This document shows, piece after piece, positions 1-55,268 of a stretch of DNA of 55,268 bases. Below the pieces are notes generated by a model. It was not told the DNA's origin and did no database searches. It saw only the letters and a list, made by a program, of their open reading frames with translations. Made by a program: the position numbers and the translations under genes. Numbering within the stretch: position 1 is the stretch's first letter; every line of letters starts with the position of its first letter. Source of the DNA: an uncultured Thermococci archaeon (lineage in GTDB: Archaea > Methanobacteriota_B > Thermococci > Thermococcales > Thermococcaceae); contig CAZAPD010000062.1 of the NCBI GenBank assembly GCA_964487115.1, positions 1 to 55,268 of the forward strand, written 5' to 3'.

Positions 1-1
1 C

Positions 2-139
2 CTCCGTGTTGGAAGCATAACCTTCCTCGGCTCCTTCCACAGCGACTCCAAAGTAAAAGAAGGACAAGAAGTCGACGTCGTCTTCGACATGAAAAAAACC
101 CACATCTTCAACAAAAAAACACAAAAAGCAATATTCTGA
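2..139 (+). CDS. malK: 3' end of sugar ABC transporter ATP-binding protein (MalK-type), truncated by the window edge
   Basis: Frame 2 reads LRVGSITFLGSFHSDSKVKEGQEVDVVFDMKKTHIFNKKTQKAIF*, matching the Thermococcales MalK C-terminal TOBE region; a T-tract follows. Confidence 0.85.
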   Translation, partial: LRVGSITFLGSFHSDSKVKEGQEVDVVFDMKKTHIFNKKTQKAIF

Positions 140-277
140 AATTTTTATTTTTTACTTAATTACTTATTGTGAGCATTGCGCAGTCTTTTTAAGGTCTGAA
201 GTATTCTCGGCTCATCCGGATCTGCTGGATATTTGCTGTAACCAAAAAATTTTAAATCCTCCAGCATACCCACTTCC

Positions 278-688
278 ATGCCCATTGAAGATTTTGCCTT
301 TTATCTTAAGGAGAGAGCAAATGGTAGGATTGTTGAAATAGGGGTGGGATTTAACTTTAAGGTGGCACTAAAGCTGAAAGAGCTTGGTATGGATATTTTT
401 GTGGTAGACTGGAACAAAGAATCCATTATCAAGGCCAGAGAACGGGGTCTGGAGGCTTATGTCGACGATGTATTCAACCCCAATTTGAAACTGTATAGGG
501 ATGTTAGGGTTATATATTCCATCAGGCCGACCCCGGAGATTATCAGGCCTATTTTAAGACTTGCGAGAAAACTTGGGGTTCCGGCTTATATACTCCCCTT
601 TTCCCTCGATGAAATGCCCCACGAACTGAAACTTGAAAATTACAAAGATCTGGCAATTTACACAACGGAAAAATTTAAACATACCTAA
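278..688 (+). CDS. UPF0146 family protein
   Basis: IVEIGVG, DDVFNP and IYSIRPTPE motifs; 136 aa. Confidence 0.85.
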   Translation: MPIEDFAFYLKERANGRIVEIGVGFNFKVALKLKELGMDIFVVDWNKESIIKARERGLEAYVDDVFNPNLKLYRDVRVIYSIRPTPEIIRPILRLARKLGVPAYILPFSLDEMPHELKLENYKDLAIYTTEKFKHT

Positions 689-708
689 AATCCAGAAAGC
701 AATGAGCG

Positions 709-1386
709 ATGGATATGGTGAAACATCTACGCCTACTGGTGCTAAATGATAATGAGCCTGCTTTAGGTCTCTTAAATGAATGGGGCTGGAGTATTTTTGC
801 TGAATCTGAAAAATGGAGTTTTCTCTTTGATGCAGACACAAACCCTTGGATTATACAGCATAACTCAAGGGTACTCGGTGTTGACTTAAAAAAGCTGAAT
901 TTTGGGTTTTTAAGCCATTATCATTTGGATCATTATGGGGGCTATAGATATATTGGGAATATAAAACCCGGTCTAAAGCTTTATGCTCCATCAAGAAGCA
1001 GCTTCTTAGAAAAATACGGACTTCGAGTATTTGCCGTTGAAAATGCCACTGAAGTAGAACAAGATGTGTGGAGCAGTGGTTCGATTAAAGGGGAACATGC
1101 AGCAGGTTTGATTGTTAGAAATAAGCTTGTGGTGGTTGTTGGATGTTCTCATCCCGGGGTTGACAAGCTTACAGAGACTCTTATGGATGCTACAGGACTT
1201 GAGATCCATCTCGTGATTGGAGGGTTTCACATGCCGGAAAAGAAGGGGATTGATAGGCTTGCATCAATAACAGAATTCATATGTCCTGCCCACTGTACCG
1301 GCAACCGTGCTAAAGAGTATATAAAACATAAATATCCTGAAAAATATTGTGTTGTTAAAACTGGAACTGAGATTTTAGTGGGGTGA
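709..1386 (+). CDS. MBL-fold metallo-hydrolase
   Basis: SHYHLDHYGG (HxHxDH), GCSHPG, GGFH and PAHCTG motifs. Confidence 0.9.
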   Translation: MDMVKHLRLLVLNDNEPALGLLNEWGWSIFAESEKWSFLFDADTNPWIIQHNSRVLGVDLKKLNFGFLSHYHLDHYGGYRYIGNIKPGLKLYAPSRSSFLEKYGLRVFAVENATEVEQDVWSSGSIKGEHAAGLIVRNKLVVVVGCSHPGVDKLTETLMDATGLEIHLVIGGFHMPEKKGIDRLASITEFICPAHCTGNRAKEYIKHKYPEKYCVVKTGTEILVG

Positions 1387-2759
1387 TTCATGTGAAGCTT
1401 TTTGGAACAGCTGGAATTAGAGGTCCAATAAATGAGAAGGTTACAGCGGATTTAGCATTAAAGGTTGGGAAATCTCTTGGGACGTATATTCGGGAAGGAA
1501 GGGTAACTGTTGCAAGAGATGCAAGAACTTCAAGCATAATGCTTGAAAATGCCCTCGTCTCGGGGCTGTTGAGTACGGGAGTTGAGGTTGTAGAGCTCGG
1601 GCTCATTCCTACACCTGCCTTGGCATGGAGTACAAAACAGCTCGGTGATGCGGGGGTTATGATAACAGCCTCTCACAATCCACCCACTGATAACGGCATC
1701 AAGGTCTTCAACGGAGAAGGAATAGAGTTCTATCTTGAGCAGGAGGAAGAACTTGAGAGGATAATTTTTTCAGGGGAATACAAAAGAGCAGCGTGGGATG
1801 AGATAAAAAATATCAGGAGAAGAGACATTATAGACGACTACATCGATGCAGTTTTAGATTTCGTGAATCATGAGACCCGCCTGAAGGTTCTTCTGGACGA
1901 GGCAAATGGAGCCGGTTCAGTTGTGGCACCTTACCTTCTTCGGGAGATGGGGGCAAAAGTGATAACCATCAATGCACATCCTGACGGACATTTTCCGGGG
2001 AGAAAACCTGAGCCGAGATATGAAAACATAGCCTATCTTGGCCCTCTTGTGAAGGAGCTTGGTGTGAATCTTGCTATAGCGCAGGATGGGGATGCTGACA
2101 GGATAGCAGTTTTTGATGAGAAAGGCAATTATGTCGATGAGGATACTCTTATAGCTCTCTTTGCAAAGCTCTATGTGGAGGAACACGGTGGAGGGACAGT
2201 TGTTACTTCAATAAACACTGGTTCCAGGATAGATAAGGTTGTTGAGGATGGTGGAGGCAAGGTTTATCGCGTTCCCCTTGGTCAGCCTCATGATGGCATA
2301 AAAAGGTACAATGCAATCTTCGCCGCAGAGCCATGGAAGCTCATTCATCCGAAGTTTGGTCTCTGGATAGATAGCTTTGTCACCATGGGTCTGTTAATAA
2401 AGCTCATAGATGAGAGCGGAAAATCCCTTTCCGAGCTGGTTAAGGAAATTCCAACATATTATCTTATCAAAAAGAACGTTAAATGTCCGGAGGAATACAA
2501 AAAGGTGGTTCTTGATATGGCACAGCACGAGCTCCAAAAGGCTTTAAGAGATGAAATAAAGGAGGTCCTCACAATCTCCGGCTTCAGATTTAACCTCATC
2601 GATGGTTCATGGGTTCTGGTGAGGCCGAGTGGAACTGAGCCAAAGATAAGGGTCGTGGTGGAGGGTGTCACAGAAAAAAGGAAAGAGGAGCTCTTCAAAC
2701 TTGCTTACGAAATCGTCAGCAAAGCCGTTGGGAGACTCAAACAAAGCGGGCAGGTCTGA
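1383..2759 (+). CDS. phosphohexomutase-family enzyme, most likely archaeal phosphopentomutase (start possibly 1392)
   Basis: FGTAGIRG, catalytic TASHNP, metal loop DGDADR and RPSGTEPKIR; the sugar loop AAEPWK replaces the usual GEES, as in T. kodakarensis phosphopentomutase. Confidence 0.85.
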   Translation: MIHVKLFGTAGIRGPINEKVTADLALKVGKSLGTYIREGRVTVARDARTSSIMLENALVSGLLSTGVEVVELGLIPTPALAWSTKQLGDAGVMITASHNPPTDNGIKVFNGEGIEFYLEQEEELERIIFSGEYKRAAWDEIKNIRRRDIIDDYIDAVLDFVNHETRLKVLLDEANGAGSVVAPYLLREMGAKVITINAHPDGHFPGRKPEPRYENIAYLGPLVKELGVNLAIAQDGDADRIAVFDEKGNYVDEDTLIALFAKLYVEEHGGGTVVTSINTGSRIDKVVEDGGGKVYRVPLGQPHDGIKRYNAIFAAEPWKLIHPKFGLWIDSFVTMGLLIKLIDESGKSLSELVKEIPTYYLIKKNVKCPEEYKKVVLDMAQHELQKALRDEIKEVLTISGFRFNLIDGSWVLVRPSGTEPKIRVVVEGVTEKRKEELFKLAYEIVSKAVGRLKQSGQV

Positions 2760-3552
2760 GAGTTTTCACCGCTACCTCCTTTTTATTCATCATGACCTTA
2801 AAACCTTCCTTTGCAACGAAGGTCTTAACACCTGTGATGTTCTCTATGAATTTGGCTTCCTTGTATGGATTGGCAAAATGCATCTTCATGCCTATGTGGT
2901 TCATGACAATCACTTCAGGCTTCTGCCGCATGGTTTTCAACATGTAAACAACATCCTCAGTGCATAGGTGGTAGGGTATCCTCATGTCCCTTGGCCGGGT
3001 TATTGCTATGATCATAAGCCTTGAGCCTTCGTGCCATTTTTTCAGCTCATCGAAATACTGTGTATCTGGTATGTAGGAGATATCCCCAAATCTCGTCCCC
3101 ATTCGAAAACCTATGGTTGTAGGGTCGGAATGCATGGAGGGCGTTATTGTAAGCTCTTCCTCCCCTAAGGATAACCTGTTCCCGGGCTCTGGTGTGTGAA
3201 CCTCTTCGAGAGAATCGAGATGATATTTGGAAACCGCGGGATTATAGCTGTTATCTCCATAAACAACGCTTTTTGATGCTATGAGGACGCCTCTCTTCTT
3301 GAGAGCCCCTCCGGTCATGGCCTCTATCATTATCTCTGCATCATTACAATGGTCGACATGTCTGTGGGAAACGAATATGACATCAAGTTTTCTTGGATCA
3401 AGCTTATAGCGCCATGAGCGTACCAGTGCACCTGGTCCTGGGTCAACATACATATTTATACTGGCTCTGATGAAAAATCCTCCAGTCGAACGGAATTGGG
3501 TTATAGTGATAAATCTACCGCCGCCACTGCCTAAGAATGTTACCTCTATCAC
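2737..3552 (-). CDS. MBL-fold metallo-hydrolase (PhnP/RNase Z-like)
   Basis: FLGSGGG and SHRHVDH motifs; GTG start at 3552 preceded by a GGAGGTG RBS. Confidence 0.88.
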   Translation of the reverse strand: MIEVTFLGSGGGRFITITQFRSTGGFFIRASINMYVDPGPGALVRSWRYKLDPRKLDVIFVSHRHVDHCNDAEIMIEAMTGGALKKRGVLIASKSVVYGDNSYNPAVSKYHLDSLEEVHTPEPGNRLSLGEEELTITPSMHSDPTTIGFRMGTRFGDISYIPDTQYFDELKKWHEGSRLMIIAITRPRDMRIPYHLCTEDVVYMLKTMRQKPEVIVMNHIGMKMHFANPYKEAKFIENITGVKTFVAKEGFKVMMNKKEVAVKTLRPARFV

Positions 3553-3779
3553 TGGCACACCTCCGTTTCTTTTTCCAGACAGTAAAACTAAGCCAATTGG
3601 GTATATAAGATATTTGGCTTTCCGAACTTTCTCTGATATTCTATGAAAAATGTTTAGAAAAGCAACCCAAATAATCGCTGGTGAATATGAGTGATTTTTA
3701 TTATTACTTATTATCAATCACTAATTTTGCACCAAAAACAGTTTAAAGTGCTCAGTGTAAAATTAGAGTGGTGATACTC

Positions 3780-5039
3780 ATGGTGGAAATCGGGGATGTT
3801 TCTAGGGAGGTTGAGAGGCTTCGGAGTGATATGGTTAAAACTTTAATGGAGTTTGTTGGGGTTCCGGCTGTTAGTCCGGATTATGGGTATGAGGGGGAGT
3901 ATGAGAAGGCTCGGAAGTTGCTTGAGTTGATAAGGGGTTGGCCTTTTGATAGGGTTGAGGTTTATAATGCTCCTGATGAGCGTGCGAGGAATGGTGTCAG
4001 ACCGAATATTTTGGCTTATTATTATGGTCGGGATGGTGAGAAGAGCCAGCGTCTTTGGATTCTTACGCATTTGGATGTTGTTCCGCCGGGTGAGGGTTGG
4101 ACGGTTACTGAACCTTTCAAGCCTCTCGTCAGGGATGGGAAGGTTTATGGTAGGGGGAGTGAGGATAATGGGCAGAGTTTGGTTGCTTCGCTTTATGCGG
4201 TTAAAGCAATGATGAACCTTGGAATTAGGCCGAAGAGGACAATTATACTCGCCTTTGTCAGTGATGAGGAAACGGGAAGCAAGTATGGTGTTGAGTGGTT
4301 GATGAAGGAGCACTCGGAATTGTTCAGGAGGGATGACCTTGTTCTTGTTCCTGATGGTGGGAACGAGGAGGGGACTTTTATTGAGGTTGCGGAGAAGAGT
4401 ATTCTGTGGCTTAGGGTTAGGGTTAAGGGTAAGCAGGTTCATGCGAGTATGCCGGGTAAGGGTTTAAACGCTCACCGTGTAGCACTGGATTTTGCTTATC
4501 ATCTGGATAAGCTCCTCCATGAGAAGTATGATGCTGCGGATGGTCTTTTTGACCCGCCGGAGAGTACTTTTGAGCCGACGATGGTTAGGAATCCGGCTGA
4601 TAGTCCGAATATTGTCCCGGGGGAGCACGAGGTGGTTTTTGACTGTAGGATTTTGCCAAAGTATAGCATAGATGAAGTACTGGAGGACGCTAAAAAGCTG
4701 GCCGGGGAGGTTAAGGAGGAGTACAGGCGGGAGTTTTATGGTGAGGTTTTGCCGGAGATTGAATTCGAGGTTATTCAGCGTTTGGATGCTCCCGCTCCAA
4801 CGGACCCGAACAGTGAGATAGTGGAACTCCTCCAGGAGGCTCTCTGGAGGCTCCGCGGGAAAAAAGCCAAAATCGGCGGAATCGGCGGCGGAACCTTTGC
4901 GGCCTACTTCAGGAAGCTTGGCATTCCTGCCGTTGTCTGGGCAACTTTAGATGAGACCGCCCATCAGCCCAATGAGTACGCTAAGATAGACAACATGGTC
5001 GAGGATGCTAAAGTCATGGCAGCTTTAGCTCTTCTCTGA
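3780..5039 (+). CDS. M20 family metallopeptidase (DapE/ArgE-like)
   Basis: THLDVVP, GRGSEDNG, SDEETGS, HASMP and AHQPNE motifs; GGTGA RBS before ATG 3780. Confidence 0.92.
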   Translation: MVEIGDVSREVERLRSDMVKTLMEFVGVPAVSPDYGYEGEYEKARKLLELIRGWPFDRVEVYNAPDERARNGVRPNILAYYYGRDGEKSQRLWILTHLDVVPPGEGWTVTEPFKPLVRDGKVYGRGSEDNGQSLVASLYAVKAMMNLGIRPKRTIILAFVSDEETGSKYGVEWLMKEHSELFRRDDLVLVPDGGNEEGTFIEVAEKSILWLRVRVKGKQVHASMPGKGLNAHRVALDFAYHLDKLLHEKYDAADGLFDPPESTFEPTMVRNPADSPNIVPGEHEVVFDCRILPKYSIDEVLEDAKKLAGEVKEEYRREFYGEVLPEIEFEVIQRLDAPAPTDPNSEIVELLQEALWRLRGKKAKIGGIGGGTFAAYFRKLGIPAVVWATLDETAHQPNEYAKIDNMVEDAKVMAALALL

Positions 5040-5048
5040 TTTTCAGGT

Positions 5049-5073
5049 CTCGCCCTTCAAGGCGGGGAGGTCA
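5049..5073 (+). mobile_element. isolated IS200/IS605-type right-end remnant (hairpin plus GGGAGGTCA)
   Basis: CTCGCC-CTTCAA-GGCGGG hairpin followed by GAGGTCA; the same GGGAGGTCA ends the tnpB remnant at 41909-41917. Confidence 0.55.
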
Positions 5074-5152
5074 CTTTTCTTTTACTTCAAACCATTTTGA
5101 AGCCATAAGAGGATATTTATACTATTGTGAATAATAATCCATGGTGGGATGA

Positions 5153-6409
5153 ATGACCGTGAAAATTGCTGTCATTATTCTCTCCATTATTGTTCTGGCC
5201 AGTGGGTGTGTAACAGCTCCACAATCACAAACAGAGTCACGCACTGCCCCCAATACTTCCAGTGATGTTCTAAGTCCTATGCAGACCCCGGAGGTTCAGG
5301 GAATTGCTGATGCCAACAATCTATTTACGCTCGAACTCTACCGAAGGCTTCCAAGCGGTAGAAATGTATTCTTCTCACCCTTCAGCATATTCATAGCACT
5401 TGCAATGACATATGAGGGAGCGAGAGGAAAAACCGCTGAAGAGATGGGAAATGTGCTCCATCTTCCGAGCAATGCCTCCCTGCGTAGAGATGCTTTCAGA
5501 ACTGTCCTCCTCGAAGCTGAAAATCCAACAGGTCTTAATCTCCGAATAGCGAATGCCCTCTGGGTTCAGAAGGGTTTTCCGATTAAAGAGGGCTACCTGA
5601 ATGTTATAGAGAAATACTATCTCGGACATGTGGAGAATGTAGACTTCAAGCAAAACCCGAGAGGTGCGGAAAAGGAGATAAACAAATGGGTGGAAGAACA
5701 AACGAATGGAAGGATAAAGAACCTCGTTAGTGGCCTGTCTCCACTTACGAGGCTGATTATAACGAATGCTGTCTATTTTAAGGCCAACTGGTCACTCAGA
5801 TTCAATCCAAATGATACCCATAATGGTACTTTCAGATTGTCTTCTGGCAAAGCAGTTCTTGTTCCCATGATGCACAGAAAAGGCCAATTTGGATACGCTG
5901 AGACCGGTGATCTTCAGGTTCTTGAGATGCCCTACAGTGGGGATATCACTCACAGATTCAGCATGTTGATAATTCTGCCGAAAAATAGGTTGAGTGCTGT
6001 TGAGGAAAAACTCACGCCGCAGTTCATTAAGGAACTCATGAACTCAACAAAACCTCAGAAAGTCGATGTAACGATTCCAAAATTCAGATTTGAAACTGAG
6101 TACCATCTGAGCAGAATTCTTCAGGAAATGGGTATGCAAGAGGCGTTTACAGATGAAGCTGATTTTTCGGGAATTTCAGAAAAACCTCTGGCAATCAGTG
6201 ATGTCATTCACAAGACCTTCATAAGTGTCGCTGAGAATGGCACCGAGGCTGCAGCTGCAACGGCTGTGATATTAACAGCGGTCTCTGTCTCTGAAACGGA
6301 AGAGCAATACAAGGTCTTCAAGGCAGATCATCCATTCATTTTCATGATAATTGACAAGGAGAATGGAATGATACTCTTCATGGGAAGGCTTGAAGACCCG
6401 AGGGGTTAG
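5153..6409 (+). CDS. serpin, predicted lipoprotein
   Basis: Lipobox LASGC; FSPFSI; NAVYFKANW; hinge ENGTEAAAAT; signature FKADHPFIFMI. Confidence 0.96.
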   Translation: MTVKIAVIILSIIVLASGCVTAPQSQTESRTAPNTSSDVLSPMQTPEVQGIADANNLFTLELYRRLPSGRNVFFSPFSIFIALAMTYEGARGKTAEEMGNVLHLPSNASLRRDAFRTVLLEAENPTGLNLRIANALWVQKGFPIKEGYLNVIEKYYLGHVENVDFKQNPRGAEKEINKWVEEQTNGRIKNLVSGLSPLTRLIITNAVYFKANWSLRFNPNDTHNGTFRLSSGKAVLVPMMHRKGQFGYAETGDLQVLEMPYSGDITHRFSMLIILPKNRLSAVEEKLTPQFIKELMNSTKPQKVDVTIPKFRFETEYHLSRILQEMGMQEAFTDEADFSGISEKPLAISDVIHKTFISVAENGTEAAAATAVILTAVSVSETEEQYKVFKADHPFIFMIIDKENGMILFMGRLEDPRG

Positions 6410-6555
6410 TCTTCTTTTCTTTATCCCACCTGAAATATCTAATCCAAAGTCGCCATTAACAACCACCAATAATGTCTTAATAGCATCTTAAATCTCTCAT
6501 AACTTCCGAATAAATAACCCACAAAGCTGAAAAACTTCCGTGCTGATTATGTCCC

Positions 6556-7299
6556 ATGCCCACCTGGAAGGACGGAAAGCTCGGTCTTCCGATCAGCGAG
6601 GCCCTTAAGCTCTTCCCCGAGCTTGAGCGGTACCTCGATGAACGCGGCAGGCTCGACTTCTCGAACAGAAAAGCCAGAATACTATACAACAGAGCCGTAG
6701 CGAAAGCTCTCTTCGGGCTGGACATAGAGTACCACCCGCGCGGGCTCGTCACCACCCCGGTTTCGCGTTACATCTTTCTCAAGACCTTCCTCAGGGGCGG
6801 TGAGAGGGTTCTGGAGATAGGGACGGGGCACACAGCAATGATGGCCTTGATGGCGGCTAAGCTCTTCAACTGCGACGTCACCGCGACGGAGCTCGACGAG
6901 GAGTTCTTCGAGTACGCGAGAAGGAACATCGAGCAGAACAGTGCCCGGGTAAGGCTCCTCAAAAGCGGCGGCGGGATAATCTGCGGTGTGGTTCCGGAGG
7001 GGGAGATATTCGACGTGGTCTTCTCGGCTCCCCCGTACTACGAGGGGCCGACGAAAGGGGTTCTGACGGAGAGGGAAGGCGTCGGTGGGGGAAAACACGG
7101 CGAGGGCTTTTCAGTGAGGCTCATCGAGGAGGCGCTGGACTATTTGAAGCCGGGCGGAAGGGTAGCCCTCTTCCTTCCCGACAAGGGGCCGCTGATAGAG
7201 GCCGTGGAAGAAAAGGGAAAGGAACTGGGCTACTCCGTCAGGGACGTACGCTTTAAGGTGGGTACAAGGTGGAGGCACAGTTTGATACTGAAAAAATGA
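6556..7299 (+). CDS. class I SAM-dependent methyltransferase (RlmF-related)
   Basis: VLEIGTG and SAPPY motifs; strongly GC3-rich codons. Confidence 0.88.
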   Translation: MPTWKDGKLGLPISEALKLFPELERYLDERGRLDFSNRKARILYNRAVAKALFGLDIEYHPRGLVTTPVSRYIFLKTFLRGGERVLEIGTGHTAMMALMAAKLFNCDVTATELDEEFFEYARRNIEQNSARVRLLKSGGGIICGVVPEGEIFDVVFSAPPYYEGPTKGVLTEREGVGGGKHGEGFSVRLIEEALDYLKPGGRVALFLPDKGPLIEAVEEKGKELGYSVRDVRFKVGTRWRHSLILKK

Positions 7300-7303
7300 A
7301 AGG

Positions 7304-7549
7304 TCAGGTCACGATGAGCCCTATGACCTGCCCCTGCGCCACCTCCTCGTTCTCCTTAACCAGAATCTTAAGCTTCCCGCTCGCCGGGGCCTTAACGTGC
7401 ATGGTGACCTTCTCTATCATGACTTCCGCTATCTCCTCGCCCTCTTCGACGGAATCGCCGTCGTTCTTGTACCAGCTCAGCAGGACGCCGGTTTTATCCT
7501 CCTTCGTCGTCCGGGGTACCTTGACCTCTACCTCCATTCTGCCGCTCAC
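7304..7549 (-). CDS. stand-alone lipoyl (biotin/lipoyl attachment) domain protein
   Basis: 81 aa; W..DGDSVEEGEEIAEVMIEKVT..VKAPASGKL with the carrier Lys in EKV. Confidence 0.9.
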   Translation of the reverse strand: MSGRMEVEVKVPRTTKEDKTGVLLSWYKNDGDSVEEGEEIAEVMIEKVTMHVKAPASGKLKILVKENEEVAQGQVIGLIVT

Positions 7550-8550
7550 CCGAGCATGTCCTTCACTGTCCCCACTATCTTCTCCCTGTCGGGCAGGACG
7601 AACCTCTCCAGTACCCTGCTGTAGGGAACAGGAACGTCCGGATAGGCTATCCTTCTCGGAAGGGCCTTGAGCTCGTTTCCTATCCTTTCGACGACGGTGG
7701 TTATTATCTCGCCGCTCATTCCGTAGCTCATGTAGTCCTCATCCACGACGAGAAGCCTCCCAGTCTTCCTGACAGAGTTTATGAGGGTCTCCCTATCGAG
7801 GGGAACGAGGGTCCTCAGGTCAATGACCTCCGCACTTATTCCACTCTTCTCAAGCTCTTCCGCGGCCCACAGGGCCTCGTAGACTGTTCTTGATACAGTT
7901 GCTATCGTAACGTCGTCACCTTCCCTCACGATTTTCGCCTCCCCTAGGGGGACGGTGTAGGGCTCTTCGGGCACTTCGACCGCGGCTTCGTCCGGGGAGG
8001 GCATCCATCCGAGTCCCATCAGCCCCTTGTGGAAGAAGTACATGACGGGGTTGTCGTCCCTTATAGAGGATATCATCAGCCCTTTGGCGTCGTAGGAGTT
8101 GGAAGGGATGACTATCTTGAGTCCCGGAACGTGGGCAAACAGACCGTAGAGGCACTGGGAGTGCTGGGCCGCGTCGCTGTAGCCTCCGCCGATAGCGGTC
8201 GTTATAACTATGGGCATCCTGACCTGCCCGCCGGACATGTAGTGCGCCTTGGCGATGTGGTTGTATATCTGATCCATCGCCACGCCGAAGAAGTCCACGA
8301 ACATCAGCTCGACTATCGGCCTCATACCCTTCGATGCGGCTCCGAGGGCGGCGCCTATGAAAGCCGACTCGCTTATGGGAGTGTCTCTGACCCTTTCGGG
8401 GCCGAACTTCTCAAGTAGACCGTTTGTGGCCCCAAAGATTCCGCCGTAGGCTCCTATGTCCTCACCCATAACGAAGACGTTCTCGTCACGCTCCATCTCC
8501 TGAGCTATTGCCTCCGCTATTGCCTTGTACATGGGGAGCTTTCTCGCCAT
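7546..8550 (-). CDS. TPP-dependent 2-oxoacid/acetoin dehydrogenase E1 beta subunit (copy 2)
   Basis: GEDIG, DTPISE, HSQ and DLRTLVPLD motifs; ATG at 8550. Confidence 0.93.
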   Translation of the reverse strand: MARKLPMYKAIAEAIAQEMERDENVFVMGEDIGAYGGIFGATNGLLEKFGPERVRDTPISESAFIGAALGAASKGMRPIVELMFVDFFGVAMDQIYNHIAKAHYMSGGQVRMPIVITTAIGGGYSDAAQHSQCLYGLFAHVPGLKIVIPSNSYDAKGLMISSIRDDNPVMYFFHKGLMGLGWMPSPDEAAVEVPEEPYTVPLGEAKIVREGDDVTIATVSRTVYEALWAAEELEKSGISAEVIDLRTLVPLDRETLINSVRKTGRLLVVDEDYMSYGMSGEIITTVVERIGNELKALPRRIAYPDVPVPYSRVLERFVLPDREKIVGTVKDMLG

Positions 8551-8551
8551 C

Positions 8552-9556
8552 TCACTCACCCCCCGCAAAAACGCCCTTTAGGGCCTCTTCTGGTTCGGGA
8601 TACGGACTGTTAAGGGCGAAGTCTATGGCTTCCTGAACTTCCTTCTCGTTCTGCTCCTCGATTCTCGCCAGTTCCTCCTCAGTGGCGATTCCCTTCTCAA
8701 GGAGCAGTTTCCTGAAGTTGGCCAGGGGATCCTTCTCCTTCGCCAGTTCGAAGTCCTCCTTTGGACGGTATAGCTGGGGATCCCCTTCGAAGTGCCCCCT
8801 GAGCCTGTAGGTTCTAACCTCTATGAGGCTCGGCCCCTCCCCGCGTCTGGCTCTCTCAACGGCCTCCTTGGCGACTTCATAGACGGCTATAACGTCGGCA
8901 CCGTCGACACTAACCCCAGGGATGCCGTAGGCCTTGGCCCTTTCGCTGTTCTTTGCCACGGCGGTTGATTTGTCCTTTGGAACCGAGATAGCCCAGCCGT
9001 TGTCCTCTATCAGGAATATAACCGGCAGCTTCCAGACCGCCGCAAGGTTGAGGGCCTCGTGGAAAGTCCCCTGATTGGCCGCTCCGTCACCGCCAACGGC
9101 AACTGCTACGTAGTCCTCGCCCTTCAGTTTGGCAGCGATGCCAACTCCAACGGCCTGGGGAAAGCTCGCACCGACTATACCACTGCAGCTGAAGTTTTTG
9201 GCGGCATCAAATAGGTGCATGTGTCCGCCCTTGCCTCCGGAGAGACCGGTAGCCTTGCCGAATATCTCAGCAGTCATTCTCTTCAGGTCAACACCCTTGG
9301 CTATTGCAAAGTGGTGGGCCCTGTGGGTTCCTATAACAGCGTCCTCATCCTTCAGGTGTATGCAGACACCAACCGCAGCGGACTCCTGTCCCGAGGAGAG
9401 GTGAAGCTCTCCCGGAATCGGGCCGGCAGATATGTCGAAGCGCGGACTCTTTCCCTCATAGTACCACTTGGCCAGGGTCTCCTCGTACGTTCTAATCTTA
9501 TGCATCGTCCCGTATATCTCCAGTAGGGTTTCCTTCGGTATTTCCTCAACTTCCAT
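8552..9556 (-). CDS. TPP-dependent dehydrogenase E1 alpha subunit (copy 2)
   Basis: THRAH; TPP motif GDGAANQG...EDN; YRLRGHFEGD. Confidence 0.93.
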   Translation of the reverse strand: MEVEEIPKETLLEIYGTMHKIRTYEETLAKWYYEGKSPRFDISAGPIPGELHLSSGQESAAVGVCIHLKDEDAVIGTHRAHHFAIAKGVDLKRMTAEIFGKATGLSGGKGGHMHLFDAAKNFSCSGIVGASFPQAVGVGIAAKLKGEDYVAVAVGGDGAANQGTFHEALNLAAVWKLPVIFLIEDNGWAISVPKDKSTAVAKNSERAKAYGIPGVSVDGADVIAVYEVAKEAVERARRGEGPSLIEVRTYRLRGHFEGDPQLYRPKEDFELAKEKDPLANFRKLLLEKGIATEEELARIEEQNEKEVQEAIDFALNSPYPEPEEALKGVFAGGE

Positions 9557-9627
9557 TCTCCCACCTGCCTTTTCCGTTTATTTGACTGGAGTGATTCAAT
9601 CAGCGTCAAACGTCAAAAAAGAAAGTC

Positions 9628-10074
9628 TCACTCCTTCAGCACTATCCGCAGGGGAGTTGCGTTTTTCAGGTTGTCAGTGACCGGACAGCGCTCCTCCACT
9701 TCTCTCAAAAGTTCCTCGATTTTCTCCTTAGGGGCATCAGCCTCCAGATAAACCGAGACCGTCACCTCGGTGAAGCCCGCACGTCCCTCTTTTGAGATGC
9801 CCTGAAACTTCGCGGGATCCAGCTTTCCGGTGATGGCCAGATCAAGGGCCTTCACGGGTATCCCCTTCTCCCCCGCGACCCCCCTGATGGTGACGTTCAG
9901 ACAGCCAGCCAATGCCACGAGGAGGTACTCAACAGGATTCGGGCCCTCATCCGTTCCACCTATCTCTGCCGGCTCATCAACGATGACATCGAACTCCCTG
10001 ACCTTCGCGAGCAGCTTCGTGTCAGATAGGGACTTCCCGGTTACGTAGAACGTCCACTCATCCAAGGCCATCAC
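9628..10074 (-). CDS. OsmC/Ohr family protein
   Basis: DEP..GG.D.GPNPVEYLLVALAGC and EERCPV: both catalytic cysteines are present. Confidence 0.9.
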   Translation of the reverse strand: MMALDEWTFYVTGKSLSDTKLLAKVREFDVIVDEPAEIGGTDEGPNPVEYLLVALAGCLNVTIRGVAGEKGIPVKALDLAITGKLDPAKFQGISKEGRAGFTEVTVSVYLEADAPKEKIEELLREVEERCPVTDNLKNATPLRIVLKE

Positions 10075-10373
10075 CCGAAGATACTGTCTCCGCTCTTTCC
10101 CTCCAGACCGGGATGGATGTCGAACCGCACGGCTCCAACGGGAACCTTTCCTCCAACGGCCTCAACGACCCTGGCCACACCGAGGTGACCAAAGCCTCCG
10201 CACAGCTCTATCGCAGCAATCCCATCTTCCACGAGCTTTTTCGCGACCTCGCAGGCCTCATCGTAGTTTTTGACACCGACAACGTGAAGCTCCACCATTG
10301 GAGTCCGGATAACGGCTTTGTGCTCCCCCGGATTCGCTTCAGGTGCGACGAACATGAAGGCGGCCTTGAGCAT
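10071..10373 (-). CDS. DUF6506-like small protein
   Basis: AFMF.AP start and AIELCGGFG motif; GGAGGTGA RBS. Confidence 0.75.
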   Translation of the reverse strand: MLKAAFMFVAPEANPGEHKAVIRTPMVELHVVGVKNYDEACEVAKKLVEDGIAAIELCGGFGHLGVARVVEAVGGKVPVGAVRFDIHPGLEGKSGDSIFG

Positions 10374-10397
10374 GTTTTCACCTCCAAAAATGAGAGG

Positions 10398-11381
10398 TCA
10401 GAGAACCTCCCTGACTGCGTTCTCTATTCTCTCCGTGCATGGTATCCACTCGTTTTCAAGGGCCGGGCTGAAGGGCACAGGGGTTGCTGGGGGCGTTATT
10501 ATCTTAATCGGAGCTTTTAGGTGCTCAAAGGCCCTGCTGGCGGCGAGTGCAGCTACGTCGGTGGCAAAGCCCGCCCTCGGATAGCCCTCGTCAACGACTA
10601 CCAGCCTTCCGGTCTTCTTTATGGAGTTCAGGATCGTCTCAGTGTCCAAGGGTACGAGCGACCTCGGATCAACGACCTCGACGCTTATACCCTCTTCCGC
10701 GAGCTTCTCCGCCACTTCCAGGGCCCTGTGAACCATAGCTGCCGTTGCAACTATTGTCGCGTCCTTTCCTTCCCTCTTCACGTCTGCCTCTCCAAGTGGT
10801 ATGGAATAAGGCTCCTCCGGAACAGGACCCTTAACCGCGTAAAGTCCCTTGTGCTCTATGAAAACAACCGGGTCGTCATCCTCTATCGCCGAGATCAGCA
10901 GTCCTTTGGCGTCATAGGGGGTGGAGGGCATGACAACTTTAAGACCCGGCACGTGGATGAAGAGTGCATGAAGCGACTGGGAGTGCTGTGCGGCGGCCGA
11001 AAAGCCGGCTCCACAAGTTGTTCTGAGAACCAGTGGTATCCTCGCTTTCCCGCCGAACATGTACCTCATCTTTGCGGCCTGGTTGTATATCTGGTCGTAG
11101 GCGACTCCAAGGAAGTCTATGAACATAAGCTCCACAACGGGTCTCAGCAGTCCAGTAGCCGCAGCCCCAACCGCAGTACCTATGAAGCCACTCTCCGCTA
11201 TCGGTGTATCCCTGACCCTCTCCGGCCCGTACTTCTCGTAAAGTCCAGCGGTAACCCCGTATATCCCTCCATAGAGTCCGACGTCTTCGCCCATTACGAC
11301 GACCTTTTCATTCTTCCCCATTTCGTAGTCCAGCGCCTCGTTGAGTGCCTGAGCGAAGGTTATCTCCCTCACCACTGCCAT
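10398..11381 (-). CDS. acoB: acetoin/2-oxoacid dehydrogenase E1 beta subunit (copy 1, AcoB-like)
   Basis: GEDVG, DTPIAE, NQAAKMRYMFGG and AAQHSQ motifs. Confidence 0.9.
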   Translation of the reverse strand: MAVVREITFAQALNEALDYEMGKNEKVVVMGEDVGLYGGIYGVTAGLYEKYGPERVRDTPIAESGFIGTAVGAAATGLLRPVVELMFIDFLGVAYDQIYNQAAKMRYMFGGKARIPLVLRTTCGAGFSAAAQHSQSLHALFIHVPGLKVVMPSTPYDAKGLLISAIEDDDPVVFIEHKGLYAVKGPVPEEPYSIPLGEADVKREGKDATIVATAAMVHRALEVAEKLAEEGISVEVVDPRSLVPLDTETILNSIKKTGRLVVVDEGYPRAGFATDVAALAASRAFEHLKAPIKIITPPATPVPFSPALENEWIPCTERIENAVREVL

Positions 11382-12373
11382 ACGAGCACCCCCTTGGTGG
11401 GCGTGGAGAAGACATCCTCAAGGAGTTCCTCCCCCGACGGCCATGGGCTTTCCTCTGCAAACTTTACAGCCTCCTCAATCTCCTTCCGGGCCTTCTCCCA
11501 GATTGCATCGAGCTCTTCCCTTGTGGTTATCCCCTTGGCCAGGAGTTTCTCCTCGAAGAGCTTTATCGGGTCTTTGTTCTCCTTCCACCATTCGATTTCC
11601 TCCTTTGACCTGTAGACCTGTGGGTCGCCCTCAAAATGTCCCCTGAACCTGTAGGTCTTGGCCTCTATCAGAGTTGGCCCCTCACCCCTTCTGGCGCGTT
11701 CAATGGCTTCCTTGGCCACCTCATAGACTGCCAGAACATCCTGCCCGTCAACACTCACACCGGGAATTCCATAGGCTTTGGCCCTCTCGGCCACGCTCTT
11801 TATCGTCTGCTGTTTCTCGTAGGAGAGGGATATCTGGTACTGGTTGTTCTCACAGACGAATACAACGGGCAGCTTCCAGATGGCCGCGAGATTTATCCCC
11901 TCATGGAAGTTCTGCTGGTTCGAGGCACCGTCACCGAAGAAGGCAACGGCGACGTTATCGAGGCCGTTGAGCTTTATGCCCAGGCCCGCACCGACCGCGT
12001 GGGGGATGCCACCCCCAACTATGCCGTTGGCTCCCAGCTCACCGACGTCAAGGTCGGCTATGTGCATTGAACCGCCCTTTCCCTTTCCGCTTCCGGTCTT
12101 CTTTCCGAATAGCTCGGCCATAGAGGCCTTTATATCCCCTCCCTTGGCTATGTAGTGGCCGTGTCCCCTGTGGGTGCTCGTTATGAAGTCCTCCCTCCGG
12201 AGGTTGGCCATCACACCAACGGCGACGGCCTCTTCCCCGACGTATAGATGTACGAAGCCGGGTATCTTGCCCTGGGCAAAGAGCTCTGCAACTCTTTCTT
12301 CATGCACTCTAATCCTCACCATAGTTTCATACATCCACAACAAAGTTTCTTTTGGGATTTCCTTTACGGGCAT
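11369..12373 (-). CDS. acoA: acetoin/2-oxoacid dehydrogenase E1 alpha subunit (copy 1, AcoA-like)
   Basis: IPGFVHLY.GEEA, STHRGHGH, GKGGSMH, GDGASNQ...ENN and GHFEGD motifs. Confidence 0.9.
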   Translation of the reverse strand: MPVKEIPKETLLWMYETMVRIRVHEERVAELFAQGKIPGFVHLYVGEEAVAVGVMANLRREDFITSTHRGHGHYIAKGGDIKASMAELFGKKTGSGKGKGGSMHIADLDVGELGANGIVGGGIPHAVGAGLGIKLNGLDNVAVAFFGDGASNQQNFHEGINLAAIWKLPVVFVCENNQYQISLSYEKQQTIKSVAERAKAYGIPGVSVDGQDVLAVYEVAKEAIERARRGEGPTLIEAKTYRFRGHFEGDPQVYRSKEEIEWWKENKDPIKLFEEKLLAKGITTREELDAIWEKARKEIEEAVKFAEESPWPSGEELLEDVFSTPTKGVLVWQW

Positions 12374-12455
12374 AGTATTTCCTCCTTCTAAATATAGATT
12401 TCATCTTTTTATTTTTTCAAAAATAGATTTAACTAAGTGGTAATTTGTAAAACTG

Positions 12456-12507
12456 ATATATACATATTTCGCAAGCGTTATATATGTTAATTCAGCTATT
12501 AACGCTT
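12456..12507. promoter_or_regulatory. divergent promoter region with inverted repeat AAGCGTTA-N19-TAACGCTT
   Basis: AT-rich intergenic between divergent operons; TATA-like runs near 12456-12463 and 12478-12485; perfect 8-bp arms at 12473-12480 and 12500-12507. Confidence 0.5.
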
Positions 12508-12533
12508 AGAAGGTTAATTTTGGGGGAGAAAAT

Positions 12534-12785
12534 ATGAGTATGAGAAGGGTAAATATTATCATGCCGAAGTTGGGAATGACCATGAAGAAAGGAGAAATCG
12601 TTGAATGGAAGAAAAAAGCAGGTGAACCTGTGAAAAAGGGGGAAGTTATAGCTATTGTAGAGTCTGAAAAATTGACAGGAAACATTGAATCCCCTGCCAC
12701 AGGAGTTCTTGTGGAGATACTGCATGATATAGGAGATGAGGTTCCAGTTGGAGAAACAATTGGAATAGTTGAAACAGAAGAGTGA
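12534..12785 (+). CDS. stand-alone lipoyl domain protein (detached E2 N-terminus)
   Basis: MPKLGMTMKKG.IVEW.K..GE.V.KGE.IA.VESEK: typical AcoC/E2 lipoyl domain with its own stop codon. Confidence 0.92.
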   Translation: MSMRRVNIIMPKLGMTMKKGEIVEWKKKAGEPVKKGEVIAIVESEKLTGNIESPATGVLVEILHDIGDEVPVGETIGIVETEE

Positions 12786-12789
12786 TCGC

Positions 12790-13608
12790 ATGGTAAGCGA
12801 AGAGGTAAAAATGATAGCTGAGCAGTATGATGTGGATCTTTCAAAGCTTAAAGGTTCGGGGCCAGATGGAGAGGTTACCCTTGAGGATTTAGAGGCATAC
12901 ATAAAGGAGCATTTTTACCCTAAAGTGAAGGAGGAGGTCAGGATTTTTGGGATTAGAAAGGTTATAGCGGGTAGACTCTCTAAGAGTTACAGGGAAGCTG
13001 TTCATGTAACATTGAATATGGACGTGGAAATGGATAATCTCATGAAACTAAGAATGGAATTTGCTGAAAAACTTGGCAAAAAACCTTCATACACCGTGAT
13101 AATGCTGAAGTGTATAGCTCAGGCTATTAGAGATTTTATTGAGATTAATGCCACTATGGAGGGAGAGAAGATTATAATATATGACAATGTTAACATAAAC
13201 GTTGCAGTTGATAGCCCTGTGGGTTTGATAACCCCTGTTATCAGGGATGTTGATAGGAAATGCTTGGAAGAGCTTCTCAGGGATTATCAAGACCTTATGG
13301 AAAGAGCAAAAAAAGGTCTTCTCAAGGAAAAAGACTTTGTTGGGGGCACATTCACTCTAACAAATCTTGGAATGTTTGGTGTTGACTCGTTTACCCCAAT
13401 AATAAACCCACCTCAGATAGCTATACTCGGGATAAACAGGATTGTTCAGAGGCCTGTTGTGAGAAATGGTAATATTGGGACTGCCCACATAATGACACTA
13501 TCCTTAAGTTTTGACCACAGGGCTATAGATGGCGCACCAGCGGCTAGGTTCCTCCAGAGAGTCAAATACTATTTGGAAAATCCCAGGGAGGTGTTCAAGA
13601 ATGGATGA
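12790..13608 (+). CDS. dihydrolipoamide acyltransferase E2 core (subunit-binding plus catalytic domain, no lipoyl domain)
   Basis: DLSKLKGSGPDG; GGTFTLTNLG; FTPIINPPQ; catalytic DHRAIDG. Confidence 0.93.
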   Translation: MVSEEVKMIAEQYDVDLSKLKGSGPDGEVTLEDLEAYIKEHFYPKVKEEVRIFGIRKVIAGRLSKSYREAVHVTLNMDVEMDNLMKLRMEFAEKLGKKPSYTVIMLKCIAQAIRDFIEINATMEGEKIIIYDNVNINVAVDSPVGLITPVIRDVDRKCLEELLRDYQDLMERAKKGLLKEKDFVGGTFTLTNLGMFGVDSFTPIINPPQIAILGINRIVQRPVVRNGNIGTAHIMTLSLSFDHRAIDGAPAARFLQRVKYYLENPREVFKNG

Positions 13609-13978
13609 ATGGAAGCGTTACGTTATTGAAATTGGAATGGGGATAGACCAGCATGGACAGGACTCTACAAGAGCAGCTGTGAAGGCTGTCAAGGATGCTA
13701 TAACAAGGGTTTGCACCGTAGGTCTTCTGGAGCTCTTTGAGCTTGATTTGGAAGAGGATGTTAAAGCGGAGATTATAATTGGAATTCCTTATCCGGAAAG
13801 TGTAAATGCTAATGAAGTTAAAAAAGCGATTCCGATACCATGTGAAAAAATTGTTAGAACTGTCAAAGGAGGCTTAAAAGGCCCCGGTGTAGCTCTTGAG
13901 GAATTTGGAGATAGGACAAATGAGATGATTGTCGCCATAGCATTTATAACGCTCTATGTTAGGGGAGGGAAGAAATGA
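13601..13978 (+). CDS. Lin0512 family protein
   Basis: IEIGMGIDQHGQDSTRAAVKAVKDAI motif; GGAGGTG RBS before ATG 13601. Confidence 0.82.
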   Translation: MDEWKRYVIEIGMGIDQHGQDSTRAAVKAVKDAITRVCTVGLLELFELDLEEDVKAEIIIGIPYPESVNANEVKKAIPIPCEKIVRTVKGGLKGPGVALEEFGDRTNEMIVAIAFITLYVRGGKK

Positions 13979-14955
13979 AAAAGACAACAGTCGGCATAAT
14001 AGCAAATCCCGAATCCGGCAGGGACATAAGGCGGCTGATTGCCCATGCAAGCGTCTTTGACAACATGGAGAAGGTTAACATAGTCGAAAGGCTCCTTCTT
14101 ATACTCCAGGATCTTGGGATTGAGAAAATAATTGCAATGCCAGAGACATTTGGTATAGTTCCGGGTGCTGTAAATGCTATCGAGGATCACCTGACAATGG
14201 AAGTTGAAATCCTTCCTATGAGGATATTTGGGGACTGGAGGGATACATACAATGCTACTAAGGCAATGAGGGGTAAAGTAAGTGCTTTAGTTGTTATCGG
14301 GGGAGATGGAACCAATAGAATCGTTGCTAAAGCCTGTGGTAGTACTCCTATAATGCCAATATCTACCGGTACCAATAACGTTTTCCCATATATGATAGAG
14401 GCTACTATAGCAGGTGAGGCAACTGCTGCAATAGCAAGGGGAGTGGTAAAGCCCGAAGAGGGTACATATCAAGCCAAGAGGATTGAACTTTTTGAAGACG
14501 GCGTTTTGAAGGATATAGCTCTCATTGACGCCGTGGCAACTATCCATTCTTTTGTGGGTTCAAAGGCTGTCTGGAAGCCTGAATATTTGAAGGAAATCGT
14601 TGTTAGCAGGTGTTCTCCTTTCAACATTGGACTGAGTGCTATAGCAGGAATTCTGAGGGAAATTGGAGGGGATGAAGATTTGGGTTTATACATCGAGCTT
14701 GGTGAAGGTAGGGTTATAAAGGCTCCAATAGCCCCGGGTATTTTCAAGAAGGTGAGAATAAAAGGTTTTAAGGAACTGAAGCTTGGGGAGGAAATTGAGA
14801 TAAAAACTTCCCCATCCCTTTTTGCCTTAGATGGTGAGAGAGAAGTTGAAATGAGTGGTGAGATAACAGCAAAGGTTACGAGAAATGGACCACGGGTAAT
14901 AGACTATCAAAAAACTCTAAAGCTGGCATCTAAGAGGGGATTCTTTGAGGATTAG
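13975..14955 (+). CDS. acoX: AcoX-like ATP-NAD kinase family protein
   Basis: GIIANPESGRDIRRL, GGDGTNR, STGTNNVFP and ALDGERE motifs. Confidence 0.85.
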   Translation: MKKTTVGIIANPESGRDIRRLIAHASVFDNMEKVNIVERLLLILQDLGIEKIIAMPETFGIVPGAVNAIEDHLTMEVEILPMRIFGDWRDTYNATKAMRGKVSALVVIGGDGTNRIVAKACGSTPIMPISTGTNNVFPYMIEATIAGEATAAIARGVVKPEEGTYQAKRIELFEDGVLKDIALIDAVATIHSFVGSKAVWKPEYLKEIVVSRCSPFNIGLSAIAGILREIGGDEDLGLYIELGEGRVIKAPIAPGIFKKVRIKGFKELKLGEEIEIKTSPSLFALDGEREVEMSGEITAKVTRNGPRVIDYQKTLKLASKRGFFED

Positions 14956-15743
14956 CTGAGGATCTTATCTATTTTCTCTTCGAGCTCTCTTTTATTAATT
15001 TTTGGCGGTCTTTTCATATTCCACTCCTCTCTCGAATATTTTTCTTTTTGAAGCAATCTGGCAACTTTAATCTCTTTCTCTGTGGGCTTCTCAAAATGAT
15101 ATGTCAACGACAGAATTTCCGAATACCCATGAATTAATGCAGAAATGATATCACTATATTCAACATCAATGAATTCTGTCAGATTTGCCACTCTGTACTT
15201 AACGGGATCTATTGAGGGCTTAATATTCTCTGGTATTCTGAGCAGGGATTTGAGCTCTTTTAAGTTGGCATTTACGAGAATTGACCCATGAAGGAAGAGC
15301 ACTCCCCATTTTATACTCCCTGCAGTTCCGGAAATCTTTCTTCCTTTAAAGACAACATCGCTGGTGTTCCTGAGCTCTGCTCTTATCCCCAGCCTTTCCA
15401 GAGCGTTTAGAGTTCCTTTTAGTAGAGTACCGTAAAGATAGGAGATAGGGAATTTCACACCCCTTTTCAGTACAATTGAGTAGTTTATGCAGCCTTTATC
15501 ATGGTAAACAGTTCCCCCGCCTGTAAAACGCCTTATTATTGGGAATCCATCTTTTTCAGCCCTTAACAGGTTAACATCTATCTCCGGATCTCTGAAATAT
15601 CCCAGGACAATTGCTCTTTGATTGCTCCATATTCTCAGGGTATCCGGAATTAAGTCTTTTGCTCTTGCTCTTGCTAAGCTCTCTTCAAATGCGAGATTCA
15701 TGTAAGGGTTAGGGTCTTGAAATGTTAAAACTCTCAAATGCAT
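14952..15743 (-). CDS. lplA: lipoate-protein ligase (LplA catalytic domain only)
   Basis: NLAFEE, RRFTGGGTVYHD, KISGTA and HGSIL motifs; likely ATG at 15743. Confidence 0.88.
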   Translation of the reverse strand: MHLRVLTFQDPNPYMNLAFEESLARARAKDLIPDTLRIWSNQRAIVLGYFRDPEIDVNLLRAEKDGFPIIRRFTGGGTVYHDKGCINYSIVLKRGVKFPISYLYGTLLKGTLNALERLGIRAELRNTSDVVFKGRKISGTAGSIKWGVLFLHGSILVNANLKELKSLLRIPENIKPSIDPVKYRVANLTEFIDVEYSDIISALIHGYSEILSLTYHFEKPTEKEIKVARLLQKEKYSREEWNMKRPPKINKRELEEKIDKILS

Positions 15744-15822
15744 AATTGGAGATATCAGCCTATTGGCTATAAATCTTAGTGTGGATGAAAGATTCTTATA
15801 CTTCAGGGAACAATCTTTATCC

Positions 15823-15885
15823 AGCCGCGATGATGAGAAAGCACCTCCACTGAAAGATGAAGAGACGCCCACGGGCGGAGCGGCT
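15823..15885 (+). ncRNA. C/D box guide sRNA
   Basis: Terminal stem AGCCGC/GCGGCT; box C ATGATGA 15830-15836; 13-nt guide; D' CTGA 15850-15853; C' ATGAAGA 15857-15863; 12-nt guide; variant D CGGA 15876-15879. Confidence 0.85.
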
Positions 15886-17074
15886 ACTTCATATCCTCTA
15901 CATGGAGAAACAGGCATTTTAAGTATTCTGTGTCCTTGGATGCCATGAGTATTGGATGGTCTGGTGCCTGAACGCGATATGGCTCTACCAATCTTAGGAA
16001 CTTCTTTGTTTTGGCCGCCGCTGCAATAACCATGTCCTTAAACGTCTGCATATCCACATGCTGGGAACATGAACATGTTACCAAGAGCCCTCCCTCTCTG
16101 ACGAGCTTCATGCCGGCCTGGTTGACGTTAAAATAGGCTCTCAAACCCCGCTTTAGGTCTTTTTCATGTTGAACAAAAGCTGGCGGGTCAAGGATAACAA
16201 CATCAAACTTCTCTCCGTTCTTTGTCATCTCCTCCATGACGGGAAAAGCTGAGCCCACTATGAACTCCATTCTATCCTCAACATCATTGAGCTTGGCATT
16301 TTCCTTTGCCATTTCGATGGCCTGTGGGGATTTATCAACGGCTATAATCCGCTCAGCTCCGGCAACTGCAGCATGGATTGCAAAGCCACCAGTATAGGTG
16401 AATACATCCAGAACCCTGTAGCCGGGTTTGATATATTTTTCTAAAGCAATGCGGTTTTCGCGTTGGTCGAGGAAAAAACCTGTCTTCTGCCCTCGCATAT
16501 CCACAATAAATTTTGCTTTTCCCTCCTCGATTATTGTTCTGTATTTTTCCTTCCCGAGGAGAACACGCTCAATTTCTGGTAGACCTTCCCTTCTTCTTGA
16601 ACGTCCTGTGTTTTTCTCAAAAACAGTCTCGATTTCAGGCTCTGCTTCCATTATTGCCTCTGCAACGGTGAGTTTGAATCTCTCCATGCCGACACTTGAA
16701 ATCTGGAGTGAGGCTATCTCGTTGAATCTATCAACGATTAGACCTGGCAGATAATCCGCTTCACCATAGATCATCCTGTATGCTCTTTTATATCCTAAAA
16801 ATTTCTTTCTGTAATCATTTGCCTTCTTTATTCTCTCTCTGAAGAGTCCTTTGCTTATTTCTGTCTCTCTATCCTTTGTTAGCAGACGTACCATTATGTT
16901 TGAGTTGGGGTTGACAAATCCTTTTCCCAGAAATTTCTTTCCCCGGGAATACACCTCCACTATATCTCCCGGTTTGATCTCGCCTTCAGTTCTTATCACA
17001 CCTTTTTTGAAGATTATCATGGCCCCTTTTTCAATGGCTCTCACTGCCTGTGCATCTACATAAACCCTCGCCAT
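15884..17074 (-). CDS. RlmI-like PUA-domain rRNA m5C methyltransferase
   Basis: N-terminal PUA domain; GQKTGFFLDQREN, VLDVFTYTGGF, DPPAF and TCSCS motifs; 396 aa from ATG 17074. Confidence 0.92.
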   Translation of the reverse strand: MARVYVDAQAVRAIEKGAMIIFKKGVIRTEGEIKPGDIVEVYSRGKKFLGKGFVNPNSNIMVRLLTKDRETEISKGLFRERIKKANDYRKKFLGYKRAYRMIYGEADYLPGLIVDRFNEIASLQISSVGMERFKLTVAEAIMEAEPEIETVFEKNTGRSRRREGLPEIERVLLGKEKYRTIIEEGKAKFIVDMRGQKTGFFLDQRENRIALEKYIKPGYRVLDVFTYTGGFAIHAAVAGAERIIAVDKSPQAIEMAKENAKLNDVEDRMEFIVGSAFPVMEEMTKNGEKFDVVILDPPAFVQHEKDLKRGLRAYFNVNQAGMKLVREGGLLVTCSCSQHVDMQTFKDMVIAAAAKTKKFLRLVEPYRVQAPDHPILMASKDTEYLKCLFLHVEDMK

Positions 17075-17145
17075 CCTCTCACCCTTCTCAGATTTGGCCG
17101 ATAGGTATTTAACTCTTGGCATCCTAATATTTAAGGGTGAGTTCT

Positions 17146-17451
17146 ATGAACTTGGACGTCATAAAAGAGTTTCTGGAAGATATTGGTGCAGACTATACTG
17201 AGATTGAAGGGGAAATGCACCTTTCTCCGGAGGTTTTCTATGAAGTCTGGAAGTATATAGGGCAGCCTGAATTGAAGACCTACATAATTGAAGATGAGGT
17301 TGTAGAACCGGAGTCATATGACCCTCCCCAGATGAAATATACCTCTACACGAAAGGTTAAAATAAAGAAGATTTATTTTGAGACCCTTGAGAATGTAAAG
17401 GTTGTTACGGATTATTCTCAGTTCCAAAGGCTTCTCCGTGAAAGATCTTAA
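17146..17451 (+). CDS. conserved Thermococcales hypothetical protein (DUF5748-like)
   Basis: Acidic 101-aa ORF with GGTGA RBS. Confidence 0.7.
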   Translation: MNLDVIKEFLEDIGADYTEIEGEMHLSPEVFYEVWKYIGQPELKTYIIEDEVVEPESYDPPQMKYTSTRKVKIKKIYFETLENVKVVTDYSQFQRLLRERS

Positions 17452-17453
17452 TT

Positions 17454-18611
17454 TCATGTTTTTAACATTATTTTTAGCATTAAAACTCCCATACAGTTTG
17501 TTCTTTTGACGCCAAGTCTTATGGTGAGATAACCTATCACCCCGGCAGTTAGAAGAAATATAAGTCCAAAAAAGCCGTCGAAACAGTATGAGGCAAGAAT
17601 GATAAAAAGCATTATTCCAATGTTCAGTTTCCTGTAATCTGCCCGATGGAGCAGTTTTCCGATAATTCTGGTAAGCCTCACACCATAGAGCATTATTAGT
17701 AGGGAGGCCGCAAGGCTTGTGAGGAGAAGAAGATTTAGCTGTGTATGGGTAAGGTGCACCTGCCTTTCTCTGAGAAGAACCATAACCCCATTTCTCGTTC
17801 TGCCCGTGAGGTAAAAATTGACAAGGGAAAAGAGAAAGTTGGAAGTATTTACAGAAAACACCACAGTTAGAAAAGAGCGTTCATCCTTTGAGAAAAAACC
17901 TCCGATGAGGGCGGCCTGTGATGATGTGAATGTTGGAAGGAGGGATGCGGCCATTCCTAATAGAGAGCCAAGAAATGAGAAGAAGAGAAACTTTGGGATT
18001 TTCATTTTTATCCCCTCATCATTATTGAACTCAAGTCTCTTCAAATTTGACCTGAAGGAGACAATCAAGGTTGGAAATGCAAAGAGCCCTACAAAAAGGT
18101 GAAAATAAGGCTCTCTCAGTAGAAATTTCCCTGCAACAATGCCAAGCCAACCAGATAGGAGGAATATGAACAGGCCATACAGCTTTTTTATTCCTCTTTC
18201 GGTTAAAATGAGGAATACTGCGAGCAGAATAACAAAAATCCTCCCGGCATTGGGGTTATACGTTTCTGCCAGCAGTGGATATATCAGGAGCAGTGGAAGT
18301 GCAAAGATAATAGATAGAAAGCTTGCCATGATTGATATATTAACAACTTCTAAAGCCCTTCCCTTAAGAACAAGTCTGTGGGCCGGCAAAATACTCAATG
18401 CGGTACCTTCATCTGGAACCCCAAACATTGCTGAGGGTATTGAATCAAGAAATGTATGCGTGAGCCCCATGGTATATACAAGGAGCACGAATGAAAAGCG
18501 GCTAAAAGTATTCACATCATCCAGAAGGGATGCCAGAGTGTTCACATGCAGAGCTGGAGTTATTCCCGTAACCGTGCCAAGCAGAATTCCTAAGAGCATT
18601 TCTCTGAACAT
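17454..18611 (-). CDS. TctA/DUF112 family membrane protein
   Basis: GITPALHVN, THTFLDSIPS..FGVPD and LPAHRLV motifs; many TM segments. Confidence 0.85.
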   Translation of the reverse strand: MFREMLLGILLGTVTGITPALHVNTLASLLDDVNTFSRFSFVLLVYTMGLTHTFLDSIPSAMFGVPDEGTALSILPAHRLVLKGRALEVVNISIMASFLSIIFALPLLLIYPLLAETYNPNAGRIFVILLAVFLILTERGIKKLYGLFIFLLSGWLGIVAGKFLLREPYFHLFVGLFAFPTLIVSFRSNLKRLEFNNDEGIKMKIPKFLFFSFLGSLLGMAASLLPTFTSSQAALIGGFFSKDERSFLTVVFSVNTSNFLFSLVNFYLTGRTRNGVMVLLRERQVHLTHTQLNLLLLTSLAASLLIMLYGVRLTRIIGKLLHRADYRKLNIGIMLFIILASYCFDGFFGLIFLLTAGVIGYLTIRLGVKRTNCMGVLMLKIMLKT

Positions 18612-19789
18612 ATATCCTCCCTCGACTTCACGTGGAATGCGGGCATGTCGCGATAGGTTGTGAATGTTCCAAATGCAGTTATGCTCTGATTTTCTTTTAG
18701 TGAAATTTTCAAAGATTTTGGAAGCTTCAGTAGTATCCAACAGGAGTTTTCTGTTATGTTAGCCAGTCTAAAGCCATTTTTGTAGAGTTTAATCCACTTA
18801 ACTCTCCCCTCTATCTTTCCAAATTTGCCGGGGTTTGGTGTGCAGATATCATTACTTAGTGTGTTTCTGGATGCAACTACCATACATTTCAGGCAGTAGA
18901 GGGAATTTCTCCTTCGAATGGCTTCAAATTTCACGAGATCACCTATTTTAGCAGAGAAGCCGTACAATTTGAGAGTGGTGCAGTTCAAGGAGAGACCTCT
19001 GCCTCTGTTAAGCACCATGCATGTTCCTTCTGCAATATTTCCGATGGTTGCATTATCCACTGGAACCTTTTGGGCTTCTCCAATTATTTTAATATCCTCC
19101 GGGGCTTCAACAACTATTGTGAGCATGGAATAGAATTTCGCAATGCCAAGAACCTTCACCCTATTTCCGAGCTTCAGATGGATGTGATAGGGAAGATAAA
19201 GGCGGATTTCTTCACTGCCATTCCATATCACGGTGTTTGGGGAGTTGTATATAACAATACCCTCAACCGGAAATGGCATGTCCTCTTCAGGCTTTTCCAC
19301 ATATCCCCTGGATGAGAAGTGTAGGGGATAGAAAAGAGAACCGTAGGATATGCCTTCTACATCGAGAACCGTGCCTTTGGTTGCATTAATGCACCATCCA
19401 AGTTTTATTCTGGAGGGTGTCAGCAGGTAGCACTCTTTATCCTTCCAGAGTGCTCCTCTAATGCTTTTCAGCTTTAGTGTGTTGGCACTGACTCTGGATA
19501 TTTTTACAGGTTTCAACTTACTATACGTGCTGTTAAACATAATGCCTGAGACCTTATAGATTGTGCCAGTGTTCAGTGTTTTCAAAATAGCAATCTTTCT
19601 CTCCCCATCGGTTAGCACAGAAAAATCTGGTGAGGAATATATGCAAAGCCCTGTGAAGTTTATGAGCCTAACCTTTTGTGAGTTTATATGCCCCTCTCGA
19701 TGTGTTGTGGGAGAATAAAGGTTCATGCCTGTCAGCACTATTAATACTCCTATTATAATGACAATATCAAAGCGTCTGTCTTTCACCAT
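18590..19789 (-). CDS. membrane-anchored protein with repeated OB-fold-like domains
   Basis: N-terminal TM; repeated beta-rich units; scattered Cys. Confidence 0.65.
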   Translation of the reverse strand: MVKDRRFDIVIIIGVLIVLTGMNLYSPTTHREGHINSQKVRLINFTGLCIYSSPDFSVLTDGERKIAILKTLNTGTIYKVSGIMFNSTYSKLKPVKISRVSANTLKLKSIRGALWKDKECYLLTPSRIKLGWCINATKGTVLDVEGISYGSLFYPLHFSSRGYVEKPEEDMPFPVEGIVIYNSPNTVIWNGSEEIRLYLPYHIHLKLGNRVKVLGIAKFYSMLTIVVEAPEDIKIIGEAQKVPVDNATIGNIAEGTCMVLNRGRGLSLNCTTLKLYGFSAKIGDLVKFEAIRRRNSLYCLKCMVVASRNTLSNDICTPNPGKFGKIEGRVKWIKLYKNGFRLANITENSCWILLKLPKSLKISLKENQSITAFGTFTTYRDMPAFHVKSREDICSEKCS

Positions 19790-19855
19790 GATTATTAGTA
19801 AGCAGAGAAACTTAAAAATTTTTTGCTAATTAAATGGACATAGAGGTCAAAAATA

Positions 19856-20605
19856 TCAGTACATCTCTCCGCTTGGATAAACTACAATTCCCTTATTCGT
19901 TATTTCAAAGGGATACTTACGCATGGAGTGTTTTGTCTCACGCATTTTTCTTATTATAAGATATCTTTTGAGCTCAACATCCCGCTCTCTAAAGTCTAAA
20001 AGTATGAGTCCTCTTGAGATGTATTCTTCAATCCCATATCTACTTATTTTCCCTGCCTTTGGATCGGGAGCTTCTGTTGTCAGAATTGAGGTCACACCCA
20101 TTTCAAGAAGTATTGTATTCAATTTAAGCAAAACCTCTCTAATTTGTGCTTCCTCCTTAAGCCTGAAAGCTATGGATGGGACAGAATCTATAACAAGTCT
20201 CTTTGCATTAATTGCCTTGACAACACGGTAGATGTATCTGAGGAAGTTCTCCACATTTAATCTATCCTCAAGAACGAACTTCTCTTCAGATGGTAGGCCT
20301 ACCGTTGAGCTAACACCATCGATTATAGCGATTAACCCATCTTCCTCATATTTTTTGAAATCCCAACCAAATGTTCTGGTTTCCCGTCTGAGATCCTGAG
20401 CCCTTTCTTCAAGGGTAACAAATACGCCCGGTTCACCGTATTCTGAAGCACCTTTATAGATAAACTGGGCGCCGAATGTGGTTTTTCCGGTACCAGTAGA
20501 ACCTGTCACCAGAATTGTAGTGTTCTTTGGAAAACCACCATCAACAAGCTCATCTAAGCCAGGAATACCACTTTTAACCCTCTCAATCTTATATTCACCA
20601 TCCAT
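19856..20605 (-). CDS. KaiC/RAD55-family ATPase (single domain)
   Basis: SGIPGLD, Walker A GSTGTGKT, TLEE, VIDS and KMRET motifs. Confidence 0.92.
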   Translation of the reverse strand: MDGEYKIERVKSGIPGLDELVDGGFPKNTTILVTGSTGTGKTTFGAQFIYKGASEYGEPGVFVTLEERAQDLRRETRTFGWDFKKYEEDGLIAIIDGVSSTVGLPSEEKFVLEDRLNVENFLRYIYRVVKAINAKRLVIDSVPSIAFRLKEEAQIREVLLKLNTILLEMGVTSILTTEAPDPKAGKISRYGIEEYISRGLILLDFRERDVELKRYLIIRKMRETKHSMRKYPFEITNKGIVVYPSGEMY

Positions 20606-20777
20606 GGAAATCACCCGAGTATCTTGACACTGTTAAGTTTAACTCTCTGGCCATTTATAGGTTTTAGTTTTCCTATGATATAAGTCTTTTGGATTGGCAA
20701 CAACAAATTCAGGAATGAGAGACCTAAAAATCACAAGAGTTTTATTTTCATTGGTGGATATCTGATAAGGTGAAGTC

Positions 20778-21968
20778 ATGTTAGATCCATTTGGACCAAT
20801 AGCAAAAGAGCTGGTTAGAGAGATAGGAGGCATAAATGAGCTACTGATGCTGATTCCGAGTTATGTGAGCATAGATGAAGCTATGGAGAGGGTTGTCTGG
20901 CTTAAAAATGGGCAATTACCTCTGGAGCTTCTGAAGCTGGCTGATCTGGAGGATCTCATGGGATTCTATGCCCTTCTGGGAGCTCTGACGTTCTCTCCCT
21001 ATGGTCTTGAAATGGAAGTGGTTAAGGAGGCAAATGAGAGGATATATTCTAAGAGAATATCTAAATATGGAATTGATAATCACGGAATCAGCCTTCCCCT
21101 GCTCAGCTTTGATGATGAGGAGATACTGGAGAAAGATCGTATCATCTTAGAAAAAAGACTTCATGATGAAATATCACCTGAAGAAAGGGAAAAACTCAGG
21201 CTGAAATACAAGATGCATATTGGAGATGTCCTCCTGCTGTGGGAGGATAGTTTGAAGGATATTTACATAAGGAACGGATATGCTTATCTAACCGAGGAAC
21301 AAATGCTGGCACTTTGGAGGAGATCGTTTGAGAGGAACGTTGAGAGAGCTGTAGAAATTCTCTATGGGATACGGGATGAGCTACCCCAGTACTATCTTAT
21401 GCTGTATGAGAAGATTAACGAGTTTGCTAGGGATTACTTTAAGGAAAGGCTTGAGAGATTCGGAAGTGCAGAAGCTCAGCCTTTGCGCTTTGATCTTTTC
21501 CCTCCGTGCATAAAAATAGCTATAGAGGGAGTTCCTTCTGGTCTGAGGAACTACGCCATCACGGTACTCCTAACTTCCTTCCTGAGCTATGCTCGTATAT
21601 GTCCCAATCCACCAAGAAAGGACATCAGAGTGAAGGATTGCATCAAAGATTTAAGTGTGATAGAAAATGAGATTCTACCCGTAATAATAGAAGCCGGGAA
21701 CAGATGCACGCCGCCTTTGTTTGAGGATCAACCAAATGAGGTCAAGAATATCTGGTATCATCTTGGTTTTGGTTTCACAGATAAGCCTAACATCGAAGAC
21801 AGTGGAAACACACCATGGTATTTCCCTCCGAACTGTGACAAAATAAAAGCAAACGCCCCCCAACTGTGTAAGCCTGACAGAGATTGTAGGAATATAAAAA
21901 ACCCGCTCACATATTATCTGAGGAAGCTTTATTTTGAAAATAGGCGGACAGGTGAAAAGAATGAGTGA
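20778..21968 (+). CDS. priL: DNA primase large subunit
   Basis: MLDPFG start; FPPCI, GLRNY and PPNC...C...C Fe-S domain. Confidence 0.95.
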   Translation: MLDPFGPIAKELVREIGGINELLMLIPSYVSIDEAMERVVWLKNGQLPLELLKLADLEDLMGFYALLGALTFSPYGLEMEVVKEANERIYSKRISKYGIDNHGISLPLLSFDDEEILEKDRIILEKRLHDEISPEEREKLRLKYKMHIGDVLLLWEDSLKDIYIRNGYAYLTEEQMLALWRRSFERNVERAVEILYGIRDELPQYYLMLYEKINEFARDYFKERLERFGSAEAQPLRFDLFPPCIKIAIEGVPSGLRNYAITVLLTSFLSYARICPNPPRKDIRVKDCIKDLSVIENEILPVIIEAGNRCTPPLFEDQPNEVKNIWYHLGFGFTDKPNIEDSGNTPWYFPPNCDKIKANAPQLCKPDRDCRNIKNPLTYYLRKLYFENRRTGEKNE

Positions 21969-22989
21969 GCTTTTCAGAGAGGTTACAAAGAAGGAGAGAC
22001 TCTTTTATTACAGAAATGAATGGAATGTTAACAAAATCCCAGATTTTTTGGTGGAAACCTTAGAAAACAGGGAATTTGGATTTGATCATACTGGTGAGGG
22101 ACCAAATGACAGGAAAAATGTCTTTCAGGACATCAGGGATTTAGAAGACTATGTAAAAGCTACCGCCCCTTATGCGATGTTCTCAAGTGTTGCTCTTTAT
22201 GAGGAGCCGCGGGAAATGGCAGGATGGATGGGAGCTGAACTTGTATTCGATATAGATGCTAAAGACCTACCGTTGAGGAGATGTAGTCATGAACACGGCA
22301 TGGTATGCCCTGTATGTCTGGAGGATGCAAAGGAGCTTGCCAAGGATACGCTTGTGGTTCTCAAAGAGGACTTTGGTTTTGAAGAAGTCCATACAGTTTA
22401 TTCTGGGAGAGGCTATCATATCAGGGTTCTTGATGAATGGGCTCTGCAACTCGATGGAAAGGCAAGGGAAAAGATTTTAGCATATATCTCCTCCGCTGAG
22501 GAGATAACATTTGAAGATTTACGGAGCAGAAAAGTTATGCTCTCATCGGGATATTTTCGGGTTTTTCGTCTGCGTTTTGGTTATTTTATCAGGAGGATTA
22601 ACGAAAATCACCTTTTAAATATCGGCCTCAACCGGGGTCAGATAAGAAAAATTCTGGAAAGTAAGGATCAAATTTATGATGGCTTTGTCAGAAAAGCTCT
22701 CTTGACGTCATTTCCAAAGGGCATAGGATACAGAACACTGCTGAAGCTATTTGTACTCTCATCAACCTTTTCAAAGGCATATTTTGATGGTCGTGTTACC
22801 GTTGATGTTAAAAGAATCTTGAGGGTACCTTCAAGTCTTCACTCAAAGGCTGGTTTTGTGACAACCTATATTGGAACTTCTGAAAGAAACCTTGAAAAAT
22901 TTAATCCCTTTAAAGATGCTGTCCCGGAATTCAGGAGAAAAGAAGTTAAAGAAGCATACAAAATATGGCATGAGGAGCAAGAACAATGA
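21961..22989 (+). CDS. priS: DNA primase small (catalytic) subunit
   Basis: REFGFD, ELVFDIDAKD, YSGRGYH and D.KRILR.P.SLH motifs. Confidence 0.96.
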   Translation: MSELFREVTKKERLFYYRNEWNVNKIPDFLVETLENREFGFDHTGEGPNDRKNVFQDIRDLEDYVKATAPYAMFSSVALYEEPREMAGWMGAELVFDIDAKDLPLRRCSHEHGMVCPVCLEDAKELAKDTLVVLKEDFGFEEVHTVYSGRGYHIRVLDEWALQLDGKAREKILAYISSAEEITFEDLRSRKVMLSSGYFRVFRLRFGYFIRRINENHLLNIGLNRGQIRKILESKDQIYDGFVRKALLTSFPKGIGYRTLLKLFVLSSTFSKAYFDGRVTVDVKRILRVPSSLHSKAGFVTTYIGTSERNLEKFNPFKDAVPEFRRKEVKEAYKIWHEEQEQ

Positions 22990-23843
22990 CATCAGGAAAA
23001 GCTAAAATCATGGTCGCAATGCTGATCTGGGGGAGTGTGGGGATATTCAGCAGATTTACACATCTAACAGGCCTTGGGGTGGCTTTTTTCCGTGTTTTCT
23101 TTGGAGCTCTCTTGTTTCTCGGAGTTTTTACTTTCAAGGAACGTAGATGGCTGAAGAAGGTTATGGAGGAACTCAGAGGGAATGGGAGATGGATTCTTTT
23201 GCTTGGTATTGCTTTAGCTTTGAATTGGGTTTTTCTTTTTACAGCATTTTTCTACACAACGATAGCGAAGGCTGTTTTGGTTTATTACACTGCACCCATT
23301 ATAGCTGTTATCATCTCAGCAAAATTTCTTGGAGAACAAATCAGTAAGATGAGGGCTGTTTTGATAGTTTTAGCATTTCTTGGAGTGATCACAATAATGA
23401 GTGGCGAGACTATAAGTGCGACTGATAGAGGGTTTCTTGGAGTAGTTCTGGCGTTGCTCGCCGCATTTTTCTATGCTCTCATCCCAAATCTTGGTAGACT
23501 TCTCAGAGATATGAGCTCTGAAGTTTTGACTTTCTTACAGCTTTTTGTGGCGAGTGCAGTTTTGATACCTTTTGTTTTTATCGCTGGAATTTCGTCTGGG
23601 GAAATCTACTGGCCTGCGGTGGGAATTCTGGTTGTAGTCCACACTGTTTTTGCACTGCTTCTTTACATGGCTGGACTCAAGGATGTTGAGGTCAACGAGG
23701 CTGCTCTACTCAGTTATTTGGATCCGCTCAGTGCAGTTGTTTATGCATTTTTGATTTTTGGTGAAGCTCCTACTATCAGAACGGTTATCGGTGGTTTCTT
23801 GATACTCTCTGCTTCTCTATTAGACATTTTGAAAAACAGGTGA
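22986..23843 (+). CDS. DMT/EamA family transporter
   Basis: About 10 TM; IWG, YTAP and YLDP motifs. Confidence 0.9.
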   Translation: MTSGKAKIMVAMLIWGSVGIFSRFTHLTGLGVAFFRVFFGALLFLGVFTFKERRWLKKVMEELRGNGRWILLLGIALALNWVFLFTAFFYTTIAKAVLVYYTAPIIAVIISAKFLGEQISKMRAVLIVLAFLGVITIMSGETISATDRGFLGVVLALLAAFFYALIPNLGRLLRDMSSEVLTFLQLFVASAVLIPFVFIAGISSGEIYWPAVGILVVVHTVFALLLYMAGLKDVEVNEAALLSYLDPLSAVVYAFLIFGEAPTIRTVIGGFLILSASLLDILKNR

Positions 23844-24161
23844 GGGGGCTATAGCCCGCCTTCTGTACCGAGGGGCATTCGACTGAGCGGCCTACCACGG
23901 GGCTCCCACCGGGAACTCATCGCCCCTTCCTCGGCCTTGCACCCCGCGGGACGGCCGTTTCACCGGTCCCCGACGGGTCGTCTGCGGGTTATCTCGGGCG
24001 CCGTCGCCGGGCCCTTCGCCGCTTTCATCCCCATATCCGCCGGGACGTGTCGTTTCTGCGCCGTTGCCCTCCCTCTCGGGAGGTGCCTTGCGGCACCGCG
24101 GCCCCGGTGCGGTGGGCGGAACTTCCTCGGGCTTAAGCCCGACAGCCCCAGCCCCCTCACC
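23839..24161 (-). ncRNA. rnpB: RNase P RNA
   Basis: GC-rich; the minus strand has GAGGAAGTTCCGCCC (CR-I) and ACAGAAGGCGGGCTAT (CR-V); terminal helix GGTGAGGGGGCT/AGCCCCCTCACC. Confidence 0.97.
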
Positions 24162-24300
24162 AGAAGGAGTAAAGAAGTGAAAGATAAAAATATTTGCATG
24201 TGGATTATATTATCAATGGTTGAATCATGTTCCCAAATAGAGATAAACCTTTTTTAACTTAGTCAAAATCCGTATCACGGTCATTCTTATGGTGGGGGCA

Positions 24301-25929
24301 TTACTTCTTGGGGAGTTTCTTGTTTTCCCTGAATTTGGGGATCTTCGGTCGTTTAAATCTCCCTAATGGGGATTTTTTCTTTGGTTTTGGCCTGGTTCTT
24401 TTTGGTTTATTTTTCAGGTTCTCATAATATCCTGTAACTATGATCCCAGCTATTACTATGAAAATTAAGACATAGAGTTTTTTATTATCTTGATTTGGGG
24501 TTGTGGATATTGAGGTGCTATTTGAACTCTGCGTTATAGTTTGTGATACGGACGAAGAGGTGGAGGGAGATGAAAAAGTATTAGTGTAGGGTTTAGGCAG
24601 TGTTATACTCCCTTCTCTTACAATGTTTTTATTGAGAGCGTTGAGCAGGAATCTGTAATATATTTTCTCGCCGGGGGGTATTTTAAAATCAAGTTTTAAT
24701 GTCATGGTTCCGGGATAAAGGGTTATATTTAGTGATCTTTTGTACAAAATCTTATCTGCAGTGTATAATTCATAGGTTAAGAATCCATGGACTGATTCAT
24801 CATTTTTGTTTATTATTTTTAGAGCAAATTCAATTGTGTCTTTACTAATTTTTCTGTACGTTACATCAGATAGGGTGGGATATGAAATAACATGATATTT
24901 GGTGGAGAAATTTCGAAGTAGTTTTTTTGCATAATAAATTTGGATATTTGCATTTATATCCCCAGATATATTTGTTGGTAGTTCAATTTGAATGACATGG
25001 CTTCCTTTAGAGATTTCAATCACTCTTTCTTTCCTTAAAATCACACCTCCTTTGCTGGATATCTCTGTTAGGACTCTCAGGGAAATATCTCTATCCGCTA
25101 TCAGGGTTATATACGCTGTGTTGGATTCATTTAGAAAAACTTTCGAGGATTTTACAGACATATTTATTATATTAACCCCAATTCCGATATGGATTAATTT
25201 TTTAAACTGCTTTTCTCCTTCAGAGTATTTAATTTTGTATATTAACATATATGTGCCCTCTGGGAAATCAGAGGGTATATGTATTTCGAATCTGACAATA
25301 TTATCTCCGGGAACTAAGATTATATGTTTGGATGCAGACAAATAGTGTCTATTGTTTTTTTCTAAATATGTAGTGGCTTCGGCTGAAATATTGAAATGCC
25401 CAATATTTCTGACATGAGAATAGACAACTAAGATATCTCCATTAAATACCTGTTTGGTTTCTGGCCGTTCTTTATTATAAAACGATAAAATTCCAAACTG
25501 CAGGGGACTCCTGAGAACTTTTATTGGTATTTTCACTTTTAAAAGATATAACCTGCCTCCTCCTGATGTGAGTGCTCTGAACCTCAATATCAGAGAATAT
25601 TCTCCTGAATGTACTTTTTTATCTGCAGCGATCTTATAATTAAGGATATAACTCTTACCAACTTTCCATCCGATGAAATTTGTTCTATCAAATGAGAGGT
25701 CGAAACCTGATACCTCATATCCGTTTTCATCTATTACTTTAAAATCTTGCAATGTTACCAAATCATATGCTAAGTTACCGGCGTTTGTTAGAACAATGGA
25801 ACCAGAGGAGTAGTCTCCTGAAACAACTGTAATACTCCCATTCGCAATGATACTTGCATTCTGGGCAAATATGGGATCACTGAACAGCATGAATATTAAC
25901 ATCATGACAATAGTGATGTTCTTCCTCAT
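24301..25929 (-). CDS. secreted, C-terminally anchored multi-Ig-like surface protein
   Basis: Signal peptide from ATG 25929; beta-rich domains; S/T linker; TM; Lys-rich tail; AT-rich DNA. Confidence 0.75.
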   Translation of the reverse strand: MRKNITIVMMLIFMLFSDPIFAQNASIIANGSITVVSGDYSSGSIVLTNAGNLAYDLVTLQDFKVIDENGYEVSGFDLSFDRTNFIGWKVGKSYILNYKIAADKKVHSGEYSLILRFRALTSGGGRLYLLKVKIPIKVLRSPLQFGILSFYNKERPETKQVFNGDILVVYSHVRNIGHFNISAEATTYLEKNNRHYLSASKHIILVPGDNIVRFEIHIPSDFPEGTYMLIYKIKYSEGEKQFKKLIHIGIGVNIINMSVKSSKVFLNESNTAYITLIADRDISLRVLTEISSKGGVILRKERVIEISKGSHVIQIELPTNISGDINANIQIYYAKKLLRNFSTKYHVISYPTLSDVTYRKISKDTIEFALKIINKNDESVHGFLTYELYTADKILYKRSLNITLYPGTMTLKLDFKIPPGEKIYYRFLLNALNKNIVREGSITLPKPYTNTFSSPSTSSSVSQTITQSSNSTSISTTPNQDNKKLYVLIFIVIAGIIVTGYYENLKNKPKRTRPKPKKKSPLGRFKRPKIPKFRENKKLPKK

Positions 25930-25981
25930 CTTGTCCTCCCCTTGATATTTTTCGTCTTTTGGTAATATAAAGTTATGTTCA

Positions 25982-26263
25982 TTAAAGAGAGAATACAAAC
26001 AAAACAAATCCGGCAAATAAGATTCCTAAAAAGAAAATAATGCTAACTTTGTATAGAGCTAACTTTGAGAATTGGGATCTAACTGTTAAGCCTATGATGA
26101 TAAGCAGAGAACCATAAACCATTGAAAATATTCCAAGGGCTCGCTTTATATCTACTCTGAGTATAATGAGGATTCCTAAAAGAGCACCGGCTAAGATTGT
26201 TATATGAGGGATCGTGAATGCATAGTAGTTCATGAGAATCTTCTCTTCTTTCATTTTTATCAC
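25982..26263 (-). CDS. small membrane protein
   Basis: Three hydrophobic segments; overlaps the upstream stop codon. Confidence 0.7.
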   Translation of the reverse strand: MIKMKEEKILMNYYAFTIPHITILAGALLGILIILRVDIKRALGIFSMVYGSLLIIIGLTVRSQFSKLALYKVSIIFFLGILFAGFVLFVFSL

Positions 26264-26667
26264 TCTATGACGAATGCATAGGTTGTAGCTGTTGGTAGGG
26301 TTTTTCTTATTTTTGGAAGAAGATATCTGGGGAGTATAACCTCCGTTTTTTCTTCCAGTATGTCATATTGATTGAGGATTTTTTCAATGACCTTAACCTC
26401 AATCTTACCCCTGACCTTGAAATAACCGTGCCATGTTCTTGTAATCTCCAGTATTATTGGAAGACGAAGAACTTCAGCTTCTTTCTGTTCAATCAGCGTA
26501 GAGATTAGTCTAAGCTCACTTTTTCTGAAATAATGATAACTACCATCCCTAAGCTGTATTCTTGGCTCAGTTTCTTCCAATAGTTGGGCGAGACTTTTTC
26601 TGACCCTTGGTAGATGGAGATTGATCCTGCCTATCTCTTTGTGTATAATTTCGTCGAGATTTGACAT
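26260..26667 (-). CDS. UPF0216/DUF61 family protein
   Basis: NLHLP..RKSL..LL and LRDGS.H.F motifs. Confidence 0.85.
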   Translation of the reverse strand: MSNLDEIIHKEIGRINLHLPRVRKSLAQLLEETEPRIQLRDGSYHYFRKSELRLISTLIEQKEAEVLRLPIILEITRTWHGYFKVRGKIEVKVIEKILNQYDILEEKTEVILPRYLLPKIRKTLPTATTYAFVIE

Positions 26668-26885
26668 GATAGCAGATACTCAGCATTGCTAAAACATTTT
26701 CGGAATTTTTATATACATAAAAATGTAAAAATTAGTAAAAACTAAACAAAAAATTAACATTTTTATGGTGTTCAAATTTAGCCCTTGTCATTATGTTAAA
26801 TGATTAATAGAAAACTTTATATTTAAACATTCGTTCAGTATTAGCTGTGTTATTATGAAAAAATAGACAAGAAGGTGAAGCAAAA

Positions 26886-28208
26886 ATGAGCGAAGCCATG
26901 ACGCATGAAATGGCTGCTGAGAAGAAAATTCGTTTTCTCCAGCTTGTATTTGTTGATATCAATGGTGTTCCCAAGGGAATGGAGATTCCGATAGCGAGAT
27001 ATGAAGAGGCTGTTGAGGATGGGATAGCCTTTGATGGATCATCTATACCGGGATTTCAGGGAATAGAAGACAGTGATCTTATATTCAAGGCAGACCCCGC
27101 GACTTTCAGTGAAGTTCCGTGGGAAGGCATTGCGAGGGTTTACGGCTACATCTACAGAGACAAAAAGCCGTACTGGGCTGATTCGAGAAATATACTTAAG
27201 AATACCATCGAAGAACTTAATGAAAAGGGGATAAATGCATATATTGGACCAGAGCCAGAGTTCTATTTCTTTAAGAAAAATGGTAGTTGGGAGCTTCATC
27301 TTCCCGATGCAGGAGGATATTTTGACATAATAAACTTAGATAAGGCAAGGGACATTAAGAGAGAAATAGCATTATACATGCCATATTTTGGTCTTACCCC
27401 TGAAGTCCTTCATCATGAAGTTGGAAGGGCTCAGCATGAGATCGATTTTCGCTTTGATGAAGCGCTTAAAACTGCGGATAATATAATCAGCTTCAAGTAT
27501 ATTGTAAAGGCTGTAGGCGAGATGCATGGTCTCTACGCTACGTTTATGCCAAAGCCGGTCTATGGAATGCCTGGGAACGGTATGCATTTACATATAAGCC
27601 TCTGGAAGGGTGATAAAAATCTTTTTATGGGTAAAGAGGGGATAAGTGAAACTGCCCTTCATTTTATAGGAGGTATACTGAAACATGCAAGAGCTCTAAC
27701 AGCGCTGACAAATCCAACAGTTAATAGTTATAAGCGACTCGTTCCGGGATATGAGGCTCCAGTTTATATCTCGTGGGGCTACAAAAACAGGAGTGCTCTC
27801 ATAAGAGTTCCTGCATTTTGGGGTAATGGAGCAAGGATTGAATATCGCTGTCCTGATCCGAGTGCAAATCCATACTTGGCGTTCGCGGCAATACTAAAAG
27901 CTGGATTGGATGGAATAGAAAGGGGAATCGAACCATCAGCATATGTTGAGGAGAATGTCTATGAAATGAGTGAGATAACCAGAAAGGAGCTTGGAATAGG
28001 TACTCTTCCTGAAAGTTTGGAAGAAGCTTTAGACGAACTTAAAAAGGATAAAATTGTTAAAGCGGCACTTGGAGATGCATACCGGAACTTCATCTCGTAC
28101 AAAGAAAAAGAATGGGAGGAATACTTGGAATACGTGAAAAGCAAGGGCATTCCTGAGGACACCAAGGAGGTAACTGAGTGGGAACTTGAGAGATATTTTT
28201 ATGTTTAG
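26886..28208 (+). CDS. glnA: glutamine synthetase type I
   Basis: FDGSS, GPEPEF, HHEV, FMPKP, GNGMHLH, NSYKRLVPGYEAP, NRSALIR and RIEYR motifs. Confidence 0.97.
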   Translation: MSEAMTHEMAAEKKIRFLQLVFVDINGVPKGMEIPIARYEEAVEDGIAFDGSSIPGFQGIEDSDLIFKADPATFSEVPWEGIARVYGYIYRDKKPYWADSRNILKNTIEELNEKGINAYIGPEPEFYFFKKNGSWELHLPDAGGYFDIINLDKARDIKREIALYMPYFGLTPEVLHHEVGRAQHEIDFRFDEALKTADNIISFKYIVKAVGEMHGLYATFMPKPVYGMPGNGMHLHISLWKGDKNLFMGKEGISETALHFIGGILKHARALTALTNPTVNSYKRLVPGYEAPVYISWGYKNRSALIRVPAFWGNGARIEYRCPDPSANPYLAFAAILKAGLDGIERGIEPSAYVEENVYEMSEITRKELGIGTLPESLEEALDELKKDKIVKAALGDAYRNFISYKEKEWEEYLEYVKSKGIPEDTKEVTEWELERYFYV

Positions 28209-29080
28209 TGTATTTCCTCAAGTATCTCAATTTCTTTTGGTTCCTCCCTTTCTGTGGCATGAATTATGAAAGAGCCTCCTATTATTAATGAGGCTCCCAA
28301 AAGTTGTCTTGGTGTTAAAGTTTCTCCAAATATGAGGAATGCAAGGATGAGAGCAACGACAGGTTCTACTGTGGCCACTATGGATGCTCGACTGACCTCA
28401 ATCTCTTTAAGTGCATTGTTGTAGAAGATGTACCCCAGAAATGTGGGGAAAAATGCTAAGGCAAAGAGATATGGAAGAGATTCCGGAGGAACTTTAAAGT
28501 CTGTGAATGGTATGAGAAAGAGCATTCCAAATATCAAAGTGTAGAACAGTGCTTCTTCAGGCCTTTCATTTCTCACAGCAAATTTAGCGAGTATTCCATA
28601 GAGGGCATAGGTTACCCCAGTAAGCAAGCCCAAAACAACCGCTATGGGTGTTACTCTGCTCCCACTCAGGTCAACCACTAATACAACTCCAACTATAACC
28701 ATTCCGAGTGCAGTTGCTTTCTTTGATGTTATGGGCTCTTTGAAAAGGTAATAACCCATCAGTGTGGAGTAGATAGGAGCTGTGTATAGGAGGAGCACGG
28801 CGAGAGAGACTGAAGAAATTTTAACGGTATAGAAATATAGAGTGTAGAAAAGGAATATACTGAAGAATCCATAAACTGCGTAGAACTTCAGCCTGTCTCG
28901 ACTTATCGTGAATCCTCCTCTGAAAAAATTATAGGGAAGCAGTAGTATGAGAGCAAAGAAAACACGATAAAATACTATTGTAAAAGAATTGAGGCTAAAA
29001 CTATAGAGCAGCTTGGCAAAGATACCGAGGCTACCCCACATCGAAGCGGCGAGGAATACCAAGATGTATCCTTTTTTCAA
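28205..29080 (-). CDS. DMT/EamA family transporter
   Basis: About 10 TM; MWG, LYTAP and VEPV motifs. Confidence 0.9.
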
Positions 29081-29847
29081 AGTCCCACCTCAGGACCCAC
29101 TGGAAGTCTTCGTTTATGTGTGCTTTTCTGCATGAGGTTTTTGACGTATTGTACTATGTCAGGTGAAATCTCAAGTTCCTTGGCTATTTTCTCCTCTGAC
29201 ATTTTCAAGTCTACAAGACGGTAAAGGATTTCATCAAGAAGACGGTAGCTTATTCCGAGTTCATCCTCATCTGTTTGACCTTCCCACAGGCCAGCACTTG
29301 GTTTCTTTTCTATGATCCTATCAGGAACTCCGAGGCGTCTGGCAATTTCCCATACTTCTGTTTTGTACAGGTTTATCAGAGGGGCATAATCGCTTGCACC
29401 ATCCCCCCATTTTGTAAAGTACCCTGTGAGAAGCTCACTTCTGTTGCTCGTTCCAAGAACTAAGAGGTTTCTGGCGTTTGCATGGGCATATAGGAGTATC
29501 ATCCTTGTGCGTGCCATTATATTGCCCCTGCTCTTCTCATCGAGATTAATAGAGAGGGTATTTTCAAAGGAATTCACAACAGGTTTGATGTTTATAACCC
29601 TGTATTCTATGCCGAGCTCATCACAAACCAGCTTTGCATCCTTAACATCCTGTGTTTCATAGTATGGCATTATGAGACCGAGAACTCTATCTTTACCGAG
29701 AGCTTTAACCGCAAGGTATGCTGTAGTTGCGCTATCTATTCCTCCACTTATTCCTATAACAACGCCTTTCACCTTAGCCTCATCGACCTTTTGGGCTATA
29801 AATGACACCAGCTTTTCAATTACGGAGTCGTAATCAAGTTCTCTCAT
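29077..29847 (-). CDS. nadE: NH3-dependent NAD+ synthetase
   Basis: [23 protein letters not shown] and [14 protein letters not shown] motifs. Confidence 0.97.
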
Positions 29848-30316
29848 TCTTACCACCCCTTATCTCCCCCATGAACCTTATATATCCCATCATTGCAAAA
29901 GCACTCCCCACAATCATCAGGATGAAGGCGGGGATTGATAGCATTGAGTAGGGGTATCTAATTCCACTCATGTTGTAGGTATAATTAACTTTTCCGTATT
30001 CTACCGTTATGTGAGGGGTTGAATAGAGTTTAAGAATGAGGGTATCGTTAGAGAATACATGACTCGTCAAATTTCCCCCATGGTATATTATCACACTGGC
30101 ATTCCCAGAATTCATGATGAGAGTGCGGTTTTCAACATAATACTTCTTATCGAAGGTGGTGTTCAAAACATAGCTTCCGGGATTTAAGATTCCTTTAGTG
30201 CTGTAGCTACCGGGGTAGGATATCATCGCTATCAGTGACAGTATAAGTGCAAGAACGAGCATTACAAGCCCAGCTTTGATAAATGTGTTCTTCAAAGCTT
30301 CTCTAAAGCTCACCAT
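29834..30316 (-). CDS. hypothetical membrane protein (2 TM)
   Basis: N- and C-terminal hydrophobic helices; GGTGA RBS. Confidence 0.7.
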
Positions 30317-30348
30317 GTTTTTCACCTAAGAAATAAAATAAGAAAGGG

Positions 30349-31356
30349 TCAGATTTTGCCAACCAGATGGCATTCCGCAAAATGGCCATGTTCATACTCA
30401 ATAAGCTGCGGATGTTTGCTGTCGCAAAGCCCCATTTGAGCGTAAATACATCTTGGGTGGAATCTGCACCCAGGGGGTATGTTAACAGCATTTGGAACTT
30501 CACCTTTAATTGGGAGCTCCTTGATGATATTTCTCCTTTCTGGTTTCGGCTCAGGAACTGCTGCAAGCAGAGCTCTCGTGTAAGGGTGCAGTGGATTATC
30601 TATGACTCTCTTTGCAGGTCCCATTTCAACTATCCTTCCGAGATACATGACTGCAATGTAATCAGCAAAGTACCTCGCTGTTGAGAGGTCGTGGGTGATA
30701 TAGAGGTAGGTAACTCCCATCTTTTCCTTGAGTTCCTTCATCAATTCGAGAATCTCTGCCCTTATTGATACGTCGAGCATTGAAACAGGCTCATCGGCAA
30801 CGATGAAGGTTGGGTTCAATATGAGAGCTCGGGCTATAGCGACACGTTGCCTCTGGCCTCCTGAGATCATATGGGGAAATCTGCTTACGTAGTCTTCAGG
30901 AGGGGTTATTTTAACCATCTCAAGTGCTTTGAATATCAGCTCTTCTCTCTCTGCCTTTGTTTCACCTATGCCATGAATTAACAGAGGTTCCTCCAGAACA
31001 TCAAAAATTCTAAATCTTGGGTTTATAGACGAGAATGGATCCTGAAAGATTATCTGTACCTTTCTTCTGTATGCCTTTATTTCCTCCGTGGTTTTGAGCT
31101 CAGTGACATTTTGTCCCTCAAGATATATGTTGCCCTCAGTAGGTTCGAGCAACTTAACTACCAGTTTGCCTGTTGTTGTTTTACCACATCCGCTCTCTCC
31201 AACGAGAGCAAAAACCTCTTGTTTTCCAACTTCAAAGCTTATGTCATCCACTGCCCTAACGAATCTTTGTGGCTCGCCTTTCAGGGCACCAATGAGACCT
31301 CTCTTGATCGGAAAGTACTTCTTAAGATTTTCAACTTTGAGTATAGGTTCCGCCAT
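30349..31356 (-). CDS. peptide ABC transporter ATP-binding protein (OppF/DppF)
   Basis: GESGCGKT, ISGGQRQR, ADEP and GCRFHPRC motifs. Confidence 0.95.
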   Translation of the reverse strand: MAEPILKVENLKKYFPIKRGLIGALKGEPQRFVRAVDDISFEVGKQEVFALVGESGCGKTTTGKLVVKLLEPTEGNIYLEGQNVTELKTTEEIKAYRRKVQIIFQDPFSSINPRFRIFDVLEEPLLIHGIGETKAEREELIFKALEMVKITPPEDYVSRFPHMISGGQRQRVAIARALILNPTFIVADEPVSMLDVSIRAEILELMKELKEKMGVTYLYITHDLSTARYFADYIAVMYLGRIVEMGPAKRVIDNPLHPYTRALLAAVPEPKPERRNIIKELPIKGEVPNAVNIPPGCRFHPRCIYAQMGLCDSKHPQLIEYEHGHFAECHLVGKI

Positions 31357-31366
31357 TTTTCATCCC

Positions 31367-32332
31367 TCACAGTAGCCAGCATGCAGCATAGTGGTCTTTA
31401 TCAACTTCTACAAGCTCGGGTTCCTGTTCCTTACAAATCTGCATTGCGTATGGGCATCTTGGGTGGAATCTGCAGCCTTTTGGAGGTGTAATGAGGTTTG
31501 GTGGCTGTCCGGGGATAAATTCAAGCTTCTCAACATCTTCATGCAGTCTTGGTATTGATGCGAGCAGTTTCTGTGTGTAAGGATGGGCGGGTTCATAGTA
31601 TATCTTTTCACTGTCCCCTATTTCTATGATTTTACCTGCATACATGATCGCTACTTTGTCGCTGATTTCTGCAAGGATGCTAAGATCGTGAGTGATGAAT
31701 ATCATAGAAAGTCCAAGTTCTTTTTTAAGTTTCTTCATCAGATTAATTATCTGGGCCTGAACAACAACATCAAGAGCTGTTGTTGGCTCATCTGCTATAA
31801 CGACCTCAGGCTCAAGCAGTAATGCAGTTGCGATGATAACACGCTGTTTCATACCACCTGAAAGTTCATGGGGATAGCGGTAGACGATATCCGGGGAAAG
31901 ACCCACAAGCTCCAGATATTTCTGAGCTCTGTCTAATGCTTCCTCTCGTTCCATGCCTTTATGATATATTAGAGGCTCAATCATCTGGTATCCCACAGTA
32001 TATACGGGGTTAAGAGCATTCATTGCACCTTGAAATATCATTGAGATTTTCTGCCATCTAACTTCCTTTCTGAGGACATCTTCTGGGAGTCCAACTATCT
32101 CTCTCCCATCTATTTTAACACTTCCACTGACGATTTTTCCCGGCGGTGTAGGCATTCCCATTAAAGTAAAACCGAGGGAGGACTTGCCACATCCGCTTTC
32201 CCCGGCAAGTCCCATAACTTCTCCCTTTTTCAAAGTGAAACTTAGGTCGTCCACTGCTCTAACGACACCTTTGTTTGTAAAGTAGTACATTTTGAGATTG
32301 TTAACCTCAAGGACATTCTTGACCATCTTCAC
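31367..32332 (-). CDS. peptide ABC transporter ATP-binding protein (OppD/DppD)
   Basis: GESGCGKS, LSGGMKQR and DEPTTALD motifs. Confidence 0.95.
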   Translation of the reverse strand: MKMVKNVLEVNNLKMYYFTNKGVVRAVDDLSFTLKKGEVMGLAGESGCGKSSLGFTLMGMPTPPGKIVSGSVKIDGREIVGLPEDVLRKEVRWQKISMIFQGAMNALNPVYTVGYQMIEPLIYHKGMEREEALDRAQKYLELVGLSPDIVYRYPHELSGGMKQRVIIATALLLEPEVVIADEPTTALDVVVQAQIINLMKKLKKELGLSMIFITHDLSILAEISDKVAIMYAGKIIEIGDSEKIYYEPAHPYTQKLLASIPRLHEDVEKLEFIPGQPPNLITPPKGCRFHPRCPYAMQICKEQEPELVEVDKDHYAACWLL

Positions 32333-33771
32333 AACCTCCTGAGTCTTGGGTTGAGTACTCTATCCATAGCAATACCAATAAGCACAAAGGTTAGGGCTAC
32401 TAATGATATGGCTACTCCTGGTGGAATGACCCACCACCAGTATCCGTTTAATGTGGCACTGTTGGTCTGGGCATCATAGAGTATCTGCCCCCATGTAACC
32501 TTTGTTGGATCGCCGAGACCGAGGAAGCTTAGCGATGCTTCTGTAAGAACGGCACCTGGAACGCTAAGCGCCATTGATGCAAAGGCATATGGCATGATTT
32601 GTGGCATTATGTGCTTGAAGATGATTCTACCTGTCCCTGCACCGAGGGCTCTAGCTGCCTCCACATAGGTTTCCTCTTTAATCTGCAGTGCCATACTCCT
32701 CGCTACTTTTGCTATCCCTGTCCAACCGAACATCACCAACAGAAAGACTATTGTCCACAGAGTAACGTGACCCTTGAAAGCTGCTGCAAGGAGAATAAGT
32801 ATTGGTAAAGTTGGTATTGACGCAACGAACTCGTTAACTCTCTGCATAAATTCATCTTTCCATCCACCGAGATATGCACTCGTAACTCCAAAGGCAATTC
32901 CTATCAAAACACTGAGGACTGCAACTGAAACACCAATGACTAATGAGACCCTCGTTCCCCAAACGAGACCTGCCCATATATCTCTGCCCATGTAATCAGT
33001 TCCCATTAAACCATAGGTTCTTCCAGTAAAGATAATCTGCATATTGCTAAAGTCAACCTTATCCCCGGGGTTGAAGGTGAATATCTGAACTTCAAACTTA
33101 TACTTCCCCTTAAGGGGTTCTGGATTCACGAGTATCCCCTTTTGAGCTTTAGCAAAGAGAACGCTCATGACATCCATTGTGCTTATTATCGTTTCACGGT
33201 TTGATGCGACAACTTGAGGATCTTCAAACTGAGATGCCCACAGGAAAATAGCCTGTCTTACACTTCCCATCTTGGCAAGTTGGAATGTTTCACCGCTCGT
33301 AAAGTCAGTATCGAGGAGCTGAACAGTTTTGCCATCTGGTCTGGTAACTTTAATTACTATGTGGGCAGGATTTTCTAAGTTTGTCAGGTTAACCTTTATA
33401 TTTCTTATGAGGATGTTCTTCGGTGGCACATCATATCTATTGTCATAGGTAAATGTGAATTCGTAATATTTCATCCCTGAACCTAAACTTTGACCTTTAG
33501 CTCCGAATTTTACGTCATTGACCCCCCAAACTTCATGAGGAGCAAGTTTCTTGCTTGTAAAGTAGTTATACCATGTTGGGGGAACTGTTGTGGGATTTCC
33601 TTCCCAGTAACTGTGCCATTTTTTGGGTATGTCTGGAGATGTTATGTAAGGGGCTGCGAGGGCTGTGAAAATCAGCATAAACAGGAGGAATAAACCAAGT
33701 AATCCTCCCTTCTGCCTTCTGAATTCAGACCAGAAATCCAAGATACTCGCTTTTAGGTCTACCCATCTCAT
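32329..33771 (-). CDS. peptide ABC transporter permease (OppC/DppC)
   Basis: GTDYMGRD and EAARALGA (EAA loop); large extracellular insert. Confidence 0.95.
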   Translation of the reverse strand: MRWVDLKASILDFWSEFRRQKGGLLGLFLLFMLIFTALAAPYITSPDIPKKWHSYWEGNPTTVPPTWYNYFTSKKLAPHEVWGVNDVKFGAKGQSLGSGMKYYEFTFTYDNRYDVPPKNILIRNIKVNLTNLENPAHIVIKVTRPDGKTVQLLDTDFTSGETFQLAKMGSVRQAIFLWASQFEDPQVVASNRETIISTMDVMSVLFAKAQKGILVNPEPLKGKYKFEVQIFTFNPGDKVDFSNMQIIFTGRTYGLMGTDYMGRDIWAGLVWGTRVSLVIGVSVAVLSVLIGIAFGVTSAYLGGWKDEFMQRVNEFVASIPTLPILILLAAAFKGHVTLWTIVFLLVMFGWTGIAKVARSMALQIKEETYVEAARALGAGTGRIIFKHIMPQIMPYAFASMALSVPGAVLTEASLSFLGLGDPTKVTWGQILYDAQTNSATLNGYWWWVIPPGVAISLVALTFVLIGIAMDRVLNPRLRRL

Positions 33772-33782
33772 ATTCCATCACC

Positions 33783-34844
33783 TCATGTCTTCTGAGATGC
33801 ACCAACTTTAACTCTCGGGTCAAGGTATCCATAGAGTAAATCGGCAAGTATCATTGCAAAGAGGTAGAGCAGTGTAGTTACGAAGGTGATCCCCATGACA
33901 AGTCTAACGTCGTTCTGCTGAAGTGCTGTCCAATAAAGCCTCCCCATACCTGGCCAGTTGAAAACACTCTCTGTGATGATTGCACCACCGATTGAACCAA
34001 GCAAAGCGAAGATTGTCATTGTAATGATTGGTGGGGCGGCAGCTCTAAGGGCATGACCATAAATTACTTTCCTCTCAGGAACACCTTTAGCTCTGGCAGC
34101 CATTATGAAGTCCTCTTGCATGGTTCCAATCATTATGTTTCTTGTTGTCCATGCCCATCCTCCAAAGAGAACGAAGACTATTGTACCTACCGGGAGAACC
34201 ATGTGGTAGAGGACATCAAGATAATATGCAAAACCTGTTTTTGGTGGAATTGAAGTCATGCCAGAACCGGGGAACCAGCCGAGTTTGAATGAGAAGATGA
34301 GAATTGCAAGCATTCCAAACCACCACATTGGTATACTGCTGGTAACCATGGCAACTATCGAGATAGCTCTGTCGAACGCACTCCCTGCAATCTGGGCCGC
34401 TTTAACACCGAGTAGAATCCCAAGGAATATGACTATTATTTGTGCTGTGGTGAAAAGCAGAATTGTCCTTGGGACTGCTGCCATGATAATCTTAGCAATA
34501 TTTGTTTCTCCGAATATTGGGTTTCTTGTCTGACCGAAATTCAATGTTAGAGTATCTTTGGTTCTTTCCAAAACACGAACCCAAAAAGGCTTATCCAACC
34601 CATACATCTTCAACCTACGATTATATTCACGCTCATACCACTCATGATATTTTTGCGGATCCTTACTAAGTGCTTGGGCAAGCTGGGGATTACTCCTTAA
34701 ATATAAACCAATTTCTTCGTTGATACTTGATTTAATATCCTGCTCTGCGACTTTTGTAAAAAGCACCGAAACTAGTAGAGTTACTAACATAAGTACCAGT
34801 ATAGCATTTAAGATTCTGAATGCAAGGTAGCGTCCGTATCCCAA
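33783..34844 (-). CDS. peptide ABC transporter permease (OppB/DppB)
   Basis: AARAKG, HALR and ESVFNWPGMG motifs; TTG start. Confidence 0.95.
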   Translation of the reverse strand: MGYGRYLAFRILNAILVLMLVTLLVSVLFTKVAEQDIKSSINEEIGLYLRSNPQLAQALSKDPQKYHEWYEREYNRRLKMYGLDKPFWVRVLERTKDTLTLNFGQTRNPIFGETNIAKIIMAAVPRTILLFTTAQIIVIFLGILLGVKAAQIAGSAFDRAISIVAMVTSSIPMWWFGMLAILIFSFKLGWFPGSGMTSIPPKTGFAYYLDVLYHMVLPVGTIVFVLFGGWAWTTRNIMIGTMQEDFIMAARAKGVPERKVIYGHALRAAAPPIITMTIFALLGSIGGAIITESVFNWPGMGRLYWTALQQNDVRLVMGITFVTTLLYLFAMILADLLYGYLDPRVKVGASQKT

Positions 34845-35038
34845 ACCTCACACCTCCTGTGTATAGATATGTTCATTTGAGGATTTTTTGAACCATCAAC
34901 ATTTTCAGTCATGTAAAACTTTTATATATTTTTCTATTCCTTGGGAGCTTATGAGTAGAAACTTTGGAAGGACATTAGAAATTACACTTCAAATCTTAAA
35001 TAACATAGATATAGAAAGAGAAGGGAAAAAGGAAAACT

Positions 35039-37828
35039 TCACTTTCTTCTTCTGAGGAGGAGTGGGATTAGTGCGAGTCCTATCAGTGCTGCCGGACCAC
35101 AAGTCTTGCCACCACTCGTCGTTGAGGAAGTTGATGAAGAGCCTGTTGCTGAAGATGTTGATGACGTTGTTGTCGCAGAAGATGAGGATGTGGTAGTTGT
35201 TTGGGTTGGTGTTGGTTTGATGACGATTATTGTCTTCTTCTGTGTGAATGAGACTACACCTTTCATAAGGCCGCCTTTAACATAAACTATATACTTTCCA
35301 CCTTCGAGCTTCTTTGTCTCTGAAGCTGGGATTGTGAACTCAAAGACACCGTTCTGGGTGAGTTTGGCCTCTCCACTGTAGAGCAGGTCACCAGCTTCGT
35401 TTCTAAGTTCAACTGTTACAAATCCTTTGTTGGCGGGCTGAGTACCCTCAACAGGATACTGGACAACCATATCTGCCTTGACTATGACCTTAAGGTCATT
35501 TCCAGCAGTGACAGTTGTTGGAACTTCAAGACCAGCAAGCTGGAGCTTGGCAAGGAGAAGCTTGTTCTTCCAGTAGTCAAGAGTGAATGGATAGGTTGGA
35601 TCTCTAAATGCTTTGAGTTCGATGAACATTTTGTCTGGGTCGTATTTGTCGATGTAGAATGGTCCGTTGCTTACGACAAGGTTACCGTGCTCATTTGCCC
35701 AGTTGATTAATGCGGCGTAACCTGCTGTTGGATCTTTAACATCGTTCTGGATAGCCTTTGGAACGGCCTTCTCGGCCTCAAGCTTTTCGATAACCTTCTT
35801 CAAATCAGCAACGTGGTCCTTGACGAGGAGATCAAGCTGGGCAATGTTCTCACTCGACTGACTGAAGGAATACTGCTGTGAAACACCGTACTCCTTCCCG
35901 TGAGCAACAAGCTCACCCATAGCATACTCAAGCTGCCATGGTAAGGATGGGAACCAGACGTTGTTGGCTGCAGTAACATCATCTGCAATTGGGTGTGTAT
36001 TGTCTGTATAAACAACGTAGGTATCCTCATCAACGAAGACAAATCCTTTAACGAGCTTGAGTGTCTCACCAATGGCACCAGCAACCTTGTCATCATAGTA
36101 TGGATCGTTTGGTCCATCTCTGTAAGCCCACATGTAGCTGAAAGCTATGTCATACTTGAGATCTGCCATACTCATTGGTGTGCCGTCGTGCCAGTTGCTC
36201 CACTTGCATGTGTATGTGATTTTGGCCTTTGCGGTTTCACCAGCGTGAGCAGCAATCCAACCCTGAGTCTGGTTGTAGATAACGGCATCTTTTGGAACTG
36301 TGAAGTTGCCTCTCTCAACCTTGTAATCACATCTAACTGGAATATACGTACCAGTTGAAAGGTCAGTGTACATGCCCGGATCCGAGACCACCCTCCAGAT
36401 TGCATTTGAATAGACATCATCAAGCCCACCTATTGGGTTAAATGCACTCATGAAGAGCGAACCGGCCGAAGAATATTCAGCAACTCTAAGCTTCTTATCC
36501 GGTGTTTCAGCAGTTATGAGAGCCCACCTGGTCCAAAGACCGCTTGAAACATCCCTCGCTATGGCTTTAACTCTCTCTTTGTTGACTGGGAAGTATTCCC
36601 ATTGTTCTGCTATGAAGACTCTGACTGAGTCCATGATGGCGAGTCCCATGCTTATCTTTTGGAGGTCCCAGTAGTGGGCGAGATCTCCTTCCTTAAGCTC
36701 GTAAGTCTTGTTGTTAACAGTGACCTTGTTGAGAACGACAAGTTTGGTGACTTCTTCAATTGTCCAGTTGTAAATCTCTTTGAGCTTGTCTGGGGTGTTG
36801 TAGTACTGGAGGTTGAGTTTTTGAATTGCGGCTTCTGGGCCGCCGATGTAGTCAACAAATTCTTTAACTGTAGTTATCTTAGTTCCCTCTGGATAAGTGT
36901 TGGTGTTTCCGTTGAATGGAATCCATCCATAGTACCAAGCAGCGTTAAAGAATGCGACGTAATCATCAGGCCACTTAACGTTAGCAGTGCTTACCCAACC
37001 ACCAGTGTATAAGTTCCACTCATAATTCTTAGGATCAGTACCCCAAACAAGACCTCCTGCCTTTCTTCTATCGAGGATCATCCTATCAACTTTGAATCCC
37101 GCATACTTCTCAAGGAGGTGCGCAATGTAAAGACCTTCCTCTTTTCTCTCATCTTCAGTTCTTATGATGAATTTAACTGTAATTGGTTTGCCATTAAAGT
37201 ACCAGTATTCATTACCATCTTCAGCCTTCTTCTTTTCAAGTTTGTATCCCTCTTTGGAGAGATATTCAGCGGCTTTCTTCATGGCATCATCGATCATTTT
37301 CTGGGCTTTTTGAATATCTGCAGCACCGGTCATTCCAAGGGCTTTATAAACTGGCTCAAAATACTGGTCGGCGCCGGTACTCGGTCTTATTGGGCCAAAC
37401 ATTGGAGCACCTGAACCTTGAAGGATATTTTGAACAATGTATTGTCTGCTTATAAGCCAGTTGAGAGCAAATCTTATTTCCTTAATAGCAAATGGGTTAA
37501 AGTATTTTTCATTTCCGACTGTAACGAGATATGGGTTTCCGGGGTCGTGGTAGATGTTTATGGTGATTTCCCAGTAACCGCTTGCGGTTTTTATGAGTTT
37601 GAGGTTCTTCTTAACGTCTGCTGGGAGATCCTTGAATGCAGCCCCACCTACGGCGTGGAGGAAGATATCAAGATTTCCTTTTGCAACATCTGTAATTGCT
37701 GATTCCTGATTAGTCCTTGTACTGATGTAGACAACGTCTGCTGCAGGTCCTGGTTCAGCAGCTGCCGCAAGTGGCGACAGCAACATTACAAAAACAAACA
37801 ATAAAGCCAAAATTTCGGCCTTTCTCAT
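35039..37828 (-). CDS. peptide ABC transporter substrate-binding protein with CGP-CTERM anchor
   Basis: Signal peptide; NPF.IKEIRFALN, WHDG and SNGPF motifs; S/T linker; KTCGPAALIGLALIPLLLRRRK. Confidence 0.95.
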   Translation of the reverse strand: MRKAEILALLFVFVMLLSPLAAAAEPGPAADVVYISTRTNQESAITDVAKGNLDIFLHAVGGAAFKDLPADVKKNLKLIKTASGYWEITINIYHDPGNPYLVTVGNEKYFNPFAIKEIRFALNWLISRQYIVQNILQGSGAPMFGPIRPSTGADQYFEPVYKALGMTGAADIQKAQKMIDDAMKKAAEYLSKEGYKLEKKKAEDGNEYWYFNGKPITVKFIIRTEDERKEEGLYIAHLLEKYAGFKVDRMILDRRKAGGLVWGTDPKNYEWNLYTGGWVSTANVKWPDDYVAFFNAAWYYGWIPFNGNTNTYPEGTKITTVKEFVDYIGGPEAAIQKLNLQYYNTPDKLKEIYNWTIEEVTKLVVLNKVTVNNKTYELKEGDLAHYWDLQKISMGLAIMDSVRVFIAEQWEYFPVNKERVKAIARDVSSGLWTRWALITAETPDKKLRVAEYSSAGSLFMSAFNPIGGLDDVYSNAIWRVVSDPGMYTDLSTGTYIPVRCDYKVERGNFTVPKDAVIYNQTQGWIAAHAGETAKAKITYTCKWSNWHDGTPMSMADLKYDIAFSYMWAYRDGPNDPYYDDKVAGAIGETLKLVKGFVFVDEDTYVVYTDNTHPIADDVTAANNVWFPSLPWQLEYAMGELVAHGKEYGVSQQYSFSQSSENIAQLDLLVKDHVADLKKVIEKLEAEKAVPKAIQNDVKDPTAGYAALINWANEHGNLVVSNGPFYIDKYDPDKMFIELKAFRDPTYPFTLDYWKNKLLLAKLQLAGLEVPTTVTAGNDLKVIVKADMVVQYPVEGTQPANKGFVTVELRNEAGDLLYSGEAKLTQNGVFEFTIPASETKKLEGGKYIVYVKGGLMKGVVSFTQKKTIIVIKPTPTQTTTTSSSSATTTSSTSSATGSSSTSSTTSGGKTCGPAALIGLALIPLLLRRRK

Positions 37829-38184
37829 CCTTTAGCCTCCTTCAAGTTTTCATATCTCATACAATACTGCATTGCATAGTGTATAATGGCATAAACTTAT
37901 ACATCTAAAGCCCTTTTAAGAGTTACGTTGTTGTAAAAGTAACAGAAGAAAATAGCAGTAAAATACTACAAATTGGCTAAGCGGGAGATACATGACAAGA
38001 TTTTACCCAATGCGATGTACATACATAGTTAATTCTTCATTAAAAGATCCGCAATGTTATATAAACCATCAAAACCTCATCCAATAATGGAGAAATCTGA
38101 AAAAATCATCTCCACACAGATTTGAGTTCAGAGGCATGATTTCATACTATCAAAAACCTTAAAACAGACTGTTTTATAAGGTTC

Positions 38185-39423
38185 ATGCGGGTACTCATGG
38201 AAGATCTCGTTATACAGGGCAGGTTTATACTGGATGGTGAAGTAGTAACCGGTTATATCGGTATATCTGGTGGGAAAATAAATAGGTTTTCAAAAGCTCC
38301 ACTCCCTGGGAGGAATATAATAAAGCTCAGATGTCATGAAATCCTCCTTCCGGGAATGATAGATGTACACGTGCATCTCAGGGACTTCAATCAGAAGAAA
38401 AAGGAGACGGTTGAAAGCGGAACGAAGGCAGCCCTCCATGGAGGCATAACAACTGTTTTTGATATGCCAAATACAAATCCTCCTGTTATGGACAGAGAGA
38501 TCTTCAAAAAAAGAGCGGAACTCTTCAAGAAAAAATCATATGCAGACTATGCACTTGGATTTCTGATTGCCGGGAACTGTGAAGAAGCCCAGAGGGTGGA
38601 AGCTGATTTTTACAAAAGCTTTATGGGGGCTTCGACGGGAGGGGTATACTCCGAAAACTTCACAGGAGATTATTCCTGTGCAAAGAGAAGGTTGAGTGTC
38701 CATGCAGAAGATTCCACGCTGATCCAGAAATTCCCTGAGAGGCCTAATATTGTTGAGGATATGGCAATAAAAAAAGCACTTCATGCCGCAAAAATCATTA
38801 AAAAACCCCTAAACATCTGCCATGTCTCAACGAGTGGTGGTCTTCGGAGCATACTCGATATGGCACTGCCATGGGTTAGCTTTGAGGTAACACCGCATCA
38901 TCTGTTCTTAACAAAGGAGGATTATAGGAAAAACAGACTCCTCAAGGTTTATCCTCCCTTAAGAAGCAGAGAGGATGTTAGTTTCTTGTGGAAAAATCTG
39001 GGCAAAGTCCCTTTAATAGCCAGTGATCATGCACCACACACGCTGGAAGACAAAGAAAACGGTGCCGCTGGAATCCCTGGATTAGAAACAGAGCTGTCAT
39101 TGCTGTTGGATGCATGGAATAGAGGAATGATAGATCTGGTTGATATAGTGAAGAAAACCTCTATAAATCCGGCGGAAATCTTTGGGATAGAGAATAAGGG
39201 ATTTGGCATCGGAAAGGATGCCGATCTGATCGTTGTGGATTTAAAGGAAGAATGGAAGGTCAAACCTGAAGAATTTTATACCAAAGCAAAATGGAGCCCG
39301 TGGGAGGGTAGAAAGCTGAAAGGAAAAGTTAGGATGACCCTGCTGAGAGGAGAGGTGGTTATGGAGGATGATGAAATCATAGGAAAGCCAAAGGGGGTTC
39401 GTATAAATGCTTCGCAGGATTAG
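38185..39423 (+). CDS. pyrC: dihydroorotase (start possibly 38197)
   Basis: DVHVHLR, DMPNT, HAED, PPLR and SDHAPH motifs. Confidence 0.95.
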   Translation: MRVLMEDLVIQGRFILDGEVVTGYIGISGGKINRFSKAPLPGRNIIKLRCHEILLPGMIDVHVHLRDFNQKKKETVESGTKAALHGGITTVFDMPNTNPPVMDREIFKKRAELFKKKSYADYALGFLIAGNCEEAQRVEADFYKSFMGASTGGVYSENFTGDYSCAKRRLSVHAEDSTLIQKFPERPNIVEDMAIKKALHAAKIIKKPLNICHVSTSGGLRSILDMALPWVSFEVTPHHLFLTKEDYRKNRLLKVYPPLRSREDVSFLWKNLGKVPLIASDHAPHTLEDKENGAAGIPGLETELSLLLDAWNRGMIDLVDIVKKTSINPAEIFGIENKGFGIGKDADLIVVDLKEEWKVKPEEFYTKAKWSPWEGRKLKGKVRMTLLRGEVVMEDDEIIGKPKGVRINASQD

Positions 39424-40108
39424 AGTAAAAAACACTAAACCTGTTGCAGATGGAGTAAAAGTCTTTCACTTTGAAGAGAGACTGGAATTCACACCGGGGC
39501 AGTTCATAATGGTGTGGTTGCCCGGAATTGGGGAGAAGCCATTTAGCTTAGCTGGAGAGGACATGATTATGGTGAAAAAAGTTGGTCCATTCACCTCAAA
39601 CCTCTTTGATATCAAGGCAGGGGATTACGTGTGGATAAGGGGACCTTACGGGAAAGGATTTAAGCCGAAAGGGAAGAAAATAGCCCTTATAGCTGGAGGT
39701 ATAGGGATTCCACCGCTGTATGCTCTGGTTAAGCTGTGGGGGGATAGGTTCGGCGAAGTTACCCTGATATATGGTGCTCGCAGTGAAAGAGAGCTTGCTC
39801 TCATAGATGTGGAGAGATATGTCGACGAAATCATAATCACGACGGATGACGGTTCAGCCGGAAGAAAGGGTTTTCCAACAGATGTGCTGGCGGATATGAA
39901 GGAGGAATTTGATCAGGTCTATGCTTGTGGTCCGGAGGCAATGCTTAAATCTATTCTGAAAGTTATGGAATATAAAAATGTTCAGATTTCAGCCGAGAGA
40001 TATATGAGATGTGGTATTGGAGTCTGCGGGAGCTGTGCCCTTGGGAAGTATTTAGTGTGTCGCGATGGACCGGTGTTTGATGGTAAAGAGCTTAAAGGAG
40101 TTTTGTAA
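39407..40108 (+). CDS. pyrK: dihydroorotate dehydrogenase electron-transfer subunit
   Basis: PGQF, GPYG, AGGIG and CGP motifs; 2Fe-2S motif CGIGVCGSC...VCRDGP. Confidence 0.93.
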   Translation: MLRRIRVKNTKPVADGVKVFHFEERLEFTPGQFIMVWLPGIGEKPFSLAGEDMIMVKKVGPFTSNLFDIKAGDYVWIRGPYGKGFKPKGKKIALIAGGIGIPPLYALVKLWGDRFGEVTLIYGARSERELALIDVERYVDEIIITTDDGSAGRKGFPTDVLADMKEEFDQVYACGPEAMLKSILKVMEYKNVQISAERYMRCGIGVCGSCALGKYLVCRDGPVFDGKELKGVL

Positions 40109-40127
40109 TGTCCGTGGGGTGAAAGTA

Positions 40128-41060
40128 ATGAAATACTCGTGGGAGGAGCTTGCGAAAAAAATGGGCATTGAAGTCAAGAGACTCGAAAATAAGGAGGCCA
40201 GAGCACTGAAAAAGTTTGTCGATGATCTTGCGATACCAACGCATTGCCGTTTTTGTCAAGGAATTGATCTGGGCATTGAAAATCCGGTTCATCATCCGAG
40301 CTATGAGTTAACTCCTGCCTGCAACCACGATTGCATCTTCTGTTATTCAAACGTGGCTGTGAAACTTGGAAAAGCTCCTAAACCTGGTTATTATGGATGG
40401 AAGAATCCAAAAGCTATAACAGTTTCTCAGTATGGTGAGCCTCTGATTTCTCCTAAGATAGTTGAAGTTAACAGAATGCTCCGCAAGCACTTTCCAGAGG
40501 CCCGACTCGATCTGCAGACAAACGGTTCTCTTCTGACCAGAGAACTCTGGCAGAAGCTTGATTTTGATCTTGTTATGATAAGTCTTGATGCAGCAAGCAG
40601 GGAAATTCATCGCAGGATAACTAATGCTAACACATTTGAAAGGGTTGTAGAGGCTCTCAGGATAGTAGGTGCTGATAAGTCCGTTCGTTCAATTGTGAGA
40701 ACAATTTTCATGCCGGGTATAAATGAGGATGAAATTCCAAAAATTGCAGAGCTTGCTTCGTCACTTGGGATAGATGAAATGATGCTCCAGCCGCTGACTG
40801 TTCATGAACTTAATGCGGAAAGACTTAGAAGAGCTGGTTTAGATTTTGAACGGGCTGAGAGCGTTAAAGATTTGCTTAAAACTGCGATGAAGGTCAAAAA
40901 ATATATAGACGTGCGCGTAAGTGGATGTCTACTTGTCCAGCTTAAGAAAATGGATGCTCTGACACTTTACAATGTTTACAGGGTGTCCCGTGATGTTGTC
41001 CCGCTGGTTAAGAGGAAAAGGTTCAATGGGGGGTTGCCTCGTGATACGGGAGATACTTAG
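40128..41060 (+). CDS. radical SAM protein
   Basis: CNHDCIFC (CxxxCxxC), YGEP and QTNG motifs; extra N-terminal CRFC. Confidence 0.9.
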   Translation: MKYSWEELAKKMGIEVKRLENKEARALKKFVDDLAIPTHCRFCQGIDLGIENPVHHPSYELTPACNHDCIFCYSNVAVKLGKAPKPGYYGWKNPKAITVSQYGEPLISPKIVEVNRMLRKHFPEARLDLQTNGSLLTRELWQKLDFDLVMISLDAASREIHRRITNANTFERVVEALRIVGADKSVRSIVRTIFMPGINEDEIPKIAELASSLGIDEMMLQPLTVHELNAERLRRAGLDFERAESVKDLLKTAMKVKKYIDVRVSGCLLVQLKKMDALTLYNVYRVSRDVVPLVKRKRFNGGLPRDTGDT

Positions 41061-41691
41061 TTTCTTACTGCTCACTTTGTTTTTGTTAATAAATATCATT
41101 TTAACTTTAAACCAGATGGGGATGAAAATTTTCGGGAAGGCTGCAAGAAAAACGCTCAGGATTGAACTTCCTGAAAATGAAAAAAAGGCATATGAGAAGT
41201 TTTTTACATTAATCTGGATTATTATTGGTGTTTGGGCATTTTGGCAGGTTAAAGAGATTACTCTTCTTGGAGCAGTGCTGGCGTTTTTAGCTTTTAGGAG
41301 TGGGGGGAATATAAGTAAAGCTCTGATTTATAGAATACATGACGTGAGAATTGTTAAGGAACACACATCGGATAGCCGGATTCTTGAAGCTATTGGAAAG
41401 GTTACCCAGCTTTCTCTTTTACTGGAAGGCCTCTTGATATTCTCCTTTGCGTTGTTATATAAGGTCATTTCCACCATGCTGAATGGAGGACATGTTAACC
41501 ATTTGATAATACTCCTGTGGTTTGGTGGGCTCATAGCAGGGGCTGTCTTCGGACTGTTTATAGCCAAGAATAACAGGGGCGTGCTAACAAAAGATGGCAT
41601 CATTGTAGTTCTCTTTTTCATGGGGAAGAAAAGTAGGGACACGATGATTACAGTGGCAGGAAAAACAAAACAAAAATTCAAACGTGCATGA
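41041..41691 (+). CDS. hypothetical membrane protein
   Basis: Five to six hydrophobic segments; probable GTG start at 41041. Confidence 0.65.
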   Translation: MIREILSFLLLTLFLLINIILTLNQMGMKIFGKAARKTLRIELPENEKKAYEKFFTLIWIIIGVWAFWQVKEITLLGAVLAFLAFRSGGNISKALIYRIHDVRIVKEHTSDSRILEAIGKVTQLSLLLEGLLIFSFALLYKVISTMLNGGHVNHLIILLWFGGLIAGAVFGLFIAKNNRGVLTKDGIIVVLFFMGKKSRDTMITVAGKTKQKFKRA

Positions 41692-41699
41692 CTTTTCTC

Positions 41700-41918
41700 T
41701 TTTTCAAGCTTCGTCGTTCGGGGGAGTTTTCGATGGAAGAATTTCTCATGATTTGTTTGAGTGTCATAGGTGGGGGTGTTATCATAAATGCCGCTTTGGT
41801 TGGAGCCTTTAACATCTTGAAGAAGGTTGTAAAAACCATAATCCAAGCCTGCCGGGTTTAACGGCAAGTCGGCCAGGGGATCCTCGTGAAACCTCTCAAA
41901 CCAAAAGAGGGAGGTCAG
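41700..41918 (+). mobile_element. decayed IS200/IS605 element: tnpB 3' fragment plus right end
   Basis: DGRISHDLFECHR (from 41732), then shifted GVIINAALVGAFNILKKVVKTI (from 41775; stop at 41859-41861), matching the TnpB Zn-finger end and RuvC-III NAD.VGA.NI; hairpins; terminal GGGAGGTCAG. Confidence 0.75.
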
Positions 41919-41971
41919 AACACACCTTAATACTTTTATTTTTCTGTGTTAAATTAAGCTTGGTGAAGAAC

Positions 41972-42874
41972 ATGATACTCAAATTTGATGATGATCTTTA
42001 TCTCCTTGATCTCCCTCAGAAGATAGAGGGGTTTAGGAGTTTTATAGGTTCGTGGATTTTAAAGGAGGGTGACAGTGCTTTACTGGTGGATGTAGGGCCA
42101 GCAGGTACTGTTCGGATTTTGGATAGGACACTTAAAAGCTTAGGCATCAGGGAGGTGAGGTATGTTCTCCTCACTCATATACATCTCGACCATGCAGGGG
42201 GGATAGGACATTTAATTGAGCTGCATCCTGAGGCAAAAGTTGTTGTCCATGAGAGAGGAGCGGAGCATTTGATAAATCCTGCAAGGCTGTGGGAAGCGAG
42301 CAGGAAGGTTCTTGGAGGGTTGGCATTTGTTTATGGCAAAATCAAACCTGTTCCACATAGAAACATCTATAGGGGAAAAATTAAATTCGGGGACTTCAAT
42401 GTGGAAATTCTGCCAACTCCGGGGCATGCTCCTCATCATCAGAGCTATCTTATAGGAGACTATCTTTTTACCGGGGATTCGGCGGGGGTGTTTATTAAAG
42501 GGGAGAAGCTCTATCTGAGGCCATCGACACCTCCGAAATTTGTAAAGGAGCTCTATGTGGAGTCTCTTGAGAAAATGCTTCAACTTGGTAGAAAAAAGCT
42601 TTGCTTTGCCCATTTTGGCATGTATGAGAATAGCTTGGATATTCTCAGCAGACACATGAGACAGATTGAACTTTGGGTTAAGGTGATGGAAAATGGCCTT
42701 AAAGCCGCTAAGAGCATGGAAGAGGCAGTTAATACTGCATGGAAGGAACTTTTGGAAATTGATGAGTTGCTTTCGGGATATCCTGCCTTAGAGGACGATG
42801 TGAAAAAGAGAGAGATGAAAAATGCAAAAACTTCCCTGATTGGAATATACCACTATCTTAGGGAAGCCTTATAA
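41972..42874 (+). CDS. MBL-fold metallo-hydrolase
   Basis: THIHLDHAGG, TPGHAPHH, FTGD and FAHFG motifs. Confidence 0.92.
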   Translation: MILKFDDDLYLLDLPQKIEGFRSFIGSWILKEGDSALLVDVGPAGTVRILDRTLKSLGIREVRYVLLTHIHLDHAGGIGHLIELHPEAKVVVHERGAEHLINPARLWEASRKVLGGLAFVYGKIKPVPHRNIYRGKIKFGDFNVEILPTPGHAPHHQSYLIGDYLFTGDSAGVFIKGEKLYLRPSTPPKFVKELYVESLEKMLQLGRKKLCFAHFGMYENSLDILSRHMRQIELWVKVMENGLKAAKSMEEAVNTAWKELLEIDELLSGYPALEDDVKKREMKNAKTSLIGIYHYLREAL

Positions 42875-42897
42875 ACTGCCGTTATTTTTCTTTAACC

Positions 42898-43713
42898 ATG
42901 CTAACGTGTTCCCTGTGCATTCACAATGAAAAAACAGCGAAGATTGATATCATAGACGGAGAGCCTCTGTGCAGAGAGTGTCAGGTTTATTTAAAGCATA
43001 AACCTAATAGGGAAAAGATATGGAAAGAGCTTAATGGCCTAATGAAAAAAGCTGATAAGGCTGTGGTGGCATTTTCAGGGGGTAAGGACAGTACGGTTGC
43101 CCTCTATTTAGCTGTGGAAAGATATCACCTCGATGTTGAGGCTGTGATGGTTGATCACGGCTTCATGGCGGAGGAGGCAGTTGAGAACGCCGAAAGGATA
43201 GCGGAACATCTTAATATCCCCTTCAGAATTCTTCACCACGATTACTCTGATATATTTAGGAAAGCTCTCTTGAGGGGTCAATCTCCCTGTAGGGCATGCT
43301 CTCGAAGAACCATGGAGAAGCTCAGGAAGTATGCCGTGAAAAACGGCTATAGGTACTTAATAACAGGCCATGAGCTGCCGTTTGGGCATCATCCGTACCG
43401 TCTGATGTCCGGTGGAGTTCTTCAGGTCAGGCTTCTTAGTCTGATGAGTGAGAAGGAGAGGTTTGAAATTCTGAAAAAACTGCCTTTTGAGTTCCCTGAA
43501 CTGCCGGGATACACCACCAATTGTCTTATCCTTGGCCCTGCCCTCGAAAAATACTGGGAGAAGCACGGTTACAGCTTTGAGCATCGTAGAATCGCCGCCC
43601 TTGTGAGATATGGTTTGATGGACAGGGAGAAAGCACTGAAGAAGATAAAGAAGCCGGAAGTTCCGGATAGGATTAAGCTGGAGGTTTATAAAAAACTTAG
43701 AATAAAAGATTAA
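42898..43713 (+). CDS. PP-loop ATP pyrophosphatase with N-terminal Zn finger
   Basis: CSLC...CREC, AFSGGKDS, CRAC and TGH motifs. Confidence 0.88.
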   Translation: MLTCSLCIHNEKTAKIDIIDGEPLCRECQVYLKHKPNREKIWKELNGLMKKADKAVVAFSGGKDSTVALYLAVERYHLDVEAVMVDHGFMAEEAVENAERIAEHLNIPFRILHHDYSDIFRKALLRGQSPCRACSRRTMEKLRKYAVKNGYRYLITGHELPFGHHPYRLMSGGVLQVRLLSLMSEKERFEILKKLPFEFPELPGYTTNCLILGPALEKYWEKHGYSFEHRRIAALVRYGLMDREKALKKIKKPEVPDRIKLEVYKKLRIKD

Positions 43714-43714
43714 C

Positions 43715-44270
43715 GGTTTAAGGCCTGAAAATGCAAGGACAGGCACAGTTTTTATGCTGTTGATATTTGCCATAGCCTTCTCCTGTTTTGACAACATGCC
43801 ATTTTCCATCCTCTCCATAGACCATGAAACTTGATTGCTATCCATTCATAACTAACATCAATAAAGAATCCTGCCAGAGTTGCGGCGTGAGCGGCAGCTT
43901 CTGTGATCTCTCCTGTCGCTTCTAAATAGCAGATGAATCCGGGGGCATCAAGCCTCGAGACGGTGTAGGTGTGAGATGGAGCTCTGTGAGAGAAAGAATG
44001 TTCCTGCATTTCAGCTATCTATGGGGTTGTCTAAGCTTATAGTTTTCGCCATCGAGAGAATCTGATTAAAGCTTTTATTCTTCATAAAAGGTTTGTCCGT
44101 CAATGCTCCCCATGTCTGTTTTAAATCTCCAGGTCAATGTGAATCTCCTTTCCTTAATGTCTGTTCTTTAAGCCCTTCTGGATAGAGGACTTTAACAAAT
44201 ACATGAGCACCTGTGGAGTTCTGGAGCTCTATGAGTACGGTTGGTTCCGGCTGTAGAAAACTGGCTTTTA
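43715..44270 (-). pseudogene. decayed, internally deleted paralog of the 44341-45508 secreted protein
   Basis: Fragments across frames: KASFLQPEP...HVFVKVLYPEGLK, EIHID/GDLKQTW, RLDAPGFICYLEATGEITEAAAHAATLAGFFIDVSY and KTVPVLAF align with the neighbour's N- and C-termini. Confidence 0.75.
44190..44270. repeat. 81-bp exact direct repeat, copy 1
   Basis: Identical to 45372-45452. Confidence 0.95.
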
Positions 44271-44340
44271 GGAAATTTTGGTTGTTATGCGGAAAATCTG
44301 ACTCATATTCTGCTGGAACATAAATAGAAAAATGGGGTTT

Positions 44341-45508
44341 TCAATCTACATCAAAGTAAAGTATCGGCACAGTTTTGGCATCAGTGCTCTCAGTTCTCCA
44401 AACCTCATGGGTGATTCCGGAGGGCGAATGAAGGAAGAGGTCAAAATCAAATGCATTAGCACTATCATATCTGAAGTTAACGCTGATAAAAAGTCCTATT
44501 AAGGAGGCCTTCTCTGCTGCAGCTGAGCTTATTTTCCCGAGTTCTTTTAAGACCTCAATGAACTTTAAGGTATCGAGAGAGAACTCGTTTGTACCAAGAT
44601 TGTAAAGATGGAACTGATAATATGCCGGATAGCCAGAGGATTGGTAGTTACCTTCATATATCCATTTATCCACTGGGGGTATTTGAGCTTTTGAGGGTTT
44701 TGATGTTCCACCTGTTAATGTGCTTGGATCAAAATTAACTATGTACACATATTCTTCATAGAAAGTCCGTCCGTCAATATGAATTCCCCATCTTTCCCAA
44801 CGATATGTGAAATCCATCCAAATATAATAGTTCTGTCCGGCATCTGTGCTTGCACTTGCTTTTCCAGCTTTATTTTCCTGAACCCAATTATATGATGTCA
44901 ATCTCGTCCAGTCGCTGTCAACAAAAACATTGACGCTGAATCCTACATCATGGTTCCTGAAGTATGTGTATGAGATATCATAGTAGGTAGTACTGTCGGG
45001 GGTTACTTGAGCTACTATTGTTGGAGCATTCCAGCTGTAGGAGTCGTCGAGCCATTGGTAATATCCGGTTAATGGTTGGATATTGGAGTTTTGGATTTTT
45101 ATGGTGGTTTTTCCCCTTTGATTTTTTAATATTTTGAATTTCGGTTTTATCACTGCAGTCTGGAAAAGTTTCTCACGATTAAGACTCAGGCTTTCAATAG
45201 CAATTTTTCCATTCTTAACTACTGTGAGAACTATTAGGGATTGGGATAATCTTCCGGATTTCTTGTATTCTGCATTCCAAGCTCTATTTAATTCACCGAG
45301 TTTTATATGTATTCTGTTGTCTTTTCCTATGGTGTAAACTCCTAGGCTTTTAAATCCGTTGGGGTATAATGCTTTAACAAATACATGAGCACCTGTGGAG
45401 TTCTGGAGCTCTATGAGTACGGTTGGTTCCGGCTGTAGAAAACTGGCTTTTACGAAAAAACCAAAAAAGTAAACCCAACATAATAGTGGCTGTAAATTTT
45501 TTCTTCAT
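44341..45508 (-). pseudogene. secreted protein gene with a 1-nt frameshift in the signal-peptide region
   Basis: GGTGAGG RBS and ATG 45508 give MKKKFTATIMLGLL; removing one T from the T6-GG-T6 tract (45455-45468) joins this to an open frame VKASFLQPEP... running to 44341. Confidence 0.8.
45372..45452. repeat. 81-bp exact direct repeat, copy 2
   Basis: Identical to 44190-44270. Confidence 0.95.
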
Positions 45509-45537
45509 AACCTCACCAATTACACTATTAGTAGTCA

Positions 45538-46806
45538 TTACATATAAGCGTTCTGGTTGTTATGAGTAAACTTTTTGTCGTAATTGTTGATAATTCTGAG
45601 GAGCTTTTTCCTTGCAATCTCAAGCACTCTCTCCGGTTCAACCTTAAACCCGCCACCTCTCGCAAGGATTTCACTTCCCCCGCCTCCACCCCCAATTTCT
45701 TTGAGAACTTCTTTAAGCAGGATATTCATTGGTATTCCTCCTACATTTCTGTTTTTTGCAAAGATAACATAATTTCTTCCTGCTACGAGGGCTATGGTAT
45801 TGGGATTTTTATCAACCAGATATACCAAAAAAGCTTGGGCGTCCTTCATGCTCCAGCTCTCAACTGTACTGATGATTTTAATTCCTTCGAGCTTTTCGGC
45901 CCTGCTTATGAGTGCTTTGGCTTTCCATCTCCATAGCTCTTTCCTCAGTTCCATCTTTTCTTCTTCCAGTTTTTCAAACTCTTTATGAAACTCTCTAATT
46001 CTCTCAACCAGTGGCCTATTTTTATTGGACATCTCATTCAGACTCTTCCAGTAGTCTTCCAGAAGCATGTTGAGATAATTTAGGGCTCTGTTGCCGCAGG
46101 CAAATTCAATACGCCATATATTTCTCGTTTTTCTGTAGAAGCTGAGGACCTTTATCGGGCCAATCTCACGCGTGCTTTTAACGTGTGTGCCACCACATGC
46201 TATAACATCGATACCCGGAATGGAAACGATCCTTATGGGAGGTATAACCTTCTCTGAGAGGGGTTTTCTGAGGAAGCTTTTAATATTCATGGGCAATTCT
46301 TCATGGCTTTCAATTTGAACAGGCAGGTCATCAGATACGATTTTGTTGGCTTTAATCTCGGCTTTCAGGATGTGCTCCCATGTTAGCTCTCCATCAAAAT
46401 CAATCTCAATTTTGTTGTAGTTCTCAAAAATTTGAAATCCTGTGGTGTCACTGTCATAGAAATCCTTGAGAACTGCCGAGAGAATATGCTGACCGGTATG
46501 CTGTTTCATGTTTTCATATCTCCAACCCCAGTCAAGCTCAAGCTCAACTTTTTCTCCAGCCTTCGGCTTTCGTCCCCTCAGCTCTCCATCATGCCATATC
46601 TTATCCCTTCCAGAAACGTGCTCAACTTTCGCCTCAAATCCTTTCCCCCTTATGAATCCCCTGTCAGAGGGCTGACCGCCGCCTTCTGGATAGAAAATGG
46701 TTCTATTAAGGAGAAGCCTTATTTTCCTGCCATCAATTTTAACCTCTTCAATCTCAGCCTCGGTTCTTCTGAGATATGCATCATTATAGAACAGTTTTAT
46801 TGTCAT
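45538..46806 (-). CDS. AlaX-type alanyl-tRNA editing protein with DHHA1 domain
   Basis: FYPEGGGQPSD, HTGQH, CGGTH and GGGGG..ARGG motifs. Confidence 0.92.
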   Translation of the reverse strand: MTIKLFYNDAYLRRTEAEIEEVKIDGRKIRLLLNRTIFYPEGGGQPSDRGFIRGKGFEAKVEHVSGRDKIWHDGELRGRKPKAGEKVELELDWGWRYENMKQHTGQHILSAVLKDFYDSDTTGFQIFENYNKIEIDFDGELTWEHILKAEIKANKIVSDDLPVQIESHEELPMNIKSFLRKPLSEKVIPPIRIVSIPGIDVIACGGTHVKSTREIGPIKVLSFYRKTRNIWRIEFACGNRALNYLNMLLEDYWKSLNEMSNKNRPLVERIREFHKEFEKLEEEKMELRKELWRWKAKALISRAEKLEGIKIISTVESWSMKDAQAFLVYLVDKNPNTIALVAGRNYVIFAKNRNVGGIPMNILLKEVLKEIGGGGGGSEILARGGGFKVEPERVLEIARKKLLRIINNYDKKFTHNNQNAYM

Positions 46807-46906
46807 GTTCTCACCGAACCAGAAATCGAAGTGCGGAGATAAAAGGTTTGCTGGGTTTTCTGTTCATTTATTACAGCATAATTTTAAGTAAGAAACAGAA
46901 AAAGGA

Positions 46907-47062
46907 TTACTTCTTCTTCCACTCAGTGTAGCCACAACGTCCGCAGCTCCAACGGTCTTTGTGGTTTGCCATGAAAACTCCAGGCCCGCATCTCGGGCAG
47001 TATCTGTTTTTCCTGCTTATCTTGCCGCCTTTAACCTCGTAGAGCTTCCACTTCTGTCCCAT
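46907..47062 (-). CDS. rps27ae: 30S ribosomal protein S27ae (absent from ORF track)
   Basis: [51 protein letters not shown]. Confidence 0.97.
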
Positions 47063-47358
47063 CATTCTCCCTCCTTCTGAATTATTCCATCTCTAACGAG
47101 AACATATTTGGGCTCTATGTAGAGAAGCTTCTCCTTGCTCTCATAGGCCTTTGCATAACCCTTTGAGATGTGACTTCCGAAGTATGAGCGGATGTACTGA
47201 ACAACCGTGGTTTCTGGATCGAGATCAAGCATGGCCACAAGCTTTCCCTTGATGTCTTTCCTTGATGGAGTTGCCTCTCCTTCATGGATTATGTCAAAGT
47301 AAATCTCCTTTCTTCCGAGGAGCTTATTCTCCTTAATCTCGGTAACCTTAATCTCCAT
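47062..47358 (-). CDS. rps24e: 30S ribosomal protein S24e
   Basis: [14 protein letters not shown] and GYAKAY motifs. Confidence 0.97.
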
Positions 47359-47887
47359 CGTAAATCACCTCCATTTTTCCAAGTATCTTCGCGCATCTGA
47401 GCTTACATTGAGGTGTAACCTTTATAAGCACTACCCCCTCATTTGGCTGACCATAGAGCACCAGACTTCCTGTGGGGGCATAAAGCACGGCTGGGATTGC
47501 CGCCAAATCCTCCTCACCGTAGACCTTGATATACACATTGCGCCCTCTTCGGGCGGTCTCAAATGCCTTCCTGATTGCGTTTAATAAAGCTTTCGTCACG
47601 GTGCCGGGAGGATTATTGACTGTCATTATCACTGCATCTGCATCTATCTCCGGATGGTATTCTTCTCTCTTAGTTTTGTGATCATAGATAGCTATATGCG
47701 GCTTGAGACCGAGCTTTAAAACGTTTTCCGTGACAACATCACCAACAGTGATTAAATAAGGTGCTTTTTTCATTTTTTCAAAGGAGTTTATATATGGCTC
47801 GGGAATTTCCCCCTTAACCAGTTCTCCGAGGGGTTTTTTCAACTCGTCCCTTAAAGAGAGGGGAAGTTTAAAATGGAAATTCTTCAT
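47348..47887 (-). CDS. GTP-dependent dephospho-CoA kinase (DUF359)
   Basis: TVGDVVT, NPPG, GEEDL and YGQP.EG motifs; conserved operon position. Confidence 0.92.
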
Positions 47888-47890
47888 AGC

Positions 47891-48076
47891 TCATCTAACC
47901 CTGATCGCATACTTCCCGGGAATCTTAACACCAAGTTTCTGGGCTATTTTTGAATTTTCTGGATTTGTTATTATAACGAGGTCAAACCACTCATCGCTTA
48001 AGTCTCTGCTTCCACAGACGGGACATCTATCTTCGGTGGTTATATAGTGACAGTGCCTGCAGGCTCTCTCCTTCAT
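47891..48076 (-). CDS. spt4: transcription elongation factor Spt4 (RpoE'')
   Basis: ACRHC...CPVC and PGKYAIRVR motifs. Confidence 0.96.
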   Translation of the reverse strand: MKERACRHCHYITTEDRCPVCGSRDLSDEWFDLVIITNPENSKIAQKLGVKIPGKYAIRVR

Positions 48077-48639
48077 GATCCTTCACCCTTCTCCTTGCGC
48101 TTTTCCTTTTCAATCCAGTCGAACTTGCCCAACCCGGGCTGTCTCATCGTGAGACCTATCTTGTTCTCTCTGATGATTCTGCTCTTTACGCTGATGGCTA
48201 TTATTCTTGCCCTTACCTCGTCACCGAGCTTTAATATGCGGTGCTTCTCCTTCCCAAGGAATTGTTTGTTTTTCTCATCAAAGACGACGTAATCATCCAT
48301 GAGCTGTGATATGTGAACGAGACCATCCATAGGGCCGATTCTTATGAATGCGCCGTAGGGGGCAACGTCCACAACTTCTCCCTCAACAACCTCATGCATC
48401 TCGGGCTTCCACACGAGAACATCAAAAACTGCTTCGTGGTAGGTGGCACCATCTCCCGGAACAATAACCCCATCCGTTATCTCTCTAACATCGAGAACGG
48501 CTAAGATAACCCCATCATCCCTATCATAAACTCCTTCGTATGTTTCTCTCAGAATAATCTTCGCTGCTTCCTCTGGATCCATTTGGAACATTCTCGGTGG
48601 GATTCTCACGACATCCTTAACTGTCAGTAGCTTGTACAT
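48073..48639 (-). CDS. rpoE1: RNA polymerase subunit E' (Rpo7)
   Basis: DVVRIPP, PGDGATY, S1 domain DGLVHISQ and LTMRQPGLGK motifs. Confidence 0.97.
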   Translation of the reverse strand: MYKLLTVKDVVRIPPRMFQMDPEEAAKIILRETYEGVYDRDDGVILAVLDVREITDGVIVPGDGATYHEAVFDVLVWKPEMHEVVEGEVVDVAPYGAFIRIGPMDGLVHISQLMDDYVVFDEKNKQFLGKEKHRILKLGDEVRARIIAISVKSRIIRENKIGLTMRQPGLGKFDWIEKEKRKEKGEGS

Positions 48640-48671
48640 CCCTATACCTCCTAAAATAAATTGAAGGAGGA

Positions 48672-49208
48672 TCACTCCTTCTTTCCAAACTTTTCTTTGT
48701 AGAGCTCAATAGCTCTTAGAATCTCTTTCTTAGCAACTTCCGCATTTTCCCAGCCCTCAACGATGACCTTCTTTCCTTGAAGGTCTTTATAATGCTCGAA
48801 GAAGTGGGCTATCTCATCGAGGAATGCCTTTGGAACATCGCTTATATCTCTCCAGTTCTCGAAGTATGGGTCTTCAACTGGGACTGCGAGAACTTTGTAA
48901 TCCTTGTCACCGCTGTCGATCATCTTAAACAATCCAATGGGCCTGGCTTCAATGAGGACTCCTGGATAAACAGGCTCCCTCATTATGACCATAATGTCAA
49001 AGGGATCTCCATCATCATACCATGTCTGTGGGATTATTCCATAATCCACCGGATAGAAGAACGGGCTGTAGAGGACTCTGTCAAGCTTGATCAAACCGCT
49101 CTTTTTATCGAGCTCGTATTTGTTTCTGCTCCCCTTTGGTATCTCTATCAGGGCATAAACAACCTCTGGAACCTCTGGTCCGGGCTCCAAATCGTGGAAC
49201 GGATTCAT
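48672..49208 (-). CDS. ppa: inorganic pyrophosphatase
   Basis: [24 protein letters not shown] and DKDYK motifs. Confidence 0.97.
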
Positions 49209-49317
49209 TTCTACCACCTCTCTAATTTTTCGAAAAGATTACTACATTCAGCTTTTAAGGTTAGCTTTTAAAGTTTTGGTCTGAGAACAGCAGAAAATAT
49301 AAAAGAAAAGAAAGGGG

Positions 49318-50391
49318 TCAGGGTTCTTTCTTATCCTCTTCAATTTCTTCTGTCCTGATCTCCTCTTCGACATGTTCCTCTAAGGGTCTTCTATATTCAT
49401 ATGCTATATTGCCATCGATTATTACATAAAATTCTTCTCCATCGTCTGCATAATGAAGTATCGGCTTATCTACAAGTTCAAAAGTTTTCTCTAAATCTTC
49501 GGAGGTTGATAACAAAATTTTCTTTTCCACCTTCCCCGGCATGCCTTCTACTATATAAGGCCTTATTCTCCTTAATTCGTCCTGTGGCATTGTGCTTTTT
49601 AGGGTATATACTCCTCCCATGAGAGGTATTAGAAAGATTAGAGCCAAGATTGGAGCTACTATTCTGGCAGTTTCAACGTCTACTCGTATGCCAAATAGAT
49701 TTATGTCGTTTTTCTCGCTTATGGTTTTTGTAATGGTCCTCTTTGTGACTTTCTCTGGAGTGTTAAAGTAGTACAATCCTGCATTTAAGTCCTCCATTAA
49801 TGAGATGGTATGTTTGAAACTTTCAGTTACTGCTTTATTATATACATTTCCTTTTGTTCTGACATTTATAGTTATAGTTATGCTGCGTTTAAGCCTCCTG
49901 ATACCAAGTTGTTTGGAAATCTCTGATTCTCTTTTATTGATTTCACTAACGTTCATACGGTATTCTATGGTAAACTTTCCGTCTTGGAGATTCCCTTTAT
50001 TCTCAAAGAGTTTGTCCTCCCATAGGACAACATTTTTGTCTCCCCTGCTCACGCTATACTTTACGGTGCCTATGACATCATAGGTCCCAGTTATTGATTT
50101 TGAAGGTGTGAAAGCATACGTGTATTTTAATAAGAACTCCTTCACAAGTGAGATGGGATAGTAGTCGCTCTGTAGAGTTGATCCATATAGCGAATTATTT
50201 CTCAAAATGGCGCTATGTGTTAGTTTTCCTTCTTGGGTATATACTCCAACGGTTTCTCTGCTTATACTATATGGATGTGCATTCATAAGTTTCACAGAGT
50301 AAAACCCAAAGATGAGGAAGAGTACCAGGAATATTGCCAGTACCCCCCTCTTTTTTAAATATTTTTTAATCTTTTCTTTTTTAGTCGTCAT
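49318..50391 (-). CDS. DUF5305-like two-TM membrane protein
   Basis: N-terminal TM, large extracellular beta domain, second TM, cytoplasmic tail (EDLEKTFELVDKPILH); last gene of the SipW/DUF1102 operon. Confidence 0.7.
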   Translation of the reverse strand: MTTKKEKIKKYLKKRGVLAIFLVLFLIFGFYSVKLMNAHPYSISRETVGVYTQEGKLTHSAILRNNSLYGSTLQSDYYPISLVKEFLLKYTYAFTPSKSITGTYDVIGTVKYSVSRGDKNVVLWEDKLFENKGNLQDGKFTIEYRMNVSEINKRESEISKQLGIRRLKRSITITINVRTKGNVYNKAVTESFKHTISLMEDLNAGLYYFNTPEKVTKRTITKTISEKNDINLFGIRVDVETARIVAPILALIFLIPLMGGVYTLKSTMPQDELRRIRPYIVEGMPGKVEKKILLSTSEDLEKTFELVDKPILHYADDGEEFYVIIDGNIAYEYRRPLEEHVEEEIRTEEIEEDKKEP

Positions 50392-51743
50392 CCTTCACAT
50401 TCCCCTACTCCTTCGTTAAGATTAATATCATCTATACTCATGTCTGCCAAGGAACCCGGCTCCAAGTTTTCCCCCAAGCAACCACAACAATGGCAGGTTT
50501 TTATAACTTTAACATATGTAGGACAACCCTTTTGTCCACAACCTTCAATCCAAGCTCTGGAAGTAACTTTAACCCATTTTGTATGTCTCACTGATATCCC
50601 ATCCGTGTGTAGCTCCAGAACTAATGTTCTCCGTTCGCCATGTTTAAGATGTAATCTCCATGTGACCAACGTTCTCCCATTTGAGGTGGGTTGTAATGTT
50701 ACACTTCCTTTCGTTGTGAAATATTGAACAACACTAAACTTCGATGTAACTTCTTGATGTAACACTATATCCTTTTCTGCCCCTTTATTATGAACTGTTA
50801 TGCTCTTTAACAAAGTTGCTTCTCGGTTAGATAGTATTGCTGGAGGTACAATAGCGTTACAAACTTTGATACAACAATCGGAACAATTGCATGTGGCTTT
50901 TACATTTATTGAGTCGCTCTTTTTGTTGAATCCCTGTATTTCCGCACCTTCATTGAGTACATGCTTTCCGCATGATAATCCTGCTGTCGCAACTGTAACG
51001 TCAATATACGCACTCTCCTCGGGATCTAACGTTACGTTCCATTCCAGTTTGGTACCATCTGATACGGGAATTAAAGTATAGGTACCTTCACTGGATGTTA
51101 CTGATGACACTGTAAACTCTTGGGGTATAATGTCATGGATTGTTAAATCTCTCTCTATTCTGTCGTTTGTTACCGTGATTCTAAATGTCCATTCTTGGGG
51201 GGTATCTGCTGGTACAGTTTCTTTCCCTGAAATCAATGTTTTTTCAATTGAGGGACCATTTGTTATTATGAGTCTCAGGGGACATGTGGATATTTTTGCG
51301 TCTCCATTGTCCCAATATGCATCCATGAGTATAGGAATTTTATACTCTCCTGTGGATGCGTCACCGACACTCACGTTTCCTTTGAATATGTAACTATTTT
51401 GTGGATTTATTGCTACTTCAGATCCGTCCTCTGTTTCTATCCACATTGTAACATCATTTGGTAATTGGGAATAATCTGGGGAGAGCGTTATCCAGACTGT
51501 ATGTGGGCTGTTGAGATAATTAGAGACCTTGAGTGCCTCAAAGGTAGTATTGCTGTTTTTTTCGACAACGATAGTACTGGAGTAATTGCCATGGCATGTA
51601 AATGCTAAATATTCGTTATCATGGGGTACAACATTTATACGAACCTCTCTATCGGTAGTGAATTGTACAAAAGTACCGCTAGAACCGATTATCATCAGTG
51701 ACGCAAGCAGGAAAAGCAGAATCACTGAAAGAATTTTTTTCAT
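50388..51743 (-). CDS. secreted multi-domain protein: DUF1102-like N-terminus plus two DUF11/Ig-like repeats, Cys-rich linkers
   Basis: Signal peptide; SSGTFVQF...R...I.VVPHD.E motif shared with neighbours; internal repeat. Confidence 0.75.
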   Translation of the reverse strand: MKKILSVILLFLLASLMIIGSSGTFVQFTTDREVRINVVPHDNEYLAFTCHGNYSSTIVVEKNSNTTFEALKVSNYLNSPHTVWITLSPDYSQLPNDVTMWIETEDGSEVAINPQNSYIFKGNVSVGDASTGEYKIPILMDAYWDNGDAKISTCPLRLIITNGPSIEKTLISGKETVPADTPQEWTFRITVTNDRIERDLTIHDIIPQEFTVSSVTSSEGTYTLIPVSDGTKLEWNVTLDPEESAYIDVTVATAGLSCGKHVLNEGAEIQGFNKKSDSINVKATCNCSDCCIKVCNAIVPPAILSNREATLLKSITVHNKGAEKDIVLHQEVTSKFSVVQYFTTKGSVTLQPTSNGRTLVTWRLHLKHGERRTLVLELHTDGISVRHTKWVKVTSRAWIEGCGQKGCPTYVKVIKTCHCCGCLGENLEPGSLADMSIDDINLNEGVGECEG

Positions 51744-52819
51744 GTTCTAAACACCTCCTGTTTAAGCTGTTTTAGTAAGGATGACCTTCTTGTTCTTATT
51801 TTGATTATATCTTCATTTCCGATGCCGGAAACCTTATATAAACTCGCAAGGAAGAGTGATATTTCTAATAGAATTGCCAATACAGGAGCTATGGGATGAA
51901 TTTTGTAAAGCTTTGTGTTGACTGCTCTTGGTAGGAGGGGGAGATAAGAATTTACGGTTACTTTGGTTGAATATACAGAAGTTTTTTCGGGACTCTTTAT
52001 TGTAATCACAATGTTCCTTTTCTCCCGCCTATTTAATTGAAAGTTATATTGGGAGATTTCAATAACCGGTTTCTTAGCTGAGATATAATAAACCATAGGA
52101 TAAAAGTTCATATTCCTTACAGTTATGTTTTGAGTAAATACACTTCCCGGAAGATGCCATCCCTCTCTCAGCCCTCCTGCAGAGGTGACGGTGTATTCAA
52201 TTGGAAAAATTTGCCATGAAACAAACATTGACGAAGCTACCATAATCAGAAGGAATATCGACGCAAGTATGTATAATGTTTTAAATTTTATAACCATGAC
52301 TTTGGATTTCTTCTTCCTTCTTATGCCATGATTTCCTTCACTGGTGAATGCTATTGTTCCAAGTATTATTAAGATGCCAGCAAGAATCATCTTAGTTTGG
52401 TTAGATAGATTGTTCTGGAGATAATTCCCAGCACCTCTTATTACTATAGGTTTCCCTCTAAATGTTATGACTTTGCCTCCTATCTGAGAGTGCTTTATAG
52501 GGGGGATTTTTTTGCTTTGTTGATCGGTTGCAACGTTATTGTCTCCTTTAGTTATATATCCATCATCCACTATTGCAACAACTCTGTGGACTGTCCATTT
52601 CCCATCAGCATTAAAAACGATTATATCTCCTATGCGAGGATTTCTTGAAAAAGGATCAATAAAGAATACATCCCCCTTGCTTATTGTTGGGGTCATACTA
52701 CCAGAATAAGCGTAGGATATAAACACCGGTCTATCAACGAGAGCTCCCGCCAGTGATCCCATAACGATAATTGAAACCACAGAGAAGAAGAAGTATTCAA
52801 TAATTCTGTTCATCCACAA
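51740..52819 (-). CDS. SipW/Sec11-type signal peptidase I with C-terminal extension
   Basis: SGSM.PT (catalytic Ser), GD.IVF, VHRV (His) and TKGDNN motifs; extra TMs and an Ig-like domain. Confidence 0.92.
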   Translation of the reverse strand: MWMNRIIEYFFFSVVSIIVMGSLAGALVDRPVFISYAYSGSMTPTISKGDVFFIDPFSRNPRIGDIIVFNADGKWTVHRVVAIVDDGYITKGDNNVATDQQSKKIPPIKHSQIGGKVITFRGKPIVIRGAGNYLQNNLSNQTKMILAGILIILGTIAFTSEGNHGIRRKKKSKVMVIKFKTLYILASIFLLIMVASSMFVSWQIFPIEYTVTSAGGLREGWHLPGSVFTQNITVRNMNFYPMVYYISAKKPVIEISQYNFQLNRREKRNIVITIKSPEKTSVYSTKVTVNSYLPLLPRAVNTKLYKIHPIAPVLAILLEISLFLASLYKVSGIGNEDIIKIRTRRSSLLKQLKQEVFRT

Positions 52820-53322
52820 CTTCCTCCGACAGCCTGTATCGATATAACGCCCTCATAATCTCCGAGAGTTAAGTTGTGGGTATCAATATGCATCCCGATA
52901 TATGCTGTCTCATTGGCCGATAATGAAACACTTATGTCTTGTTTCCATGAGCCTTCAAACTCACCTTCAAAAAATCCAATATTTGCAGAATTTGATATAA
53001 TAGTTACACAAATTTCACTCTCTCCAGTTTCGCTTACGTTGTTTTCTATTTTAAATACTCCCTCAAAGACATATATGGTGTCTTTACTCAATCCTTCTCC
53101 AAACCCCGGATACATTGGACTTTTATTGCTTATCTCAACTTTTAGAAATCCATCTTGGAGATATGAATATGGTGACGCAGGACTTTCAACAGTAATTGTG
53201 GTATTATTTGCACCGGGAACAGCATAAACTATTGGTATAGGTTCTCCAGAATTTGAGGTTGTAAAAATTATTCCTGTCACGACTATAAACAGTCCAATGC
53301 CGATAATTGCTTTTGTTATCAT
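52810..53322 (-). CDS. DUF1102 family protein (divergent N-terminus)
   Basis: PYSY..DG.L.VEIS, GFGEGLS.DT.YVFE.VF.I.N motifs; paralog of neighbours. Confidence 0.8.
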   Translation of the reverse strand: MITKAIIGIGLFIVVTGIIFTTSNSGEPIPIVYAVPGANNTTITVESPASPYSYLQDGFLKVEISNKSPMYPGFGEGLSKDTIYVFEGVFKIENNVSETGESEICVTIISNSANIGFFEGEFEGSWKQDISVSLSANETAYIGMHIDTHNLTLGDYEGVISIQAVGGSCG

Positions 53323-53351
53323 TTATGTTCCCCCTACGTTAATAAATTATT

Positions 53352-53387
53352 GAAAAAGGAGCAAAAGCTCCAGAGAAGAAATTTAAA
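53352..53387 (-). terminator. probable internal terminator after the two major DUF1102 genes
   Basis: GGAGC-TTTT-GCTCC hairpin (53358-53371) followed by TTTTT on the minus strand. Confidence 0.55.
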
Positions 53388-53918
53388 TCACTTGCACTCT
53401 CCAGCTGTAGCATAAAACTGTGCTTGGCCGTTGATTTTGTCTCCAGCTGTGTAGTTGAATCCGCTGAGTATCATACCAACCTTGACAACCTCTCCCGGAT
53501 CAATTGTGAAGTAGAGACTTGTGCTACCGACTGTGGTGTTTGTATAGTCACCCACGAAGAAGAGAACTCCATCGTCACCTGAGTACGTTAGGTGCATACA
53601 TATTGACATGTTTTCCCAAAGATCATTGCTGACTCCAAACACTTCCTCGAACACATAAGTGCTGTCGGGGCTTATACCCTTACCAAAGCCATCTTCCCAC
53701 TTGGGATTGTTGTGGCTTAGGTCAATGACGAGCATACCATTATCATTTATGTATGCGTATGGTTGGAGGGGTTCGAGATCTATAAGTTCAGAGTCATCCG
53801 GAACAACAGCGATGTGGACATCTCTGGTTGCCTGGAAATATGCAAAGTTTGCACTGCTAGCAGCAACAGCGATTAGGAGACCTGCCATTAATATAAACAA
53901 TCCTACTACCTTTCTCAT
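53388..53918 (-). CDS. DUF1102 family secreted protein
   Basis: Signal peptide; HIAVVPDDSELIDL.P.QPYAYI and G.G.SPDS.Y.F motifs. Confidence 0.85.
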   Translation of the reverse strand: MRKVVGLFILMAGLLIAVAASSANFAYFQATRDVHIAVVPDDSELIDLEPLQPYAYINDNGMLVIDLSHNNPKWEDGFGKGISPDSTYVFEEVFGVSNDLWENMSICMHLTYSGDDGVLFFVGDYTNTTVGSTSLYFTIDPGEVVKVGMILSGFNYTAGDKINGQAQFYATAGECK

Positions 53919-53923
53919 CTTTA

Positions 53924-54523
53924 TCACCTTCCACATGTAAATGGTGCATCGTCAGCTGGCCATGCCATTATTGTTATTGTCAGATTGTAGTCTCCAAGCG
54001 TATTTGGTGCTGCAAGCTCCATGCCAACACCGAGAGCTTCTCCTGGTGCCAAGTAGAAACACACATCTCCCGAAGCTGTATCTGAGTTGTATGGGGTCCC
54101 GTTTCCACTGGTTGTACGCATATTCTCTCCCGGATCATAGAATGAAACCTTTCCTGGATCTGATGATACAATCTCAACAAGAATGGTCTTGTTATCCCAG
54201 AGGTCGTTGCTCACATTGAAAACATGGTCAAAGTTGTATCTTGACTGTGGGCTTAGACCCATTCCTCTATTGGCCCAGCTTGTGTCATTGTGTCCGGGCC
54301 AGTGGGGATTGTCACTTGAAAAGTCAATAACTAACTTTCCAGCACTATCAATGTATGCGTAGGGCTGGACTGGTGTTAGATCAATGAGTTCTGAGTCATC
54401 AGTGACTACTGCAATGTGGGAACTCCTCTGTACCCTGTAGTCTCTGAATGTTGCACTAGTGCCTAGTGCAAAAGCCATTGCCACCAAAAGCCCCAGCATA
54501 CCAAGGGCTAAAATTTTCCTCAT
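53924..54523 (-). CDS. DUF1102 family secreted protein
   Basis: GGAGG RBS; signal peptide; HIAVVTDDSELIDL.P.QPYAYI, GLSP.S.Y.F and VSNDLW motifs. Confidence 0.85.
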   Translation of the reverse strand: MRKILALGMLGLLVAMAFALGTSATFRDYRVQRSSHIAVVTDDSELIDLTPVQPYAYIDSAGKLVIDFSSDNPHWPGHNDTSWANRGMGLSPQSRYNFDHVFNVSNDLWDNKTILVEIVSSDPGKVSFYDPGENMRTTSGNGTPYNSDTASGDVCFYLAPGEALGVGMELAAPNTLGDYNLTITIMAWPADDAPFTCGR

Positions 54524-54628
54524 GGTTTTTTCCTCCAAAGTTTTTTCATTCGGTAGTGCCTCTGATAGCGAGGCACTTAATAGAAACATGGGAAGTTTAT
54601 GTATATAGGAAATTTCGAGTTACTAAGT

Positions 54629-54645
54629 GGTAATGAGACATTACC
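54629..54645. promoter_or_regulatory. palindrome GGTAATG-N3-CATTACC upstream of the DUF1102 operon promoter
   Basis: Perfect 7-bp arms just upstream of a TATA-like run near 54598-54607 on the minus strand. Confidence 0.55.
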
Positions 54646-54660
54646 TCTGTTAAAAATGCT

Positions 54661-55095
54661 TTAAAATACCCTTTTGACTTTTTGATGCTGTATTAGGGCT
54701 ATTAAAGTGTAGATAATTGAGGCGATTATCAATGGGATATTATTAAGAAAGATCCCTGCTGCAATAAAGATGAGGGATGTTCCAATATAAAACGTACTCC
54801 AGCTTATGTCATTTTTACTCACAACTTCCATGTATAAACTAACATCCGGAGGAACACGAATTAATCTAAGTGTGCCGTGTTCATATGATATAATACCTTC
54901 TCTCTGCATTTTTGGGATGTGAGTTTGCATTAAGCTAACATATATGCTTTTACGATGTTTTCTCTCAGTATTACCTTCTTTCTCGGCTATATATTCGACA
55001 ACCTCCCTCAGATCAGCCCTCCCCTCGCGTTTCTGGAGGTACTCAATTACCAAGATCCTCCTGTCGTTGCCGAGGATCATAGCTGATGTTCCCAT
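54661..55095 (-). CDS. membrane-tethered winged-HTH protein (DUF7344-like)
   Basis: LGNDRR..VIEYL and RKSIYVSL.QTHIPKM...GII.Y, followed by two C-terminal TMs; GAGGTGA RBS before ATG 55095. Confidence 0.8.
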   Translation of the reverse strand: MGTSAMILGNDRRILVIEYLQKREGRADLREVVEYIAEKEGNTERKHRKSIYVSLMQTHIPKMQREGIISYEHGTLRLIRVPPDVSLYMEVVSKNDISWSTFYIGTSLIFIAAGIFLNNIPLIIASIIYTLIALIQHQKVKRVF

Positions 55096-55268
55096 TCTAT
55101 TCACCTCAAACGGTAGTGTCTCCGATGGTTGTTGTTTATGTAGAAGAATTCCACAATTTTCTTGTCGATGAGTTTTCTCAGGATTCTTTCGACTTTTTGT
55201 CTCGTGCAATAGATCCCATTTTCATTTAGGAATCGAGTGATAAATGATAAAGGTAATGCTCCATGTTT

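Follow-up and report, generated by a model that had tools for sequence, protein, structure and literature searches.

Thermococcales are regarded as oxidizing 2-oxoacids by ferredoxin enzymes; a quarter of the genomes surveyed instead hold a modular lipoyl system that is under selection, and no dihydrolipoamide dehydrogenase. The island described here lies in a window of 55,268 nucleotides (the whole stretch of DNA that was analyzed). It raises the question of what such a system cleaves and how its dihydrolipoyl carriers are reoxidized with no dihydrolipoamide dehydrogenase (E3) alongside. All twelve genes of the island were found as intact open reading frames, and their order, strands, and family assignments agree with the original prediction. 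They are listed here with the promoter region between the two arms and one flanking gene.

6556..7299, + strand: methyltransferase, flanking and outside the system (GC 0.58)
7304..7549, - strand: free lipoyl carrier lipL, module 2 (PF00364)
7546..8550, - strand: E1 beta 2 (domain matches; 9-residue insertion)
8552..9556, - strand: E1 alpha 2 (PF00676, 297 bits)
9628..10074, - strand: OsmC-family two-cysteine protein (PF02566)
10071..10373, - strand: DUF6506 protein (PF20116; ELC motif invariant)
10398..11381, - strand: E1 beta 1 (PF02779 and PF02780)
11369..12373, - strand: E1 alpha 1, AcoA-like, core module (PF00676, 327 bits)
12374..12533, no strand: divergent promoter region (conserved TATATA box)
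12534..12785, + strand: free lipoyl carrier lipR, core (PF00364)
12790..13608, + strand: armless E2, with E1/E3-binding domain and acyltransferase core (PF02817 and PF00198)
13601..13978, + strand: Lin0512-family protein (PF09585, TIGR02058)
13975..14955, + strand: AcoX, NAD-kinase-like fold (PF01513)
14952..15743, - strand: LplA, N-part of a lipoate-protein ligase (PF21948)

The island is under purifying selection, with dN/dS values of 0.01 to 0.23 wherever synonymous sites are unsaturated. The TATATA box is kept across 21 aligned divergent promoter regions. Motifs of the SurR and TGM types are absent from all 21, and a scan for bacterial promoters and terminators stayed at chance level.

The lipoyl carrier and E2 are separate proteins. 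In all 25 junctions examined, they are divided by a stop and a restart, with a frame offset of 1 in 21 cases and of 2 in 4, which rules out a frameshift or sequencing error as the source of the split. The E2 start is likely ATG 12790, just past the carrier stop, rather than TTG 12769. In our tree, the armless E2s form a single clade of 26 (SH-aLRT 99) that spans Thermococcaceae, Thermoproteota, Caldisericota, Atribacterota, and Coprothermobacter; judged from junctions and tree, the separation of carrier and E2 is real and old. Functional residues are retained: the E2 motif DHRxxDG is invariant in 55 homologues, lysine 46 in the 33 carriers aligned with lipR, and the lipoyl lysine of lipL is present in every aligned copy bar the remnant in genome G120. 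The E2 had been described as a core, which holds for the missing lipoyl arm but not for a bare core, since PF02817 is retained. Similarly, LplA lies convergent as described, but it is not a complete ligase: only a 263-residue N-part is encoded here, and the C-part is separate, on contig C56. The island gene is the genome's second copy, 31% identical to a housekeeping LplA paralogue on contig C103, and is likely dedicated to the carriers.

That multiple E1s feed an armless E2 via free carriers is supported, with other numbers than first supposed: instead of two thiamine diphosphate enzymes and one E2, the genome has three each of E1 pairs and carriers, along with two E2s. A second locus elsewhere in the genome holds the third E1 pair, the third carrier, a TRAP transporter, and, side by side and adjoining E1-3, a second OsmC and the second E2. 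E1-2 and E1-3, each paired with a carrier of its own and the latter also with the TRAP transporter, are add-on modules nearly confined to E2-bearing genomes. E1 alpha 2 has a 10-residue insertion in common with Phaeobacter and Natrialba proteins, and E1 beta 2 has a matching 9-residue one. From their sequences, the three E1s would differ in their pockets yet share one E2 type.

Which substrate does the core E1 use? The thiamine diphosphate motif and loop histidine of E1 alpha 1 are intact in the alignment, as are motifs DTPIxE and AQHS of E1 beta 1. E1 alpha 1 matches at 57% and 54% the E1 alphas of aco-type operons carrying butanediol dehydrogenase, and its closest annotated relatives sit in acetoin/butanediol operons; the pair is of the AcoA/AcoB type, as assigned via annotated operon context rather than a biochemically tested reference. 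In a tree made by a quick method, from which Paracoccus AcoA dropped out, E1 alphas 1 to 3 share a 25-row group (SH-aLRT 92) with the corresponding subunit from an Enterococcus aco-type operon; the f4-genome group and a Bacteroidota/Actinomycetota group lie elsewhere in the tree. All three E1 alphas (380, 331, and 363) score below the TIGR03182 (PDH) cutoff of 393.85 and, in the same quick tree, do not group with PDH- or BCKDH-type proteins, so that neither measure assigns them to the pyruvate or branched-chain 2-oxoacid dehydrogenases. Acetoin is made by P. furiosus (PMC12094016). The AcoA-like E1s of Haloferax have no known substrate despite tests (PMC8305020); acetoin is therefore a best guess.

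The neighboring genes allow another substrate to be considered. E1-1, AcoX, DUF6506, and Lin0512 could act on some other ketol or sugar-derived fragment, with AcoX as its possible kinase and DUF6506 as its possible isomerase. The name AcoX comes from the gene preceding acoA in a Paracoccus aco operon, which the protein matches at 34% (E 9e-52); its Pfam assignment is NAD-kinase-like, a small-molecule kinase fold. AcoX co-occurs with acetoin dehydrogenase, which needed it to be active when moved into E. coli, and no activity of AcoX on acetoin, NAD, or pyruvate is reported (PMC10943186). As for DUF6506, Cys58 is invariant in 67 homologues and aligns with its catalytic counterpart in Asp/Glu racemases, a weak match over 40 columns with a probability of 26.6% (controls, at most 1.2%). 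Its single-sequence structure model is too poor for fold use (mean pLDDT, 46), PDB sequence searches with it gave nothing significant, and in the ESM Atlas it matched only itself, while Lin0512 had no usable match. Furthermore, a glyoxalase-fold gene is inserted after E1 beta 1 in six loci, and this genome yielded no 2,3-butanediol dehydrogenase, the best match being threonine dehydrogenase. Against this, the mapped loci show no conserved sugar kinase, isomerase, or transporter next to the core, and the E1-1 relatives in acetoin/butanediol operons point back to acetoin. We regard a non-acetoin substrate as rather improbable.

Our survey covered 99 Thermococcales genomes, with 24 loci mapped. 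E2 occurs in 25 genomes. E1 alpha occurs in 24, all but one of them E2-bearing; the odd one out is G088, a 73% complete genome. E1 alpha 1 is found in 23 of the 99 genomes, 18 of which encode one or more further E1s, and E1 alpha 2 is found in 17. Cultured species with the cluster, as named by a protein search, include T. litoralis, T. barophilus, and T. paralvinellae. The core (E1-1, free carrier, armless E2, AcoX, and LplA) is conserved in 23/24 mapped loci, and the cluster as a whole is conserved among hot, anaerobic microbes. AcoX follows E2 in 23 of the 24 loci, the remaining one being cut by a contig end. DUF6506 is a conserved partner of the core: all 20 genomes that have it are among the 25 with E2, and none is among the 74 without. 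Lin0512 is dispensable: of the 23 loci that continue beyond E2, 19 include it, and those of G013, G077, G082, and G025 do not. E2 had been noted in three Thermococcus species in 2014, and Thermococcales E2 genes have been interpreted as perhaps indicating oxygen tolerance (PMC3904984).

The absence of E3 from island and window was borne out and extends to the whole assembly, as a genome-wide profile search established. With a profile of eight true E3s, none of the 10,316 six-frame open reading frames of the assembly showed a match with the redox CxxxxC. Four closed genomes that carry the cluster (G013, G077, G103, and G113) likewise have no E3 or class I reductase at E 1e-25, their best TIGR01350 scores being 147 to 157 bits. 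An ordinary E3 might have been missed in an assembly of 132 contigs and 96.5% completeness (mean GC, 0.43), or the cluster could be a nonworking relic. Indeed, the loss of E1 alpha in G025 and a dead carrier in G120 indicate that it decays in some lines. The four closed genomes, the strong purifying selection, and the intact catalytic motifs speak against both possibilities and make them very unlikely.

At E 1e-25, E3-like matches occur in 17 of the 99 genomes. Those of seven genomes, plus one fragment from G031, were inspected: the proteins are MerA-like in G102, G120, and G025 and glutathione-reductase-like in G100, G062, and G061, and true E3 motifs were found only in G037, of another family. 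Class I disulfide reductases are present in 8 of the 25 E2-bearing genomes, and the MerA-like or glutathione-reductase-like ones (six inspected in the family) could moonlight as E3. The gap is not a property of the island, as had been supposed, but a family trait common to glycine cleavage, whose GcvH is encoded in 98/99 genomes. The genes for GcvH, P1, P2, and T are present in this genome, and no redox gene was seen beside them when the open reading frame lists were examined by eye. The glycine cleavage system of T. kodakarensis works in vivo, and no protein has been assigned as its L component (PMC11032457).

A gene neighborhood survey pointed the same way. The modular cluster recurs outside the family without its own E3; among six such genomes, three (G122, G128, and G399) encode an E3 elsewhere, which suggests that borrowing is the rule. 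The f4 genomes also have E3-less operons and a dihydrolipoyl dehydrogenase elsewhere in the genome (tested for G049). No gene of the island shows the distribution of an E3 substitute. DUF6506, Lin0512, and AcoX were rejected in this role, since all three are retained in G128 and G399, which have E3; DUF6506 is additionally missing from the closed genome G100. With no E3 gene here or in several closed relatives, the cluster likely borrows the recycling activity that serves glycine cleavage.

We propose, with a probability of roughly 0.5, that the island encodes a split, modular dehydrogenase system of the 2-oxoacid/acetoin type whose likely substrate is acetoin or a related small alpha-hydroxyketone and which has no E3 of its own, its carriers likely being recycled by the general lipoyl route of the host. 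The LplA N-part, together with the C-part of the host, would lipoylate the carriers. Each E1 would then use thiamine diphosphate to cleave its own substrate, probably acetoin-like for E1-1 and an imported carboxylate, for example a 2-oxoacid, for E1-3, and acylate its own carrier, from which E2 would pass the acyl group to CoA. The overall products would be an aldehyde and acyl-CoA. The dihydrolipoyl carrier would diffuse, like GcvH, to the activity that reoxidizes GcvH in Thermococcaceae; where present, OsmC may provide a second outlet, to peroxides. Candidates for the reoxidation in this genome are two CoA-disulfide-reductase-type flavoproteins (C78 and C11) or a thioredoxin-reductase relay (C44). 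Flavoproteins of the CoA-disulfide-reductase type carry a single active cysteine and usually catalyze reduction. None of the flavoprotein candidates adjoins a gcv gene here, and no link to lipoyl groups emerged for them from the tests made.

The OsmC protein invites the opposite assignment, in which it would replace E3 and pass electrons from acetoin or a 2-oxoacid via the carriers into peroxide or polysulfide reduction. C58 and C130, its predicted peroxidatic and resolving cysteines, are invariant in 66 homologues. Its gene directly follows that of DUF6506 in three genera, an OsmC-E2 pair recurs beside E1-3 at the second locus, and no OsmC was seen in four mapped core loci outside the family (L040, L234, L281, and L282). 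However, of the 24 mapped loci, 9 have OsmC adjacent and intact, 1 has it broken, 10 lack it (those of the closed genomes G100, G103, and G113 among them), and 4 are undetermined, and the other module-3 loci mapped (G031, G088, G107, G109, and G119) have no E2-OsmC pair. The protein also stays below the NCBIfam cutoffs for Ohr and OsmC peroxiredoxin subfamilies (TIGR03561, 26 of 89 bits; NF041052, 91.6 of 95 bits, just short). OsmC-family genes occur in 95/99 genomes, so their mere presence is little informative. OsmC as the E3 replacement thus seems unlikely to us, and we view the protein as an optional, candidate dihydrolipoyl-dependent peroxidase. A broader formulation, tentative and less likely than not, is that Thermococcaceae have an E3-less dehydrogenase "bus" in which up to three E1s load free carriers for one shared E2, with a new lipoyl oxidant that is either OsmC, acting on peroxide or polysulfide, or a non-NAD+ housekeeping enzyme equal to the missing archaeal L-protein.

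An outside oxidant could even be unnecessary if one E1 consumed a 2-oxoacid in the forward direction while another worked in reverse and condensed acetyl-CoA with an aldehyde to give an acyloin. Acetoin cleavage involves no loss of CO2 and is expected to be reversible, and the three E1s with their differing pockets and one E2 type, as well as the frequency of additional E1s, would suit such an internal loop. Single E1 alpha genes accompanied by E2 in G113 (closed), G115, G116, and G120, the first three of which have no class I reductase, weigh against it, as does the retention of the same genes in cluster-bearing genomes with a true E3. We therefore rate the loop as a long shot and keep to recycling by the host.

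The system resembles acetoin dehydrogenase (acoXABC of Pseudomonas putida and Cupriavidus necator; acoABCL of Firmicutes) in its AcoA-like E1 alpha/beta, AcoX, and E2; in the Paracoccus aco operon, too, acoX is linked to the dehydrogenase genes. Such operons are often without E3 (PMC10107126). It differs in its armless E2 and separate carrier genes, whereas AcoC has a fused lipoyl domain; in a genome with no detected E3, butanediol dehydrogenase, or sigma-54 AcoR; and in the addition of two E1 modules, DUF6506, Lin0512, and OsmC. A second likeness is to haloarchaeal and Rhodobacterales operons, where the E1-2 family, on Phaeobacter and Natrialba plasmids, precedes genes for a free lipoyl protein and an E2 of 228 to 247 residues; these armless E2s fall outside the clade of ours, on long branches that make the placement unsure. 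H. volcanii has an 86-residue lipoyl protein and one E3. The gene for this lipoyl protein is probably part of the oadh2 operon, and E1-2 may be orthologous to OadhAB2. No substrate has been identified for OadhAB2 (PMC8305020). Like T. kodakarensis glycine cleavage (H, P1, P2, and T), the cluster has a free lipoyl shuttle that would be reoxidized without a recognizable dihydrolipoamide dehydrogenase, but glycine cleavage uses PLP and folate chemistry and is universal in the order, whereas the cluster is in 25/99 genomes. Finally, a two-cysteine OsmC-fold protein adjoining lipoyl carriers recalls the lipoyl-dependent Ohr/OsmC peroxidases; there, E3 supplies electrons from NADH, while here they would come from substrate cleavage, and the protein is optional and belongs to an uncharacterized subfamily. 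Free lipoyl carriers and E3-less operons are each already known.

If the proposed reading is right, the 9-kDa carriers with E1 and E2 would be a simple source of dihydrolipoyl protein for fishing out the activity that completes archaeal glycine cleavage, and the missing L-protein of Thermococcales would become assayable through the cluster. The system would also add an undescribed carbon route, for acetoin-like compounds and an imported acid, and thermostable thiamine diphosphate enzymes, and it gives context for AcoX, DUF6506, and Lin0512, proteins of unknown function.

The two arms of the island differ in composition and divergence. The left arm has a GC content of 0.55 to 0.58 and a synonymous difference to G013/G077 of 0.22 to 0.59, compared with 0.40 to 0.43 and 0.78 to 1.05 for the right arm. 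A recent foreign origin of the island as a whole is therefore only partly true, the right arm being host-like. The methyltransferase likewise differs from G013/G077 by 0.55 to 0.59 at synonymous sites, against 0.79 to 0.80 for the neighboring serpin, and together with the left arm it was swapped in from a high-GC Thermococcus line.

All twelve genes of the original prediction's island held up in position and family assignment, and their catalytic motifs are intact (TPP-binding, E1-beta Glu/His, E2 DHRxxDG, and lipoyl lysine). Against six related loci, island dN/dS is 0.01 to 0.23 over unsaturated synonymous sites only; the cluster is real and under selection. Its host is a Thermococcales genome (2.06 Mb in 132 contigs, completeness 96.5%, GC 0.43) whose close homologues bear Thermococcus names. 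A lipoprotein-like serpin with an intact-looking hinge adjoins the island (window 5153-6409).

The E2 domain was found in 25 of 99 Thermococcales genomes, with a frame of 277 to 288 residues in the 23 having an uncut match; 24 of the 25 loci were mapped (G079 was left out). These share a core layout: E1-1, a divergent carrier-E2-(Lin0512)-AcoX arm, and a convergent LplA, with AcoX and LplA following E2 in 23 loci and the remaining one cut. E1 alpha occurs in 24 of 99 genomes (E1-1 in 23, E1-2 in 17, E1-3 in 6), 23 of which also have E2, and DUF6506 occurs in 20 of 99, every one E2-bearing. Since the compared genomes are kin, these counts express linkage rather than independent events. The core recurs in G395 and G399 (2 of 401 Thermoproteota searched, plus one full-length E2) and at locus L040. 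Lin0512 is present twice in G399 (L281:7389-13740); its second copy is inserted, together with a sugar ABC transporter, between core and LplA, an arrangement not seen at other loci. At L031:11013-12612, and in G107, G110, G115, and G120, an insertion between E1b1 and DUF6506 encodes a glyoxalase-fold protein plus a Trp-rich membrane protein of ~350 residues (the latter with no Pfam or NCBIfam match), possibly an uptake or detoxification add-on; G111 has the glyoxalase-fold gene alone. Decay is seen in G025 (L136), where both E1 alphas, DUF6506, and OsmC are gone, and in G120 (L134), where a carrier remnant has its lipoyl lysine substituted.

At 25 of 25 junctions, the carrier frame closes with a stop and E2 begins with its own start, in two frame offsets. 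About 110 armless E2s (258 to 286 residues; without a fused lipoyl domain) top the homologue list, ahead of any full-length protein; they come from Atribacterota, Caldisericia, Coprothermobacter, Fervidicoccus, and Desulfurococcales. A quick tree built from 65 domains places the 26 E2s of the island type in a single clade (SH-aLRT, 99), outside which the Phaeobacter and Natrialba armless E2s fall on long branches.

The predicted island is real, but the system is wider than first seen, with a third E1 pair, a third free carrier, and second copies of E2 (73% identical) and OsmC (57%) at a second locus in the same genome:

L029:6552-14015 (host contig C84): armless E2, OsmC, HTH regulator, E1-3 pair, TRAP transporter, free carrier

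Here OsmC travels with the second E2, which clusters in the tree with E2s of the high-GC line; the regulator lies in facing orientation, and the transporter comprises DctP, Q, and M. In Caldisericota, the operon that holds the E1-3 and TRAP genes also encodes a full-length E2 plus a sigma-54 activator; in G141, AcoX and LplA adjoin it. Of that E2, the Thermococcaceae version retains the lipoyl part only, which fits E1-3 being a plug-in module served by a shared E2. In G109, the E1-3 module adjoins the core.

The arms of the island differ in origin. The right arm is host-like, while the left arm replaced an earlier one and derives from a high-GC Thermococcus line: recombination brought in window 6556-12373 (GC 0.55 to 0.58) without a change of genomic position, its boundary falling within the divergent promoter. 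G016 shows a matching left/right contrast over the portion that its contig spans.

The full-genome profile search for dihydrolipoamide dehydrogenase (E3) that had been proposed found none in the host assembly: TIGR01350 reached 141 bits at best, and neither a motif search nor a profile from 8 true E3s revealed one; the best matches are CoA-disulfide-reductase-type proteins. A true-E3 query matched 17 of 99 genomes at E 1e-25 (identity, 26 to 32%). At this threshold, four of the six closed genomes carrying the cluster have no match; in the others, the match is MerA, above the MerA cut-off (G102), or a glutathione-reductase-like protein under every cut-off (G100). Beyond the family, three of six cluster-bearing genomes tested hold E3 elsewhere (G122, G128, and G399); none was found in G121, G134, or G395, assemblies of no given completeness. 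Mercury reductase-like genes with a C-terminal cysteine pair (L138, L140, and L141 in G102, G120, and G025), present in some Thermococcaceae, reach high E3-profile scores and are mistakable for E3. In f4, another surveyed family, an E1-E1-full E2-LplA operon without E3 has a small CxxC protein ahead (L034-L036 in G049, G043, and G052); G049 has a dihydrolipoyl dehydrogenase elsewhere.

The predicted E3 gap is supported for the genome, but it is no speciality of the island, since glycine cleavage shares it: GcvH is present in 98 of 99 genomes (the host has H, P1, P2, and T), and Thermococcus kodakarensis requires its own H-protein and has only weak L-protein homologues, according to portions of PMC11032457. 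DUF6506, Lin0512, and AcoX are ruled out as E3 replacements and assigned to the substrate side, because all are kept where E3 is present. OsmC chemistry, as described in parts of PMC5384416 and bioRxiv 10.64898/2026.10.01.755906, suits such a role. Yet just 9 of 24 cores have an intact OsmC alongside, and three closed genomes lack it; we therefore place the main outlet for lipoyl electrons in the host, with OsmC optional.

Each ingredient has precedent. PMC3904984 reports E2 in three Thermococcus species and archaeal single-domain lipoyl proteins, and its parts 2-4 of 6 do not discuss E3. For the combination, with E3 absent from closed genomes carrying it, full-text searches of open-access papers found no description.

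Sulfolobus solfataricus reportedly has an acetoin-active E1. For E1-1, the nearest plasmid relatives inspected (2 of 357 records) belong to operons that also encode butanediol dehydrogenase and a sigma-54 regulator, and AcoX likewise supports a probable acetoin-like substrate (portions of PMC10107126 and PMC10943186). No butanediol dehydrogenase was found. The nearest plasmid relatives of E1-2 (2 of 320 inspected) lie in E1-E1-lipoyl-armless E2 operons with no substrate assigned. For E1-3, the TRAP transporter family points to an acid.

Tandem duplication is common among DUF6506 proteins, and the cysteine is then often retained in one half only (P0314-P0445, alignment A6), and the family has a weak profile likeness to Asp/Glu racemases. 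The host has 8 Asp/Glu/hydantoin racemase-family matches, versus about 3 in most relatives, and four such genes lie inside 11 kb of its contig C90 (63845-74852).
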